From Longimicrobiales bacterium (GTDB taxonomy: Bacteria > Gemmatimonadota > Gemmatimonadetes > Longimicrobiales > Gaopeijiaceae): a stretch of 64,000 bases of DNA. Each line of letters begins with the position of its first letter. Position 1 is the first letter of the stretch. Below the pieces are notes generated by a model that made no database searches, had not been told where the DNA came from, and saw nothing but the letters and a program-made list of their open reading frames with translations. The translations under genes were made by a program, and so were the position numbers. Shown piece after piece: positions 1 to 64,000 of the stretch. The stretch is from contig CBDAON010000004.1 of the NCBI GenBank assembly GCA_965198065.1, positions 128,001-192,000 of the forward strand. Direction: 5' to 3'.

Positions 1-1
1 G

Positions 2-2102
2 TCGACCCATTTCAGCGATCCCGACGGCGACCCACTGAGTTTCGCGGCGGCCACCTCCGACACGACCGTGGCGACCGTCACAGCGGCCCCGATCGGGCGC
101 ATCCTAGTTTCTCCGGGCACCGTCACTCTGACAGCAATTGGCGACACCGCTCGCCTGGCAGCGGATGCGTTCCGCCTATCCGGGGAGGTCGTGACGAACG
201 CGCAGCTCTCCTGGTCGTCCAGCGACCCCGCAGTCGCCTCGATCGACCGTACGGGCCTCGTGACCGCGGCCGGGAGGGGTGAGGCCATGATCATCGCTGC
301 GGATGGCGAGGCATCTGGCGAGGCCGTCGTCTCGGTGGCACCGTCGGCGGACATCGTCACCGTGACGCCGTCTGTCGCGAGCATCGCTCCGGGCGACGAG
401 CTCGAGCTGGCGGCCTCGGTCGTCGACCGCAACGGACATGCGGTGGCCGAAGCGGAGCTGGTCTGGACGTCGAGCGATCCACGGGTGGCCACGGTGCGAG
501 CATCCGGGACCGCGCGAATCGCGCTCATACGGGGAGTGGGGGAAGGATCGGCCACCATCACCGCATCCTCTGGGGATGCAAAGGGCATCTCGCGGCTCAC
601 CGTGACCGGCAGCCGGGACCACGCCGCACTGGTGGCGCTCTACACGTCGACCGACGGTCCGAACTGGAAGAACGGCGCCGGCTGGCTGACCGACGCACCG
701 CTCGGCAGTTGGCACGGGGTCCGGGTCGACGCCGAAGGGCGGGTCACGTGGCTCGCTCTCTCCGAAAATGAGCTAGCGGGCCCGATCCCGCCGGAGCTCG
801 GCTCCCTGGCCGACCTCGAGTCATTGGATCTCGCCAGGAACGAGAACCTGAGCGGACCCGTTCCGCCGGAACTGGGATCGTTGGCGAGTCTCAGGGAGCT
901 CTACCTCTATCTGAACAGGCTGACCGGCCCGATCCCGCCAGAGCTCGGATCGCTGGCCGGTCTCGAGGAGCTGAGGCTCGGCCTGAACCAGCTGACGGGC
1001 TCCATCCCGGGCGAGCTGGGTCTGCTGACCGAGCTCCGGCTGCTGGGGCTCGGCTACAACAACCTGACGGGCTCGATTCCCCCGCAACTGGGCTCGCTGG
1101 CCAGACTGACAACGATGAGCCTCAGCAACAATGACCTGACGGGGGTCGTACCAGCCGAACTCGGAGGTCTCCCGCGCCTGACGTGGCTGTCGCTCGAATC
1201 CAACGATCTGTCGGGCCCTGTCCCGCGAGATCTTCTGGAGCTGCAGGGGCTGATTGGGTTCACTTTCGGGGGAAATGACGGGCTTTGCGCAACGGTCACG
1301 AGCGCCTTCGTCGCATGGCTGGCGGAGATCCGGAGAGCGGAAGGGCCGTTCTGCAATGCCGGCGACATCTCTGCGCTCACGTCGCTCCATGAGGCGACCG
1401 GCGGAAGCCGTTGGACGAACTCGGACGGCTGGCTCGGCGACGCATCGCTGGACCAGTGGTTCGGCGTGACCGCGGACGCCCTGGGGCGGGTCGTGGCGGT
1501 CGACCTCGGCCACAACGGGCTCGTCGGATTCCTGCCTGCGACGCTGGCTCGACTGGATCGCCTGACGGAGCTACGCCTCGATGGCAACGCCCTTTCCGGG
1601 CCGCTGCCGCTGGACTTGGCCCATCTCCCTCTCCGCGAGTTCCACTATGCGGACACGGAGCTCTGCGCGCTGGCAAACGCCTCCTTCCAGGCCTGGCTGA
1701 CGAGCCTCGAGTCGCATCGAGGCACGGACGGAGAGTGCGGCCCGCTCTCGGAGCGCGACGTCCTGGTGGCGTTCTACTACGCAACCGGCGGGCCCGACTG
1801 GAGCGACAACACGAATTGGCTTTCCGACGCGCCCCTCGAGAGCTGGCGTGGGGTCGACGTGGACGGCGAGGGCCGTGTCACCCGGCTGCTGCTGGGCCGG
1901 AACAACCTTGTGGGCTCCATCCCCCCGGAACTCGGTTCGCTCAGCCACTTGTCCACGCTGTTTCTCGCCTATGCGAACCTGACGGGCGCGATCCCTGCGG
2001 AACTCGGCTCACTCGGCAACCTCGAGCAGCTCTACCTGAACAACAATGACCTGACGGGCCCCATTCCACCCGAACTGGGTTCGCTGTCCCGCCTGGAAGT
2101 GC
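2..2102 (+). pseudogene. Ig-like (Big_2/cadherin-like) plus plant-type leucine-rich repeat protein; 5' partial, 3' cut by IS256
   Basis: Frame is open from base 2 (FSDPDGDPLSF). Two WSSSDPxVA Ig-like units, then three DxxALxALYxxTxGxxW...W.GV..D..GRV N-caps with LxxLxLxxNxLxGxIPxELG repeats. The repeat stops at the IS256 left IR. Confidence 0.85.
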
Positions 2103-3536
2103 GAGTGAGTCCCATCTTTAGTTGAAATTGAAGCGGCCTCCAACCTCAGGTAACGTGGGTGTGCGACCACACCACGGGATCACAAGAGAGGAAGGAGGGC
2201 CACCGATGGGAAGGATGCCAAGGCTCGTCGAGCGGGGCAAGAAGGACCGGCGGCTCGGGGAACCGAGGGAGGTGAGTTGGGAGGAGATCGAGGCGCTGGA
2301 GCTGGACCCTCGGGTGGAGCTGATCCGGCAGCTGATTCCGCTGGGACTGGCGGAGGTGGGCCGGATGCTCGAGGAGGAAGTGGAGCAACTGGCGGGGCAA
2401 CGTCACGCCAGGAAGACCGAGGACGATCGACATTGCCGGCATGGGCATAACCCAGGGTCGGTGCGGTTGGGCGGCCAGCGGCATCCGGTGCGAGTACCGC
2501 GGGTGCGAGGCCCGGCCGGAGAGTCGAGGCTGGCGGCGTATGAGCAGCTGCATGGCTCGCCCGGCGAGATGGACGAGGGGCTGTTTCGGAAGGTGCTGCT
2601 CGGGATCTCGTGCCGGGACTACGAGGCAGCGGTCGAGGCGGTGCCTGGAGCCATCGGGCTGTCGAAGTCGACGGTCTCGCGGGAGTTCAAGAAGGCCACG
2701 GCCGCGAAGCTGAAGGAGTTTCAGGAGCGGGACCTCTCGGGTTACGACGTGGGGTGGCACTCGTCCTGGACGGCAAGAGCTTTGCCGAGGACGAGATGGT
2801 CGTCGCGCTCGGGGTGACGACCAAGGGGGACAAGGTCTTCCTCGGGTTCGTCCAGACCGACACGGAGAACGCCGTGGTGATCCGATCCTTCCTTCGGAGT
2901 CTGAAGGACCGAGGTCTCGACCTGTCGGCCGGAGCGCTCGTGGTGATCGATGGAGCCCGCGGTCTCCGGAGCGGCGTCCTGGCGGTCTTCAAGGGACAGG
3001 TGCTCATCCAGCGGTGCCAGTGGCACAAGCGGAAGAACGTGATCTCGTATCTGCCGAGAGCGGAGCAGAAGGGCTGGCGCCAGCGTCTGCAGCGCGCCTA
3101 CCAGCGGCCCACGTACGAAGAGGCCGTCAAGGACCTCAAGGCCCTGCGCCAGGAGCTCGCGGGGGTGAACCAGTCCGCGGCGGCCAGTCTCGATGAGGGG
3201 TTCGAGGAGACCCTCACCCTCCACCGGTTGGGAGTCTTCCCCCTGGTCGGCCAGTCGCTCAAGACCACCAACGTGCTCGAGTCCGTGAACGCCCTGGCCG
3301 AGCAGAGGTGCGGACGCGTGGACCACTGGAAGAACTCGAGCCAGAAGCACCGATGGCTCGCGACCACGCTCCTGGAGATCTAGTCACGGCTCCGGAGGTT
3401 GCTCGGGTACCGACACCTCCCGCTCCTCAGGGCCGCGATCCAGAAGGACCTCGGGATCACCCTTCCCGAGAGCCGTTCACATGCTGTCGCCTGAGACGGA
3501 GGCTGCTCCAGTTTCAACTAACTTTGGGATTGACTC
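2103..3536 (+). mobile_element. IS256-family insertion sequence
   Basis: Imperfect IRs GAGTGAGTCCCATCTTTAGTTGAAATT and rc GAGTCAATCCCAAAGTTAGTTGAAACT. No target duplication. Confidence 0.9.
2206..3494 (+). pseudogene. IS256 (mutator) transposase, frameshift near 2752 and in-frame TAG at 3381-3383
   Basis: Motifs GISCRDY, LSKSTVSR, VIDGARGL, QRCQWHK, TTNVLES. The frame continues after TAG as SRLRRLLGYRHLPLLR to TGA at 3494. Confidence 0.88.
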
Positions 3537-3614
3537 TTTCAGACCACGGGAGGGTGGCCCCGGTGGCTCGCTCCCCTCTACCTTCCCCGGGGCGTGCCCG
3601 GGCGCGCTCCCAGG

Positions 3615-3688
3615 GGGCCCGTAGCTCAGGCGGTTAGAGCACTCGACTCATAATCGAAGGGTCGCAGGTTCGAATCCTGCCGGGCCCA
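3615..3688 (+). tRNA. tRNA with CAT anticodon, most likely tRNA-Ile2 (lysidine)
   Basis: Cloverleaf with GGGCCCG/CGGGCCC acceptor stem, anticodon arm CTCGA-CTCATAA-TCGAA and T-loop GTTCGAATC. Resembles ileX-type tRNA. CCA not encoded. Confidence 0.9.
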
Positions 3689-3775
3689 TCCCAGTTGTAA
3701 GATATTCATTAGCAACGAGTTATGGCCTCTAGGGCAGATAGCCTGAGGAGCCGTTGTCGTGCCTGAAATCCCCGA

Positions 3776-3799
3776 AAGGTAAACACGAAGGTAAACACG
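3776..3799. repeat. 12-bp tandem repeat AAGGTAAACACG x2 (integrase arm-site-like)
   Basis: Direct repeat about 90 bp downstream of the tRNA. IHF-like TAGCAACGAGTTA at 3710-3722. Confidence 0.6.
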
Positions 3800-4045
3800 A
3801 ACGGCCGCGAACTTCACCGATCGCACGCCCTCCCCCCACTCCGCTTATATGAACCGGAGCTCGCCGACATCCTATGCGGGAGAGGTGGTCGCACGGGGCG
3901 GCCGCCCTTCATTCAGCGTGAGGGAGGACAGATGAACAAGCAGAGCGGGGACGGGGTCTGGAGGGACTACGAGGGTCTCTGGACGGTGGGGCTGGGGCTT
4001 AAGCTCGACGAGTACATGACGAGTACATAAGGGAGCGCCTCCACC

Positions 4046-4121
4046 GGCGGGGCAACGTCACGCCAGGAAGACCGAGGACGATCGACATTACCGGCATGGG
4101 CATAACCCAGGGTCGGTGCGG
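4046..4121 (+). repeat. 76-bp copy of an internal IS256 segment (2391-2466)
   Basis: Identical to 2391-2466 except one G>A. Confidence 0.9.
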
Positions 4122-4244
4122 AGGTACCACGCATTCTGGCAGATGTATGGATTGGACCTCCCGGACGAGGTGCTCCGCAAGATCTATTACGAGAATGCCC
4201 TCGACCTGGTGCCCAGCATCGATCGGTCGCTCTTCCCCAATTGA
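4119..4244 (+). pseudogene. C-terminal remnant of an amidohydrolase
   Basis: Translates RRYHAFWQMYGLDLPDEVLRKIYYENALDLVP*, a typical amidohydrolase_2 C-terminus. Confidence 0.7.
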
Positions 4245-4290
4245 GGCACGTATCCATGGCACAGGAGCGGATGTGAGCCGTGATCGGATC

Positions 4291-4509
4291 ATGACCACGG
4301 TCGTGGCGCGTTTCCACTATCGCCACGAAGGGGAGATGGCTCACGGGTACCTGGAGAGCGCGGGCGTGGATTCGGCCTTACTGATCGACGATGCGGGAGG
4401 TATGGACGTGGGCTTGGCGTTCGTGAACCCTGCGCGGCTCGTCGTTCGGGACGACGACGAGGAGCGGGCCCGGAGCGTGCTGGTGGACGCGGGGATGCTG
4501 GACCCATGA
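4291..4509 (+). CDS. DUF2007-like small putative signal-transducing protein
   Basis: MTTVVARF...EGEMAHGYLESAGV...ARLVVRDDDEERARSVL pattern. Overlaps the next start codon (ATGA). Confidence 0.7.
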   Translation: MTTVVARFHYRHEGEMAHGYLESAGVDSALLIDDAGGMDVGLAFVNPARLVVRDDDEERARSVLVDAGMLDP

Positions 4510-6140
4510 CAGCCGCCGAGCTCTTTGTCCGATGCCTCGAAAACGAGGATGTAGACTACGTCTTCGGCATCCCGGGCGAAGAAAACATCGATATGATGGA
4601 CGTCCTGCTCGACAGCACGATCCGTTTTATCACCACGCGCCACGAGCAGGGCGCGGCCTTCATGGCCGACGTGTACGGGCGGTTGACGGGTAGGGCGGGC
4701 GTTTGCCTGTCGACGCTCGGTCCCGGCGCCACGAATTTGGTGACGGGGGTAGCGGACGCGAATATGGACCGGGCACCAGTCGTGGCCATCGCGGGCCAGG
4801 CGGCCACGACCCGGATGCACAAGGAGAGCCACCAGCACCTCGATCTGGTCAGCCTCTTCGCTCCCATCTCCAAGTACAGCACGCAGATCCGGGAACCGGA
4901 AATCATCCCGGAGGTAGTTCGCAAGGCGTTCAAGCAGGCGCTGACAGAAAAGCCCGGCGTCAGCTTCATCGACTTTCCCGAAAACGTCGCCGGCGCCGAT
5001 GTCGAGGGGAAGGAGCCGCTCAGAGTGCAGGCTGCTGCGACCCCGGAGCCCCCCCGAGCCAAGGTCGAGCAGGCCGCTGAGATCATCTCGAGCGCCAGGC
5101 ACCCGATCATCATGGCGGGGAACGGGATCATCCGCTCCCGTGCTACCGAGCAACTACAGGCGTTCGCCGAGAATCTTCAGATTCCGGTGGCGACCACCTT
5201 CATGGCCAAGGGCGCGATACCCTTTTCGCACCCCTTGAGCCTCGGCACAGTGGGGCTACAAGCGCACGACTATGTCGACTGCGGATTCGACCGGGCCGAT
5301 GTGATCATTTGTGTAGGCTACGACATGATCGAGTACCATCCTTACCTGTGGCACCCCGAAAAGCACGCCCAGCTCCTACACATCGATGAGACACCCGCCG
5401 AAGTGGATGAGCACTACATTCTGGCGGCCGGCGTCATTGGCGACGTCGGTGAGTCCCTGCAACGGATCGGTGAACTGGCGCGGCCTCAGCACGAGCCGAA
5501 CCTCGGAACGCTTCGGGATTTCGTTCTCCGAGAGCACTCCGAGCACGCGGAGAACCCGGCGTTTCCCATGGTGCCCCAGCGTATTCTCTGGGACCTTCGC
5601 CAGGTGCTCGAACCGGAGGACATTGTCATAAGCGACGTGGGTGCTCACAAGATGTGGACCGCCCGGCTTTATGAGGCCGAGCGCCCCAACACCTGCATCA
5701 TTTCGAACGGCTTCGCCAGCATGGGGATCGGCGTGCCGGGTGCTATCGCGGCGAAGCTGGCTCGTCCGGAGCGTACGGCCGTAACCGTAACCGGCGATGC
5801 AGGATTCCTGATGAACTGTCAGGAGATCGAGACCGCGCTGCGTATCGGGACCCCGATCATCATTCTCATCTGGACCGACAACGAGTATGGCCTGATCCAT
5901 TGGCATCAGCTGCGTCACTTCGGACGACCCAGCCACATCACGTTCAACAATCCCGACTTCATGAAGTTTGCAGAGAGCTTCGGGGCCAAAGGTTATAGGG
6001 TGGAAGCCGCCGACGAGTTGGTGCCCACCCTGAAGAAGGCAATCGCCGACGACACGGTCGTGATCATCGACTGTCCGGTCGACTACTCGGAAAACATGAA
6101 GCTGACAGAGAAGCTGGGGAGCCTGGTTTGTCCTATATGA
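4506..6140 (+). CDS. acetolactate synthase large subunit-like ThDP enzyme
   Basis: VFGIPGEEN, RHEQGAAFMA, TLGPGATN and the ThDP-binding GDAGF motif. Confidence 0.92.
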   Translation: MTAAELFVRCLENEDVDYVFGIPGEENIDMMDVLLDSTIRFITTRHEQGAAFMADVYGRLTGRAGVCLSTLGPGATNLVTGVADANMDRAPVVAIAGQAATTRMHKESHQHLDLVSLFAPISKYSTQIREPEIIPEVVRKAFKQALTEKPGVSFIDFPENVAGADVEGKEPLRVQAAATPEPPRAKVEQAAEIISSARHPIIMAGNGIIRSRATEQLQAFAENLQIPVATTFMAKGAIPFSHPLSLGTVGLQAHDYVDCGFDRADVIICVGYDMIEYHPYLWHPEKHAQLLHIDETPAEVDEHYILAAGVIGDVGESLQRIGELARPQHEPNLGTLRDFVLREHSEHAENPAFPMVPQRILWDLRQVLEPEDIVISDVGAHKMWTARLYEAERPNTCIISNGFASMGIGVPGAIAAKLARPERTAVTVTGDAGFLMNCQEIETALRIGTPIIILIWTDNEYGLIHWHQLRHFGRPSHITFNNPDFMKFAESFGAKGYRVEAADELVPTLKKAIADDTVVIIDCPVDYSENMKLTEKLGSLVCPI

Positions 6141-6201
6141 CAGCTGTGCGCCGCGCCAGCGTCGATACGCGCCGACTGCGTAATATCATGCCTAGCTCCG
6201 A

Positions 6202-6615
6202 CTAGCCGAGATCGTCGTCGTTGCAAACCCAGCTACCGTCCGGTCGGTTGACCAGCAGCGTGGTGTCCTCGGCGGCGTTCACGTATACGTTATAGGTTGG
6301 AGCCGCCGGAGGTCGTGTAGTAGAAGTCTACGTCAGGGGGTTCGGCCACGTATCCGTAGCTGCACGAACCGACGGCCACTTCGATGTCTCCGCCCGCGAT
6401 CAGCGAGACCTCATGGGGATCCGGCAAGAAGCCCTCATCGAGGTTGACGTCGCCGTACGTCGGGTCGAGTGAGAGGTCGGGAGCTGGACGCGAACCCGCA
6501 GTCGTCGTCGGACCCGTCGAGACTCTCTCTACGCTAGCCGTCTCCTGTACTTCTGCCAGTGGCTGTAGCGGCCGGTTCGCGGCGAGGGAAAGCTGCCCTC
6601 GTACGTAGTTTATCG
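6202..6615 (-). pseudogene. remnant of a serine-protease-associated PPC-like domain protein, cut by IS3
   Basis: Minus strand reads INYVRGQL...DPTYGDVNLDEGFLPDPHEVSLIAGG...YVAEPPDVDFYY / YVNAAEDTTLLVNRPDGSWVCNDDD* with one frameshift. Confidence 0.65.
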
Positions 6616-7798
6616 TGACGTGACACCCGGAAGCTGAGCCAGCTATTCTCTGACTCCTCGGAGTAAGTGAGGAGTCATGAGGAAGAGTAGGTTCACGGAA
6701 GAGCAGATCATCGGGATCCTACGGGAGGCGGAGGCGGGCGGAGCGACGAAAGAGGTATGCCGACGCCACGGGATCAGCCACGACACGTTCTATCGGTGGA
6801 AGAAGAAGTACGGGGGCCTTGAGGTCAGTGACGCGAGGCGGTTGAAGGCACTTGAGGACGAGAACCGACGGCTCAAGCGCATCGTGGCCGACCAGGCGCT
6901 GAACCTTCAGGTGCTGAAGGACCTGCTGGGAAACGAGTTGTGACGGCCGGGGAGCGGCGCCAGGTCGTCCGGAGGGTGCAAGCCGCCGAGAAGGCCTCGG
7001 AGCGTCGAGTGGTCCGTTGGACAGGCTTCCCGCGTTCAACGATCCGGTACCGAAGCGAGCGCCCAGCTCAGGAGGGGTTACGTGCGAGGATCCGGGAGCT
7101 CGCGGGCGAGCGGCCTCGCTGGGGCTACCGACGCATCCACGTGCTTCTGCGCCGCGAGGGATGGCTGGTGAACCGGAAGCGGATCCACCGGCTCTACCGC
7201 GAGGAAGGGCTCGCGGTGCGGCGAAAGGGTCGGAGACGACGGAGCCAGGTACCACGACCGGTGCGTGACCCACTCGGCCATCCGAACGAGCGGTGGAGCG
7301 TGGACTTCATCATGGACACGCTGAGTACGGGCCGAGTGTTCCGGTGCCTCGCGGTGATCGACGAGTTCAGCCGCGAGTGCCTGGCACTCCACGTCGCTCA
7401 CTCGATCCCTGCGGCGAGCGTGATCGAGGTGCTCGAGAGACTTCGGGAGGAACGCGGCTTGCCGGAGCGCGTGATCTGCGACAACGGCTCCGAGTTCACG
7501 AGCCGTGCCTTCGACGCCTGGGCCTACTCCCGGGACCTCAAGATAGAATACATACAGCCGGGCAAGCCGATTCAGAACTGCTTCGTCGAGAGCTTCCTCG
7601 GGAGCTTCAGGGACGAGTGCCTGAACCTCCACTGGTTCCTCTCCCTACGGGATGCGAGGCACACGATCGAACGCTGGAGGCAGGACTACAATCGCGTCCG
7701 ACCCCACAGCGCCCTGGGCGATCTCCCACCTGCGGACTTCGCCCTCAACCACCACATGGAGTCAGGGAATAAACGGATCAACTAAGGGTGTCACGTCA
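6616..7798 (+). mobile_element. IS3-family element A, copy 1
   Basis: IR TGACGTGACACCC...GGGTGTCACGTCA. orfA/orfB with a GGGAAAC slippery site. No TSD. Confidence 0.95.
6677..7785 (+). CDS. IS3 transposase OrfA (6677-6943) / OrfB (6940-7785), -1 frameshift
   Basis: MRKSRFTEEQIIGILRE HTH. OrfB has WGYRRI, WSVDF, DNGSEF and ESFLGSFRDECLN. Confidence 0.95.
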
Positions 7799-8034
7799 AC
7801 GCCTTATCCCCGCTGCCATCACCCTTGAGCTGGAAGCACTTTCCTCGTGGTGCTGCGCAGCGCCCCTCGGATGGAACGTGATGCGACCCGAATTCCCGCC
7901 ATTCGATGCCGGCAGCACGGCTATTTCAGTACGGTGGAGTCAGATATCGTCGAACGGCAAGTGCGGCAGATCGTGCAGTCCTAGTTGAACTTAGAAGATT
8001 CCTTGCCGTGATTCACGCCATCTGTACTGTGCCG

Positions 8035-8360
8035 AGTGGGCCGAGATCAATCAGACGGAGGGCGTGTGGACGGTTCCCAAAACGCGCATGAAGGCGAAGC
8101 GGGAGCACCGGGTGCCCCTGTGCCGCCGCACTACGGAGATTCTCGGCGAGGCACGGATGCGGGACAACGGCACCAGTCCGATGGTCCTCACCCGCGGCGG
8201 CGGGAATCCGCTCGCTAACAAGCAGTTGCGCTAGGCTAGTTGCTCCAACAGCATGAGATCGCAGCCGAGCCGCACGGCTTCAAGTCGAGTTTCAGGGACT
8301 GGGCGGCCGAGGAGACGGACCACCCCCGCGAGGTGGCGGAGGCTGCGCTGGCGCATGTGG
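8035..8360 (+). pseudogene. P4-like tyrosine integrase C-terminal remnant
   Basis: WTVPKTRMKAKREHRVPL...HGFKSSFRDWAAEETDHPREVAEAALAH, broken by a stop/frameshift near 8231. Confidence 0.85.
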
Positions 8361-8993
8361 GCCTCCGGGGGATCGAAGGGGGGCGGAGCGCCCCCTCGCC
8401 AGCCTCCAATGTTGCACATTGGGTAAGCTGCTCCCGTGCGCTAAACCAACTCGCTCCCGTGCGCCCAACAAACTCATCCACCGGCGCTTGGAGCCCTGGG
8501 CCGTTAAGATCTCCATACCACTACATGGAGGAGGCTGCTTTTTGCCCTGTCAACAAGGGGAAATCAGCGGATATCCCAAGAGGTCCAGCGACGTATTGGA
8601 GCCCGGCCAGGCTCCGCCAACGGACTCTTGAGCTGCTTCTGAAAGGACCGCTTGAACTAGCCGGGGGCCTCGATCGCGATCTGTCTATCTGGAGCAGTCC
8701 ATCCATCGCGGCACGCTCCGGATCTTAGCCGAGCATGACCGCGAAGCCCTGGCAACGGAACTGGTTGGCCTCCGAGGGTTGTCTACGATCCCGGCTGCTC
8801 TTCGGGCATGTTCGTCCATTGCAGACCGGGAATCTGTCGCGAACGAACTTGGACATGGGTGCGTAATCGTCATCGGTCGGCCAGTGACGTTGGAAATTGT
8901 CGAGCGTTATTCTGGCGGCCGGTTGGGTTCTACTCTCATGACTGACAACACTTGCCGCGGGGGCTGGCCAAGTGGTAACGTATCAGTTACCCG

Positions 8994-9329
8994 ATGTCGA
9001 TGATTGAGATCAGGGAATACATTGACACCGAAGGCCGTAGCCCGTACGCCAGATGGTTCAATCGGCTTGACGCCCAAGCTGCAGCCAAGGTGGCGACGGC
9101 GCTGGTCCGGATGGAGCAAGGCAACCTCTCTAACGCTAAGGGCGTGGGCGCCGGTGTCTTCGAACACCGGATAGACTTTGGCCCCGGCTACCGGGTCTAT
9201 TTCGGTAAGGGCGCCGAGACCCTGATCATCCTCTTGGGTGGTGGGACCAAGAAGCGACAGCAACAGGATATCGAGACTGCCCACGACCTCTGGCAAGAAT
9301 ACAGGCGGCGCAAGCGACGGGAGACTTGA
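8994..9329 (+). CDS. RelE/HigB-like addiction module toxin
   Basis: GRSPYARWF...RMEQGN...GVFEHRIDFGPGYRVYFG...LLGGGTKKRQQQDI. Confidence 0.9.
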   Translation: MSMIEIREYIDTEGRSPYARWFNRLDAQAAAKVATALVRMEQGNLSNAKGVGAGVFEHRIDFGPGYRVYFGKGAETLIILLGGGTKKRQQQDIETAHDLWQEYRRRKRRET

Positions 9330-9333
9330 GACC

Positions 9334-9651
9334 ATGTCCCTAACACGAAACTTCAAGGAAACGATTCAGGCGCGCATTGAACGCGATCCTGCCTTCCGCG
9401 AGGAACTGCTCAAAGAGGGGGTGGAATGCTTGCTCGCCGGCGACGTGGACACCGGCAAGGCGGTACTGCGGGACTACATCAATGCCACCATCGGCTTTCA
9501 GGAGCTTGGCGCGTCTACCGCGAAGTCTCCCAAGAGCCTGATGCGTATGTTCGGCCCCAACGGCAACCCCCAGGCCCGGAACCTCTTTGAGATCATCGGC
9601 TACCTCCAGAAACGCGAGGGACTTCACCTGAGGATCCACACCGTTCGATAG
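9334..9651 (+). CDS. cognate HTH antitoxin (addiction module antidote)
   Basis: Directly follows the toxin. LRDYINATIGFQEL...KSLMRMFGPNGNP..NLF. Confidence 0.88.
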   Translation: MSLTRNFKETIQARIERDPAFREELLKEGVECLLAGDVDTGKAVLRDYINATIGFQELGASTAKSPKSLMRMFGPNGNPQARNLFEIIGYLQKREGLHLRIHTVR

Positions 9652-9744
9652 GCACCGAGTTCGAGCAAACAGAGGGGATTGGGAGAAGGAAACACAGGCA
9701 GCGCCTAGATCGCCTCACCGCACCAGGAACGCGACCGAATTCCC

Positions 9745-12700
9745 ATGAACGAAGCGACCGCGCGGATCAAGATCAACAAATTGCTAGAAGCCGCCGGCTG
9801 GCATTTCTTCGCCGACGGAGACTCGCCTGCCAATATCTGCCTCGAGCTAAATGTCACGATCAGAACGTCCGATCTCGACGCCCTGGGCAACGACTTCGAG
9901 AAGACATCCAAGAGCTACATCGACTTCCTGCTCCTCGACATCAAGGGACTTCCCTACATCGTCCTGGAAGCCAAGTCGGAGAACAAGAATCCGCTCACTG
10001 GCAAGGAGCAGGCCCGCAAATACGCCCGCTCACAGAAATTGCCGCTTCGTCATCCTGTCGAACGGAAATTTGCACTACTTCTGGGACTTGGAACGCGGCA
10101 ACCCCTATGTCATCACCTCCTTCCCGACGCCGGAATCGGTATCCAGCTACCGGAAGATAGTTCCCAACCCGCAACGCCTGATCGAGGAACAGGTCGGCGA
10201 GGATTACATCGTTCTTACTCACCGGCCTAATTATGCCTCTGAAGCGGCATGGAAGAATGAAGCCGAGCGGCCAGGCTTCGTCCAAGCTAACAAATTGCGC
10301 TTTCTACGTGCCTACCAGCTCAGAGCGATCCATGCGTTGCAGCGGGCGGTACAAGATGGAGGCGATCGCTTCTTGTTCGAGATGGCGACAGGCACCGGTG
10401 ACGTGACACCCTTAGTTGATCCGTTTATTCCCTGACTCCATGTGGTGGTTGAGGGCGAAGTCCGCAGGTGGGAGATCGCCCAGGGCGCTGTGGGGTCGGA
10501 CGCGATTGTAGTCCTGCCTCCAGCGTTCGATCGTGTGCCTCGCATCCCGTAGGGAGAGGAACCAGTGGAGGTTCAGGCACTCGTCCCTGAAGCTCCCGAG
10601 GAAGCTCTCGACGAAGCAGTTCTGAATCGGCTTGCCCGGCTGTATGTATTCTATCTTGAGGTCCCGGGAGTAGGCCCAGGCGTCGAAGGCACGGCTCGTG
10701 AACTCGGAGCCGTTGTCGCAGATCACGCGCTCCGGCAAGCCGCGTTCCTCCCGAAGTCTCTCGAGCACCTCGATCACGCTCGCCGCAGGGATCGAGTGAG
10801 CGACGTGGAGTGCCAGGCACTCGCGGCTGAACTCGTCGATCACCGCGAGGCACCGGAACACTCGGCCCGTACTCAGCGTGTCCATGATGAAGTCCACGCT
10901 CCACCGCTCGTTCGGATGGCCGAGTGGGTCACGCACCGGTCGTGGTACCTGGCTCCGTCGTCTCCGACCCTTTCGCCGCACCGCGAGCCCTTCCTCGCGG
11001 TAGAGCCGGTGGATCCGCTTCCGGTTCACCAGCCATCCCTCGCGGCGCAGAAGCACGTGGATGCGTCGGTAGCCCCAGCGAGGCCGCTCGCCCGCGAGCT
11101 CCCGGATCCTCGCACGTAACCCCTCCTGAGCTGGGCGCTCGCTTCGGTACCGGATCGTTGAACGCGGGAAGCCTGTCCAACGGACCACTCGACGCTCCGA
11201 GGCCTTCTCGGCGGCTTGCACCCTCCGGACGACCTGGCGCCGCTCCCCGGCCGTCACAACTCGTTTCCCAGCAGGTCCTTCAGCACCTGAAGGTTCAGCG
11301 CCTGGTCGGCCACGATGCGCTTGAGCCGTCGGTTCTCGTCCTCAAGTGCCTTCAACCGCCTCGCGTCACTGACCTCAAGGCCCCCGTACTTCTTCTTCCA
11401 CCGATAGAACGTGTCGTGGCTGATCCCGTGGCGTCGGCATACCTCTTTCGTCGCTCCGCCCGCCTCCGCCTCCCGTAGGATCCCGATGATCTGCTCTTCC
11501 GTGAACCTACTCTTCCTCATGACTCCTCACTTACTCCGAGGAGTCAGAGAATAGCTGGCTCAGCTTCCGGGTGTCACGTCACCGGCAAGACGCTCACCGC
11601 CGCCGCCGTCATCAAGCTATTCCTGCGCTCGGGAAATGCTAGCCGCGTACTCTTCTTGGTCGACCGGCTGGAATTGGAAGATCAGGCGTACAAGGTCTTC
11701 ACCGCGTTGCTTTCGGCGGACTTTCAGACGGTTGTCTATAAGGAGAACCGCAACGCCTGGCATCGCGCCGACGTCGTCGTCACGACCGTTCAATCCCTAC
11801 TGTTCACCAACAAGTATCAGCGGCTCTTTTCGCCCACGGACTTCGATCTCGTCATTTCCGACGAGGCGCACCGCTCGATCGGCGGTAACGCCCGCGCAGT
11901 GTTCGACTTCTTCGTGGGCTACAAGCTCGGGTTGACCGCGACGCCCCGTGACTACTTGAAGGGCACTGGCAAGACGCTCACCGCGACGCGTGACCCGCGT
12001 GCGGCCGAGAGGCGCCTCCTGCTCGACACCTATCGCACCTTTGGCTGCGAGAGTGGGCAACCCACCTTCCGCTACTCGCTGCTAGATGGCGTGAAAGACG
12101 GATTTCTGATCAACCCGACAATGGTCGACGCGCGTACGGAGGTGACCACCCAGCTCCTATCCGAAGAGGGGGTTGCCGTTTCATTCGTTGACGAAACGGG
12201 TGAAGACCAAGAGGAAGCCTACAAGCGACGTGAGTTTGAAAGGCGCTTTTACTCTGAGGCTACCAACCAGCTTTTCTGCAAGACCTTCCTTGAGAACGCA
12301 CTACGTGACCCGATCAGCGGGGAAACCGGAAAGTCCATCGTCTTTGCTGTCAGCCAGAACCACGCGGGCAAGCTCGCGCAGGTCTTCAACCAGATCGCTG
12401 ACCGGATGTTTCCCGGCAAGTACCGCTCCGACTTCGCCGTGCAGGTGACCTCGCAGATCGCAGATGCCCAGAAATTCACCGTCAACTTCGCCAACAACAA
12501 CCTGCTGGGATCAACCAACTTCTGGCCCAGCTACCGGACCAGCAAGGCTCGTGTCTGCGTCACAGTTGGCATGATGACCACCGGGTACGACTGCACCGAC
12601 ATCCTGAATCTTGGCCTGTTCCGCCCCATCTTCTCGCCCACCGATTTCGTCCAGATCAAGGGGCGCGGCACCCGCAGACACGACTTCCGGGATGAGCTTC

Positions 12701-13462
12701 TCAGTGACAGCCTCAAGGACGGCATCGCCGACGCGCGGAAGACCGCGTTTAAGCTCTTAGATTTCTTCGGAAACTGCGAGTATTTCGAAACCGAGTTCAA
12801 CTACGACGAGGTGCTGAAGCTGCCCCGGCCCCAAACGAGTAGCGGCGGGGACGATATCGGACCGACTAAGTTCGCGGGATCTTACGAACACCTCGGGGCC
12901 GACATCATAGCCTCGGTCCGCGAAGAAATTATCGGCAACGAAGGAATGAAGATCGACCGGATGCTCTTCGAGAAGTTCGAAGACACCGTACGCAAAGACG
13001 AAACCATCGCCGATGCAGTGATGGCCGACCAGTGGGATCGTGTGATCGATTATGTAAACCGAGAGATCTTCGACAAACCCGAGGAGTACTACACGCTTAA
13101 AAAGTTACGCCAAGCAGCCGCTGTGGACCGCCGGCTCACCCTGCGCGAGATTCTGGAAAAGGTATTCGGACTCATTTCCGATTTCAAATCCAAGGATGAG
13201 CTATTTGGAAGAGGAATTCGCGAAGTTCGTGGTGGATTACAAACCCGACGAAGCCGCCGCCATCCCGGCCATCAAGAGCTACTTCAAAGCCTATGCCACC
13301 AGCGACCAGGTGCGCCATATTGTCGATAGCAAGCGTTTCGCCGACCTTGCCACCAACCCGTCCTTTTCCGCCGGCGACTTCCGCGCCGTACCGGACAGGT
13401 ACCGCAACCTCATTCCGGAATACGTCAAGGACTACATGTCTTTGAACCAGTTCGCCGCGTAG
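9745..13462 (+). pseudogene. hsdR: type I restriction enzyme R subunit, IS3-interrupted and frameshifted
   Basis: VLEAK nuclease motif. LRAYQ, MATGTG|KT (split by IS), DEAHRS, LTATP, MMTTGYD and QIKGRGTR. Frameshifts near 10035 and 13205. Confidence 0.9.
10399..11581 (-). mobile_element. IS3-family element A, copy 2 (orfA 11520-11254, orfB 11257-10412)
   Basis: Inverted copy with the same ORF translations as copy 1. 4-bp TSD CCGG at 10395-10398 and 11582-11585. Confidence 0.96.
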
Positions 13463-13470
13463 AACCTGTC

Positions 13471-13680
13471 ATGCTGGATTCCGACACCAAGCGCCGCATC
13501 GACACCGCCCGCGACATCCTGGTTGGCAAGGTACCGGACCCCAAGAGCCAGGTCGAGCAGATCACCATCGCGTTGATCTACAAGTTCATGGACGATATGG
13601 ACGCCGAAAGTGAGGAATTCGGAGGGAAGCGCAGTTTCTTCGCCGGCGAGTTCGCGCGCTACGGGTGGACCCAGCTGAAG
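13471..13680 (+). pseudogene. hsdM: type I methyltransferase N-terminal fragment
   Basis: MLDSDTKRRIDTARDILVGKVPDPKSQVEQITIALIYKFMDDMD, then abrupt loss of similarity. Confidence 0.8.
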
Positions 13681-13961
13681 GTCCCACCAAGTGCCAGAGC
13701 CGGACCAAGCTCCACCAGTGGAAGCTCGAGGGCTCCCGGTGTCCAGGTCTTTCTCGCTGGCTCGACGACAATTCGCCCGCACCCGCGTTTGACCAGATAG
13801 CCCCCAGGACGAATCCTAAGCTCTTCTTGCTAGACAAGGGGCCAAAGACTCTCGGCAATCAATTCCAGGTTGCGATCCGTCTCTTCTGTGGTTGCCTGTG
13901 GGGAGATGACCTGCCTGGCGCTTCGTCGTTCCGCGTTATAGATCTAGTTTCGCATGTGACC

Positions 13962-14138
13962 CGAGGCGCGGTGGAGAATGTGTTCTTCCGATACACGTCC
14001 ATCATCGGAGAGGGCTTTCGCGCCCGGAGCCCAGCTGGGCAGGGGAGTGAGGTCGTCCTCGGCTGTGAGATCCTTCGGCAGGTGAGGATCCTGTCGGTTG
14101 GCATCGTGCGGGCCAGTCACGATTCGTGCAACAACGCC
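13962..14138 (+). mobile_element. IS5-family (IS903-like) 3' remnant
   Basis: RGAVENVFFRYTSIIGEGFRARSPAGQGSEVVLGCEIL plus an IS903-like terminal IR GATTCGTGCAACAACGCC at 14121-14138. Confidence 0.7.
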
Positions 14139-14194
14139 GCGGATTGGTTCGGCGTCGACGCTAGGATGGAAGTAGGCTGCTTCAGCCGGACAGT

Positions 14195-15850
14195 GTGACA
14201 CAGCGACCCTACCAGGAACTCCTCGCCCGATTGCGGGACACCTTTCCCGCGCCGGTTTCGGACCGAAAGCACGACGCCTATTTCGTCTTCTCGATCCTCC
14301 GCGCGCTCGATCAGGTCGACGACCTGAAATCCGAGGTGCCGCTGCTCGGCCGGCCGCGGACGCTCGACTACGCGGCCGCAGAGCGGGCCGAGCTGTCCGA
14401 GGAAGGGCGCAGCGTCGAGGAGGTGGCGCGCCAGCTGGTCGGCCAGCTCGAAGGCATGCCTATTTGGGGGCATCCGCGGACGCAGATCAACGTCGTCCCG
14501 CCACCGTCGATTCCCAGCGTCATCGGGTCGCTGCTGCCGGCCATCTACAATCCGAATCTGGTCTCCGACGATACGTCGTATGGCCTCATGCTGACCGAGG
14601 CGGCGGTCGTGGCGATGGTGTCGCGGCTCGTCGGGTACGACCCGGTGCGGGCGGCTGGCGTGTTCACGTTCGGCGGGACCGGGACGGTGCTCTACGGCGC
14701 GAAGCTCGGCATCGAAAAGGCGTTCCCGGACGCGATGGACAACGGCGTGCCGGGCGGCGGCATGATCCTGGCCTCCGCGCAGAGCCACTACTGCCGCTTG
14801 AACGTTGCCGGCTGGCTCGGCCTCGGCGAGAAGAGCGTCGTTGCGGTACCGACCCACCTGGAGAACGACATCCGCGTCGACCGGCTGGAGGCGGCCGCCC
14901 GCGAGGCGCTCGACCAGGGGCGGCGCATCGTGGCGCTGGTGGCGACGATGGGCACGACCGACGCGTTCGGCGTCGACGACCTAGACGCCATCGTCGACCT
15001 GCGCGACCGGCTGGTGGAGGAGTACGACCTCGACTACAGGCCGCACATCCACGCCGACGCCGTCATTGGCTGGGCCTGGTCGGTGTTCAATGACTACGAC
15101 TTCGAAGCGAACCCGCTCGGCTTCCGGCTGCGCACCGTGCGCGCGCTGGCGTCGGCGCGTCGGCGCATCTCCAAGTTGCACCGGGCCGACTCGGTCGGCA
15201 TCGACTTCCACAAGACCGGGTTCACCCCCTACATCTCAAGCCTGTTCCTGGCCCGCGACCGCGCCGACATGCAGCTTCTCGTCCGTGGCCGGGAACAGAT
15301 GCCGTACCTGTTCCAGAGCGGCGAGCGCCATCCCGGGGTGTTCACGCTGGAGACGTCACGCGGCGGTTCGGGGGTGCTCGCGGCCTACGCCAACCTACAG
15401 CTATTCGGACATGTGGGCCTGCGCGTCCTACTCGGCCATCTCGTGGAGATGGCTGAAACGCTCCGCGAGTACCTAGAGGGCCACGACTGCACGACGGTCC
15501 TCAACGACGACGGCGTCGGCACGGTCACCGTCTTTCGGGTCTATCCCGACGGCGTGGACACCTGGACGGTCAAGGATCGCGAGCGGACCGACCCCGCTGC
15601 GCGGGACGAGCTGCTGCGCCACAATGACTACAACCGCCGGTTGTTCCGGTATCTATACGAGCGGGCGATGCGCGGCGAAGGCGTCCGCATCTCCATGACC
15701 GACTGCTACCGGGAAACCGACTACGGGGAGCCGATGGTTGGCCTGAAGAGCTTCATCCTCTCGCCGTTCATCGACGAGCGCGATGTCGAGCAGCTCGTCC
15801 GGGACATTCTCGACGCACGGCAGGCCCTGGACGCTGCCGCGCCCGAGTGA
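14195..15850 (+). CDS. group II PLP-dependent decarboxylase
   Basis: FTFGGT, SHY, ATMGTT, HIHADA and DFHKTG (PLP lysine). Confidence 0.88.
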   Translation: MTQRPYQELLARLRDTFPAPVSDRKHDAYFVFSILRALDQVDDLKSEVPLLGRPRTLDYAAAERAELSEEGRSVEEVARQLVGQLEGMPIWGHPRTQINVVPPPSIPSVIGSLLPAIYNPNLVSDDTSYGLMLTEAAVVAMVSRLVGYDPVRAAGVFTFGGTGTVLYGAKLGIEKAFPDAMDNGVPGGGMILASAQSHYCRLNVAGWLGLGEKSVVAVPTHLENDIRVDRLEAAAREALDQGRRIVALVATMGTTDAFGVDDLDAIVDLRDRLVEEYDLDYRPHIHADAVIGWAWSVFNDYDFEANPLGFRLRTVRALASARRRISKLHRADSVGIDFHKTGFTPYISSLFLARDRADMQLLVRGREQMPYLFQSGERHPGVFTLETSRGGSGVLAAYANLQLFGHVGLRVLLGHLVEMAETLREYLEGHDCTTVLNDDGVGTVTVFRVYPDGVDTWTVKDRERTDPAARDELLRHNDYNRRLFRYLYERAMRGEGVRISMTDCYRETDYGEPMVGLKSFILSPFIDERDVEQLVRDILDARQALDAAAPE

Positions 15851-16033
15851 GAGCCGGATATCGCGCACGCGATGCTGCCTAGTTTTGATGCTCATGGGCA
15901 GTTATGAGGCGTGAGGCCGCCCAGCCTTCCGTCGGAGTGTGACCGATCCCTTCCGCGGTCGCCCGTTCGTTTTGTATATCCGAAGTGATCCACAACGTAT
16001 CGGCGACCGGCTAACCGCAAGCGTAGCAACGGG

Positions 16034-16318
16034 TTACTGAATAATTCGCCGGTTCAGGAAGTACTTGGTCGTGGGGTCGAGCGGATCCGCCTGCGCCGTG
16101 GCGGCCTCGTAGGCCACGGCCTCCGCGCGGCCGACCTCGTCGACCCGGACCACGATCGGGCGGGGCGGCTCGACGGTCGCGACGCGAAGGAGCAGGACAG
16201 CGAGCACGAGGCACGCGGCGGCGAGGATGGTCGCCAGCGTCCGGAGCTTCCGGTTCGCCTCGACGGTCTCGCCCCAGATTTCCGCGTACTCGCGGCCGGC
16301 ATCGTGTTCTCGGTTCAT
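16034..16318 (-). pseudogene. VirB8/TrbF-like T4SS protein fragment
   Basis: N-terminal TM helix, then RPIVVRVDEVGRAEAV...TKYFLNR, truncated. Confidence 0.7.
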
Positions 16319-16329
16319 GGACGTCTCCT

Positions 16330-16666
16330 TCAGCCTCCGGGGACTGGGGGGCGGGCCGGGTTCGCGGCAGCGCTGAGGCGCCCGCTGCCGCGCACCACGA
16401 GTGCCATCATCCCCGACCCGACGGACCCGGAACCGGAGACGAGCATCGCGGCGAGCTCGCCCACCTTCATGCCGGCCATCAGGCCGGAGACGACGAGCGG
16501 GAGGAGGACGACGACCCAGAGCCCCAGTTCGGCCGGGTCGGAGGAGACGGTGCCCATCAAGGCGCCGGTATAGGTCGTGACGTAGCCCATGCCCACGCCC
16601 ATGAAGACGCGGAGGATGGCGCCGGCCACGACGCCGTAGAGCGTGTAGACCATGAGCGTGCGGAAC
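16330..16666 (-). pseudogene. VirB6/TrbL-like T4SS membrane protein fragment
   Basis: Hydrophobic segments and a Gly/Ser tail directly upstream of the VirB8-like fragment. 5' part cut at the IS. Confidence 0.6.
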
Positions 16667-16676
16667 TGACCTGCCC

Positions 16677-17947
16677 TGACCTGACCCGCTGAAACGAGAC
16701 CAGGTGCAATGTTAGGATCGACCTGGTCCGAAGCTTTTCAGCGAGGAGGTCAGGATGGGAAGGAAGCGACACACTCCGGAGCAGATCATCACTGCAGTGC
16801 GGGAGGCAGAGGTCGGTCTGGCCGGCGGCAAATCCGTGAAGCTGATCAGGGGAGAGCTCGGCATCACCGAGCAGACGTACTACCGGTGGAGGCGGGAGTA
16901 CGGCGGGATGAAGGTGAGCCAGGCACGGCGCCTGAAGGAGCTCGAGCGCGAGAACGGGCGCCTGAAGCGAGCAGTGGCGGACTTGACACTGGACAAGCTG
17001 ATCGTGGAGGAAGCGGCCAAGGGAAACTTCTGAGCCCCGAGGGCCGACGACGTTGTGTGGTGCGTGTACGTCAGCAGCTCGGGGCGTCGGAGAGGAGAGC
17101 GTGCCGGGTGCTCGGGCAGCCACGCACGACCCAGCGCGGGGCGAGGAAAGTGGCGAGTGACGAGGGGGCGCTCCGAGGTGATATCGTGCGACTCGCGAGT
17201 CGATTCGGCCGCTACGGCTAGCGATGCGTCACGGACACGCTCCGCATCGAGGGCTGGGGGGTGAAGCACAAGCGGGTGGAGCGGATCTGGAGGCAGGAGG
17301 GGCTGAAGGTCCCGGAGCGGCAGCCGAAGCGAGGTCGGCTGTGGCTCAACGACGGATCGTGCATCCGGCTGAGGCCGCTGTATCGGGGCCACGTCTGGTC
17401 GTACGACTTCGTGGCCTCGAGGACGCACGACGGGCGTGCGCTGAAGCTGCTGACAGTGCTGGACGAGCACACGAGGGAGTGCCTGGCGATCGTGGTGGCT
17501 CGCAAGATCCGCTCGCACGACGTGCTCGAGGTGCTGGACGATCTGTTCGTCCGACACGGGCCCTCCCGAGTATCTGAGGTCGGACAACGGACCGGAGTTC
17601 ACCGCGAAGCCCGTGCGGCGGTGGTTGGGGCGCGTGGGCGTCGAGACGCTCTTTATCGAGCCGGGCAGCCCGTGGGAGAACGGCTACAACGAGAGCTTCA
17701 ACGGCAAGCTCAGGGACGAGCTGTTGAACGGGGAGATCTTCTGCTCGTTGGCGGAGGCGGCCGTGCTGGTCGAGCAATGGAGGCGCGAGTACGATACCGT
17801 CCGACCCCACAGCGCCTGCGGCGGCTTTCCCCCGGCCCCTGAGGCGATTAAGCCGTCGCCCTGGTTCCTGAGGATGCCCGTCCTTCACCGCCCTCCACAG
17901 GTGCTGGGACTAACATAGGTTGTGGTACCGCTCTTCGGGGCAGGTCA
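16677..17947 (+). mobile_element. IS3-family element B, copy 1
   Basis: IR TGACCTGACCC...GGGGCAGGTCA. orfA 16755-17033. orfB has TAG at 17219-17221 and a +1 indel near 17562. No TSD. Confidence 0.95.
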
Positions 17948-19564
17948 CACCCAGGGAAGCTTCGCCGGGGGGCGGGGCGGATGGCTGTTCTCCGGCCGGA
18001 GGGGTTTTTTGGATCTGATCCTTGGAATGGCTGCAGCGACTCATGACGACATTGACAACGATGATGATCTCTCGTCTCGCTACTTCGATGTTATGGCCAA
18101 GGTGGAGTTCCTCGCGAACTCAAATCATCTGCTTTCGGCACACCTCCTCTACGCGGGCGACGATCTCAACCTCGTGGATGTCGATCTCGGCATCGATGAG
18201 GGCGGGGATCCTCCGTCCGAGCGAGCCTCGCTCGGCAGTGAATGGACGAACACCAACCTCTGGGCAGGCTGGGATTGGAGCATTTCGCGCTCGCTGGATG
18301 TGTCGACGATCCTGTCAGGAAGCCACCTCACGCGCAGGCGGACGGGGGAATGGGTGGCATCCGGATCGGGTGAATCCGCCGACTTCGCCGACGTCGACGA
18401 CAGGGGTGACTTCACGTTCGGTACGCTCAGGCAGGACTGGCGGCTGGGGATGGCTCGTGGCGTAGTGCTGAAGTTCGGGGGACAGGTGAGGTGGGCGGGT
18501 TCGGAGTACAAGTATCGAAGCGTCAGCAGCGACGAGTTCCTGCAAGCGGATCGAACTGTCGGGGTCAGCTACGACACGACAGCCGTTACGCTCGATCCGA
18601 CGGCAACCGAGTCCAGCGCCTACCTCGCCGTGCGTGTGCGGCCCCTCGATCGCGTCACCTTGGAGCTAGGCGGACGTTACGATCACCGAAGTCACACATC
18701 CGACTCCGACGTATCTCCTCGGCTCCAGTCGGCGATTGACGTCGGGCCCGCCACCACCCTGAAAGGCAGCTGGGGTGCATACCGTCAATCCCAGGGCGTC
18801 GAAGAGCTCTCTGTGGTCGACGGCGATACGATCTTCTTTCCGTCAGAGGTGGCCAAGCAGGTCGCGCTCGGATTGCAGCACAGCTTTAGGGGCGGGCTCG
18901 AGGCGCGAGTCGAGGCCTATTATCGGCGCACCACCGATCCGCGGCCGCGCTACCTGAATGTCGGGCGAAAGATCGTTCCCTTTCCTGAGATCGGGAGCGA
19001 CAGGGTACGCTTCCTTCCCGAGCAGGGGAAGGCGCGAGGCCTCGAGTTTCTCTTGTCCGGTCCGCTCGGCGCCCGTTCGGAGTGGACGGCAACGTACGTT
19101 CTCGCGAGCGCGCAGGATCGGGTTGGCACCGACTGGATCGCGCGCACGTTGGACCAGCGGCATACGGCGAACCTCCGCTGGCAATTCGAGCCGAACGAGA
19201 AATGGCGGCTGTCGGCGAGCTGGCAGTACCACACCGGCTGGCCGACCACCCCGATGGAGTTCCAGGTCGACACGATTCCCAACGCCGGGCCCGAAGAGCG
19301 ACAGGTCCTATACTACGAGCGACCCGGAGCTATCAACTCCCGGCGGTTGCCGGCCTACCATCGGATGGACTTGCGGGCGACCCGCGCGTTCGATATCGGG
19401 CAGGGCCGGCTCAGCGTCTTTCTCGACGTGTTCAATCTCTACAACCGCCAGAACGTGCGCTCGTTCAACTACAAGGTGAGCCTCCCTGAGGGAACGGTCA
19501 TCGCCGAGACCGGAGAGACTCTCCTGCCCCTTCTTCCCTCGTTCGGCTTCACATGGAGTTCTGA
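17948..19564 (+). pseudogene. TonB-dependent receptor, 5' removed by IS
   Basis: Beta-barrel pattern: SGRRGFLD, GGRYDH, SPRL, RLPAYHRMDL, DVFNLYNRQN. Adding one G restores the C-terminus FGFTWEF*. Confidence 0.85.
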
Positions 19565-19764
19565 CGCTCTGACGTTACGAGTCCGACTCCACACACAAGA
19601 ATGGTGGACGGCGGGTCGATCTGTCAGGAGACGGGTCCGCTCATCGATGTTCTGACTGGGAATTATAGCGAATGGTGCCCAAGCCTCCCTTGCAAACCAC
19701 CCCCCCCCTGGGCACTATATTTATAGTGCCGGGTAGAAGCGATAACCGCAAGGGAGCTAATAGG

Positions 19765-20703
19765 ATGGCGAGCGAGAAAGGGCCAGGGAAGAGCTACCGG
19801 AAGGGACTGTCGCTGATCGAGGCGTTCGACAGGTTCCCCGACGATGCGGCGGCCGAGCAGTGGTTCGCCAAGGCCCGCTGGGGCGATGAGCCCGCCTGCA
19901 CGCACTGCGGAAGCGTGAACGTCCAGACCGGCGCGAAGCACAAGACCATGCCCTTGCGGTGCCGCGATTGCCGGAAGCGGTTCAGTGTCCGTATGGGTAC
20001 CGCGATGCAGGACTCCAACATCCCACTTCGCAAGTGGGCGATCGCGGCCTACCTGATGACCACGAACCTGAAGGGCGTGTCTTCCATGAAGCTGCACCGG
20101 GATCTGGGAATCGCTCAAAGCTCCGCCTGGCATATGCTGCACCGGCTACGCGAGGCGTGGGCGCATGAGGGTGCGACCTTCGCCGGTCCCGTCGAGGTCG
20201 ACGAGTGCTACATCGGCGGGCTCGAGAAGAACAAGCACGCCGTCAAGAGGGCGCACCTGGGGCGCGGCCCGGTGACCAAGACCGCCGTCGTGGGCGCGAA
20301 GGACCGCCCGACGAATCAGGTCGCGGCACGCGTGGTCGAGGCTACCGACAGCCCGACGCTACAGGGTTTCGTGCAAGGCCGCATCGTGGATGGAGCCAGA
20401 GTGTACACGGACGAAGCGAGGGCGTATGACGGCCTCGCCAATCGGGAGAGCGTAAAGCACTCGGTGTCGGAGTACGTGAACGGGCAGGCCCACACGAACG
20501 GTGTCGAGTCCTTCTGGTCGATGCTCAAGCGCGGCTACCACGGCACCTACCACAAGATGTCCCCGAAGCACCTCCAGCGGTACGTCAACGAGTTCGCCGG
20601 CCGCCACAACGTCCGGCCGCTCGACACCATCCAGCAGATGCACTCCATCGTGCGCGGGCTCGAAGGCAAGCGGCTCCGGTACCGGGACCTGGTCGCCGAC
20701 TGA
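19765..20703 (+). CDS. IS1595-family transposase
   Basis: Zn ribbon CTHC...CRDC, VEVDECYIGG, VYTDE, HTNGVESFWSMLKR and YVNEFAGRHN. Confidence 0.95.
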   Translation: MASEKGPGKSYRKGLSLIEAFDRFPDDAAAEQWFAKARWGDEPACTHCGSVNVQTGAKHKTMPLRCRDCRKRFSVRMGTAMQDSNIPLRKWAIAAYLMTTNLKGVSSMKLHRDLGIAQSSAWHMLHRLREAWAHEGATFAGPVEVDECYIGGLEKNKHAVKRAHLGRGPVTKTAVVGAKDRPTNQVAARVVEATDSPTLQGFVQGRIVDGARVYTDEARAYDGLANRESVKHSVSEYVNGQAHTNGVESFWSMLKRGYHGTYHKMSPKHLQRYVNEFAGRHNVRPLDTIQQMHSIVRGLEGKRLRYRDLVAD

Positions 20704-20724
20704 CACACCTGGCCGGCGGTCTGG

Positions 20725-20880
20725 CTAGAACCCGATCCTGCGCGCCTCTCTTTCCTCTTCCTCTCGCTGTTTGGTCTCTGCCCACCGCATCTCATCAAGA
20801 ACTTTGAGATCGGACATTTCCTCGAACATCTCCAGTAGCAGCTTCCCGAACCGGCCCGGTTGATTCTTGTGCTTCTCCAT
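20725..20880 (-). CDS. 51-aa small protein ending in RRIGF (not in ORF track)
   Basis: MEKHKNQPGRFGKLLLEMFEEMSDLKVLDEMRWAETKQREEEEREARRIGF*. GAGGA RBS 7 nt upstream. Confidence 0.55.
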   Translation of the reverse strand: MEKHKNQPGRFGKLLLEMFEEMSDLKVLDEMRWAETKQREEEEREARRIGF

Positions 20881-20888
20881 GGTACTGT
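20860..20888 (+). promoter_or_regulatory. candidate sigma70 promoter
   Basis: TTGATT-17nt-TACTGT with an extended -10 TG. Confidence 0.45.
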
Positions 20889-20894
20889 CCTCAT

Positions 20895-20985
20895 GGCGTC
20901 AGGCCGCAAAGCGGCCCTGTCTCCCGCCGCTGTGAACGGCGAGTGACTGTTTTGGGGCCCCCGGGCGAAATCCCGGGGGCCTTTT
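20895..20985 (+). ncRNA. candidate ~90-nt structured small RNA
   Basis: GTCA/TGAC closes hairpins GGCCGC-AAA-GCGGCC and CGCCG-CTGTGAA-CGGCG, followed by a terminator. Confidence 0.45.
20956..20985 (+). terminator. rho-independent terminator
   Basis: GGCCCCCGGG-CGAAAT-CCCGGGGGCC-TTTT. Confidence 0.75.
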
Positions 20986-21027
20986 GGCATCAGCAAGCTA
21001 AGTGACTGCTTGCCTTGGGTCCATTTC

Positions 21028-22062
21028 TCAGGGCAAGATCGTCTCCCCGTTCCAGTTGTCGGGGAAGGGCTGGTAGCTGACGTGCGGGTAAGCGTTCGGA
21101 GGTGCCACCTGGGTCGGACCGTCCAGGTGGTCGATGAGGGTCCAAATCGCGTCGACACGGATCCCGAAGCCCAAGCTACCGAGACTGATCTGCACGATGT
21201 CACCAGCTGTGTCCCTGACTTCGGCTTCGATGGCTGAATGATTCAAGCCGACGATCCAACCGTTGTGATCGAACACGGGACTGCCGCTCGTGCCACCCGT
21301 CACATCGAAATCGTACTGTAGCTGTACATGCGGGGTTTCTCCCATCAGCCGCATGGCGCTGACCACTCCAGCCTTGAACGTAGCTGTGATTCTTACATCC
21401 GCGGCTTCGCCGGTGGATTCATTCTCACCGGGGAACCCTAGCGTGCCGATGGGCTGGCCTACACTGATTGCGTCGGCATACTCTCGCGGTAGAAGATTGA
21501 AGAGAACCGGCAAATCGCCCTCGATGTCCACAAGTCCGACGTCTTCTGAGTAGGGTGTCCCGTCGTAAGCGGGGTGCTTCCAGTACCGGTCGTGATTGAC
21601 CCAGTAGGCTTGGCCGTCGAAAGTGGTGCCGGCCTGGACGACCAAGAACCTGGGATTGCGATCCGCCCATTCATCGAGGACCTCGAGCATCCCGTCGACA
21701 CAGTGTGCGTTCGTCCAGATCATGCTTGTGTAGTAGGCTGCGAAGGCGCTGCAATAGTTGAGGAAGCGCGACCGACCGTCCTGGGGGCTCGTGTAAAAAA
21801 ACCCGAGCAGGTACGTGGTCTTCTGGATTCTGTGCTCGGTGAGCACCCTGCCCCAGTCCAAGGGGTCGCCCTCGGGGCCCTGGGGGCCGGTGCCGCCCTG
21901 TGGGCCCCCGGGGCCCTGTGGACCTTCCGGGCCCGTGCCTCCGGTGATCCCCTGCACACCCTGCGGCCCGGTCGCGCCTTGTGGGCCTATGGGTCCGGGA
22001 TCGCCGGTGCATCCGGCAATCAGAAAGATGGTGGCCAGCGTGAGTGCGCTGCAGCGGTTCAT
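21028..22062 (-). CDS. lipoprotein with collagen-like stalk and trypsin-like serine protease domain
   Basis: Lipobox LIAG-C, 16 Gly-X-Y triplets, catalytic motifs TNAHCV / EDVGL / GGTSGSP. Confidence 0.9.
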
Positions 22063-22414
22063 CGTGCCCTCCCCGAGATGGTGGGGTCCACCAACGCACG
22101 GAGCACACACGAGGAAGGGCCTGCCTCTTCACCCGGGAGTTCAGGAATGCTTCCGCTTGTCGATGACCGATGTTGGGATGACGACCCGGAGGTGCCGGGC
22201 CGTTGTCGCCAAGTCACGAGGGAACGTGCGAGGCTCGCTTATTCGCCCTCCCCCTTGGGACTGCGGGAGCTACCCGCGTGGAACGCCCTCGGGATCTACA
22301 GGCTGTTGTATTCAGCGAGCGACCCGACAGAAACCGGGTCCCTCGACTTGACGACAATGACACCATAGACTTCGATTGTACCGAACGCAACCACGCACCC
22401 AATGGCGGAGACCG

Positions 22415-22597
22415 ATGACTGAATCCAAGAAAGCAACGAAGCCCGCCAGCCCCACCCGCGACGAGCACTTCCCGCACATCGACGCGACACCCGAGCAGCT
22501 GGCCCAAGCCCTGATGCGGACGAAGCCCCGCAAGCTCGACGAATGGGACTACATGAAGGATACTAGCAACCCCTCACCGGAGTCCGACGAGCCGTGA
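22415..22597 (+). CDS. 60-aa small protein ending in the IS1595 right IR
   Basis: MTESKK...PHIDATPEQLAQALMRTKPRKLDEWDYMK. GGAG RBS. Stop codon overlaps the IR. Confidence 0.55.
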   Translation: MTESKKATKPASPTRDEHFPHIDATPEQLAQALMRTKPRKLDEWDYMKDTSNPSPESDEP

Positions 22598-22741
22598 GGC
22601 TTGGGCACCATTCGCTATAATTCCCTTCTGACTCCTGTCAATGAGTGGCTCGACCTGTATCGCTGAGGATCGGCGACGATTCAGATTGGGGGCCTAGAAG
22701 GGCAGGGTGCTGACCCTATATGCACCCTATCCATATCAGGA

Positions 22742-22800
22742 ATGACCACGTCACCCATCACCCGCCTGAACGCAGCCCTCAAAGGCCGCTACCGCAAGGG
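22742..22800 (+). pseudogene. N-terminal remnant of a Ser/Thr protein kinase
   Basis: MTTSPITRLNAALKGRYR matches the RLxAALxGRYxIERELG start typical of Gemmatimonadota kinases. Confidence 0.55.
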
Positions 22801-22951
22801 TCTACCACCGCTCACCCCGTCGCCGCCCCTCCACACATCCAGTCGTCCCATTCGAGCATCGCTAGATGCCTAGCCGACCGCCTCGCCTCGGCGTATACTT
22901 GCGACGGAGGGAAGCGGTTTCCGGGTAGCCTCATCTGCGAAGGAGGGACCC

Positions 22952-24247
22952 ATGGCTTCGAAACACCCTGATCGAAGGGATTTCCTAAAACGCGGGGCGG
23001 CGTTGGCCGGTGGCTTTGCCGTGGGGGGTGTGGGGGGGGCGATTGGGAGTGCGGGGGGGGCGATCGGCCAGACGCCACCATCTGGACAGTCCGTCGAGCG
23101 CCAGGACTATTCAAGCGCAGAACTGATCGCCTATGGCCAGCGCTCCCGTTTCGTGACGTCGGAACGGATACCGCACGGCGGCAGGCCTTCACCCGATGAG
23201 TTTGGGCTCGTCTTTCATGTGGCGAATCCGCTTCAGGATTCGGTGGGGGTGATCACCCCGTCCGCGCTCCACCATGTGGCGACCACGCGTGGCTCCTTCG
23301 TTCCGGACATCGATCCGCGGGAGCATCAGCTCATGATCCACGGCATGGTGGACCGTGAGCTGATCTTCACCATGGAAGATTTGTTGCGTCTCCCTGCGGT
23401 GACCCGCCTTAATTTCATCGAGTGCGCGGGGAACCGTGCGAGTTCGCGGCACGAGACGGTGCAGGAAACGCACGGGCTGACCAGTTGCGCCGAATGGACC
23501 GGAGTGCCCCTGTCTTTGCTGCTCAACGAGGCGGGCGTTCGGACCGGGGGGACCTGGATCGTAGCGGAAGGGGTGGAGAACGTGAGAGGAGCGTCGAGCA
23601 TTCCGATGACTAAGGCGATGGACGACTGTCTGGTCTGCTACGGCATGAACGGCGAGGCGGTACGTCCCCAGCAGGGCTTCCCGCTCCGGCTGATGGTTCC
23701 CGGCTTCGAGGGAATCTTCCACGTGAAGTGGCTGAGGCGGATCAAGGTGGTGGACCGGTACTACATGACCTACAACGACTACGGACATCTTCGTCAGGAC
23801 CCCGTCAACGCTGCGCTGAGTTACCAGATCGGACCGAAGTCGGTCATCACCTATCCCTCCGGAGGACAACAGCTGCCCGACCGCAGATTCTACGAGATCC
23901 GCGGCCTGGCCTGGTCGGGCGGGGGGGCCATTCGCAGGGTGGAGGTATCCACCGACGGTGGCCGGAGTTGGACGGACGCCCAAATCAGTGGGATCCCACA
24001 GCGCATGGCGCATGCCCGATTCACCTTCCCCTGGACTTGGGACGGAACAGAGACCGAGCTCATGTCGCGCTCCACGGACGAGCTGGGCCAGCTTCAGCCG
24101 ACGCGAGCTGAGGGCGCCGAGTTCTGGAGGACCGGAAGGGCCTACCCCGGGGCTCCGGATCAGCCAATCCGTTTCACGGGCCAGGACAATTCCATTCAGC
24201 CGTGGAGGATCACGAGCGATGGGAGCGTTCAAAATGCGATCGCTTAG
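22952..24247 (+). CDS. Tat-exported sulfite-oxidase-family molybdoenzyme (SoxC/SorA-like)
   Basis: Tat signal DRRDFLK, Mo-binding FIECAGN, WTGVPL, GFPLRL..PG, VKWLRRI, GLAWSG and VEVSTDGG. Confidence 0.9.
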   Translation: MASKHPDRRDFLKRGAALAGGFAVGGVGGAIGSAGGAIGQTPPSGQSVERQDYSSAELIAYGQRSRFVTSERIPHGGRPSPDEFGLVFHVANPLQDSVGVITPSALHHVATTRGSFVPDIDPREHQLMIHGMVDRELIFTMEDLLRLPAVTRLNFIECAGNRASSRHETVQETHGLTSCAEWTGVPLSLLLNEAGVRTGGTWIVAEGVENVRGASSIPMTKAMDDCLVCYGMNGEAVRPQQGFPLRLMVPGFEGIFHVKWLRRIKVVDRYYMTYNDYGHLRQDPVNAALSYQIGPKSVITYPSGGQQLPDRRFYEIRGLAWSGGGAIRRVEVSTDGGRSWTDAQISGIPQRMAHARFTFPWTWDGTETELMSRSTDELGQLQPTRAEGAEFWRTGRAYPGAPDQPIRFTGQDNSIQPWRITSDGSVQNAIA

Positions 24248-24797
24248 GCTTCTCCCGCTTCTGATGCTCCTGGGGGCGGGCTCCGCGATGGCGCAGTCGC
24301 CCACCTATGGTGTGGGAAGGACCCCGACGCTGGAAGAAATCCGTGCCTGGGATATCTCCATCGGTCCTACGGGAGAGGAACTCCCGCCGGGAAGTGGAAC
24401 CGCCACGGAAGGCGCGCTGGTCTATGGGCAGAAGTGCGCGTTCTGCCACGGAGCGGAAGGGACAGGCGGCCAAGCTCCCAGGTTGGTCAAGCGCGAAACG
24501 GGACCGATTGAGGACCCCTGGGACTTTGGACGGATACTGGCGATCCGCTCCCCGTACGCGACGGGGGTATGGGACTTCATCAATCGCGGCATGCCTCTCA
24601 ACGGAGCAGAAACCCTTACAGCCGATGAGGTCTACGCACTGACGGCCTTACTGCTCTACTGGAACGACCTCGTCGCGGAGGACGAGGTGCTCGACGCCGA
24701 GAGTCTGCCGATGGTGGAGATGCCCAATCGTGATAACTGGGCTCCCCTACCGGATTGGCAGCCCGGGCAGCCAAGGCTTCCAGGCTACCCCTACTGA
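24234..24797 (+). CDS. monoheme cytochrome c (SoxD-like)
   Basis: Signal peptide, GRTPTLEEIRAWDI, CAFCH, WDFINRGMP and MPNRD. Confidence 0.9.
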   Translation: MRSLRLLPLLMLLGAGSAMAQSPTYGVGRTPTLEEIRAWDISIGPTGEELPPGSGTATEGALVYGQKCAFCHGAEGTGGQAPRLVKRETGPIEDPWDFGRILAIRSPYATGVWDFINRGMPLNGAETLTADEVYALTALLLYWNDLVAEDEVLDAESLPMVEMPNRDNWAPLPDWQPGQPRLPGYPY

Positions 24798-25035
24798 CCT
24801 ACGCGTCGTAACGCTTTCTAAGGGGGCGAAGCGCCACCCTTAGGCCGCTGGGGGGCGAACCTCTTTCTTTCGAGCCTGGTCGATCGGGCCGCGATCGCCG
24901 CCCGCATGAACTAGCCGATCTCCCGTCGCTATCGGCAGCGGCAGACGCCGCTACTTCACCGTGGCTGCCCTTGGGTCCCCGTGCGGCCACGCCGACTTCG
25001 CCACTCCCTGGAGCCCTTCAGTGGAGGTCGAACCG

Positions 25036-26073
25036 ATGAAACGCTTTCGCATCATTGCGGTTTGCTTCACAACGACCCTGCTCGCTTCCGCACAAGGAGC
25101 CTACGGGCAGGGTTTTCAGGCACATCCCTCGACCCAGGATCCCACGGTGATCGTTACGCTCGAGACGCTCGCGGCGTGGGAAGACGCGCTGTCCAACTGG
25201 GGACGCTGGGGCCCTGACGACCAGCGCGGTACCCTGAACCTGATCACCGCGGAGAAGACGAGGCAGGCCGCAGCGCTGGTCACGGAGGGCGAGACCGTGA
25301 CCCTCCAGCACTTCGTGACGGGCGAAGAGGCGATGGACAGCCAGGCCTTCGGACCCACGAGACACTGGATGAGCCGGGTCGATCCCGACACCGGATTGCC
25401 GACCTTCGCTCTGGATGAGATCCAGTTCTCGCTGCACGACGGGATGCTCTCGCATATGGACGCTCTCTGCCATTACAGGACGGAGATCGACGGTGAGTAC
25501 GTAATCTTCAACGGGTATCGCCAGAATCTCACCGTAGACGGGTGCGAGGACCTGGCGATCGATCGGATGGGGACCTCGTACGTCACCCGGGGCGTTCTCG
25601 TGGACATTCCCCTCATGCGAGGGGTCGAATGGCTCGAGCCGAGCACACCGATCTACGCCACCGACCTCGAGGAATGGGAGGAGTTCGCGGGCGTTACCAT
25701 AGGCAGCGGGGACGTCTTGCTGGTTCGCACAGGTCGCTGGTCCAGGCGAGACGCGGAAGGGCCGTGGGCTTACGGCCAAGGAGGTGCGGGCCTTCACGCT
25801 TCCGTACTCCCGTGGCTGCATGAACGGGACGTTGCCGTTCTGGTGGGGGATGCGGTCAACGACGTGCAGCCATCGGGCGTCGAAGGGATCAACCGGCCGA
25901 TCCACCAGCTTACCCAGGTAAATCTCGGTCTTCCGATCGTGGACAACGGATACCTGAAGGACGCCGCGGCCACGGCTGCACGACTCCAGCGATGGGAGTT
26001 CATGGTGGCGATTCAGATCAACCCGGTGCCCGGCGGAACCGCGAGTCCGTTCAACGCGCTGGCCACGTTCTAA
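25036..26073 (+). CDS. secreted cyclase-family (kynurenine formamidase-like) metallohydrolase
   Basis: Signal peptide, NWGRWGPDDQRGTLN, SHMDALCH, TRGVLVD and GDVLLVRTG. Confidence 0.88.
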   Translation: MKRFRIIAVCFTTTLLASAQGAYGQGFQAHPSTQDPTVIVTLETLAAWEDALSNWGRWGPDDQRGTLNLITAEKTRQAAALVTEGETVTLQHFVTGEEAMDSQAFGPTRHWMSRVDPDTGLPTFALDEIQFSLHDGMLSHMDALCHYRTEIDGEYVIFNGYRQNLTVDGCEDLAIDRMGTSYVTRGVLVDIPLMRGVEWLEPSTPIYATDLEEWEEFAGVTIGSGDVLLVRTGRWSRRDAEGPWAYGQGGAGLHASVLPWLHERDVAVLVGDAVNDVQPSGVEGINRPIHQLTQVNLGLPIVDNGYLKDAAATAARLQRWEFMVAIQINPVPGGTASPFNALATF

Positions 26074-26115
26074 ACCGCTGGACGAGGCCACCCCGATCCT
26101 CGGAGAAGCCCCACG

Positions 26116-27756
26116 ATGACGAAAGACCGTTTTGACGCTCGGGAGTCTATCGCTGGGAAGGCGGGATCCCTCCTGACCCGGCGGCAGGTCCTCGAGTGGT
26201 TTGGGGCCCTCGGGGGGTCGTCGATGGTGCTCGGAGCCATGGGAGCGTGGAACCTGCGAGCCGAGCCGATCGGTCCGCGGCCCAACCTGACCGGGACCGC
26301 GAAAGCCCAGGGCACTCGGGTGATCATCCTGGGTGCCGGCGTTTCCGGGATGATCGTGGGATACGAGCTGAGCCGGCTCGGTTACGTGTATCGGATCCTC
26401 GAGGCGCGGGATCGGGTGGGAGGCCTGTGCTGGACGGTGCGCCGGGGTGACACCCACACCGAGCTCGGGCCTGGCGGCGAGGCGCAGATCTGCCAGTTCG
26501 ACGCGGGGCAGTACTTCAACTCCGGAGCCTGGCGGCTCCCCCACGATGACGATGGAATCATGGGGTACATCAAAGACCTCGATGTCCGCCTCGAGCCGTT
26601 CAACGACATGAACGAGGTCTTCTTCAGCGAAAACCCGGCGCTGGGTCCGATGGCGAATCGGAAGGTCCACCTCCGCGAGATCACCTCGGACATGTGGGGG
26701 CACACGACCGAGCTGCTGGCAAAGGCGGTGAATCAGGGCGCTCTCGACGACACGCTTACGACAGAGGATAAGGAGCTCCTGGTCGAGTTCCTCGTAAGAG
26801 CCGGTTATTTGGACAGCGCGGACCAGGTGTATCGGCCGAACGTGCGAGCCCGCGGGTCGGCGGAGGCGTACGATCTGACCACGCTCCTCCAAGTGCCGTT
26901 CCGGAACCAGGTCCGCTCGCTCACCTCGAACACGGGGGGACCGGTTCCCGTCTTCCAGCCGACGGGCGGCATGCAGGAGATCCCCGAGGCCTTCGCCCGC
27001 TACCACGGGCCCCGCATCACCATGAATGCGCGGGTGACCTCGATCCGCTCCCTCGAGAACGAGGTCCGTGTGGTGTGGGAAGACACGCGGACCGGGATTC
27101 GCCAGGAGGAGATCGCGGATTACGTGGTGTCGTGCCTTCCTATGTCGATCCTGAAGCAGCTCGATGTGACCTTTCCGGCGAACGTCGCGCCGATCATCCA
27201 GGCTTACGGACACAGCTCGAGCTCGAAGATGGGCTTCCAAATGAGACGCCGCTTCTGGGAGGAGGAAGACGGGATCTACGGCGGTCACCTGCAGTTCCAG
27301 GCCTACGACGCGGCGGGAGCGGGAGGCGGTAGCCAGACCGGCCTCTCGAATCTCCTCCCCTCGTTCTCGTACCCCTCGAACGACTACGTCTCTAAGAAGG
27401 GTATCCTCCTGGGGTTTTACGGGAACCCGAACATCTCGGGTGTGGACGGCGTGCCGCTCATCGACTCACCGATTCGGATGCGGTTCGAGCACGTGCTCAC
27501 ACACGCGAGCAAGGTCCACCCACAGATGCGCGCGGAGCTGGAGAGCGGGTACGCGGTCATGTGGTCGAAGGTCCCGTTCAGCGAGGGAGCGTGGGCGAGC
27601 AGCCCGGGAGAGAACATGTCCCTGTTGAGTCAGCCCTACGGTCGGATCTACTTGGGCTCCGCGGCAATCAGCAACCGGCCGGCGTGGCTGGAAGGAGCGG
27701 TAGAGTCCGCGTGGCGGACCGTCGAGAACCTGCACGAGAGGGTGGTGAACGAATAA
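26116..27756 (+). CDS. Tat-exported flavin amine / L-amino acid oxidase
   Basis: TRRQVL Tat-like signal, ILGAGVSG, LEARDRVGG, FQPTGGM and WLEGAVESA. Confidence 0.9.
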   Translation: MTKDRFDARESIAGKAGSLLTRRQVLEWFGALGGSSMVLGAMGAWNLRAEPIGPRPNLTGTAKAQGTRVIILGAGVSGMIVGYELSRLGYVYRILEARDRVGGLCWTVRRGDTHTELGPGGEAQICQFDAGQYFNSGAWRLPHDDDGIMGYIKDLDVRLEPFNDMNEVFFSENPALGPMANRKVHLREITSDMWGHTTELLAKAVNQGALDDTLTTEDKELLVEFLVRAGYLDSADQVYRPNVRARGSAEAYDLTTLLQVPFRNQVRSLTSNTGGPVPVFQPTGGMQEIPEAFARYHGPRITMNARVTSIRSLENEVRVVWEDTRTGIRQEEIADYVVSCLPMSILKQLDVTFPANVAPIIQAYGHSSSSKMGFQMRRRFWEEEDGIYGGHLQFQAYDAAGAGGGSQTGLSNLLPSFSYPSNDYVSKKGILLGFYGNPNISGVDGVPLIDSPIRMRFEHVLTHASKVHPQMRAELESGYAVMWSKVPFSEGAWASSPGENMSLLSQPYGRIYLGSAAISNRPAWLEGAVESAWRTVENLHERVVNE

Positions 27757-27805
27757 CTGCCGGTCGTCCGTCGCCTGGCATGCCAATCGTTGGGAGGATG
27801 GGGTC

Positions 27806-27875
27806 GTGAACAAGGTGAGGAGGTACTCCCCTGAGACGTGGGAGAGGGCAGTTCGGCTGGTGTTCGCGGAGTCTG
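27806..27875 (+). pseudogene. IS3-family OrfA N-terminal remnant
   Basis: VNKVRRYSPETWERAVRLVF resembles the RYSPEVRERAVRMV start of IS3/IS51-group OrfA. Confidence 0.6.
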
Positions 27876-27879
27876 TGGG

Positions 27880-28266
27880 GAGGTGAGGAAGATTGGAGAC
27901 CGCTGGCCCGGGCCGGCTTTCTCCGCCAGGCTTGTCGCCGGCCCAGCCGCGGTCGTCCTGGCCGGCCTGATCGTGCTCCGGGTGTCGCCGGAGCCCGTGA
28001 CCTGGCGAGGCGTCTCGCTCTTTACCGCCGTGGCACTCCCCACGTGGGCGGTCCTCCACGCGATCCTGGGCCGCGTCATGCGCTTCGTGGCCAAGCTCCG
28101 ACACCCGCTTTCGGACCGGCTCCTCAACATCACGGCCGCGACCGGTGGGAGCCGGAGGGCGTGGGCGTCCCTCCTCAGGGACCCACCGTACCTTGCGTGT
28201 TACACGGGGGCCCTCGCTGTGAAGTGGCTCGCGGTGATCTGCGTCGGGTGTTGGGCCGTCCTGTAG
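27880..28266 (+). CDS. hypothetical membrane protein (start uncertain, possibly a fragment)
   Basis: Three hydrophobic segments. Confidence 0.35.
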   Translation, partial: EVRKIGDRWPGPAFSARLVAGPAAVVLAGLIVLRVSPEPVTWRGVSLFTAVALPTWAVLHAILGRVMRFVAKLRHPLSDRLLNITAATGGSRRAWASLLRDPPYLACYTGALAVKWLAVICVGCWAVL

Positions 28267-28391
28267 CGGCTCGGCACCCTTTCATAGCTAGGGCCGAAAG
28301 TCGAACAGTACCATCGGTTCGAACGTGATTGGGACTGCGATCCACACGGCCGTTTGCTGGTCTGGACCCGCCTGACACCCGAAGGACGTCA

Positions 28392-30559
28392 ATGAGCAAA
28401 GCCACCGGTCCCCTCTCCTCAGTGATGATCGCCGCGTTGGCAGCTGTTTCATGCTCGTCCGGACAGCGCGCTGATCTCGCGTTCAGAGCAATCATACCGA
28501 CCCCACCTAGCCATCCGTCGGGTGAGGGTCCAACCGTATGGATCGATGAGGCGCACAACAACGGCGTTCGAACTGCGGGCCGTTATGAACCGTTCGTGCG
28601 GGTGCTTGAGGCGGACGGATTCGTTGTTCAGCCGTTCACGTCACTCATTACGCCCGAAGCGTTGAGCGCCGTACACATGCTTGTGATTGGCAACGCGCTC
28701 CATACGCAGAACGTCGACGATTGGTCGTTAATCGAGCGCGGTCGGCTACCCACCACACCCAACCCGGCCGTCTCCGCCTTCTCACGCTCTGAGATCGCAG
28801 CTCTGGGTCAGTGGGTGGATAGAGGCGGATCCTTGCTGTTGCTGGCAGACCACATGCCGTTTGCGGGGGCAGCCGCGACGCTAGGCGAGAGCTTCGGCTT
28901 CACCTTTATCGACGGCTTTGTAGAGGATCCCGATACCTGGTGACCTGACCCGCTGAAACGAGACCAGGTGCAATGTTAGGATCGACCTGGTCCGAAGCTT
29001 TTCAGCGAGGAGGTCAGGATGGGAAGGAAGCGACACACTCCGGAGCAGATCATCACTGCAAGTGCGGGAGGCAGAGGTCGGTCTGGCCGGCGGCAAATCC
29101 GTGAAGCTGATCAGGGGGGAGCTCGGCATCACCGAGCAGACGTACTACCGGTGGAGGCGGGAGTACGGCGGGATGAAGGTGAGCCAGGCACGGCGCCTGA
29201 AGGAGCTCGAGCGCGAGAACGGGCGCCTGAAGCGAGCAGTGGCGGACTTGACACTGGACAAGCTGATCGTGGAGGAAGCGGCCAAGGGAAACTTCTGAGC
29301 CCCGAGGGCCGACGACGTTGTGTGGTGCGTGTACGTCAGCAGCTCGGGGCGTCGGAGAGGAGAGCGTGCCGGGTGCTCGGGCAGCCACGCACGACCCAGC
29401 GCGGGGCGAGGAGAGTGGCGAGTGACGAGGGGGCGCTCCGAGGTGATATCGTGCGACTCGCGAGTCGATTCGGCCGCTACGGCTAGCGACGCGTCACGGA
29501 CACGCTCCGCATCGAGGGCTGGGGGGTGAAGCACAAGCGGGTGGAGCGGATCTGGAGGCAGGAGGGGCTGAAGGTCCCGGAGCGGCAGCCGAAGCGAGGT
29601 CGGCTGTGGCTCAACGACGGATCGTGCATCCGGCTGAGGCCGCTGTATCGGGGCCACGTCTGGTCGTACGACTTCGTGGCCTCGAGGACGCACGACGGGC
29701 GTGCGCTGAAGCTGCTGACAGTGCTGGACGAGCACACGAGGGAGTGCCTGGCGATCGTGGTGGCTCGCAAGATCCGCTCGCACGACGTGCTCGAGGTGCT
29801 GGACGATCTGTTCGTCCGACACGGGCCTCCCGAGTATCTGAGGTCGGACAACGGACCGGAGTTCACCGCGAAGCCCGTGCGGCGGTGGTTGGGGCGCGTG
29901 GGCGTCGAGACGCTCTTTATCGAGCCGGGCAGCCCGTGGGAGAACGGCTACAACGAGAGCTTCAACGGCAAGCTCAGGGACGAGCTGTTGAACGGGGAGA
30001 TCTTCTGCTCGTTGGCGGAGGCGGCCGTGCTGGTCGAGCAATGGAGGCGCGAGTACGATACCGTCCGACCCCACAGCGCCTGCGGCGGCTTTCCCCCGGC
30101 CCCTGAGGCGATTAAGCCGTCGCCCTGGTTCCTGAGGATGCCCGTCCTTCACCGCCCTCCACAGGTGCTGGGACTAACATAGGTTGTGGTACCGCTCTTC
30201 GGGGCAGGTCACTGGGACCCGGCCACCTTCGGTCGAACAGACGGGACTCTCATAGACCATGTGATCACACGTGGGAGGCGACCGGGAACGCGTGTCGACT
30301 CCGTCGCGACGTTCGACGGACAAGCGTTCGTGGCCGAGGGGGCCGAACCTCTGATGATCCTCTCACGTCAATACGTTTCGTACCAGCCGAGTATTCCGTG
30401 GGATATTGATAGCGACACGCCTACCGTATCCGTGGCCGGATGGCTCCAGGGCGCCGTCAAGCGAATTGGCAGAGGGCGGATGGCCGTGTTCGGCGACGCC
30501 CCCAGGGCGCGCAGAACTTAGATCTCCTGCTCAACGTAATGCACTGGCTAACGGACTAG
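28392..30559 (+). pseudogene. DUF4350/GATase-like lipoprotein, split by IS3-B
   Basis: IDEAHNN and GGSLLLLADHMPFAG. The halves rejoin as EDPDTW|DPATF. The C-terminus NLDLLLNVMHWLTD* lies in another frame. Confidence 0.8.
28941..30211 (+). mobile_element. IS3-family element B, copy 2
   Basis: Full IRs and 4-bp TSD CTGG. TAG at 29484-29486. Confidence 0.96.
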
Positions 30560-30584
30560 CACATGGAAACACTTGCCCGCTTAG

Positions 30585-30833
30585 GTGGCGCCCTTTCACG
30601 GTCTCGCCTGCATCGTTGGTTCTCTCGTGGCTGCCACTTACTACGCTGACAGCCTGAGCCTACTAGGGGCCAGTGTGCTCATGCTCTGGCTCATCTCTGG
30701 GGCTGTGCTGAGCCACCGATACCTAGAACTTGAAGGCGCCGCCGAGCATCGCGGCTTTCAATGGATGCGGGATCGGTTGCTGGAGGCCTCGGGGGAGCAG
30801 ACGAGAGGGATCATCTCCGGGGAGGAGCCGTGA
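30585..30833 (+). CDS. small hypothetical membrane protein
   Basis: Two hydrophobic helices; start uncertain. Confidence 0.35.
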   Translation: MAPFHGLACIVGSLVAATYYADSLSLLGASVLMLWLISGAVLSHRYLELEGAAEHRGFQWMRDRLLEASGEQTRGIISGEEP

Positions 30834-30915
30834 GAGGGATCCCAGGCTCGGGTCGAGGTCCGCACACTGAGGTGAACGGAGCGCGAGACCCCTTGGATTG
30901 CCCAGACTTCATGTG

Positions 30916-31404
30916 ATGATCAAGTACACCGATAGCGCCGACTCACTCAGCGTTCAGCAGCTGCCACCGGGCTTCTTTCAGGGGTGGCCGAACCCTCCGT
31001 CCCGAGAGACTCACCTGAGGCTCCTTCGAGAGAGCGACGCCGTCGTGTTGGCCCTGGAGGCGGGATCTGGGGCGGTTGTAGGATTCATCACCGGAATATC
31101 CGACGGAGTGCTGGCCGCTTACATTCCCCTTCTCGAGGTACTTCCCGCCTACCGGGGTCGTGGCATCGGGAAGGAGCTGGTGCGACGAATGCTTGATCGG
31201 CTCGGGCACCTCTACATGGTAGATTTGCTCTGTCTTCCTGATCTACAGCCGTTCTATCGCTCCCTCGGCATGCAGAGGCGGACGTTTGACGGGTCCGCAA
31301 CAGTTCCCGGAGAAGCGGCTTTGCGTTCCGGATTAGGAGACGGGAAATTGCAGGATTCGCGCGGCCCTGTTTCACAGTCCAACGCCTTTGGAGCACTTCC
31401 CTGA
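30916..31404 (+). CDS. GNAT N-acetyltransferase (C-terminus possibly aberrant)
   Basis: LEVLPAYRGRGIGKELV and LQPFYRSLGM. Confidence 0.85.
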   Translation: MIKYTDSADSLSVQQLPPGFFQGWPNPPSRETHLRLLRESDAVVLALEAGSGAVVGFITGISDGVLAAYIPLLEVLPAYRGRGIGKELVRRMLDRLGHLYMVDLLCLPDLQPFYRSLGMQRRTFDGSATVPGEAALRSGLGDGKLQDSRGPVSQSNAFGALP

Positions 31405-31454
31405 CCGAGCCTGCGGCTCCGACGAGCGGGCTTCCCTCCCGGAGCTGGCTCTCC

Positions 31455-32438
31455 ATGACCGCGCCCTTCCTGGGTCCGGACAATCGCCGGAGCATCCTCC
31501 AGCTCACGGGGACCGCCGCGGCATTCTTCTTCCTCTGGGCCGCGGCATACCGGGCACTCGAGATTAGCTATTTGATCACGCTGGTGCTGGCACTGTCGGC
31601 CGCCATGTTCCTTGTACGGCTCTTCATGATTCAGCACGACTGCGGTCACGGATCGTACTTCACCTCGCGGCGGGCACAGGACGCGGTCGGCTTCTGCATC
31701 GGCATCCTCACCTTGACTCCCTACTATTACTGGCGCAGGACACACGCCCACCACCACGCGCACAGCGGGGATCTGGACCTGCGGGGGTTTGGAGATGTCG
31801 ACACGCTCACGGTGCGCGAGTACGTCGCCCTGTCTCGGGCTCAGCGACTTTGGTACCGGGTGTACCGGAATCCGGCGACTCTCCTTCTCGCCGGCCCGCT
31901 CTTCCACTTCGTGCTGAAGCACCGCTACCCGTGGGAGGTGCCGCGAGATTGGAAGCAGGCGTGGGCCAGCATATGGTGGACGAACGCTGGCATCGCGGGA
32001 GTCCTGATCGTGAGCGCGCTCACGATTGGCCTCGGCCGCTTCCTCATGGTGCAGATTCCGATCACCCTCATCTCCGGAGCGGCCGGAATCCTCCTATTCT
32101 ACGCGCAACATCAGTTCGAAGGAACATATTGGCACACGAGGCCGGACTGGGACTTCTTCGAGGCTTCCGTCATCGGAAGCTCGCATCTGGTTCTTCCCGG
32201 GCTCCTCCAGTGGCTTACCGCGAGCATCGGCATCCACCACGTCCATCACCTGAGCAGCCGGATCCCCAACTATCGGCTCCAGGAATGCGTGGATGCGAAT
32301 CCCGAGCTCCAGCAGGCCACCCGGATCACCCTCCGGAACATCGGGCCGCTCTTTCGCCTCACCCTATGGGACGAGGAAAGGCGTCGAATGATCGGGTTCC
32401 GAGAGTTGAAGTGCGCCTCGAAAGTTGGACAGAGTTGA
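31455..32438 (+). CDS. membrane fatty acid desaturase (Des/DesA-like)
   Basis: His boxes HDCGH, HAHHH and HHVHH...IPNY. Confidence 0.92.
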   Translation: MTAPFLGPDNRRSILQLTGTAAAFFFLWAAAYRALEISYLITLVLALSAAMFLVRLFMIQHDCGHGSYFTSRRAQDAVGFCIGILTLTPYYYWRRTHAHHHAHSGDLDLRGFGDVDTLTVREYVALSRAQRLWYRVYRNPATLLLAGPLFHFVLKHRYPWEVPRDWKQAWASIWWTNAGIAGVLIVSALTIGLGRFLMVQIPITLISGAAGILLFYAQHQFEGTYWHTRPDWDFFEASVIGSSHLVLPGLLQWLTASIGIHHVHHLSSRIPNYRLQECVDANPELQQATRITLRNIGPLFRLTLWDEERRRMIGFRELKCASKVGQS

Positions 32439-32439
32439 C

Positions 32440-33711
32440 TGACCTGACCCGCTGAAACGAGACCAGGTGCAATGTTAGGATCGGCCTGGTCCGAAGCTTT
32501 TCAGCGAGGAGGTCAGGATGGGAAGGAAGCGACACACTCCGGAGCAGATCATCACTGCAGTGCGGGAGGCAGAGGTCGGTCTGGCCGGCGGCAAATCCGT
32601 GAAGCTGATCAGGGGGGAGCTCGGCATCACCGAGCAGACGTACTACCGGTGGAGGCGGGAGTACGGCGGGATGAAGGTGAGCCAGGCACGGCGCCTGAGA
32701 AGGAGCTCGAGCGCGAGAACGGGCGCCTGAAGCGAGCAGTGGCGGACTTGACACTGGACAAGCTGATCGTGGAGGAAGCGGCCAAGGGAAACTTCTGAGC
32801 CCCGAGGGCCGACGACGTTGTGTGGTGCGTGTACGTCAGCAGCTCGGGGCGTCGGAGAGGAGAGCGTGCCGGGTGCTCGGGCAGCCACGCACGACCCAGC
32901 GCGGGGCGAGGAAAGTGGCGAGTGACGAGGGGGCGCTCCGAGGTGATATCGTGCGACTCGCGAGTCGATTCGGCCGCTACGGCTAGCGACGCGTCACGGA
33001 CACGCTCCGCATCGAGGGCTGGGGGGTGAAGCACAAGCGGGTGGAGCGGATCTGGAGGCAGGAGGGGCTGAAGGTCCCGGAGCGGCAGCCGAAGCGAGGT
33101 CGGCTGTGGCTCAACGACGGATCGTGCATCCGGCTGAGGCCGCTGTATCGGGGCCACGTCTGGTCGTACGACTTCGTGGCCTCGAGGACGCACGACGGGC
33201 GTGCGCTGAAGCTGCTGACAGTGCTGGACGAGCACACGAGGGAGTGCCTGGCGATCGTGGTGGCTCGCAAGATCCGCTCGCACGACGTGCTCGAGGTGCT
33301 GGACGATCTGTTCGTCCGACACGGGCCTCCCGAGTATCTGAGGTCGGACAACGGACCGGAGTTCACCGCGAAGCCCGTGCGGCGGTGGTTGGGGCGCGTG
33401 GGCGTCGAGACGCTCTTTATCGAGCCGGGCAGCCCGTGGGAGAACGGCTACAACGAGAGCTTCAACGGCAAGCTCAGGGACGAGCTGTTGAACGGGGAGA
33501 TCTTCTGCTCGTTGGCGGAGGCGGCCGTGCTGGTCGAGCAATGGAGGCGCGAGTACAATACCGTCCGACCCCACAGCGCCTGCGGCGGCTTTCCCCCGGC
33601 CCCTGAGGCGATTAAGCCGTCGCCCTGGTTCCTGAGGATGCCCGTCCTTCACCGCCCTCCACAGGTGCTGGGACTAACATAGGTTGTGGTACCGCTCTTC
33701 GGGGCAGGTCA
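32440..33711 (+). mobile_element. IS3-family element B, copy 3
   Basis: Full IRs, no TSD. TAG at 32984-32986 and a 2-nt insertion in orfA near 32699. Confidence 0.95.
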
Positions 33712-33791
33712 GGTTCAAGGCATGATAGACCAGGCGCTGCAGGTTGTGACGGGAAACCTGCAGGGGCTGGCGGACGAGGTCGGCGTGTCCT

Positions 33792-34573
33792 ACTGTCAGC
33801 AGCTTCAGCGCACGCCCGTCGTGCGTCCTCGAGGCCACGAAGTCGTACGACCAGACGTGGCCCCGATACAGCCGGCCTCAGCCGGATGCACGATCCGTCG
33901 TTGAGCCACAGCCGACCTCGCTTCGGCTGCCGCTCCGGGACCTTCAGCCCCTCCTGCCTCCAGATCCGCTCCACCCGCTTGTGCTTCACCCCCCAGCCCT
34001 CGATGCGGAGCGTGTCCGTGACGCGTCGCTAGCCGTAGCGGCCGAATCGACTCGCGAGTCGCACGATATCACCTCGGAGCGCCCCCTCGTCACTCGCCAC
34101 TTTCCTCGCCCCGCGCTGGGTCGTGCGTGGCTGCCCGAGCACCCGGCACGCTCTCCTCTCCGACGCCCCGAGCTGCTGACGTACACGCACCACACAACGT
34201 CGTCGGCCCTCGGGGCTCAGAAGTTTCCCTTGGCCGCTTCCTCCACGATCAGCTTGTCCAGTGTCAAGTCCGCCACTGCTCGCTTCAGGCGCCCGTTCTC
34301 GCGCTCGAGCTCCTTCAGGCGCCGTGCCTGGCTCACCTTCATCCCGCCGTACTCCCGCCTCCACCGGTAGTACGTCTGCTCGGTGATGCCGAGCTCCCCC
34401 CTGATCAGCTTCACGGATTTGCCGCCGGCCAGACCGACCTCTGCCTCCCGCACTGCAGTGATGATCTGCTCCGGAGTGTGTCGCTTCCTTCCCATCCTGA
34501 CCTCCTCGCTGAAAAGCTTCGGACCAGGTCGATCCTAACATTGCACCTGGTCTCGTTTCAGCGGGTCAGGTCA
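33792..34573 (-). mobile_element. IS3-family element B, copy 4 (3'-truncated, inverted)
   Basis: Left IR at 34573, orfA 34495-34217, TAG at 34031-34029. Ends inside orfB. Confidence 0.93.
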
Positions 34574-34746
34574 GAGCGGCTGGGTTGTTCTCGGCGGGAG
34601 TGATCCGGGCTTGAGAAACTGTCTTCTTACCAATCTCGGAACGGAACCTTAGACTGCTGGACCCGGCACTCCTGAAGCCCCATTGACAGTCAAGAGGCCC
34701 CTTCGACCCCGCCGAGCCCGACCATCGCCGGCGCGATTCAGCAGAG

Positions 34747-35295
34747 CTACTGGCTCCAGGGCGGCACGATGCGGTTCATGCGTGCGTAAGCGATAAGCTG
34801 TCCCAGGTGCTCGTGCATGTCGCCGGCGGCCATCAGGATCGCGGCACCGATCTGCACCTGCTGCCCAAAGAAGCGGATCTCCCGGGAGCGCGTCGCTTCA
34901 TCCATGCCGGCAACCGTACCGATGATGTTGTCGAACGCTACTTCCAGCTCTGCGACGAGCCCTACTTTGGAAAGTCCCTGGAGCCGGGCGTCCTCGGTGG
35001 CCCGATCCGGATTCACGCCCGCACGCGCTGGCGCTCCCCACTGGGTAGGGAAGCCGTTGCCCTCGCTGGCAATGAGGACCAGGACTTCCTTCACTGAGCG
35101 CACTCCTTCCATGGGCCTCCAGTCGTACTGTTCCTCCGGAAACACCTCCGCCAACGCGACAAACTTGTCCTTCATGGTGCTGAGATCCGCCAATTGGGTC
35201 TCGCTCACGGAGCTGGCCTGGGCGGCGAGCGGTCCAGCGGCAGCGAAAGCGGCGCCTAGCGCCAGCGAAAGGCAGAATCCGGTTCGAACTCTCAT
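34747..35295 (-). CDS. secreted DinB-family protein
   Basis: Signal peptide, YDWRPMEGVRSV and HEHLGQLIAYARMN.VPPWS. Confidence 0.85.
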   Translation of the reverse strand: MRVRTGFCLSLALGAAFAAAGPLAAQASSVSETQLADLSTMKDKFVALAEVFPEEQYDWRPMEGVRSVKEVLVLIASEGNGFPTQWGAPARAGVNPDRATEDARLQGLSKVGLVAELEVAFDNIIGTVAGMDEATRSREIRFFGQQVQIGAAILMAAGDMHEHLGQLIAYARMNRIVPPWSQ

Positions 35296-35365
35296 GGATG
35301 CGGTCTCCGACCAGGCGATCGACGGTGATCGTTTTGTGAAAGCGAGCATGCCCTAACCCGCGGAA

Positions 35366-35439
35366 CACGCCTGGAGGGACTCGAACCCCCAACCCCCAGA
35401 TCCGAAGTCTGATGCTCTATCCAATTGAGCTACAGGCGC
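35366..35439 (-). tRNA. tRNA-Arg(TCG)
   Basis: GCGCCTGTAGCTCAATTGGATAGAGCATCAGACTTCGGATCTGGGGGTTGGGGGTTCGAGTCCCTCCAGGCGTG. Confidence 0.92.
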
Positions 35440-35815
35440 GCACTGCTGAGAAGCCTAAGGTATGCCACGAGATTGGATCGCCGCCAGGAGTTCCAGCCGG
35501 CTGAAATAGAGGGAGTGCCGGCCTGCCGAAGACCTGTCAGCAGTCGACACCCATCAAGATAGGAGGGCTGGTTCGGGTGAAGGTAAGATCGAAGATCACC
35601 GCGGGCCATGAGTGCCTGGATGATCTCTTTCCACTGCGAACACTCGGCGCTACGCCGGAGCTCTCGGGTACAGAGTGGCACAAGGGTAGGGTAGGGGATC
35701 CGGAGATTCTGGCTCAACCGTACCAGGGGTGGTAAGGGTGCGGTAGTCGACCGACGCCCCGGCACCCGCTGACGTCCGCCTCCTTGCCCCCGAATCAACC
35801 CATGGAGAGCCCGCG

Positions 35816-36241
35816 ATGCCCCATGAGCTTTTCGAAGGCTGCAATGGCGTCTGCATCAAGACCTGGTGGGAGATGGACCAGCCCAACATCTCCCCCGGCG
35901 TCTCAGAGAGCTACGAGGACTGCCCCGATCCCGACGAAGAAGAGATCCGGACCGTGGTCGAGGGGTCCATTAGCGAGTTCAACCGGAGGCAGCGTCAGGA
36001 CGCGAGATCGCCGGGCTGTTCCGAGCACTGCATCTGTCACTTCGGTGTCGCCGACGCCTTGGTGCACTGGACCGGGGAGTGGCCCATTACGGTGCGGTGG
36101 CGAAAGACGCTGACCATCGAGGGTCACGACCACACCTGCCGCTATAGCGCCGGGGTCCAGGTTCGAATCCGGAAGTTCAAGCAATTCGGGGAGTGTACTC
36201 CCTCGTTCGAGATCGAGCTGCCCGAGATCGAGGTGGAATGA
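35816..36241 (+). CDS. hypothetical acidic protein with 8 Cys
   Basis: GGAG RBS and non-shadow amino-acid composition. Confidence 0.6.
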   Translation: MPHELFEGCNGVCIKTWWEMDQPNISPGVSESYEDCPDPDEEEIRTVVEGSISEFNRRQRQDARSPGCSEHCICHFGVADALVHWTGEWPITVRWRKTLTIEGHDHTCRYSAGVQVRIRKFKQFGECTPSFEIELPEIEVE

Positions 36242-36457
36242 GGGGAGCGGGGTCCGACGGCCGGTTCCTCGACGTGAAGGAGCTGGCGTTGAAGCTGAGG
36301 AGGGCAGGGGAGTGACGCTAGCGGCTAGGGTTCCGTCGCCAGCGCTGTGCCCTATCTTCTGTCCCGGGTCGCACGGCTGAAAGTCTGTGCCCTATGCGTG
36401 CCCTACGGCATAGAGGGCCGGAAGCCATGACACCGTAACTCGTTGTACAGTAACGAT

Positions 36458-36531
36458 GTCCTCGTAGCTCAGGTGGATAGAGCGGCTGCCTCCTAAGCAG
36501 CAGGTCGCAGGTTCGAGTCCTGCCGAGGACG
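36458..36531 (+). tRNA. tRNA-Arg(CCT)
   Basis: GTCCTCG acceptor stem, anticodon arm GCTGC-CTCCTAA-GCAGC and GTTCGAGTC. Confidence 0.93.
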
Positions 36532-36673
36532 CTGAGCAGGAGAGAGGTTCCGGGATGGGCTCTCAGGTCCGGACCCCCGCTGCGCATCCCGGTCCGAGCC
36601 CTTACCTTGGAGGCTGGCTGTGACAGAAGAGCCGCGAAGTGAGCGTCGCCTGCACTCTTTCAAGGGGGTAGCG

Positions 36674-37792
36674 ATGTCGATCAAGAAGACCTTCAGCGTG
36701 TTGGCGGTCGGGCTGTTGGCTGGTGCGCTAGTAGCCGGCACCGCGGACGTGGAGCGGACACTGGTCTCCACGCTGACGGATGTCTCGCCAGCGCCCGTTT
36801 CGGTAGGCTCCCTGGCGTTCGGCCCCGAAAACATCCTCTTCGTGGGCGATACGCAGGGCGGCGCGATCTACGCGATGGACCTGGCCGACATGGCCCAGGG
36901 CAACGGCGGAGCGGTCGAGCTCGACGGCATCGACCGGAAGATCGCCAGCATGCTCGGGATCGCCGTCGAGGATCTCCTGATCGCCGACATGGCCGTACAT
37001 CCGAGCGCGCAGACCGTCTACCTCTCCGTCATGCGAGGACGGGGGCTGGGCGCGACGCCCGTTCTCCTGCGGGTCTCCGGAGACGGTGCCATTGAGGAAG
37101 TGCCCTTCCCCGGCATGCGCTATTCGGTTATGGAGCTGAATAACGCACCCGAACAGGATCAGCTCTACGGCGGACGCGCCTCCGCGCTCACGTACTCCAT
37201 CACGGATCTGGCTTTCGTCGATGGTGAGGTTTTTGTGGCAGGGCTGTCGAACGAGGAGTTCGCGTCCAACGTGCGCCGTCTACCATTCCCGTTCACGGGT
37301 GCACATCGGTCCACCAGCCTGCAGATCTATCACGTCTCCCACGGCCAGAACGAGACCCATGCGCCGGTCATGACGTTCATGGCTCGGGAAATTGAGAACC
37401 AGACGCACATCCTGGCGGCCTATACGTGCACACCCCTGGTGCAGTTCTCCACCGAGAACCTGTCGGACGGCGAACACGTGATCGGAAAGACCATCGCCGA
37501 GTTGGGTGCCGGCAACCGGCCTCTGGACATGATCTCCTACTCGGTGAATGGGCAGGAGCGTATCCTGATCTCGAACAGCCGCCACCCGCTCTTGAAGGTC
37601 AATCCGGGCGAAATCCCCGGTGCGAAGAGCCTGGAAAACCCCACCCAGGAAACTGGCATCGGCTTCGAGACCATTCAGGAGGCGGGGATCCGCCAGATGG
37701 ACAACCTGAACGATGACTACGTGCTCATCCTCCAGCAGGAAGGCCAGGACGGGCCCATGAACCTCAGATCCCTGAGCAAGGCCGCTCTCTAG
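36674..37792 (+). CDS. secreted hypothetical protein, probable beta-propeller
   Basis: Signal peptide, LAFGPENILFVGD, DMAVHP, ITDLAF..VFVAGLSNEEF and AAYTCTPL. Confidence 0.8.
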   Translation: MSIKKTFSVLAVGLLAGALVAGTADVERTLVSTLTDVSPAPVSVGSLAFGPENILFVGDTQGGAIYAMDLADMAQGNGGAVELDGIDRKIASMLGIAVEDLLIADMAVHPSAQTVYLSVMRGRGLGATPVLLRVSGDGAIEEVPFPGMRYSVMELNNAPEQDQLYGGRASALTYSITDLAFVDGEVFVAGLSNEEFASNVRRLPFPFTGAHRSTSLQIYHVSHGQNETHAPVMTFMAREIENQTHILAAYTCTPLVQFSTENLSDGEHVIGKTIAELGAGNRPLDMISYSVNGQERILISNSRHPLLKVNPGEIPGAKSLENPTQETGIGFETIQEAGIRQMDNLNDDYVLILQQEGQDGPMNLRSLSKAAL

Positions 37793-37808
37793 ACGAGCGA
37801 TCGGCCCG

Positions 37809-39086
37809 ATGGGGTCTCGGAAGAACCGGCGGTGGGCCGGGGCGCTTCTCGCCCTGGCCGCTGCCTTCTTCGTTTGGGGCGGCATCGTCGTCCTGGTGCC
37901 CGGCTCCGATGGGAGTACGATCGCGGGCGGTGATGAAGTCCGCCGCGACGCTGGCGCGGTTGGCGGAGGCGCTGGTGCAGGGGTGCCACGAATCGAGCTC
38001 CTGGACCAAGGAGCCGCCGTGGTCGTCCTCGGTTTGGAATCGACGATGATCGACGCTCTGAACCGCTCTCCACCCTCGAGCGAGGCCTGGCAGTCGCTTT
38101 TTCCCATCGGGATCGCATCAGCCGACAGCGATCTTCCGATGATGCTCGGGCAGTACGCGGTGGAAGAAGACCGCGTGGTTTTCCGGCCCCGCTTCCCCCT
38201 GGCCCCTGGCACGCCCTATACGGCGCGCTTCGACCCCGACGACTTTCTGGCGGCTGCAGGGTTCGAGGCGGCGGAAGCACCGGCCTTCGAAGAGCTACAG
38301 GCCGAACTCTCGATTCCGCTCGACGCCTCAGCCGCGCCCACTCGCGTCGTCCAGGTTTACCCCACGGCGCCGATCGTCCCAATGAACCTGCTCAAAATGT
38401 ACGTGCACTTTTCGGCACCCATGCGCTTCGGCGAGGCGTACCAGCACGTCCGCCTCCGGGACGCATCAGGCGAGGTGGTTCCCGACGCGATCCTGGAGGT
38501 GCTGGAAGAGCTGTGGGACCCGGAGCGGCGCAGGCTGACGCTGCTGTTCGACCCAGGCCGTATCAAGAGGGACCTGGAACCCAACCTCACGCTCGGGCTC
38601 CCGTTACGGGACGGCGAGAGCTACGTCCTGGAGATCGACGAGGGGTGGAGGGACGGATCAGGAAGGCCACTCGCCGAGGGATTCTCCAAGACGTTCTCCG
38701 TCGGAGCGGCGGACCGTGTGTCGCCGGACGCAGACACGTGGGTGGTCAAGGTACCGGTGGCCGGCTCGCGTGACCCGCTCGAGATCGCCTTTCCGGAGCC
38801 GATGGACCGCGCCCTCCTCGATCGACTCATCACGGTAGTGGCGGAGGGCGGAGAGCGAGTCGAGGGCCGCATCGAAGTGACGGACGGCGAAACCGTTTGG
38901 CGACTCACGCTCGACCGCCCATGGGACGCGGGGAGCTACGTCATCGACGTAGACGCCGACCTGGAGGATCTGGCCGGAAACAACCTGGCGCACTTGTTCG
39001 ATGTGGATTTGAGCCAGGATGTTCGGCTCAGCGAGGTGGACGCACGCGCGCGCCTACCGTTCGACGTGCGGCCGGCCGGAGGCTGA
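37809..39086 (+). CDS. membrane-anchored hypothetical protein with tandem Ig-like domains
   Basis: N-terminal TM helix, FRPRFPL.PG..Y, YVHFSAPM, LWDPERRRLTLLFDPGRIKR, FPEPMD and LEDLAGN. Confidence 0.8.
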   Translation: MGSRKNRRWAGALLALAAAFFVWGGIVVLVPGSDGSTIAGGDEVRRDAGAVGGGAGAGVPRIELLDQGAAVVVLGLESTMIDALNRSPPSSEAWQSLFPIGIASADSDLPMMLGQYAVEEDRVVFRPRFPLAPGTPYTARFDPDDFLAAAGFEAAEAPAFEELQAELSIPLDASAAPTRVVQVYPTAPIVPMNLLKMYVHFSAPMRFGEAYQHVRLRDASGEVVPDAILEVLEELWDPERRRLTLLFDPGRIKRDLEPNLTLGLPLRDGESYVLEIDEGWRDGSGRPLAEGFSKTFSVGAADRVSPDADTWVVKVPVAGSRDPLEIAFPEPMDRALLDRLITVVAEGGERVEGRIEVTDGETVWRLTLDRPWDAGSYVIDVDADLEDLAGNNLAHLFDVDLSQDVRLSEVDARARLPFDVRPAGG

Positions 39087-39241
39087 GCCTTTCAGTTCGA
39101 GAATAAACCCAGGTGCCCGCAGTTAACGCCGCCACGAGCGTCGTCAGGGCGCGTCCCGGTTGGTTCCTCGTGAAGGCGTCCTTCTGGCTACCCGTGCCGT
39201 AGGGCCGTTTACGGGGTAGGGGCCCGGCTCGCCGCCGCTCC

Positions 39242-39613
39242 TCAGGGTGCGCGGATCAGGTGAAGGGCGAGGAGCGCCCACCCGGCGAGAAGGCAGAGCC
39301 CACCCAGGGGCGTCACCGCGCCCAGGGCCCGGACGCCAGTCCAGACCAGCAGGTAGAGCGACCCGGAGAACACGAGGATCCCGGCCACGAACGCCCATCC
39401 CGCCCATGATCCCAGCGGGCCCGGGTGGCGCCCCACCAGGACGGCAACGAGGAGGAGGGCCAGGGCGTGGTACATCTGGTAGCGGACGGCCGTCTCGAAG
39501 GTCGCCAGATCAGCGGGCGCGAGCCGATTCTGTAGGGCGTGCGCCCCGAACGCCCCGAGGAGAACGGCGGCCAGGCCTAGGCACGCCCCCACGACTGCCA
39601 GGATTCGCTCCAT
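39242..39613 (-). CDS. DUF423 membrane protein
   Basis: LGAFGAH, ETAVRYQMYH, FSGSLY and TPLGG. Confidence 0.93.
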   Translation of the reverse strand: MERILAVVGACLGLAAVLLGAFGAHALQNRLAPADLATFETAVRYQMYHALALLLVAVLVGRHPGPLGSWAGWAFVAGILVFSGSLYLLVWTGVRALGAVTPLGGLCLLAGWALLALHLIRAP

Positions 39614-39754
39614 CCGTTGACCCTCCATCTTCACGATCCTACGTTTCTTCTCTCGCGCGGACTGTGAGGGCGGTCCCGGCTCGCCAGGCGCGGAATTCCA
39701 CCGCCGGTCTCAACTACGATACGCTCCGGCGGCACCGCGCTCCAACCCGATCCG

Positions 39755-40450
39755 ATGGCCAAGCCCAAACTAACCAAGACCCCACCTCCAACCCCCTCGA
39801 ACAGCGGGTACGATCCGGCCTTTAACCGGTGGGTCGTGGCCTCCTTCGACTGGGCGCGGGGTCGCACGCAGACGGTGGTGGCAGGCTCCGTGGTGGCGGT
39901 CCTGCTGGTCGCGGCCGTGGCGTATTACCTCCTGCAACGCTCGGAGCGGCTCGACCTGGCCGCCGCGGAGCTGGAAACCATCCAGTTCGTGGCGCTGGTT
40001 ATGGAGGGCCCCCAGGCCGAGGACGAGCTCCGAGCCTATATCGACCGCTTCAGCGGCACCCCTTACGCCATCGAGGCGTACCTGCTCCTCGGAGAGCATT
40101 TCCTCCAGCAGGAGCAGCCCGAGGCCGCCGTTTCCGCCCTTCAGGAGATCGGCCCGTCCTTTCGGTCGCCCCTCCACGTCCAGGCCGCGTTCCTGCTCGC
40201 CGTGGCGTTCGAGCAAGCCGCGCGCTCGGACGATGCCGCTGAGCTCTACCAAGAGCTCCTCGATCGAGCGGAGTTCACGTTCCAGGAGCGAGAGGCCGGG
40301 GAGGGCCTGGCCCGGGCCGAGCTCGCGCGAGGGAACACGGAGGGGGCGATTGCCGCATACGAGGCCGTTCTGGCCGTGCTGGATCCGGAAGACCCTACCC
40401 GGTCCCGCTTCGAGATGCGGCTCGCCGAGCTCCGGGCCCAGACGCTCTAG
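39755..40450 (+). CDS. TPR membrane protein (YfgM-like)
   Basis: Single TM helix, then TPR helices including FSGTPYA. Confidence 0.8.
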   Translation: MAKPKLTKTPPPTPSNSGYDPAFNRWVVASFDWARGRTQTVVAGSVVAVLLVAAVAYYLLQRSERLDLAAAELETIQFVALVMEGPQAEDELRAYIDRFSGTPYAIEAYLLLGEHFLQQEQPEAAVSALQEIGPSFRSPLHVQAAFLLAVAFEQAARSDDAAELYQELLDRAEFTFQEREAGEGLARAELARGNTEGAIAAYEAVLAVLDPEDPTRSRFEMRLAELRAQTL

Positions 40451-40529
40451 CCGTCCGCCCGCCTCAGGGCAGGATCATCGTAAATCCCATTCCAATAATG
40501 AGTTGTGGTGGATGCCCGTGTCCCCCTGA

Positions 40530-40557
40530 GTGTCGCATAATGTACATTATGTAAAGT
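40530..40557 (+). other. dif: dif site (XerC/XerD chromosome dimer resolution)
   Basis: GTGTCGCATAA-TGTACA-TTATGTAAAGT versus E. coli GGTGCGCATAA-TGTATA-TTATGTTAAAT. Lies between convergent genes. Confidence 0.88.
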
Positions 40558-41270
40558 TAGTCCTTTCGCACGGCGACCACGGCCACCCGTCTTCGAAGCC
40601 CCGGCACGAGCGCCTGCCCCCATCGCTCCACCGTCCGGAGGAACGGGACGTGGGATTGGACGTGGCGCGCCGTTTCGATGGAGAACCCGATGGCTTCGAG
40701 CTCTCCGGTCACACGCTCGAGCGTTTTGTAGTCTACGTGAGTCGGATCCGGCTCCAGGACGCCCTGCACGCGGAGGCGCTCCAAGAAGTGACCTGGATTG
40801 GGCGTCCAGACGACGAGACGCCCTCCGGCGCGTAGGAGCCGATGGGCCTCTCCATAGGCCCGCCGAGTGGTCTCCGCATAGAGGTGCTCGACCAGGTCGG
40901 CGGCTACGACGAGGTCCCAGACTCCTCCCCGGAGCCCGGTCTCGGCCACATCGGCCTGGACGAAGTGGAGGTGGTCGATCGGTTCGGCGGCAAGACGACT
41001 CCGGCAGACGGCAAGCGCGGCCGCCGCGAAATCCACCCCGACCACGATGGCCGCGGTCCGGGCCAACCCGAACGAGATCGTGCCCCAGCCGCATCCGAGG
41101 TCCACGGCTCGACCGTCGGACCGCACGCGGCAGAGCTTCAGGACCTCCCGAACGCGGTAGCGCTGGAAGGCGCTTTCGGGATCGCGGAGGTGAGGCCCTC
41201 CCATCTCGAAGTACCCGCTGGTCTCGTAGTGCCGGCGATCGATAGTGTCCGGGGCGTCCTTCCCCGTCAT
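40557..41270 (-). CDS. class I SAM-dependent methyltransferase
   Basis: VDLGCGWG, GVDF, LVEHLY and LRAGGRLVVWTPN. Confidence 0.88.
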   Translation of the reverse strand: MTGKDAPDTIDRRHYETSGYFEMGGPHLRDPESAFQRYRVREVLKLCRVRSDGRAVDLGCGWGTISFGLARTAAIVVGVDFAAAALAVCRSRLAAEPIDHLHFVQADVAETGLRGGVWDLVVAADLVEHLYAETTRRAYGEAHRLLRAGGRLVVWTPNPGHFLERLRVQGVLEPDPTHVDYKTLERVTGELEAIGFSIETARHVQSHVPFLRTVERWGQALVPGLRRRVAVVAVRKD

Positions 41271-41983
41271 TGGAGGGCGTCGGGACTTGGCCGGGTCACC
41301 CCGCTCAGACGAGACCCCTGGGTGTCCTCCCACGCTCGGCTCCGGGCGGCTTCGCCCGACAGCTCCAGGAGGGCGTCTCGAAGCACGCGCTCCGCTTCGG
41401 GAAGCGCAGCCTCCCGATCGGCCCGGGTCCGGTGGGCCCGAAAGTGAAGCGGGGATCCGAACCGGAGGTGTACCGTCTGCCCGCCCCTTGGGCGGGCGGC
41501 CCAGCGGGGCCATACGTCGTACGTCCCGTCGAGCCCCACCGGAATCACGGGCACTCCGGCCCGGAGCACGACCCGGACGGCTCCCCTTCGGAGCGGCTGG
41601 AGGGTCCCCTCCCAGCTCCGCTCTCCTTCCGGATACAGGCACACACCCTCCCCGCGCTGGAGCAAGCGAAGGAGGATCCGGACCGCCTGGGGGTCGACTC
41701 GATATCGGCGGACGGGAAACGCCCGGGTGGGCCCCAGGAGCGCGCGGAAGAACGCGGACGAAAACTGGGTGCTCTTCGTCATCGTGTGCACGGTTCGGCG
41801 GCACACCGACTGCACCACGATGGGATCGATCACGCTCTGGTGATTGGGGAGGAGGATGCAAGGCCCGGTCCGTGGAACGTTCTCCAGGCCCTCGACCCGA
41901 AGGTCCGCCAGGCGGCGTACCCACCACCCGCTCGCGAGCTGTATGAGGCGATACGTGAAGGGAGTCGCCCCCAACGCTACCAC
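41267..41983 (-). CDS. lysophospholipid acyltransferase (PlsC family)
   Basis: NHQSVID and YPEGERS. Confidence 0.9.
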   Translation of the reverse strand: MVALGATPFTYRLIQLASGWWVRRLADLRVEGLENVPRTGPCILLPNHQSVIDPIVVQSVCRRTVHTMTKSTQFSSAFFRALLGPTRAFPVRRYRVDPQAVRILLRLLQRGEGVCLYPEGERSWEGTLQPLRRGAVRVVLRAGVPVIPVGLDGTYDVWPRWAARPRGGQTVHLRFGSPLHFRAHRTRADREAALPEAERVLRDALLELSGEAARSRAWEDTQGSRLSGVTRPSPDALQ

Positions 41984-42594
41984 CCCCGGATGCGAGGCTG
42001 GAACTCCGCGATCTCCCCCCGTCCCTCCGCGCGCCACACGACACGGAGCTGCGCTCTCAGGAGCTCCTCCCACCTCCGCGGAGAATCCCGATCGAGCCGA
42101 AAGCTCACGAGGCCGCCTTCCGCGGGCGCGATCTGCACTGCCGACGACGAGCCCTGGACGGCCCGAACGCGGCTCAGCTGCCACTCGTGCACGGGCCCGC
42201 TTCTCTCGGTGAAGGTCAGGCGGTCGTCCGTCAACCGGAGGACCCCAGCTCTTCGAACCCCGAAGCGCTCACAGTACCCCAGCAGTGCACCCCGGAACCG
42301 GATCGGAGACTCGCGGGCCGCCACCCGCATGGACGCGTCCACCTCGGCCGGCAGGGCCGAGGGGCCCTGCCCTCCCGCTGGGAGGGGGCCCGCCGGACCG
42401 CCCATCCTGTCGGCGAGGGCGCGGGCCGGGACCTCCTCGACCTCACCCGCCGGGTCTCTCACCCTAATCCGGGTTCCCCCGGTCCCGGGCTCGAATTGCC
42501 GCCGGCAGGCAGGACAGCCGACCGAGCTCCCCTGGGCCTCCAGGGGCTCGTGCCCGCAGCAAGGGCATCGGTACAGCAGGTGCGCGAGCGGCAT
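41977..42594 (-). CDS. hypothetical protein with Zn-ribbon (CPCC...CPAC)
   Basis: MPLAHLLYRCPCCGH...CPACRR, GVLRLTDDRLTF and FQPRI. Confidence 0.75.
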   Translation of the reverse strand: MPLAHLLYRCPCCGHEPLEAQGSSVGCPACRRQFEPGTGGTRIRVRDPAGEVEEVPARALADRMGGPAGPLPAGGQGPSALPAEVDASMRVAARESPIRFRGALLGYCERFGVRRAGVLRLTDDRLTFTERSGPVHEWQLSRVRAVQGSSSAVQIAPAEGGLVSFRLDRDSPRRWEELLRAQLRVVWRAEGRGEIAEFQPRIRGW

Positions 42595-42620
42595 GCGTAT
42601 CTTCCTCGAACGGTGCGTCC

Positions 42621-43364
42621 CTAGAGGCGTCCCGCGACGTCCAGGAGCCTCAGCTTCCAGACCTTCCAGACCGCCTCGAAGATGATCCGCTTCGACATCT
42701 TCGACTTTCCGCGCCCACGTTCCGTGAAGATGATCGGCACCTCGGCGAAGTGGAAACCCTTCCTCCACGCCCGGAGCTTGAGCTCGATCTGGAACGTATA
42801 CCCGGTGGACTCGATCCGGCTCAGGTTCAAGGCCTCCAAGACCCGGCTGTGGAACAAGTTGAAGCCGCCCGTGGCATCCGTTGCGGGAAGCCTCGTGACG
42901 ATGCGGGCATAGAGGTTCCCGAAAAGCGATACGAGGAGTCGGGTGACGGGCCAGTTGACCACGGTCACGTTCCCACCGACGTAGCGAGAGCCGATCACGA
43001 AATCCACCCCCGGCTCGTTCGATCGCTCGAGAAGCTCGGGGATGGCCGAAACGGGGTGCGAGAGGTCCGCATCCATCTGACCGATCCGCGCATAGCCGCG
43101 CTCGAACGCCCACCGGAAGCCCGCGAGATAAGCAGGACCGAGACCACCCTTCCCTTCCCTATGAAGGACGAAGACGCGCCCGGCGTGCGCGGCCGCGAGC
43201 GCCTCGGCCACCTCGCCCGTCCCGTCCGGAGACGAGTCGTCCACGACGAGGACGTCCAGGTCGGGGGACTGCTCGAGGATCGCGGGGATCAGCCGTGGGA
43301 GGTTCTCCCGCTCTTCGAAGGTGGGAACGACGATGAGGGTTCCCCTGTCGCTGGATTCGTTCAT
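42621..43364 (-). CDS. polyprenol monophosphomannose synthase-like GT2
   Basis: VPTFEERENL, VDDSSPDGT, MDADLSH, GSRY and GYTFQIE. Confidence 0.92.
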   Translation of the reverse strand: MNESSDRGTLIVVPTFEERENLPRLIPAILEQSPDLDVLVVDDSSPDGTGEVAEALAAAHAGRVFVLHREGKGGLGPAYLAGFRWAFERGYARIGQMDADLSHPVSAIPELLERSNEPGVDFVIGSRYVGGNVTVVNWPVTRLLVSLFGNLYARIVTRLPATDATGGFNLFHSRVLEALNLSRIESTGYTFQIELKLRAWRKGFHFAEVPIIFTERGRGKSKMSKRIIFEAVWKVWKLRLLDVAGRL

Positions 43365-44353
43365 CCCTCGCCGTCCCAAGCCTCGGCAGCCCCGCGGCCA
43401 CGACCGTCCCGGCGCTCGGGCGCAGTCCTGTCGCGGAGCACCTCCCAGAGCGCCATGGCCCCCGCGGGGAGGAGCTCCACTCCGGTCATCCAGAGACGCG
43501 CGAGCACGGCGACTCCTACGGCAGCTCCGCCGAGCTCACCTTGGAGGAGCGCGATGAGAACGCCCTCGCGAACGCCGAGTCCCGCCGGAGCGAAGACCGC
43601 GACGTAGCCGAGAAGGTATGCCAGGGCGAAGGCCGACACGACGGGGACGGGCCCGGCCCCGAAGCCCAGCGCATGGACGAACGCGTAGAACGCGGCTCCG
43701 TAGACCACCCAGTTAAAGACGTACCAGAGAATCCACCGGGGCCCAAAGAAGCGCGTGACCCCTGGGGCCGCCTCTACGGGTATCCCACCCACCCGAAACG
43801 CGAGGGCGAGCGCCCTCCGGAGAAGGGTGGGGACAGCCAGCCACACGATCAGGACGGCAGCTGTGACGGCGGCTGCAACCATGAAGCCGGCGCCCGGCCC
43901 GGAGATCACTGGCAAGGCCAGGAGCGCAGCGGCCACGAGCGTGAAGGTCTGCGCGAGGATTCCCGCCGCTGCGGCCACGGTCCCCGAGACTCCGGCCCTC
44001 CTCGCGAGGACGGCCAGCCCGGCCACCGGCCAGACCTTGCCGGGCAGATAGCGCCCGAGGTTCGCGGAAAGAAAGATCCTGCACGACGCCAGGAAGCCAG
44101 GATCCCGACCCCCGAGCTCGGCCGCCATCTTCCCCCAGAGCCTGGCGCCGGTGAGGAAGCCGGCCAGGAGAAGCACGGTGGCCAGCGAGAGCACGCCGAG
44201 AGACACCCGGGGGAACGCCGTCTCGAGGGAGAGCGCCTCGTCCAGCGTGAAGCCGACTTGCCGGACGATCAGCCAGGTGACGCCAACAGTGAGGGCAAGC
44301 CGCCCGATCCACCTGGCCCACGCTCTCACGTTCTCTCCACCCTCACGCGCCAT
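43361..44353 (-). CDS. lysylphosphatidylglycerol synthase TM-domain (flippase-like) protein
   Basis: LGRYLPGKVW and APAGLGVREG. Confidence 0.88.
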   Translation of the reverse strand: MAREGGENVRAWARWIGRLALTVGVTWLIVRQVGFTLDEALSLETAFPRVSLGVLSLATVLLLAGFLTGARLWGKMAAELGGRDPGFLASCRIFLSANLGRYLPGKVWPVAGLAVLARRAGVSGTVAAAAGILAQTFTLVAAALLALPVISGPGAGFMVAAAVTAAVLIVWLAVPTLLRRALALAFRVGGIPVEAAPGVTRFFGPRWILWYVFNWVVYGAAFYAFVHALGFGAGPVPVVSAFALAYLLGYVAVFAPAGLGVREGVLIALLQGELGGAAVGVAVLARLWMTGVELLPAGAMALWEVLRDRTAPERRDGRGRGAAEAWDGEG

Positions 44354-46880
44354 GCCCCCGGGGCCCGTCCCGCCGCCGAGCTCGGAGTCCGCTCATGCCC
44401 GCCAGGGTGGCCAGGAGCAGCGTCGAGATCACACTTACCCCGGCGCTCGCCCGGAGGAGGGGCGACTCGTACCAGAGCTCGACCCGATGCGCTCCCTGGG
44501 GAACGGCCACCGCACGAAGCGTGTGGTCGGCCCGAAGAACCCGAGCGGGCTCGCCGTCCACGGAGGCCCTCCACGAAGGGTACCAGTTCTCGGAGAGGAC
44601 GAGGAGCGCCGGGCCGGACGCCTCGACGTCCAGCACCAGCCGGTTGGGCGTCCGATCGACCCAGGTCGCGGTTCCCCGCACGTCGGGTCCGCCGACCTCG
44701 ATTGGAGGCGGTTCCACCAGCACCGTCTGCCGGGCTGGGTCGTACGTCACCTCGTCCTCCCCCAGGATCACGGCGAGCGTGCGATCCTCCGGCACGACGA
44801 TGGCCTCGCCCACGACGCGGACGCGCGGAAGTCCCGGATACGGATAGACCGAGGCGAGCGGGCTCCCGTCCGCCAGCACCGTCCGGCTCACCGGCTCGGC
44901 GCCCTCGAGGATGTCGTACTGCGCGTCCGGCCACAGGACATAGCGCACGTTCAGGATCCGCATGACGTTCGGATGGAAGAGCGCCAGATGCTCCGGTATC
45001 CCGCTCCCCTCCATCCCGATGAGCTCCCGGTAACGGGCCAGGTCGTTCGGGTGGTGGCCTCCAGCCAAGTCGAGGCCGTGCATCCCCGGGATCACGTCCT
45101 GCCCCCCCTGGACCATCGAGAACACTCTGAACGGAGGCTCTTCCTCCGCGCGTGCCTGTAGAAAGCGCACGTTGGGGTCAGCTGTGAGGAAGGCCCCTGG
45201 GTCCAGCGTCCGAACGAACGCGCGGTCTACCCGGATCTCGTCCGCGGCCACGAGGAGGGCCAGCAGGAAGACGAGCCCCGCTCCGTTCAGGAATCGGCGG
45301 CCGTACGCCCACCAGACGCCCAGCGTCACCGCGGAAAAGAGCGTGGCCACGAAGAACCCGCGCGTGATGAACGGCGCGGCGCGGCCCAGGGCCTGGAGGC
45401 CCACTTCAGTCAGGCCAGGGTGGATCACGGCTGTCCATGCCTGGAGGAGTGCGCCGGACGCGGCGAGGACGAGACCCAACGCCACGAGGCCGCCAGCGAC
45501 CAGGAGTGGCCGCACGACCCGACCCGTCTCTCCCCGAGCCGTGATCTCGAGGCCCCGCTCGACGCCGAGGGCCGCGAGCGTCGAGACCGCGAAGGCCGTG
45601 AGGAAGACGGCCATGGACGGGGCCCGGAAGAGCGAGATGCCCGGAAGAAGCTCGTACGCAACTCGCCAGACCGGGGTGTGCGCGCCGAGGGCGAACAGGA
45701 GCGCCGTCCCTCCCAGCCCCAAGAGGAACCAGCGGATCCCGCGCCACCCCGTCCCCGAGAGGGATAGGACGGCGAGAAGGAGGGCGACGAGGCCGAGATA
45801 CTCGTGGTTCAGCTTCACGGGGTTTCGCCCCCAATATGTGCCCTGGGCCCAGTCTGCGTCGGCGGCAGAGTTGCCGACGAACTCCGGGACGACGAGCGCG
45901 ACCGCCTCCTCCGGGTGGAGCGACCAGGAGGACGAGTACTCCACGCCCGCCCCCTCTTCCGCCGCTACCGTCGTCATCGTGCGGCGCGAGTGCTCCAACA
46001 CGTAGGCGACGGACGGAATGAGCTGGACGCCGGCCGCCCCGGCCCCCAGAACGGAAAAGAGAACGAACAGCGCCAGGCGCTTCAGCGCCGGCCCTCCCCT
46101 CACGGCCCCCTCCTGGACGGCGCGGAACACCGCGTACGTCCCCGCGGCCCCAAACAGGAAATACGCCATCTGGAACTGCGTGGTGAGGATCACGAGGGCC
46201 ACGATGGCTCCCTCAGCCGCCAACGGTACCAGGTCCCGCCGCCGGAATACCCACTCCACCGCCCAGAACAGGAGGGGCGCGAGCGCCGTCACCATGAGCT
46301 TCCCGTCGTTCCCTGGGAAAACCAGGGTTACGAGTGTCGGGGTGAGGAGGTACGCCACGCCTCCCACGAGCGACGCGGCCCTCGAGACCCCGAGCATCCG
46401 GAGCCACGCGTGCATGAAGCACCCGGCGAGAAAGACGTGAAGGACCAGCTTCCACCCCAGCGCGCGGTAGGTCTCCATCACCACCAGGAGGAGGAGCGAA
46501 GGCGGATATAGGGAGTCCCCGCCCGCGAGCGATTCCAGGAAGGGCGTGCCTCCCAGAAGAACGGGGTTCCAGACGGGGAAGCCGGTCGTTCGGAGAGTCT
46601 CGGCGAAGAAGGCTCGCGCCATGTAGCCGAGCCCGAGCGTGTCCGAGCCGTAGAGCATCCGATCCGAGAAGACGAACTCCCGGAACAGAAATAGCGTCAG
46701 GGCGGCGTAAGCGACCGGGGGCACCCATCGGGGGATCTCGGCCTCATGCCGGCCGCCGGTCGACTCGCTGGATCCGGATGCGCCGCTCGGATCGCCGGCG
46801 CGCTCCTTCGGGGCCCCGGCCTCTCCTTCGTCCGGTGCGCCCCCCTTTCCCCGCCGCCTCCGCCTTCCACCCGCGGTCAT
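44343..46880 (-). CDS. YfhO-family (GT-C-like) membrane protein
   Basis: PVWNP...GTPF, YLG, FRAPS and LVLSENWYPSWRASVDG...VPQGAHRVELWY. Confidence 0.88.
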   Translation of the reverse strand: MTAGGRRRRRGKGGAPDEGEAGAPKERAGDPSGASGSSESTGGRHEAEIPRWVPPVAYAALTLFLFREFVFSDRMLYGSDTLGLGYMARAFFAETLRTTGFPVWNPVLLGGTPFLESLAGGDSLYPPSLLLLVVMETYRALGWKLVLHVFLAGCFMHAWLRMLGVSRAASLVGGVAYLLTPTLVTLVFPGNDGKLMVTALAPLLFWAVEWVFRRRDLVPLAAEGAIVALVILTTQFQMAYFLFGAAGTYAVFRAVQEGAVRGGPALKRLALFVLFSVLGAGAAGVQLIPSVAYVLEHSRRTMTTVAAEEGAGVEYSSSWSLHPEEAVALVVPEFVGNSAADADWAQGTYWGRNPVKLNHEYLGLVALLLAVLSLSGTGWRGIRWFLLGLGGTALLFALGAHTPVWRVAYELLPGISLFRAPSMAVFLTAFAVSTLAALGVERGLEITARGETGRVVRPLLVAGGLVALGLVLAASGALLQAWTAVIHPGLTEVGLQALGRAAPFITRGFFVATLFSAVTLGVWWAYGRRFLNGAGLVFLLALLVAADEIRVDRAFVRTLDPGAFLTADPNVRFLQARAEEEPPFRVFSMVQGGQDVIPGMHGLDLAGGHHPNDLARYRELIGMEGSGIPEHLALFHPNVMRILNVRYVLWPDAQYDILEGAEPVSRTVLADGSPLASVYPYPGLPRVRVVGEAIVVPEDRTLAVILGEDEVTYDPARQTVLVEPPPIEVGGPDVRGTATWVDRTPNRLVLDVEASGPALLVLSENWYPSWRASVDGEPARVLRADHTLRAVAVPQGAHRVELWYESPLLRASAGVSVISTLLLATLAGMSGLRARRRDGPRGHGA

Positions 46881-48022
46881 CGCGCCCCGGCCTCCGGTCG
46901 CGGCTCCCGCACGTCCCGGCCAGCGAGCAGATCCTCGTAGATCTCCAAGTGCCGGCCCACCAGCTGCGCGTTGCTCCAGCGCGCGACCACCCGCTCCCGG
47001 GCCCTCTTCCCCATGTCGGCCAACCCCGAATCCTCTAGCAGGCGGACCACGCCCTCGGCCAGGGCCGATGGATCCCCGGGCCGTACGAGGGCCCCCACGC
47101 CTGCGTTCACGATTTCCGTGAGGCCTCCCACGGCCGTGGCCACGACGGGCCGCTCGCAGGCCATGGCTTCCAGGGCAGCCACGGACGTCGCTTCCATGAG
47201 CGAGGGGAACACGGCGATCTCTCCCGAGCAGAGGAGCCCGGGCATCTCCTCGTGCGGGCGAGCCCCGAGAAACTCGACAGCGTTCCCCGTTCCCGTCCTT
47301 CGGGCGAGCGCCTCGAGCGCGGGGCGCTCCGGCCCGTCACCGACCAGGACCAGCCGCGCCCCAGGCACGCGCCCCAGAATCTCGGGCACGGCCCGAATCA
47401 GGTACTCCACCCCGTTCTTTCGGACGAGTCTCCGCGGGACCACGATCCTCCGCTCCCCGTTGCGCGGTGCGAGCGATGGGGGCACCGGGGCGAAGCGATC
47501 GGTGTCCACGCCGTTCGTGATCGCCTCCACCCGAGCGCCGGGAGCGAGATCGAGAGCGACCCGGGCGATCTCCTTGGAGGCGGCCAGCGCGTGGCTTGGC
47601 CAGCCAACGAGAGCCGCGAGAATCGGACGCCACAGGGGACTCCGCGCGCGAGCGAGAAAGTGGGAGGTGTGGAAGGAGGCCACCCAGGGCCTCTCGGCGC
47701 CGCGCGCAACGAGGCCCACCGGAAGGACCGAAGCGAAGGACTGGGCGTGAAGGACATCGGCCCAACCGGCCCAGCGGCGGGTCGCCGGAGCGGAGGCCAG
47801 GGCGTAGGCGGTCCAGCCCACGGCTGATCGGGACGGCATCCAGCACCGCCGGATGCGGACGCCTCCGACCTCTTCCTCCAGTGAGAGCCCCGGACGCGAC
47901 CGGGACGTCACGATCCGAACCTCGTGCCCCCGCGCCACCAGCCCCTCGGCGAGCCCCGAGACGTGACTTTCCATTCCCCCGACCTCGGGGAGGTAATAGA
48001 CGGCGTGGAGGAGGACCCTCAC
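46877..48022 (-). CDS. glycosyltransferase family 4
   Basis: PEVGGME, NGVDTDRF and EATSVAALEAMA. Confidence 0.92.
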   Translation of the reverse strand: MRVLLHAVYYLPEVGGMESHVSGLAEGLVARGHEVRIVTSRSRPGLSLEEEVGGVRIRRCWMPSRSAVGWTAYALASAPATRRWAGWADVLHAQSFASVLPVGLVARGAERPWVASFHTSHFLARARSPLWRPILAALVGWPSHALAASKEIARVALDLAPGARVEAITNGVDTDRFAPVPPSLAPRNGERRIVVPRRLVRKNGVEYLIRAVPEILGRVPGARLVLVGDGPERPALEALARRTGTGNAVEFLGARPHEEMPGLLCSGEIAVFPSLMEATSVAALEAMACERPVVATAVGGLTEIVNAGVGALVRPGDPSALAEGVVRLLEDSGLADMGKRARERVVARWSNAQLVGRHLEIYEDLLAGRDVREPRPEAGAR

Positions 48023-49182
48023 TCCCCTTCCCCCTTCCCACGCTCGCGGAGGAACCGTTCGACGATCGAAGCGATCCTCTCCCCCGCCCGACCATCCCCG
48101 TAGGGGTTCGGAGCCCCGGAGCCGTCCCGTTCGGTGGCGCCGCGCGCGAGGAGCGTCTTGGCCTCGCCGACGATCCGCTCGGGGTCGGTGCCCACGAGCC
48201 GGGCAACCCCGGCGTCGAGCCCTTCGGGCCGCTCGCTCTTGTCCCGGAGCACGAGGACTGGCGTACCGAAGCTGGGCGCCTCCTCCTGGATCCCTCCCGA
48301 ATCGGTGAGAACGGCTCGGGCCCCCCGGAGGGCGGCAACCAGGTCCGGGTAGGAGAGGGGAGGGATCACGTGGATTCGCTCGCGGTCCCCTAGCAGGCGG
48401 CGGACGGGCTCCGTGACATTGGGATTCGGGTGCACGGGGTAGATCACTTCCAGGTCCGGAACCTCCGCCACCAGGCGGGTCACGCTCTCAAGCGCACGCT
48501 CGATGGGGGCTCCGAACGACTCCCTCCGGTGGAGCGTGAGGAGGACGAATGGAGGGGCGCCCTTCTCCAGGAGCCGGGCCAGAACCTCGGATCGGGGGGG
48601 CACTCCGCGGCCAGCCACGTCGACAAGAGCGTCCACGACCGTGTTTCCCGTCACGTGGATGCGCTCGTCCGGGACTCCCTCTCGAAGGAGGTTCTCCCTC
48701 GCGGCGCGTGTGGGAGCGAAGTGCAGGTCCGCCAGCACCGCGATGAGACGGCGGAACGCTTCCTCCGGGAACGGGCTCCGGAGGTCCCCGGTGCGAAGGC
48801 CCGCTTCGACATGCCCGGTCCAGGTCCGGTGGAAGTAGGCCGCCATGGTAGAGTAGAAGGCCGAGCCCGTGTCACCCTGCACGAGAAGCAGGTCCGGACG
48901 CCATTCCTCCAGCACGGCTCCGATTCCCGTGAGGCATTCCTGCGCCACGTCCGTGAGGGACTGGCCCTCCTTCATGATCTGAAGGTCCCAGTCCGGGTCG
49001 AGCTCGAATGTCTCGAGAGCCCCATCCACCAGGTCCGTGTGCTGCCCCGTGAGCGCGAGCCGAGTTTCGAGGTGGGGATCCCTGAGCTCGAGGGCCCGGA
49101 CCACCGGTGCCATCTTGATGGCCTCGGGCCGGGTACCCACCACAGCCAGCACCCTGGCCCCAACGCCCCCTTCCATCGTCAT
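48019..49182 (-). CDS. wecB: UDP-N-acetylglucosamine 2-epimerase
   Basis: GTRPEAIKMAP, TGQH, HVEAGLRT and TDSGGIQEEA. Confidence 0.96.
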   Translation of the reverse strand: MTMEGGVGARVLAVVGTRPEAIKMAPVVRALELRDPHLETRLALTGQHTDLVDGALETFELDPDWDLQIMKEGQSLTDVAQECLTGIGAVLEEWRPDLLLVQGDTGSAFYSTMAAYFHRTWTGHVEAGLRTGDLRSPFPEEAFRRLIAVLADLHFAPTRAARENLLREGVPDERIHVTGNTVVDALVDVAGRGVPPRSEVLARLLEKGAPPFVLLTLHRRESFGAPIERALESVTRLVAEVPDLEVIYPVHPNPNVTEPVRRLLGDRERIHVIPPLSYPDLVAALRGARAVLTDSGGIQEEAPSFGTPVLVLRDKSERPEGLDAGVARLVGTDPERIVGEAKTLLARGATERDGSGAPNPYGDGRAGERIASIVERFLRERGKGEGE

Positions 49183-50210
49183 CCGACGCCGCGCCGGCGG
49201 TATGCCTCCACCTCCTCGCGTACGAGCGCGACCATCTCTGCGAGGAGGCCGAATCCGAAGAGAGTGAATCCCACGGTCTCGAGCAGCGCGACCAGCGTCA
49301 GGAGGGGACGGAACCCCAGCTGATGGAAGACCCGCAGGTAGATGGCGAGGAGCCCCACCAGAAAGCCCGCGGCGATCATTCCGAGGCCGAGGGTCCCGAA
49401 GAGGAGAAGCGGCTTTCGCGAGAAAATGAGCAGGAACCATACGGAGAGCAGGTCCACGAGCCCACCCAGAACGCGCCACCGTCCGGCGTACTTGGACGTT
49501 CCCGCCCGACGCGGATACAGCGTCACGTCCATCTCGGTTACGCTATACCCTCGAGCGTGCGCGAGCACGACAAAGAACCGGTGCCAGTCGTGCCTCAGGT
49601 ATATCCCTTCCAATACCTCGGCGCGGAACGCCTTGATCGAGTTCAGGTCCGAGACCGGAACCCGGAAGATCCTACGGGAGAGACGGTTGTAGATCGAGGA
49701 CACGACGCGCTTGTCGTACTCGCCCGTCTTCCGGCCGCAGACGATGTCCCACCCCTCGCCCATGAGCGCCAGAAAGCGCGGGATCTCCTCGGTGGAGTGC
49801 TGCAGGTCGGCGTCGAAGACGATCAGGACGGAGCGATCCGTGGCCCGAGCGGCGGTGAGGAGGGCCTCGGTCTTCCCCAGGTTCCTGCGGTGCGTCATCA
49901 CACGAAACGCGCTCCAGCCGGCGGCGGCCTCGCGCGCCAAGGCCCCGGTTTCATCCGACGAGCCGTCGTCGACCAGGATCACCTCGCCTTCGAGACCGTG
50001 GCGCCGGAAGGTCTCACGGAGCTCCCGGACCAGATCGTGGACGCCCGGGGCCTCGTCGAAGGCGGGCACGACCACGGCGAAGTCCCTGCGGTACGGCTCT
50101 GGGATCGCCGGAGTCGGGGAGGGCTCTACGACGTCCCTCGCCTCGGAGGCGCGTCCGCGCGACGTGCCCGACCGAGCCGCCTCAGACACGCTTCCGCATC
50201 CGAGCCGCAA
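49179..50210 (-). CDS. GT2 polyprenyl-phosphate glycosyltransferase (ArnC-like); start uncertain
   Basis: VDDGSSD, DADLQH and C-terminal TM helices. Confidence 0.9.
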   Translation of the reverse strand: MRLGCGSVSEAARSGTSRGRASEARDVVEPSPTPAIPEPYRRDFAVVVPAFDEAPGVHDLVRELRETFRRHGLEGEVILVDDGSSDETGALAREAAAGWSAFRVMTHRRNLGKTEALLTAARATDRSVLIVFDADLQHSTEEIPRFLALMGEGWDIVCGRKTGEYDKRVVSSIYNRLSRRIFRVPVSDLNSIKAFRAEVLEGIYLRHDWHRFFVVLAHARGYSVTEMDVTLYPRRAGTSKYAGRWRVLGGLVDLLSVWFLLIFSRKPLLLFGTLGLGMIAAGFLVGLLAIYLRVFHQLGFRPLLTLVALLETVGFTLFGFGLLAEMVALVREEVEAYRRRGVG

Positions 50211-51690
50211 GAAGACCGAGCTGCTCCCGGTACTTGGCCACGGTGCGCCGAGCGATGTGCACTCCGTCGGACTCCAGGAGCTCCACGATGCGTTGGTCCG
50301 TGAGGGGGCTGTGCACGTTCTCCTGCTCGACGAGGGTCCGGATCTTGTCCTTCACTCCCCGCGCAGAGATGTCCTCGCCGGAGGCCGTCGCGAGCCCGCT
50401 CGAGAAGAAGAACTTGAGCGGAAACACCCCTCGCGGCGTTTGCACGTACTTCTCGTTCGTCACCCGCGATATCGTGGACTCGTGCATGTCGATGTGGTCG
50501 GCCACCTCGCGGAGCGTGAGGGGCCGCAGGTATTGGATCCCTTTCTCCAAGAACTCGCGCTGGCGATCCACGATGAAGCCCATGACCTTGAGCATCGTCT
50601 GCCGCCGCTGCTCGATCGCCTGGACCATCCAGCTCGCGGAGTTCAGCTTCGCGGCGATGAACTCCTTGTTCTCCCCCCGGAACTTTTTCCGATCGCGCGC
50701 CACCTCTCGGTACGCGCGGGAAAGGCGGAGCCTCGGGACGTTCGTGTCGTTCAGGAACACCTGGTACTCCCCGTCGATCTTCTCGACGACGAGGTCGGGG
50801 AGGACGTAGGTCCCCTCGTCGGGCGAGTGTCCCAGCCCCGGCTTGGGGTCCAGCCTGGCGACCTCGTCCGCGGCGTCCTGCACCTCTCTGGTGGAGAGCC
50901 GGAGGGTCCGCGCCAACTCGTTCCACTTACGGCCGAGGAAGTCGGCGTAGTGATCGCGGACGAGCCGGTACGCGAGGCCGTCGCTTCCCCCGCGCCGCTT
51001 CAACTGGAGCAGGATGCACTCCCTCAGGTCGCGGGCCCCCACGCCGGCCGGGTCGAGGTCCTGTACGATGGCGAGAAGGGCCTCGGCTTCCTCCGGGCAG
51101 TAGTCCCGGAAGAGCCCCTGGACCTCCTCGAGCTCCTGGGCCTGCTCCTCGGAGTCCTCGATCTCGCGCGCGCGGGCGAGAGCGATCTCCCGCACGTCCA
51201 CCAGCCAGCGGTTGGCGCCCGCGACTACCTCGTCCAATGCGCAGGTGAGGAGACCCGAATCGTCGATGTTCCCGATGATCTCCTCTCCAAGCCGAATCTC
51301 TCGATCCGAGATGGAGAGGTGGTGCAGCTGCTCGAGCAGATGGTCCCTCAGGTCCTTAGACTCGACCGGCGTGGGCTCCCGGAACTCCCGGTCCTCCCAT
51401 TGGGTCCTCCTCCCTCCCTGATCGAACCCGTACAGGAGGATCTTCTCCCAATCGATCTCGTCCTCCTTCTCGTTCTCGGGGGTCTCCTCCTCATCGAGCG
51501 AAACCTCCGTTTCGACGTCCGGCTCCACGAGCTCGAGGAACGGGTTCTCGGTCAGCTCCTGCTTCAGGTGCTGCTGGAGGTCCAGGAGAGGCATGTGAAG
51601 GAGCTCCATCGCCTGGTACAGGCGCGGATTCGCCTTCATCTCCTGGCGGAGATCGGCGCTCTGGTAGAGGTGGCTGCCGATTCGACTCAC
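50182..51690 (-). CDS. rpoN: RNA polymerase sigma-54 factor
   Basis: ENPFLE, HESTISR and the RpoN box ARRTVAKYRE. Confidence 0.98.
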   Translation of the reverse strand: MSRIGSHLYQSADLRQEMKANPRLYQAMELLHMPLLDLQQHLKQELTENPFLELVEPDVETEVSLDEEETPENEKEDEIDWEKILLYGFDQGGRRTQWEDREFREPTPVESKDLRDHLLEQLHHLSISDREIRLGEEIIGNIDDSGLLTCALDEVVAGANRWLVDVREIALARAREIEDSEEQAQELEEVQGLFRDYCPEEAEALLAIVQDLDPAGVGARDLRECILLQLKRRGGSDGLAYRLVRDHYADFLGRKWNELARTLRLSTREVQDAADEVARLDPKPGLGHSPDEGTYVLPDLVVEKIDGEYQVFLNDTNVPRLRLSRAYREVARDRKKFRGENKEFIAAKLNSASWMVQAIEQRRQTMLKVMGFIVDRQREFLEKGIQYLRPLTLREVADHIDMHESTISRVTNEKYVQTPRGVFPLKFFFSSGLATASGEDISARGVKDKIRTLVEQENVHSPLTDQRIVELLESDGVHIARRTVAKYREQLGLLAARMRKRV

Positions 51691-51700
51691 GGGGGCGACC

Positions 51701-52549
51701 TCACGGCCCTAGATCCTGCATGGAGACGGGGGTCGCCGGCGGGCTGTATCGCTGCCGCATGCGTGCCGTGAGGTTCGGGCCGAGGTATATCCGGGCCACC
51801 TCGTCGTTCCAGACGAGCTCCGAGACCGTACCGCTCACGCGGATCCTCCCCTCGTACATGATGTACGCGCGGTCCACGATCTCCAGGGTCTGCTCGACGT
51901 TGTGATCCGTGATGATCACGCCGATGTTCCGGTGCTTGAGCCCGGCCACGATCTGCTGGATGTCGTTGACCGCGATGGGGTCGATCCCCGCGAACGGCTC
52001 GTCCAAGAGCATGAACTTCGGCTGCTGGACCAGCGCCCGGGTGATCTCGAGCCGCCGGCGCTCCCCGCCCGAGAGGGTGTAAGCCTTGCTCCGCCTCAGG
52101 TGCCCGATCGAGAGCTCGTCCAGGAGGGCGTCCAGACGGGCCGCTCTCTCCTTCTTGGGGAGGTCGAGGGTCTCCAGGATCGCGAGCACGTTCTCCTCGA
52201 CCGTGAGCTTCCGGAAGATGGACGGCTCCTGCGCCAGGTACCCGACCCCCATCCGGGCCCGCTGGTACATGGGGACGCGCTTCAGCTCGGTGTCGTCCAG
52301 GTAGACCTTGCCCGACGCCGCGTCGATGAGGCCCACCATCATGTAGAACGTCGTCGTCTTGCCGGCGCCGTTCGGTCCCAGGAGGCCCACGATCTCGCCC
52401 TGAGTGACCTCGAGATCCACCTCGTCCACCACGCGCCGGCGCGCGTAGATCTTGGTCAGTCGATCCCCGCGAAACCGACTCGTTCCCCGGACAGTCTCAA
52501 GCACGCCCGAGAGCTCCGCGGGCCCATCTCTCACGTCGATCTCGCTCAC
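51701..52549 (-). CDS. lptB: LPS export ABC ATPase
   Basis: [29 protein letters not shown] and TDHNV. Confidence 0.97.
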
Positions 52550-54120
52550 GGCGCCCCTCCCGTCGTCGGCACCGACCCGTCAGGGGGCGTCGCGGGCCCG
52601 TTGGCGGTTGGCGCCGACCCGGCGGTGGCACGACCCGTTTCCGGGTCCAACTGGAGGCCCAGGACCTGCTCTTCGGCTACGATGCTCTGAACCTCCCCGT
52701 CCTGCCCCAGGTAGACGGAAATCCGATCGGCGAGGACGTAGCTGATCGGCTGGTCTGCCCGATCGGGTTCGGGAGAGTCTACGGGGGTCTGCGGGAGCAC
52801 ATCAGGCGCATCCAGCCCCGCTTGCGGGGAAGCCCTCTCCGCATCCTCGGGCGGGGACCTGTAAAGGGTCCGCGCGCTTCCACTCCCCGTGAGTCGCCGA
52901 ACGTAATACTCGTCGTCGCTTCGACCCGCGTTCGCCGGTCCGGCGGCGGGCTCTACTCGGCCGAAGAGGACATCGATATCGTCCGCTTGGATCCAGTCGT
53001 CCGCGAGCGCCTCGGGCGTGAGCGGGCCGCGGGCGAGCCGCTCCGAGGGCAGCGCGTCGAGGGGCGGTAGGGGGTCGCCCGTCGCGTGGGTCTGCGCCCA
53101 GGCGCGTCCCAGGGCCCGCACCCGGTCGGGTACCTCGTCCGGCGAGAGGATGTCCAGCTGGTCTCCCACGATGAAGAACTCTTCGGTGAGAAGGCGCGGC
53201 ACGTCGGACGTCTCGCCCCCCCCTCCCCTGTCCGCGAGGACGCGCTGGACCTTCTCCTCCTGGATCGTGATCGAGATCGTCCAGGCCGTCAGCTCGATCT
53301 GGTCGTTAACAACGTGCCCGTGTCCCTCGATCTCGATGGACTCGACGATGTCGTCCCGCATCCGCACCTGCATCCGATCTCCCTCGAACACCGTCCCCCC
53401 CTCCTCCATCCGGGCACCTCCAACCACGAGGAGGTTTCCGGTCTGGCGGTCGAAGGCGAGGGAGTCCGCGAAGATGCGAAGCGAGTCTCGCTCCACCGCC
53501 ACCTCGCCGGTACCCCACACGTAGCGTTCGCCCTCGAAGCGGAGGCCCCTCGCAGCGATGCGATACGCACCCGCGGGAGCCGGCTCCCCCGCGGTAGCGC
53601 CCTCTCGGGGGAGGGACGCGACGGCGGGACGGCCGCGTAGGGTCAGCTGATCCGCGCCTCCGGAGGGGCCGGCCTCGAGGAGCGTCAGCGTATCGCCCGA
53701 CATCTCGCGGCCGGTCCCGAGATCCCGGAAGGTGACGTTCCCCCGCGCGAAGAGTTGGCCCTGTACCTCGTAGTGGTCCGCTTCCGTCGCCCGGAGCTCC
53801 GTTTCGGCGTCAAGGATCACGACGTTCCCGATGAGCTGGTTCCGGCCCGACTCTGAGTACGAGATCGCGCTGTCTGCCTGAACCCGTGCGCCGTCTCCGC
53901 ACGACAGGTCGGGCGCGCCCAACCACCAGATGGCGTGTGCCGTGCCGGGGATAGGATCCCGCCTGAGCGTTCGGTAGTCGAGGAGCGAGCAACTTCCGCC
54001 GAGGTCTTGTGCCCACGCCGCGGAAGGGAGGGCCGTCAGGGCCACGAGCGTCAGGCCCGTCACGGCCGCAGCCGCGGCGGTACGGGACCGGAGAACGGGA
54101 ACCGGGGTCACGGTCCGCAC
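52546..54120 (-). CDS. long LptA/OstA-like beta-jellyroll protein
   Basis: Lies between lptC and lptB. Signal peptide and repeated GNV/ADS beta-strand motifs. Confidence 0.7.
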
Positions 54121-54665
54121 CCCCCACTATTCTCCGCCGTGATATTCTGGAACCCGAGGTCGGAGCGGAAGAAGTTCCCGCGGAGGGGGGTGCTCCCTTC
54201 CCGGTTCATGACGAAGCAGGCGTCGCTTTCGATCTGGTCCGACGCCGAGTGGTAGCTGAGCTCCTCGGTCTCGAGCCGAATTCCCTGGCCCGGAACCTCC
54301 AGCACCACGTCGCCCTGCGCAATGAAGTTATCGAAGCGCGCGTCGACAGTCCCGTTTCGGGCCGTGACCTCCGCGCGCTCGGAGCCGTCGTCGTTGAAGA
54401 TCGACAGAACGACGCCGCGCAGCTGAGAGTTGATGGAGTCGTTCCAGGAGTAAAGCGTGTCGAAGCGGAGGACGGAGGTTCGAATCCCCTCGCCGTTCGT
54501 GAAGTAGTGCTCGCCGCCAATCATGACCGCGTCGGCCTGGCGGAACGACTCCCCCGAAGGGATGGACGCTACGGGAGGCTCCTCACGGCAGGCCCCCACT
54601 CCGAGAGAGAGCGCCCCAACCACCGCGAGGATCGGCGCCGGAGGCGCACGTCGGGAGCCGCTCAC
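54108..54665 (-). CDS. lptC: LPS export periplasmic protein
   Basis: Lipoprotein-like N-terminus, GDVV...LETEELSY...I.SD, and operon position. Confidence 0.8.
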   Translation of the reverse strand: MSGSRRAPPAPILAVVGALSLGVGACREEPPVASIPSGESFRQADAVMIGGEHYFTNGEGIRTSVLRFDTLYSWNDSINSQLRGVVLSIFNDDGSERAEVTARNGTVDARFDNFIAQGDVVLEVPGQGIRLETEELSYHSASDQIESDACFVMNREGSTPLRGNFFRSDLGFQNITAENSGGCGP

Positions 54666-55669
54666 CCGATCCCCGCCCGAAGCAGGTCGTGGAGGTGAAC
54701 GACGCCCTCGAGCTCCCCTCCGGCGCCCACCACGGGAAGCGCCATGATACCGTGCCCCTCCATCTCGTGGACGGCTGCTCCCGCCAGGGTCTCACGCGTG
54801 GTGACCTTCGGAGTCGTCGTCATGACATCCAGAACGGGAACGTCCAGGAAGTCCTCGCGCCGGTCCATAAGCCTCGTGAGGTCACCGGCTGTTACGACCC
54901 CGACCACCCGGTGGGCCGCGTCCACGACCGGAACCGTCCCTCTCATGTGCGCCAGAGGCACAATGCAGTCGCGCATGGTGGCCCCGTCCGTGACCTCCGG
55001 GTAGTTCTCGCCCACCATGACGTCCGCCACCTGGAGGGTGAGCCTCCGTCCGAGCGCTCCTCCGGGGTGGAAGCGGGCGAAGTCCGCCGGGTGGAAGCCC
55101 TTGGCCTGGAGGAGCACCATGGCGAGCGCGTCCCCCATGGCCACCGCGACGGTCGTCGAGGAGGTCGGGGCCAGGTCCATCGGGCACGCCTCTGCGCTCA
55201 CGCCGCAATCGAGAACGACGGTCGCGTGCTCGGCGAGGGGCGAGTCCACGCGACCTATGAGGGCCACGGTCGGGACGCCCAGGCGGACCATGTACTCCAT
55301 GAGCCCGGACAGCTCGGAGGTGGCCCCACTCTTCGAGATAAAGATCCCTGCGTCCTCCCGGGAGACGATCCCCAGGTCCCCGTGGAGCCCGTCCATGGGG
55401 TGAAGGAAGCTGGCCGGGGTACCCGTGGACGTCAGCGTCGCCGCGAGCTTGCGCGCGACGATACCGCTCTTGCCAACGCCGGTGACGATCACCCGTCCCC
55501 GGACCCCCAGGAGAAGGTTCGCCGCCGCCACGAACTGGCGATCCAGGCGATCGGCGACCCCCCGGATCGCGCCGGCTTCCGCCACGAGGACGCGGCGTCC
55601 CTCCTCGATCACCCCTTCCGGGTCGGCCACGCCGGGCGCGCCGGCCATTGCCTTCGCGAGCTCACGCAT
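54662..55669 (-). CDS. kdsD: arabinose-5-phosphate isomerase
   Basis: TGVGKSG, HGDLG, APTSST, HPGGALG and a CBS pair. Confidence 0.95.
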   Translation of the reverse strand: MRELAKAMAGAPGVADPEGVIEEGRRVLVAEAGAIRGVADRLDRQFVAAANLLLGVRGRVIVTGVGKSGIVARKLAATLTSTGTPASFLHPMDGLHGDLGIVSREDAGIFISKSGATSELSGLMEYMVRLGVPTVALIGRVDSPLAEHATVVLDCGVSAEACPMDLAPTSSTTVAVAMGDALAMVLLQAKGFHPADFARFHPGGALGRRLTLQVADVMVGENYPEVTDGATMRDCIVPLAHMRGTVPVVDAAHRVVGVVTAGDLTRLMDRREDFLDVPVLDVMTTTPKVTTRETLAGAAVHEMEGHGIMALPVVGAGGELEGVVHLHDLLRAGIG

Positions 55670-56285
55670 CGGTCCGCGCCGCGCAGTACTCCGTCACCAC
55701 CCGATCCCAGTCCCCTCGCGCGAGCAGAAGGGCTCGAACAAACTCGCGCACGGCACCTCTCCCCCCCCCCCGCTCCGTCGACCAGAGAGCGACCCGCCTG
55801 ACTTCGGGGACAGCGTTCGCCACGGCGACGGGAAACCCCACCCGGCTCATCACGGGAAGGTCGGGAAGGTCATCACCCACCATCGCCACCTGGGTCCACT
55901 CGAGCCCGAGACGCTCCATGATGCCGTTCACAGTCGGAAGCTTCTTCGCGTCGTCGTCCTGGTGACACGGGATGCCGAGCTCCTGAGCCCGCCGCACCGT
56001 CGCGGCGGAGCTCCGGCCGGACACCAAGGCCACCTCGACTCCGGCGGCTCGGAGGAGCTTGAGCGCGAGCCCATCCTGGATGTCGAAGCGCTTGAGCTCC
56101 ACGTCCTCGCCGCCCGCCGTCTGTCCGATGTACACGGTGCCGTCCGTGAGGACACCGTCCACGTCCAGGACGACCAGCCGGATGCCCAAGGCGATACCCT
56201 GCGGGAACTCCCCGTGGCCGGCCCCCTGGGGCGCCTCGGGCCAGGCGTGCCGATCGACGATCCGCGTCACCCCGAAACGCTCCAT
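55662..56285 (-). CDS. kdsC: KDO 8-phosphate phosphatase
   Basis: DVDGVLTDG, GDDLPD and GGRGAVRE. Confidence 0.93.
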   Translation of the reverse strand: MERFGVTRIVDRHAWPEAPQGAGHGEFPQGIALGIRLVVLDVDGVLTDGTVYIGQTAGGEDVELKRFDIQDGLALKLLRAAGVEVALVSGRSSAATVRRAQELGIPCHQDDDAKKLPTVNGIMERLGLEWTQVAMVGDDLPDLPVMSRVGFPVAVANAVPEVRRVALWSTERGGGRGAVREFVRALLLARGDWDRVVTEYCAARTDA

Positions 56286-57091
56286 CTCGCTCCCACCCCG
56301 CCACCCGAGAGCGCCTCCCGAATCCCCATGACCTGCTCGATCAGGGGCTCCAGTCGCTCGAGCGGGAGCATGCTCCGACCGTCCGACGGGGCCGAGGACG
56401 GGTCCGGATGGGCCTCGAGGAACAGGTGGTCGCAGCCGGCCGCCACCGCGCCCCGGACGAGGGCGGGAATGGTCTCGGGGTCGCCTCCGGTCGAGCCACC
56501 GGCCCTTCCGGGCCGCTGGACCGAGTGGGTTCCGTCGAACACCACGGGAACGCCGCACGCCGAGCGGATCCGCTCGAACGATCTCATGTCCACGACCAGC
56601 TCTCCGTACCCGAAGAACGTGCCCCGCTCCGTCACCGTGACTGTGGGGGCCCCTCCTGCGCGGGCCTTCTCGACCACGGCCGCCATCTCCTCGGGAGCCA
56701 TCCACTGGCCCTTCTTGACGTTCATCGCGCGTCCCGTTCGGGCCGCGGAGAGGACCAGGTCGGTCTGGCGGCAGAGAAAGGCCGGGATCTGAAGGATGTC
56801 CACGACCTCCGAGGCCGGCCCGGCCTGGTCGGGCTCGTGGATGTCCGTCAGGACGGGGAGGCCGAACTCGGAGCGCACGCGCCGGAGCCACTCGAGCCCC
56901 CGCTCGAGCCCGGGACCCCGCGGCGAATCCAGTCGCGCGCGATTCGCCTTGTCGAAGGAACCCTTGAAGACGACCGGTAGATCGTGCCGGCTCGAGAGGG
57001 ACGCCAGTCGCTCAGCGATGCGGAGCGTCGTCTCGTGCTCCTCCACGACGCAGGGACCGGCGATCAGCGTGAACCTCTCGAACACTGCCAT
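56267..57091 (-). CDS. kdsA: KDO 8-phosphate synthase
   Basis: IAGPCVVE, SFDKANR, PAFLCRQTDL and FDGTHSVQ. Confidence 0.97.
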   Translation of the reverse strand: MAVFERFTLIAGPCVVEEHETTLRIAERLASLSSRHDLPVVFKGSFDKANRARLDSPRGPGLERGLEWLRRVRSEFGLPVLTDIHEPDQAGPASEVVDILQIPAFLCRQTDLVLSAARTGRAMNVKKGQWMAPEEMAAVVEKARAGGAPTVTVTERGTFFGYGELVVDMRSFERIRSACGVPVVFDGTHSVQRPGRAGGSTGGDPETIPALVRGAVAAGCDHLFLEAHPDPSSAPSDGRSMLPLERLEPLIEQVMGIREALSGGGVGARWSVSG

Positions 57092-57094
57092 CCC

Positions 57095-59541
<2,447 letters not shown>

Positions 59542-59666
59542 CGGTTCGCTCCCAGGGGGGTCGGGAGGTCGCGGGGGTGAGTCTTTGCAAGTTTCACGCC
59601 ACGAAGGTAGGAGAAGCCCAGGCGAGGATCAAGCGCGGCCCCCTCTCGACCCTTCTCGACGGGGAG

Positions 59667-60269
59667 TCAGAGCTCCAGGAAGTTCTTGAGCAGGCGCTTC
59701 CCGTCATGCGTGAAGAGGGATTCGGGGTGGAACTGCACTCCCCAGATGGGCAGCTCCCGGTGCCGAATCCCTTGGATCTCCTCCCCGGAGGGCCCGTTCC
59801 CCTCGGGCTCCGCCCCACCCTCGCGTGGGGACCACGCGACGGCCTCTAGGATATCGGGGAGGACGCCGGCCTCGGTCACGAGCGAATGGTACCGGGTCAC
59901 CTCGAGCGGCACGGGCAGGCCCCGGAAGATCCCCTCGCCCAGGTGCCGGATCTCGGTCGTCTTCCCGTGCATCACCTTCCCCGCGCGGACCGTGCGTCCC
60001 CCGAACGCCTCCCCGATCGCCTGGTGTCCGAGACAGACCCCCAGGAGCGGTCGCTCGGCCCCGAGCCGTCGAACGGCCTCGACGCTCACCCCGGCTTCCT
60101 TCGGAGTGCATGGGCCGGGGGAAATCACCACCCGGGACGGGCCCATGGCCTCGAGCTCCTCGACGGAGGCTTCGTCGTTCCGGACGACGTACGGGTCCGT
60201 GCCAAGCTCACCCAGGAACTGGACGAGGTTCCACGTGAAGGAGTCGTAGTTGTCGATGACGAGCAGCAT
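59667..60269 (-). CDS. anthranilate/aminodeoxychorismate synthase component II (TrpG/PabA)
   Basis: IDNYDSFT, SPGP, GVCLGHQ, RYHSL and QFHPES. Confidence 0.95.
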   Translation of the reverse strand: MLLVIDNYDSFTWNLVQFLGELGTDPYVVRNDEASVEELEAMGPSRVVISPGPCTPKEAGVSVEAVRRLGAERPLLGVCLGHQAIGEAFGGRTVRAGKVMHGKTTEIRHLGEGIFRGLPVPLEVTRYHSLVTEAGVLPDILEAVAWSPREGGAEPEGNGPSGEEIQGIRHRELPIWGVQFHPESLFTHDGKRLLKNFLEL

Positions 60270-60359
60270 TCTTCCCCTCGGCAGCGGATCCCACCTCCGT
60301 GCTCTGAAGCGTGAGCTCCGACTCCGCCCGGTAGGTGGACGGTCGGTGGTCGCGATCAG

Positions 60360-62144
60360 TCAGTAGTCGACCGGGCGCAGGTAGAACTCTCCGATCGCGT
60401 TCTCGGAGAGGGTGGCCACGGTGGGGAGCTCCCGCTTCCAGTGCGTCCCCTGGAGGCGCGCCCTGATCCTCTCCACGGCTTCTTCGGCAAATCCGGCCCG
60501 AACTAGGTCTTCGGGGCGGTACCCCTCGAGAAGCCAGTAAAGGATCCGGTCCGCCACCTCGTACCGGACCCCGATCTCGCTCTCGTCGTGGACCCCGCGG
60601 ACCAGGTCGGCGCTCGGCGCCTTCACCACGATCTCCTCGGGCACACCGAGCTGCCTCGCCAGCGCCCAGACCTGTGTCTTGAACAGGTCCCCAAGCGGGT
60701 TGATCGGAGGAGAGTCGTCGGCGTGCCAGGTGAAGTAGCCGAGGAGCCGTTCGCTCTTGTTTCCCGTTCCCAACGGGAGGGCACCCAGACGGGCCGCTTG
60801 ATCCCATAGAACGAGGGCCCGGAAGCGCGCGGCCAGGTTCCCCCGGCGCAGGTCGGAAAGATCCGGCTCCTCCCTGTCCACGTACGCGTCCACCGAGGGG
60901 GTGATCTCGATCGCTCGGGAGGCGACGCCGGCCCGCTCGACGACGTGCCGCCCATCGGCGAGGCTCTCGGGGCTGGAGGTTGCGTAGGGGAGGAAGACGG
61001 CGTGGACGTGCTCGGGCCCGAGCGTCCTCACGGCGAGGAGGAGCGAGGTCGCGGAGTCCACCCCGCCCGACACTCCAACGACGACATCGTGGAAGCCTCG
61101 CCTCTCCACGATCTCGTCCCGGAGAAACGTCACGAGCGTACGCTCGACCAGTGGGAGATCGAGGTCCAGGGGCGACGAATCGTCCGGATCGGGCAGCTCC
61201 GCGGGCGCGCGCCTCGAGGCGGCCCGTCCGTCCACGGAGGGTCCCAGAGCTTCCACTGTTCGCCTGGCCGGCCCGCCCCCTCCCGACGCCCGGATCGACG
61301 CGAGGAGGTGGGGCAGCCGGCTCCTCAGGTCCGACAGGAGAGGGGAGCGCGCCCGGTAGCGGTGCCGAGCCGTGCGGTCGATCACGGCACGGACGGATCC
61401 CTCGTCGAACAGGGGAGCCTTCGGGCCAACCTCGCCGCCCGGCAGGTAGAACGCGCTTCCGCCGCCGAAGACCTTACCTCCCTCGCTCCCCACGAGCTGC
61501 GCGATGGCGACGTGGATCCCGTGCTCCAGGGCCGCCGACCGTCCCACGAGGTCCCACCGCTCGAGACTCAGGGGAAACCCCGGGCCCGGCGAGAAGTCGC
61601 GAGCTGGCGACGCGGAAACCACGACGAGGAGCTCCGCCCCGTCGAGCGCGAGGATCGCGGGCGGCAGGGAGTGGTGCATTTCCTCGCAAACGAGCATCCC
61701 GGCGCGGCCGAACCGGGTCTCGAACGCCTCCATAGCCGTGCCGGGCGAAACGAAGCGGGATTCGTCGAACACGCCGTAGGTCGGGAGGAACATCTTCCGG
61801 TGGCGATGAACGAGACGATAGGCGCCCTCGTCGGGCGTGAACCAGCCCGCTGCATTGTACGTCGGGCCGTCCCCGCTCTCGTAGAATCCCAGGACGATGT
61901 CGGGAGAGCCCGGCTCGGCGGCCCCGAGCCCCGCGGCAACTTCGCCGGCCGTGCGGGAGACCTCCTCCACGGCACCCTCGACGAAATACCCCGAGGTCAC
62001 GCACTCCGGGAAGACGAGGAGATCGACCTCACCGGCGGAGCCGGCGGCCCACTCCCGGACGCGCGCCAGGTTGGCGTCCACCCGCCCCTTGTCAGGGCGA
62101 AGCTGCGCCAGCTCTACCCGGATCGGCGTCGCGATGTCCACCAT
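60360..62144 (-). CDS. nadE: glutamine-dependent NAD+ synthetase
   Basis: Nitrilase triad (FPE, HRK, VCEE) plus SGGVDS, GTGNKSE, NPLGDLFKT and PSADL. Confidence 0.93.
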   Translation of the reverse strand: MVDIATPIRVELAQLRPDKGRVDANLARVREWAAGSAGEVDLLVFPECVTSGYFVEGAVEEVSRTAGEVAAGLGAAEPGSPDIVLGFYESGDGPTYNAAGWFTPDEGAYRLVHRHRKMFLPTYGVFDESRFVSPGTAMEAFETRFGRAGMLVCEEMHHSLPPAILALDGAELLVVVSASPARDFSPGPGFPLSLERWDLVGRSAALEHGIHVAIAQLVGSEGGKVFGGGSAFYLPGGEVGPKAPLFDEGSVRAVIDRTARHRYRARSPLLSDLRSRLPHLLASIRASGGGGPARRTVEALGPSVDGRAASRRAPAELPDPDDSSPLDLDLPLVERTLVTFLRDEIVERRGFHDVVVGVSGGVDSATSLLLAVRTLGPEHVHAVFLPYATSSPESLADGRHVVERAGVASRAIEITPSVDAYVDREEPDLSDLRRGNLAARFRALVLWDQAARLGALPLGTGNKSERLLGYFTWHADDSPPINPLGDLFKTQVWALARQLGVPEEIVVKAPSADLVRGVHDESEIGVRYEVADRILYWLLEGYRPEDLVRAGFAEEAVERIRARLQGTHWKRELPTVATLSENAIGEFYLRPVDY

Positions 62145-62348
62145 TCCAGCGACTCCGGAGCTGCTCGTGACCCTCCACCCGGCCGGCCCGAACGGTCCCT
62201 CGGAGAGGGATGGGGAGGGGTGACCCCTCTCGGGGCCAGGCCGACGACGAAAATAACACCGCAGAATCCCTGGAACGACCGGCCCCATTGAGGTACTTTG
62301 TTGAAATTGGACGTTCCTTCCTCCGCGTGCCAAACGGGTGCCACCGCC

Positions 62349-64000
62349 ATGAGCCGTCGCCTGCGTCTGTGGATCCTCGCCCTGACTCTCGCGGTTCCCC
62401 TCGGCGCCCATGCGCAGCGCGCGGGAGACGGGGGCGCCGTAGCCCCTCCGGACCTGATCCCGGAGGCCACCGTCCTCCAGGGCACTATCGAGGCCATTCG
62501 AGACTACGCGCTCGAGGCCCAGAGCGACTCGGCCCTGTTCGAGCTGGCAATTCAGGGGCTCATCCGGGGGCTGGACGATCCCTACGCGACGGTTCTCACC
62601 CCCGATCAGGTCCGCGAGTTCGAGGAGCAAAGCACCGGGAATTACGCCGGCATCGGGATCGCCATCTACCGCCTGAACGGGGCGGTCACGATCACGGAGG
62701 TGTTCCGGAACACGCCGGCCGCGCGTGCGGGGCTCCAGGTGGGGGACCGGATCGTCGGGGTTGGCGCGGAGGACGGCCGGGAATGGAACGAGGACGACGC
62801 CTCCTCCCGCATCCGCGGGCGCCCCGGAACCCTGGTCGTGGTCACGGTGGAAAGGGACGGGCTCAGTGAGCCGCTCACCCAGGAGATCGAGCGCGACGAG
62901 GTACACGTGCCCGCAGTCACGGCGGAGCGGATATTCTCCGACATCGGCTACATCGCTGTAGGGCGGGTGACACGGAACTCCGCCGCCGAGGTCGACTCGG
63001 TGCTGGGAACGATGGGCGGCACACATGGGCTGATCATCGATCTTAGGAGGAATCCGGGCGGGTATCTCGACGAAGCGCTCCGCATGTCGGACCTCTTCCT
63101 CGATCGGGGCTCCGTGCTCGCGCGGACCCGCTCCAGGATTCGGGGCGGCAACGGCGAGCGGCTGGACGAGGCCCACCACGCGCGCCTCACCCCGCGGGTC
63201 CGGGATCTGCCGATCGTCGTCCTCGTGGACCAGTTCTCGGCCTCGGCGGCCGAAATCGTGGCGGGGGCTCTCCAGGACCATGACCGTGCGCTCGTCATGG
63301 GCGAGCGGACCTTCGGAAAGGGAACCGTGCAGAGCGTCATTCCCCTCCCCGAGGGTTACCTCCTCCGCGTGACGTCGGGCGAGTGGCTGACGCCGCAGGG
63401 CCGGTCGCTGAACCGCCGGAGGGACGCGGACGGACGCCCTATCGAGGTAGCGGACCCGATCGTTGAGGAGTTTCGATCCGTGGGGGGCCGGGCCCTCCGG
63501 GGCGGCGGCGGGGTCTTCCCCGATCTGGAGCTGGTCGAGGACACGCTAAGCGCGAGCGCGCAGGAACTTCCCCTCGCTGCGGTCGAGGCCGAGATCCCCC
63601 TGGGTCGCCGGATTCAGGAAGCCGCCTTTGCGGTGAGTCGCAGTATCCGGGAGACGGGCGAGATCCCCGACGAGTTCCCGGAAGCCGATTTCGACGCTTT
63701 CGTCCAGGCGCTCGTCGAGGAGGGTATCCCCGAAGAGACCATGAACGAGGAATCTCTCGGGTACCTACGTTGGCAGGTCGAGGGACAGATGTACGCCCGG
63801 ATCGAGAACGAGGCCCGATACCTGGAGGTTCGGAGCGAGCGGGACACCGTTCTGGCCGCGGCTGTGCGCCTTCTGACCGAGGCGGGGCGCCAGGAGGACC
63901 TCTTCGTGCTGGCGGCAGCGGAGCGCGCGGCCGCCAGCCCCCCGCCGGAGCCGGTCGGGGCGGCGGGCGTCGCGGTGCCCGCGGGGGCGCCCGGAGGCCT
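62349..64000 (+). CDS. S41 carboxy-terminal processing protease (3' partial, absent from ORF track)
   Basis: Signal peptide, LDDPY, GIGI PDZ, DLRRNPGG, SASAAEIVAGALQD and TFGKG. Confidence 0.93.
   Translation, partial: MSRRLRLWILALTLAVPLGAHAQRAGDGGAVAPPDLIPEATVLQGTIEAIRDYALEAQSDSALFELAIQGLIRGLDDPYATVLTPDQVREFEEQSTGNYAGIGIAIYRLNGAVTITEVFRNTPAARAGLQVGDRIVGVGAEDGREWNEDDASSRIRGRPGTLVVVTVERDGLSEPLTQEIERDEVHVPAVTAERIFSDIGYIAVGRVTRNSAAEVDSVLGTMGGTHGLIIDLRRNPGGYLDEALRMSDLFLDRGSVLARTRSRIRGGNGERLDEAHHARLTPRVRDLPIVVLVDQFSASAAEIVAGALQDHDRALVMGERTFGKGTVQSVIPLPEGYLLRVTSGEWLTPQGRSLNRRRDADGRPIEVADPIVEEFRSVGGRALRGGGGVFPDLELVEDTLSASAQELPLAAVEAEIPLGRRIQEAAFAVSRSIRETGEIPDEFPEADFDAFVQALVEEGIPEETMNEESLGYLRWQVEGQMYARIENEARYLEVRSERDTVLAAAVRLLTEAGRQEDLFVLAAAERAAASPPPEPVGAAGVAVPAGAPGG

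Follow-up and report, generated by a model that had tools for sequence, protein, structure and literature searches.

Does the short interval behind the transposase of an IS1595 element hold an antisense RNA that regulates a small protein? The question was raised by a prediction, made from the letters of the DNA alone, for positions 20725-20985 of the stretch analyzed here (64,000 nucleotides, called the window below, to which all coordinates refer unless another contig or locus is named). The original prediction described a promoter, a segment folding as a three-way junction and a hairpin with a U-tract on the plus strand, and an unannotated small gene on the minus strand. It proposed that the RNA controls the gene, in the manner of a type I toxin-antitoxin (TA) system or of phage c4 RNA, or else is a transposon-associated noncoding RNA. 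Our best explanation, which we hold tentatively and at a little less than an even chance, is that an orphan 51-codon cargo gene with its own folded leader is damped by a cis-antisense RNA. The conserved RNA of this element lies elsewhere, in a module of its own (22190-22360), and is predicted to control a secreted protease cargo.

Results

An intact IS1595 element with passenger genes

The interval does lie inside an IS1595 element, as predicted. This element is intact, measures 2,968 bp (19658-22625) and carries passenger genes. It is bounded by perfect 30-bp terminal inverted repeats (19658-19687 and 22596-22625) and flanked by an 8-bp target duplication, TTCTGACT; a duplication of this length is a trait of the family. 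The family assignment draws on these ends and on the presence of a DDE_Tnp_IS1595 transposase with a zinc ribbon, a protein of 312 aa encoded on the plus strand at 19765-20703 (PF12762, E 1.3e-37; PF12760, E 7.3e-07). The main cargo, on the minus strand at 21028-22062, is a lipoprotein with collagen repeats and a trypsin-like protease domain (PF13365, E 2.2e-12; PF01391, E 7.9e-06). At the right end the plus strand encodes a 59-aa protein (22418-22597) whose small family is frequent at the ends of IS1595 elements (tblastn matches in related IS loci, best E 1e-05); its ATPE-like core recurs at such ends, and it matched nothing in Pfam or PHROG. The closest transposase found, 81% identical, carries a different cargo, a ClpP-like peptidase gene (L397:614-1498, genome G358) whose family we take to be of the SDH_sah type. 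Elsewhere in the present genome the left 650 bp of the element recur as a 99%-identical copy (G000:C4:1503308-1503954), which is cut inside the transposase and abuts a CRISPR array of 24 repeats. The module of small ORF and hairpin occurs a single time in this genome.

Two weak promoter-like sites face each other across a predicted leader

The letters of the predicted plus-strand promoter are all present: TTGATT at 20860-20865, a 17-nt spacer ending in TGG, and TACTGT at 20883-20888. Transcripts usually start 6-8 nt after the -10 box, and the predicted start is near 20895. About 97 nt lead from this site to a GC-rich hairpin with four U (20954-20985, the hairpin itself at about 20954-20983, -26.6 kcal/mol), and the four T are found on the plus strand only, again as predicted. 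To judge from these sequence features, the hairpin is likely to be an intrinsic terminator on the plus strand and the first hairpin of the leader on the minus strand. The two are the sole extended-promoter site and the strongest U-tailed hairpin of the element. The promoter is weak: it agrees with the consensus at 7 of 12 letters, with the TG in addition, and is absent from the list of a stock promoter scan. The terminator, with its four U, fails the stock scan's 5-T rule. For a grade of site defined by at least 4 of 6 letters, a spacer of 16-18 nt and TGnTAnnnT, criteria that were set after the sites had been seen, there are 70 examples in contig C4 of this genome. When the element was shuffled 300 times, 10% of the shuffled sequences had such a site, and one lies antisense at 1 of 457 gene starts.

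To the predicted layout we add a second promoter-like site, TGGACC-17-TAGCTT, on the minus strand (20995-21023, with the -10 box at 21000-20995). No other minus-strand sequence of the element reaches this grade, and the site is also weak, with 7 of 12 consensus letters. From it the mRNA of the small protein would begin near 20988, on the far side of the hairpin, with a leader of 105 nt before the 51-aa ORF. The two facing sites bracket 20895-20988, a shared stretch of 90-95 nt. The chance that a site falls within 20 nt of a given point is about 2% (5 sites in 5,936 strand-bases of the element), a figure that was calculated post hoc.

No plus-strand terminator comparable to the one at 20954-20985 was found in 53 other IS1595 downstream regions, and the terminator therefore belongs to this cassette and not to transposase units generally. 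Promoter-terminator units in 87 IS downstream regions numbered 3 on the plus strand versus 3 on the minus strand. A small ORF together with such a unit was seen in 1 of 158 downstream regions, that of this element.

The candidate antisense RNA (20895-20985, plus strand) would comprise two hairpins and the terminator. As a whole it folds better than shuffled sequence (z -3.4, with 2 of 300 shuffles as good), and the terminator is the main contributor to this score. Without it, the middle segment gives z -1.7 on the plus strand versus z -4.1, equalled by 0 of 300 shuffles, on the minus strand, which is that of the mRNA. The leader was predicted to be complementary to the RNA, and for its upstream part this is correct, although the complementarity is trivial because the two are read from opposite strands. 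With a start near 20895, however, the RNA would miss both the RBS (20888-20892) and the ATG (20878-20880) and leave them uncovered. When folding was computed with the leader either blocked or free, parts of the stretch from the Shine-Dalgarno (SD) site to the ATG were paired in both cases, so that no clean switch was seen.

A cis-antisense layout is plausible, and it could work as follows. IS1595 would carry a real 51-codon gene that faces the transposase and would be transcribed from its own weak promoter (21023-20995) through the folded leader. The facing promoter and the hairpin would together yield an RNA of about 90 nt complementary to that leader. We infer that either promoter fires. Damping would then result from a duplex on the upstream leader, by way of decay or of a block at a standby site, and from promoter interference, rather than from covering of the RBS. 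The hairpin may in addition stop transposase read-through.

A rival account, which we consider nearly as likely, takes the 51-aa gene for an ordinary small passenger whose leader is structured. The plus-strand promoter would then have arisen only as a side effect of the start codon and SD spacer, the hairpin would end transposase read-through, and no discrete RNA would be made. The overlap between the ORF start and the plus-strand promoter had been pointed out in the prediction and is real: the TG and the -10 box, read on the opposite strand, form the start codon and the spacer between the SD site and the ATG, and for this reason the promoter match is possibly inflated. A site that scores 7 of 12 and escapes a stock scan, a middle segment that folds better as mRNA than as antisense RNA, and an RNA that has no homologue (see below) would all be expected of such a passenger. 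What this account leaves unexplained is the rarity of antisense sites of this grade at gene starts, together with a terminator that other IS1595 copies lack at this place.

The 51-codon ORF is likely to be a gene

The predicted ORF was found at 20880-20725 on the minus strand, unannotated, with a GAGGA SD site at 20892-20888, 7 nt before the ATG. It ends in RRIGF, a tail that we take to resemble the ends of ORF6N proteins. Its codon score of 0.14 was reached by 0 of 2000 shuffles and by 1.1% of shifted frames. Among real genes this score ranks low, with 82% of 3000 real segments scoring higher, and in-register antisense frames of real genes equal it in 13% of cases. The in-register plus-strand frame opposite the ORF is broken by a stop. 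On account of its SD site and codon bias the ORF is likely to be a real gene. For the protein (P0001), AlphaFold run without an alignment gives two helices (pLDDT 77.9). A small helical accessory protein is more likely than a toxin. The protein had been called unlike classic type I toxins, rightly so, since its sequence is charged and not of the small hydrophobic membrane-spanning sort.

We consider it unlikely that the ORF is untranslated and merely noncoding filler between two convergent genes. The 13% of antisense frames that score equally would fit this idea, as would a low Atlas recognition score and the want of a homologue or of a Pfam or PHROG match. It is at odds with the correct spacing of the SD site, with a codon score above all 2000 shuffles, with the stop in the in-register plus-strand frame, and with the recurrence of small convergent ORFs at the same position. 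Among 158 regions downstream of IS1595 transposases, 21 have a small convergent ORF with an RBS directly behind the transposase (15 of 87, a set that includes this element's own, and 6 of 71); the sequences of these ORFs are mutually unrelated, and some are probably spurious.

A number of these ORFs (in loci L121, L122/L124, L135, L178, L193, L207 and L271) have a shared leader in which a -10 box is followed by a GC hairpin, AAC/ACATCAC, AGGAG and the start. The leader of the 51-aa ORF was considered for this hairpin-AACCAC-AGGAG class and rejected, a profile of 8 leaders giving no match. L271 also has a weak Rfam match to sar RNA on the plus strand (1830-1888, 25.3 bits versus a cut-off of 43). 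At L141:1400-1560 a transposase and a small convergent ORF are followed by a plus-strand TTGACA-17-TACAAG promoter with three hairpins and then by a cargo under an Xcc1-like leader of the kind described below. The layout is similar to that of the present module, but the sequence is unrelated and the RNA is divergent from the ORF. Behind IS1595 transposases at L185 and in the present genome (G000:C3, below 59394) there is a plus-strand promoter with a hairpin-ended segment of 90-120 nt; the gene that follows on C3 looks DUF3800-like to us. An origin of the 51-aa ORF as a relic of a transposase N-terminus was rejected (profile of 76 N-termini, 0.5 bits, equalled by 57 of 500 shuffles).

Neither the protein nor the RNA has a homologue in the collections searched

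Searched against 5.8 billion proteins of 28-90 aa and against 1.84 billion representatives of any length, the 51-aa protein returned no sequence but its own. It had no match in the Atlas, in Pfam or in PHROG and was absent from 50 of 50 IS-rich genomes. A weak match in L221 (E 0.028) was discarded, since the frame there continues beyond IGF and lacks a matching start. Conservation of the ORF and covariation of the RNA were two of the three signs by which the prediction was to be judged, and the first was not found in these searches. At the DNA level, the module was found in 0 of 100 relatives, in no plasmid or phage record, and in none of 80, 105 and 88 related loci.

The RNA fared no better. 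Rfam returned only chance-level matches for 20895-20985, the best at 22.7 bits versus a cut-off of 90. A covariance model built from this one sequence, using the predicted three-way structure, recovered no second copy in 53 genomes, and in 96 + 77 sources (173 loci) no match went below E 1.4. As no search gave an RNA homologue, there is no covariation to test. In one study, DNA contigs from two samples extend over parts of the module; they are identical to it there and consequently give no variation. Several candidates were set aside: those from viral contigs (three pattern designs and a hairpin word) had chance context only, matches of 19-32 nt in 9 of 50 genomes showed no similar module at the 8 of 11 loci examined, and a match in L129/L130 lies in a coding region. 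Neither 20895-20985 nor the leader is a degenerate copy of the Xcc1-like RNA (2.9 bits on the plus strand, none over the leader on the minus strand).

Among the matches listed in the literature searches, for which subscription papers and preprint supplements were outside the scope, none describes this module or the one at 22190-22360 in IS1595. If the antisense RNA is real, it would add to the mobile-element cassettes in which a small protein is under cis-antisense control, a known kind. Having no relatives, the cassette says little in general.

Comparison with known antisense systems and folds

The symE/SymR pair resembles the predicted arrangement in that a short cis-encoded RNA lies opposite the 5′ end of a gene for a non-hydrophobic protein, the antisense promoter overlaps the ORF, and there is an association with mobile elements (excerpts of PMC1891008 and PMC4147584). 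SymR differs in overlapping the start codon and RBS (excerpts of PMC4147584), which the candidate RNA would not do. There was no match here to the SymE family or to SymR in Rfam, and the protein has 51 aa and two helices. Antisense pairing confined to the upstream leader is known from tisB/IstR-1, zor-orz and dinQ-agrB, where, as proposed for our locus, the RNA pairs within a long, folded 5′ leader ahead of the RBS. In these systems, however, the toxins are hydrophobic, the genes divergent and the complementarity limited (excerpts of PMC4147584), whereas at our locus the overlap would be complete, and the protein is charged.

Might the locus nevertheless be a type I TA system that stabilizes the element, with a toxin acting through its C-terminal IGF on ClpP? 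We think this very unlikely. An antisense promoter partly inside the ORF recalls symR (excerpts of PMC1891008), and hydrophilic type I toxins are known, but the candidate RNA misses the RBS and start codon that SymR covers (excerpts of PMC4147584). The IGF tripeptide is the loop by which Clp ATPases dock in the pockets of ClpP, yet a single grafted IGF was only a weak ClpP activator (excerpts of PMC8745299). The 51-aa protein matches no toxin family and, in contrast to symE, shows no spread as a family. A search of 1.28 Mb of related loci gave no other convincing small protein ending in IGF, and a literature search on the name of the IGF motif found no paper. The type I analogy finds no support at 20725-20985, where the RNA would leave the RBS and start codon free and no family was found for the ORF.

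Less probable still is a stand-alone, conserved three-way-junction noncoding RNA of the transposon. The geometry of promoter and terminator would suit such an RNA, and IS1595 elements do hold other RNAs (tRNA matches in L142 and L293). The predicted junction, however, has -19.3 kcal/mol versus -25.2 for the best fold of 20893-20953, and is thus worse by 5.9 kcal/mol. Its closing stem has a pair probability of at most 0.01 and its third stem one of 0.14, the Rfam score is far below the cut-off, and the junction model found no second copy. For the same reasons a C4 RNA at 20895-20985 is disfavored, Rfam giving no match. The three CUGU repeats were dismissed as pairing seeds, since 44% of shuffles contain at least one 4-mer in three copies, and all but one of the three repeats are paired. 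The c4-like logic finds no support at this segment, but both this idea and that of a transposon noncoding RNA fit the minus strand at 22190-22360.

A conserved Xcc1-related RNA precedes the protease gene

When the rest of the element was compared with 80 metagenomic IS1595 loci, a noncoding match was revealed on the minus strand at 22190-22332, 1.3 kb from the small-ORF module. By pattern, alignment and covariation, this leader of the protease gene is a conserved, covarying RNA related to sRNA-Xcc1. The exact pattern was found in 99 stretches of the genome collection (about 230 estimated). Among the 80 matches listed are Alpha- and Gammaproteobacteria, Acidobacteria, Chloroflexi, Gemmatimonadota, Latescibacterota and others, including several lineages that are sponge-associated by name. 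The RNA is present in 20 of 80 and 19 of 88 IS1595 loci, and an IS1595 transposase lies within 2.5 kb in 17 of the 52 copies with full flanks. This genome has four copies, and 1 of 60 relatives has the RNA. In an alignment of 80 of 99 non-redundant copies, 89% of cells pair. Of 25 pairs, 13 change on both sides, including all six of the central helix, a result equalled by 1 of 500 shuffles. Conservation of the loops is partly by construction, because most copies were selected by a loop pattern.

An ORF follows within 90 nt in 80 of 85 copies, and by a crude rule 47 of these 80 ORFs are signal-peptide-like, versus 118 of 536 genes of this genome. A promoter-like site stands about 25-31 nt upstream in 47 of 85 copies; in this element it is TTGCGT-17-TATGGT (22390-22362, minus strand). 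The first 16 nt or so of the predicted transcript pair with the 3′ arm of the RNA (cognate -20.9 versus non-cognate -9.5 kcal/mol). In 79 of 88 other copies tag and partner co-vary, the cognate pairing outranking those with 20 random partners, and three control pairings were flat. In this element, whose copy was missed by the tag pattern, the 5′ tag at 22360-22338 is complementary to 22224-22200 of the conserved RNA, with a duplex of -30.8 kcal/mol. A trans pairing of the Xcc1-like RNA with the segment at 20895-20985 was rejected, being no better than in shuffles (54 of 200 and 113 of 200).

Eight of 12 copies match the Rfam model of sRNA-Xcc1 (RF02221) from end to end, with scores of 24.5-29.9 bits that stay under the cut-off of 53, and the copy in this element gives no match at E≤1. 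Available excerpts describe sRNA-Xcc1 as an 88-nt RNA verified by Northern blot (PMC2996969) that lies upstream of symE in Xanthomonas integron cassettes (10.1101/2025.06.18.660453) and upstream of an ORF6N gene in APSE phages (10.1101/2020.03.17.996009). Shared with it are the outer stem, the arm with the GAAUA/GAAUA internal loop, the side hairpin, mobility and the position upstream of a cargo gene. The present RNA differs in its length of about 120-140 nt versus 87, in an extra GUAGCU hairpin, in a cargo of mostly secreted proteins and in a U-tract found in 4 of 85 copies. It resembles C4 RNA of phages P1 and P7 in being a three-way RNA embedded in a larger transcript and in having a variable segment that is complementary to the 5′ part of that transcript (excerpts of PMC5320573). 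Rfam gave no C4 match for 22190-22360, and no second co-varying downstream target was found.

The Xcc1-related leader, a broadly spread and strongly co-varying RNA before exported proteins, is the more useful by-product of this work. Its predicted self-pairing with the 5′ end of the transcript suggests that the cargo downstream may be under the control of sRNA-Xcc1 itself, an RNA described as trans-acting. One further reading is as a whole extremely improbable: in these bacteria IS1595 elements would be modular carriers of RNA-controlled cargo, with two antisense switches here (the widespread c4-like leader of the Xcc1 type on the secreted protease and a new convergent-promoter switch on the 51-aa protein), and the free IGF tail of that protein would deregulate or block host ClpP, making it an ADEP-like type I toxin by which the host becomes addicted to a simple IS.

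A paralogous collagen-trypsin lipoprotein is encoded elsewhere in this genome (G000:C4:1733345-1734574), in a cassette for which no flanking inverted repeats and no small-ORF module were found. Its Xcc1-like leader is shorter and scores 45 bits; it is also the only RF02221 match in the genome. Finally, tRNA or tRNA-like genes were seen in or beside IS1595 cargo at L142:5818-5914, at L293:82-155, near 2712100 on contig C4 of this genome (G000:C4) and in L399.
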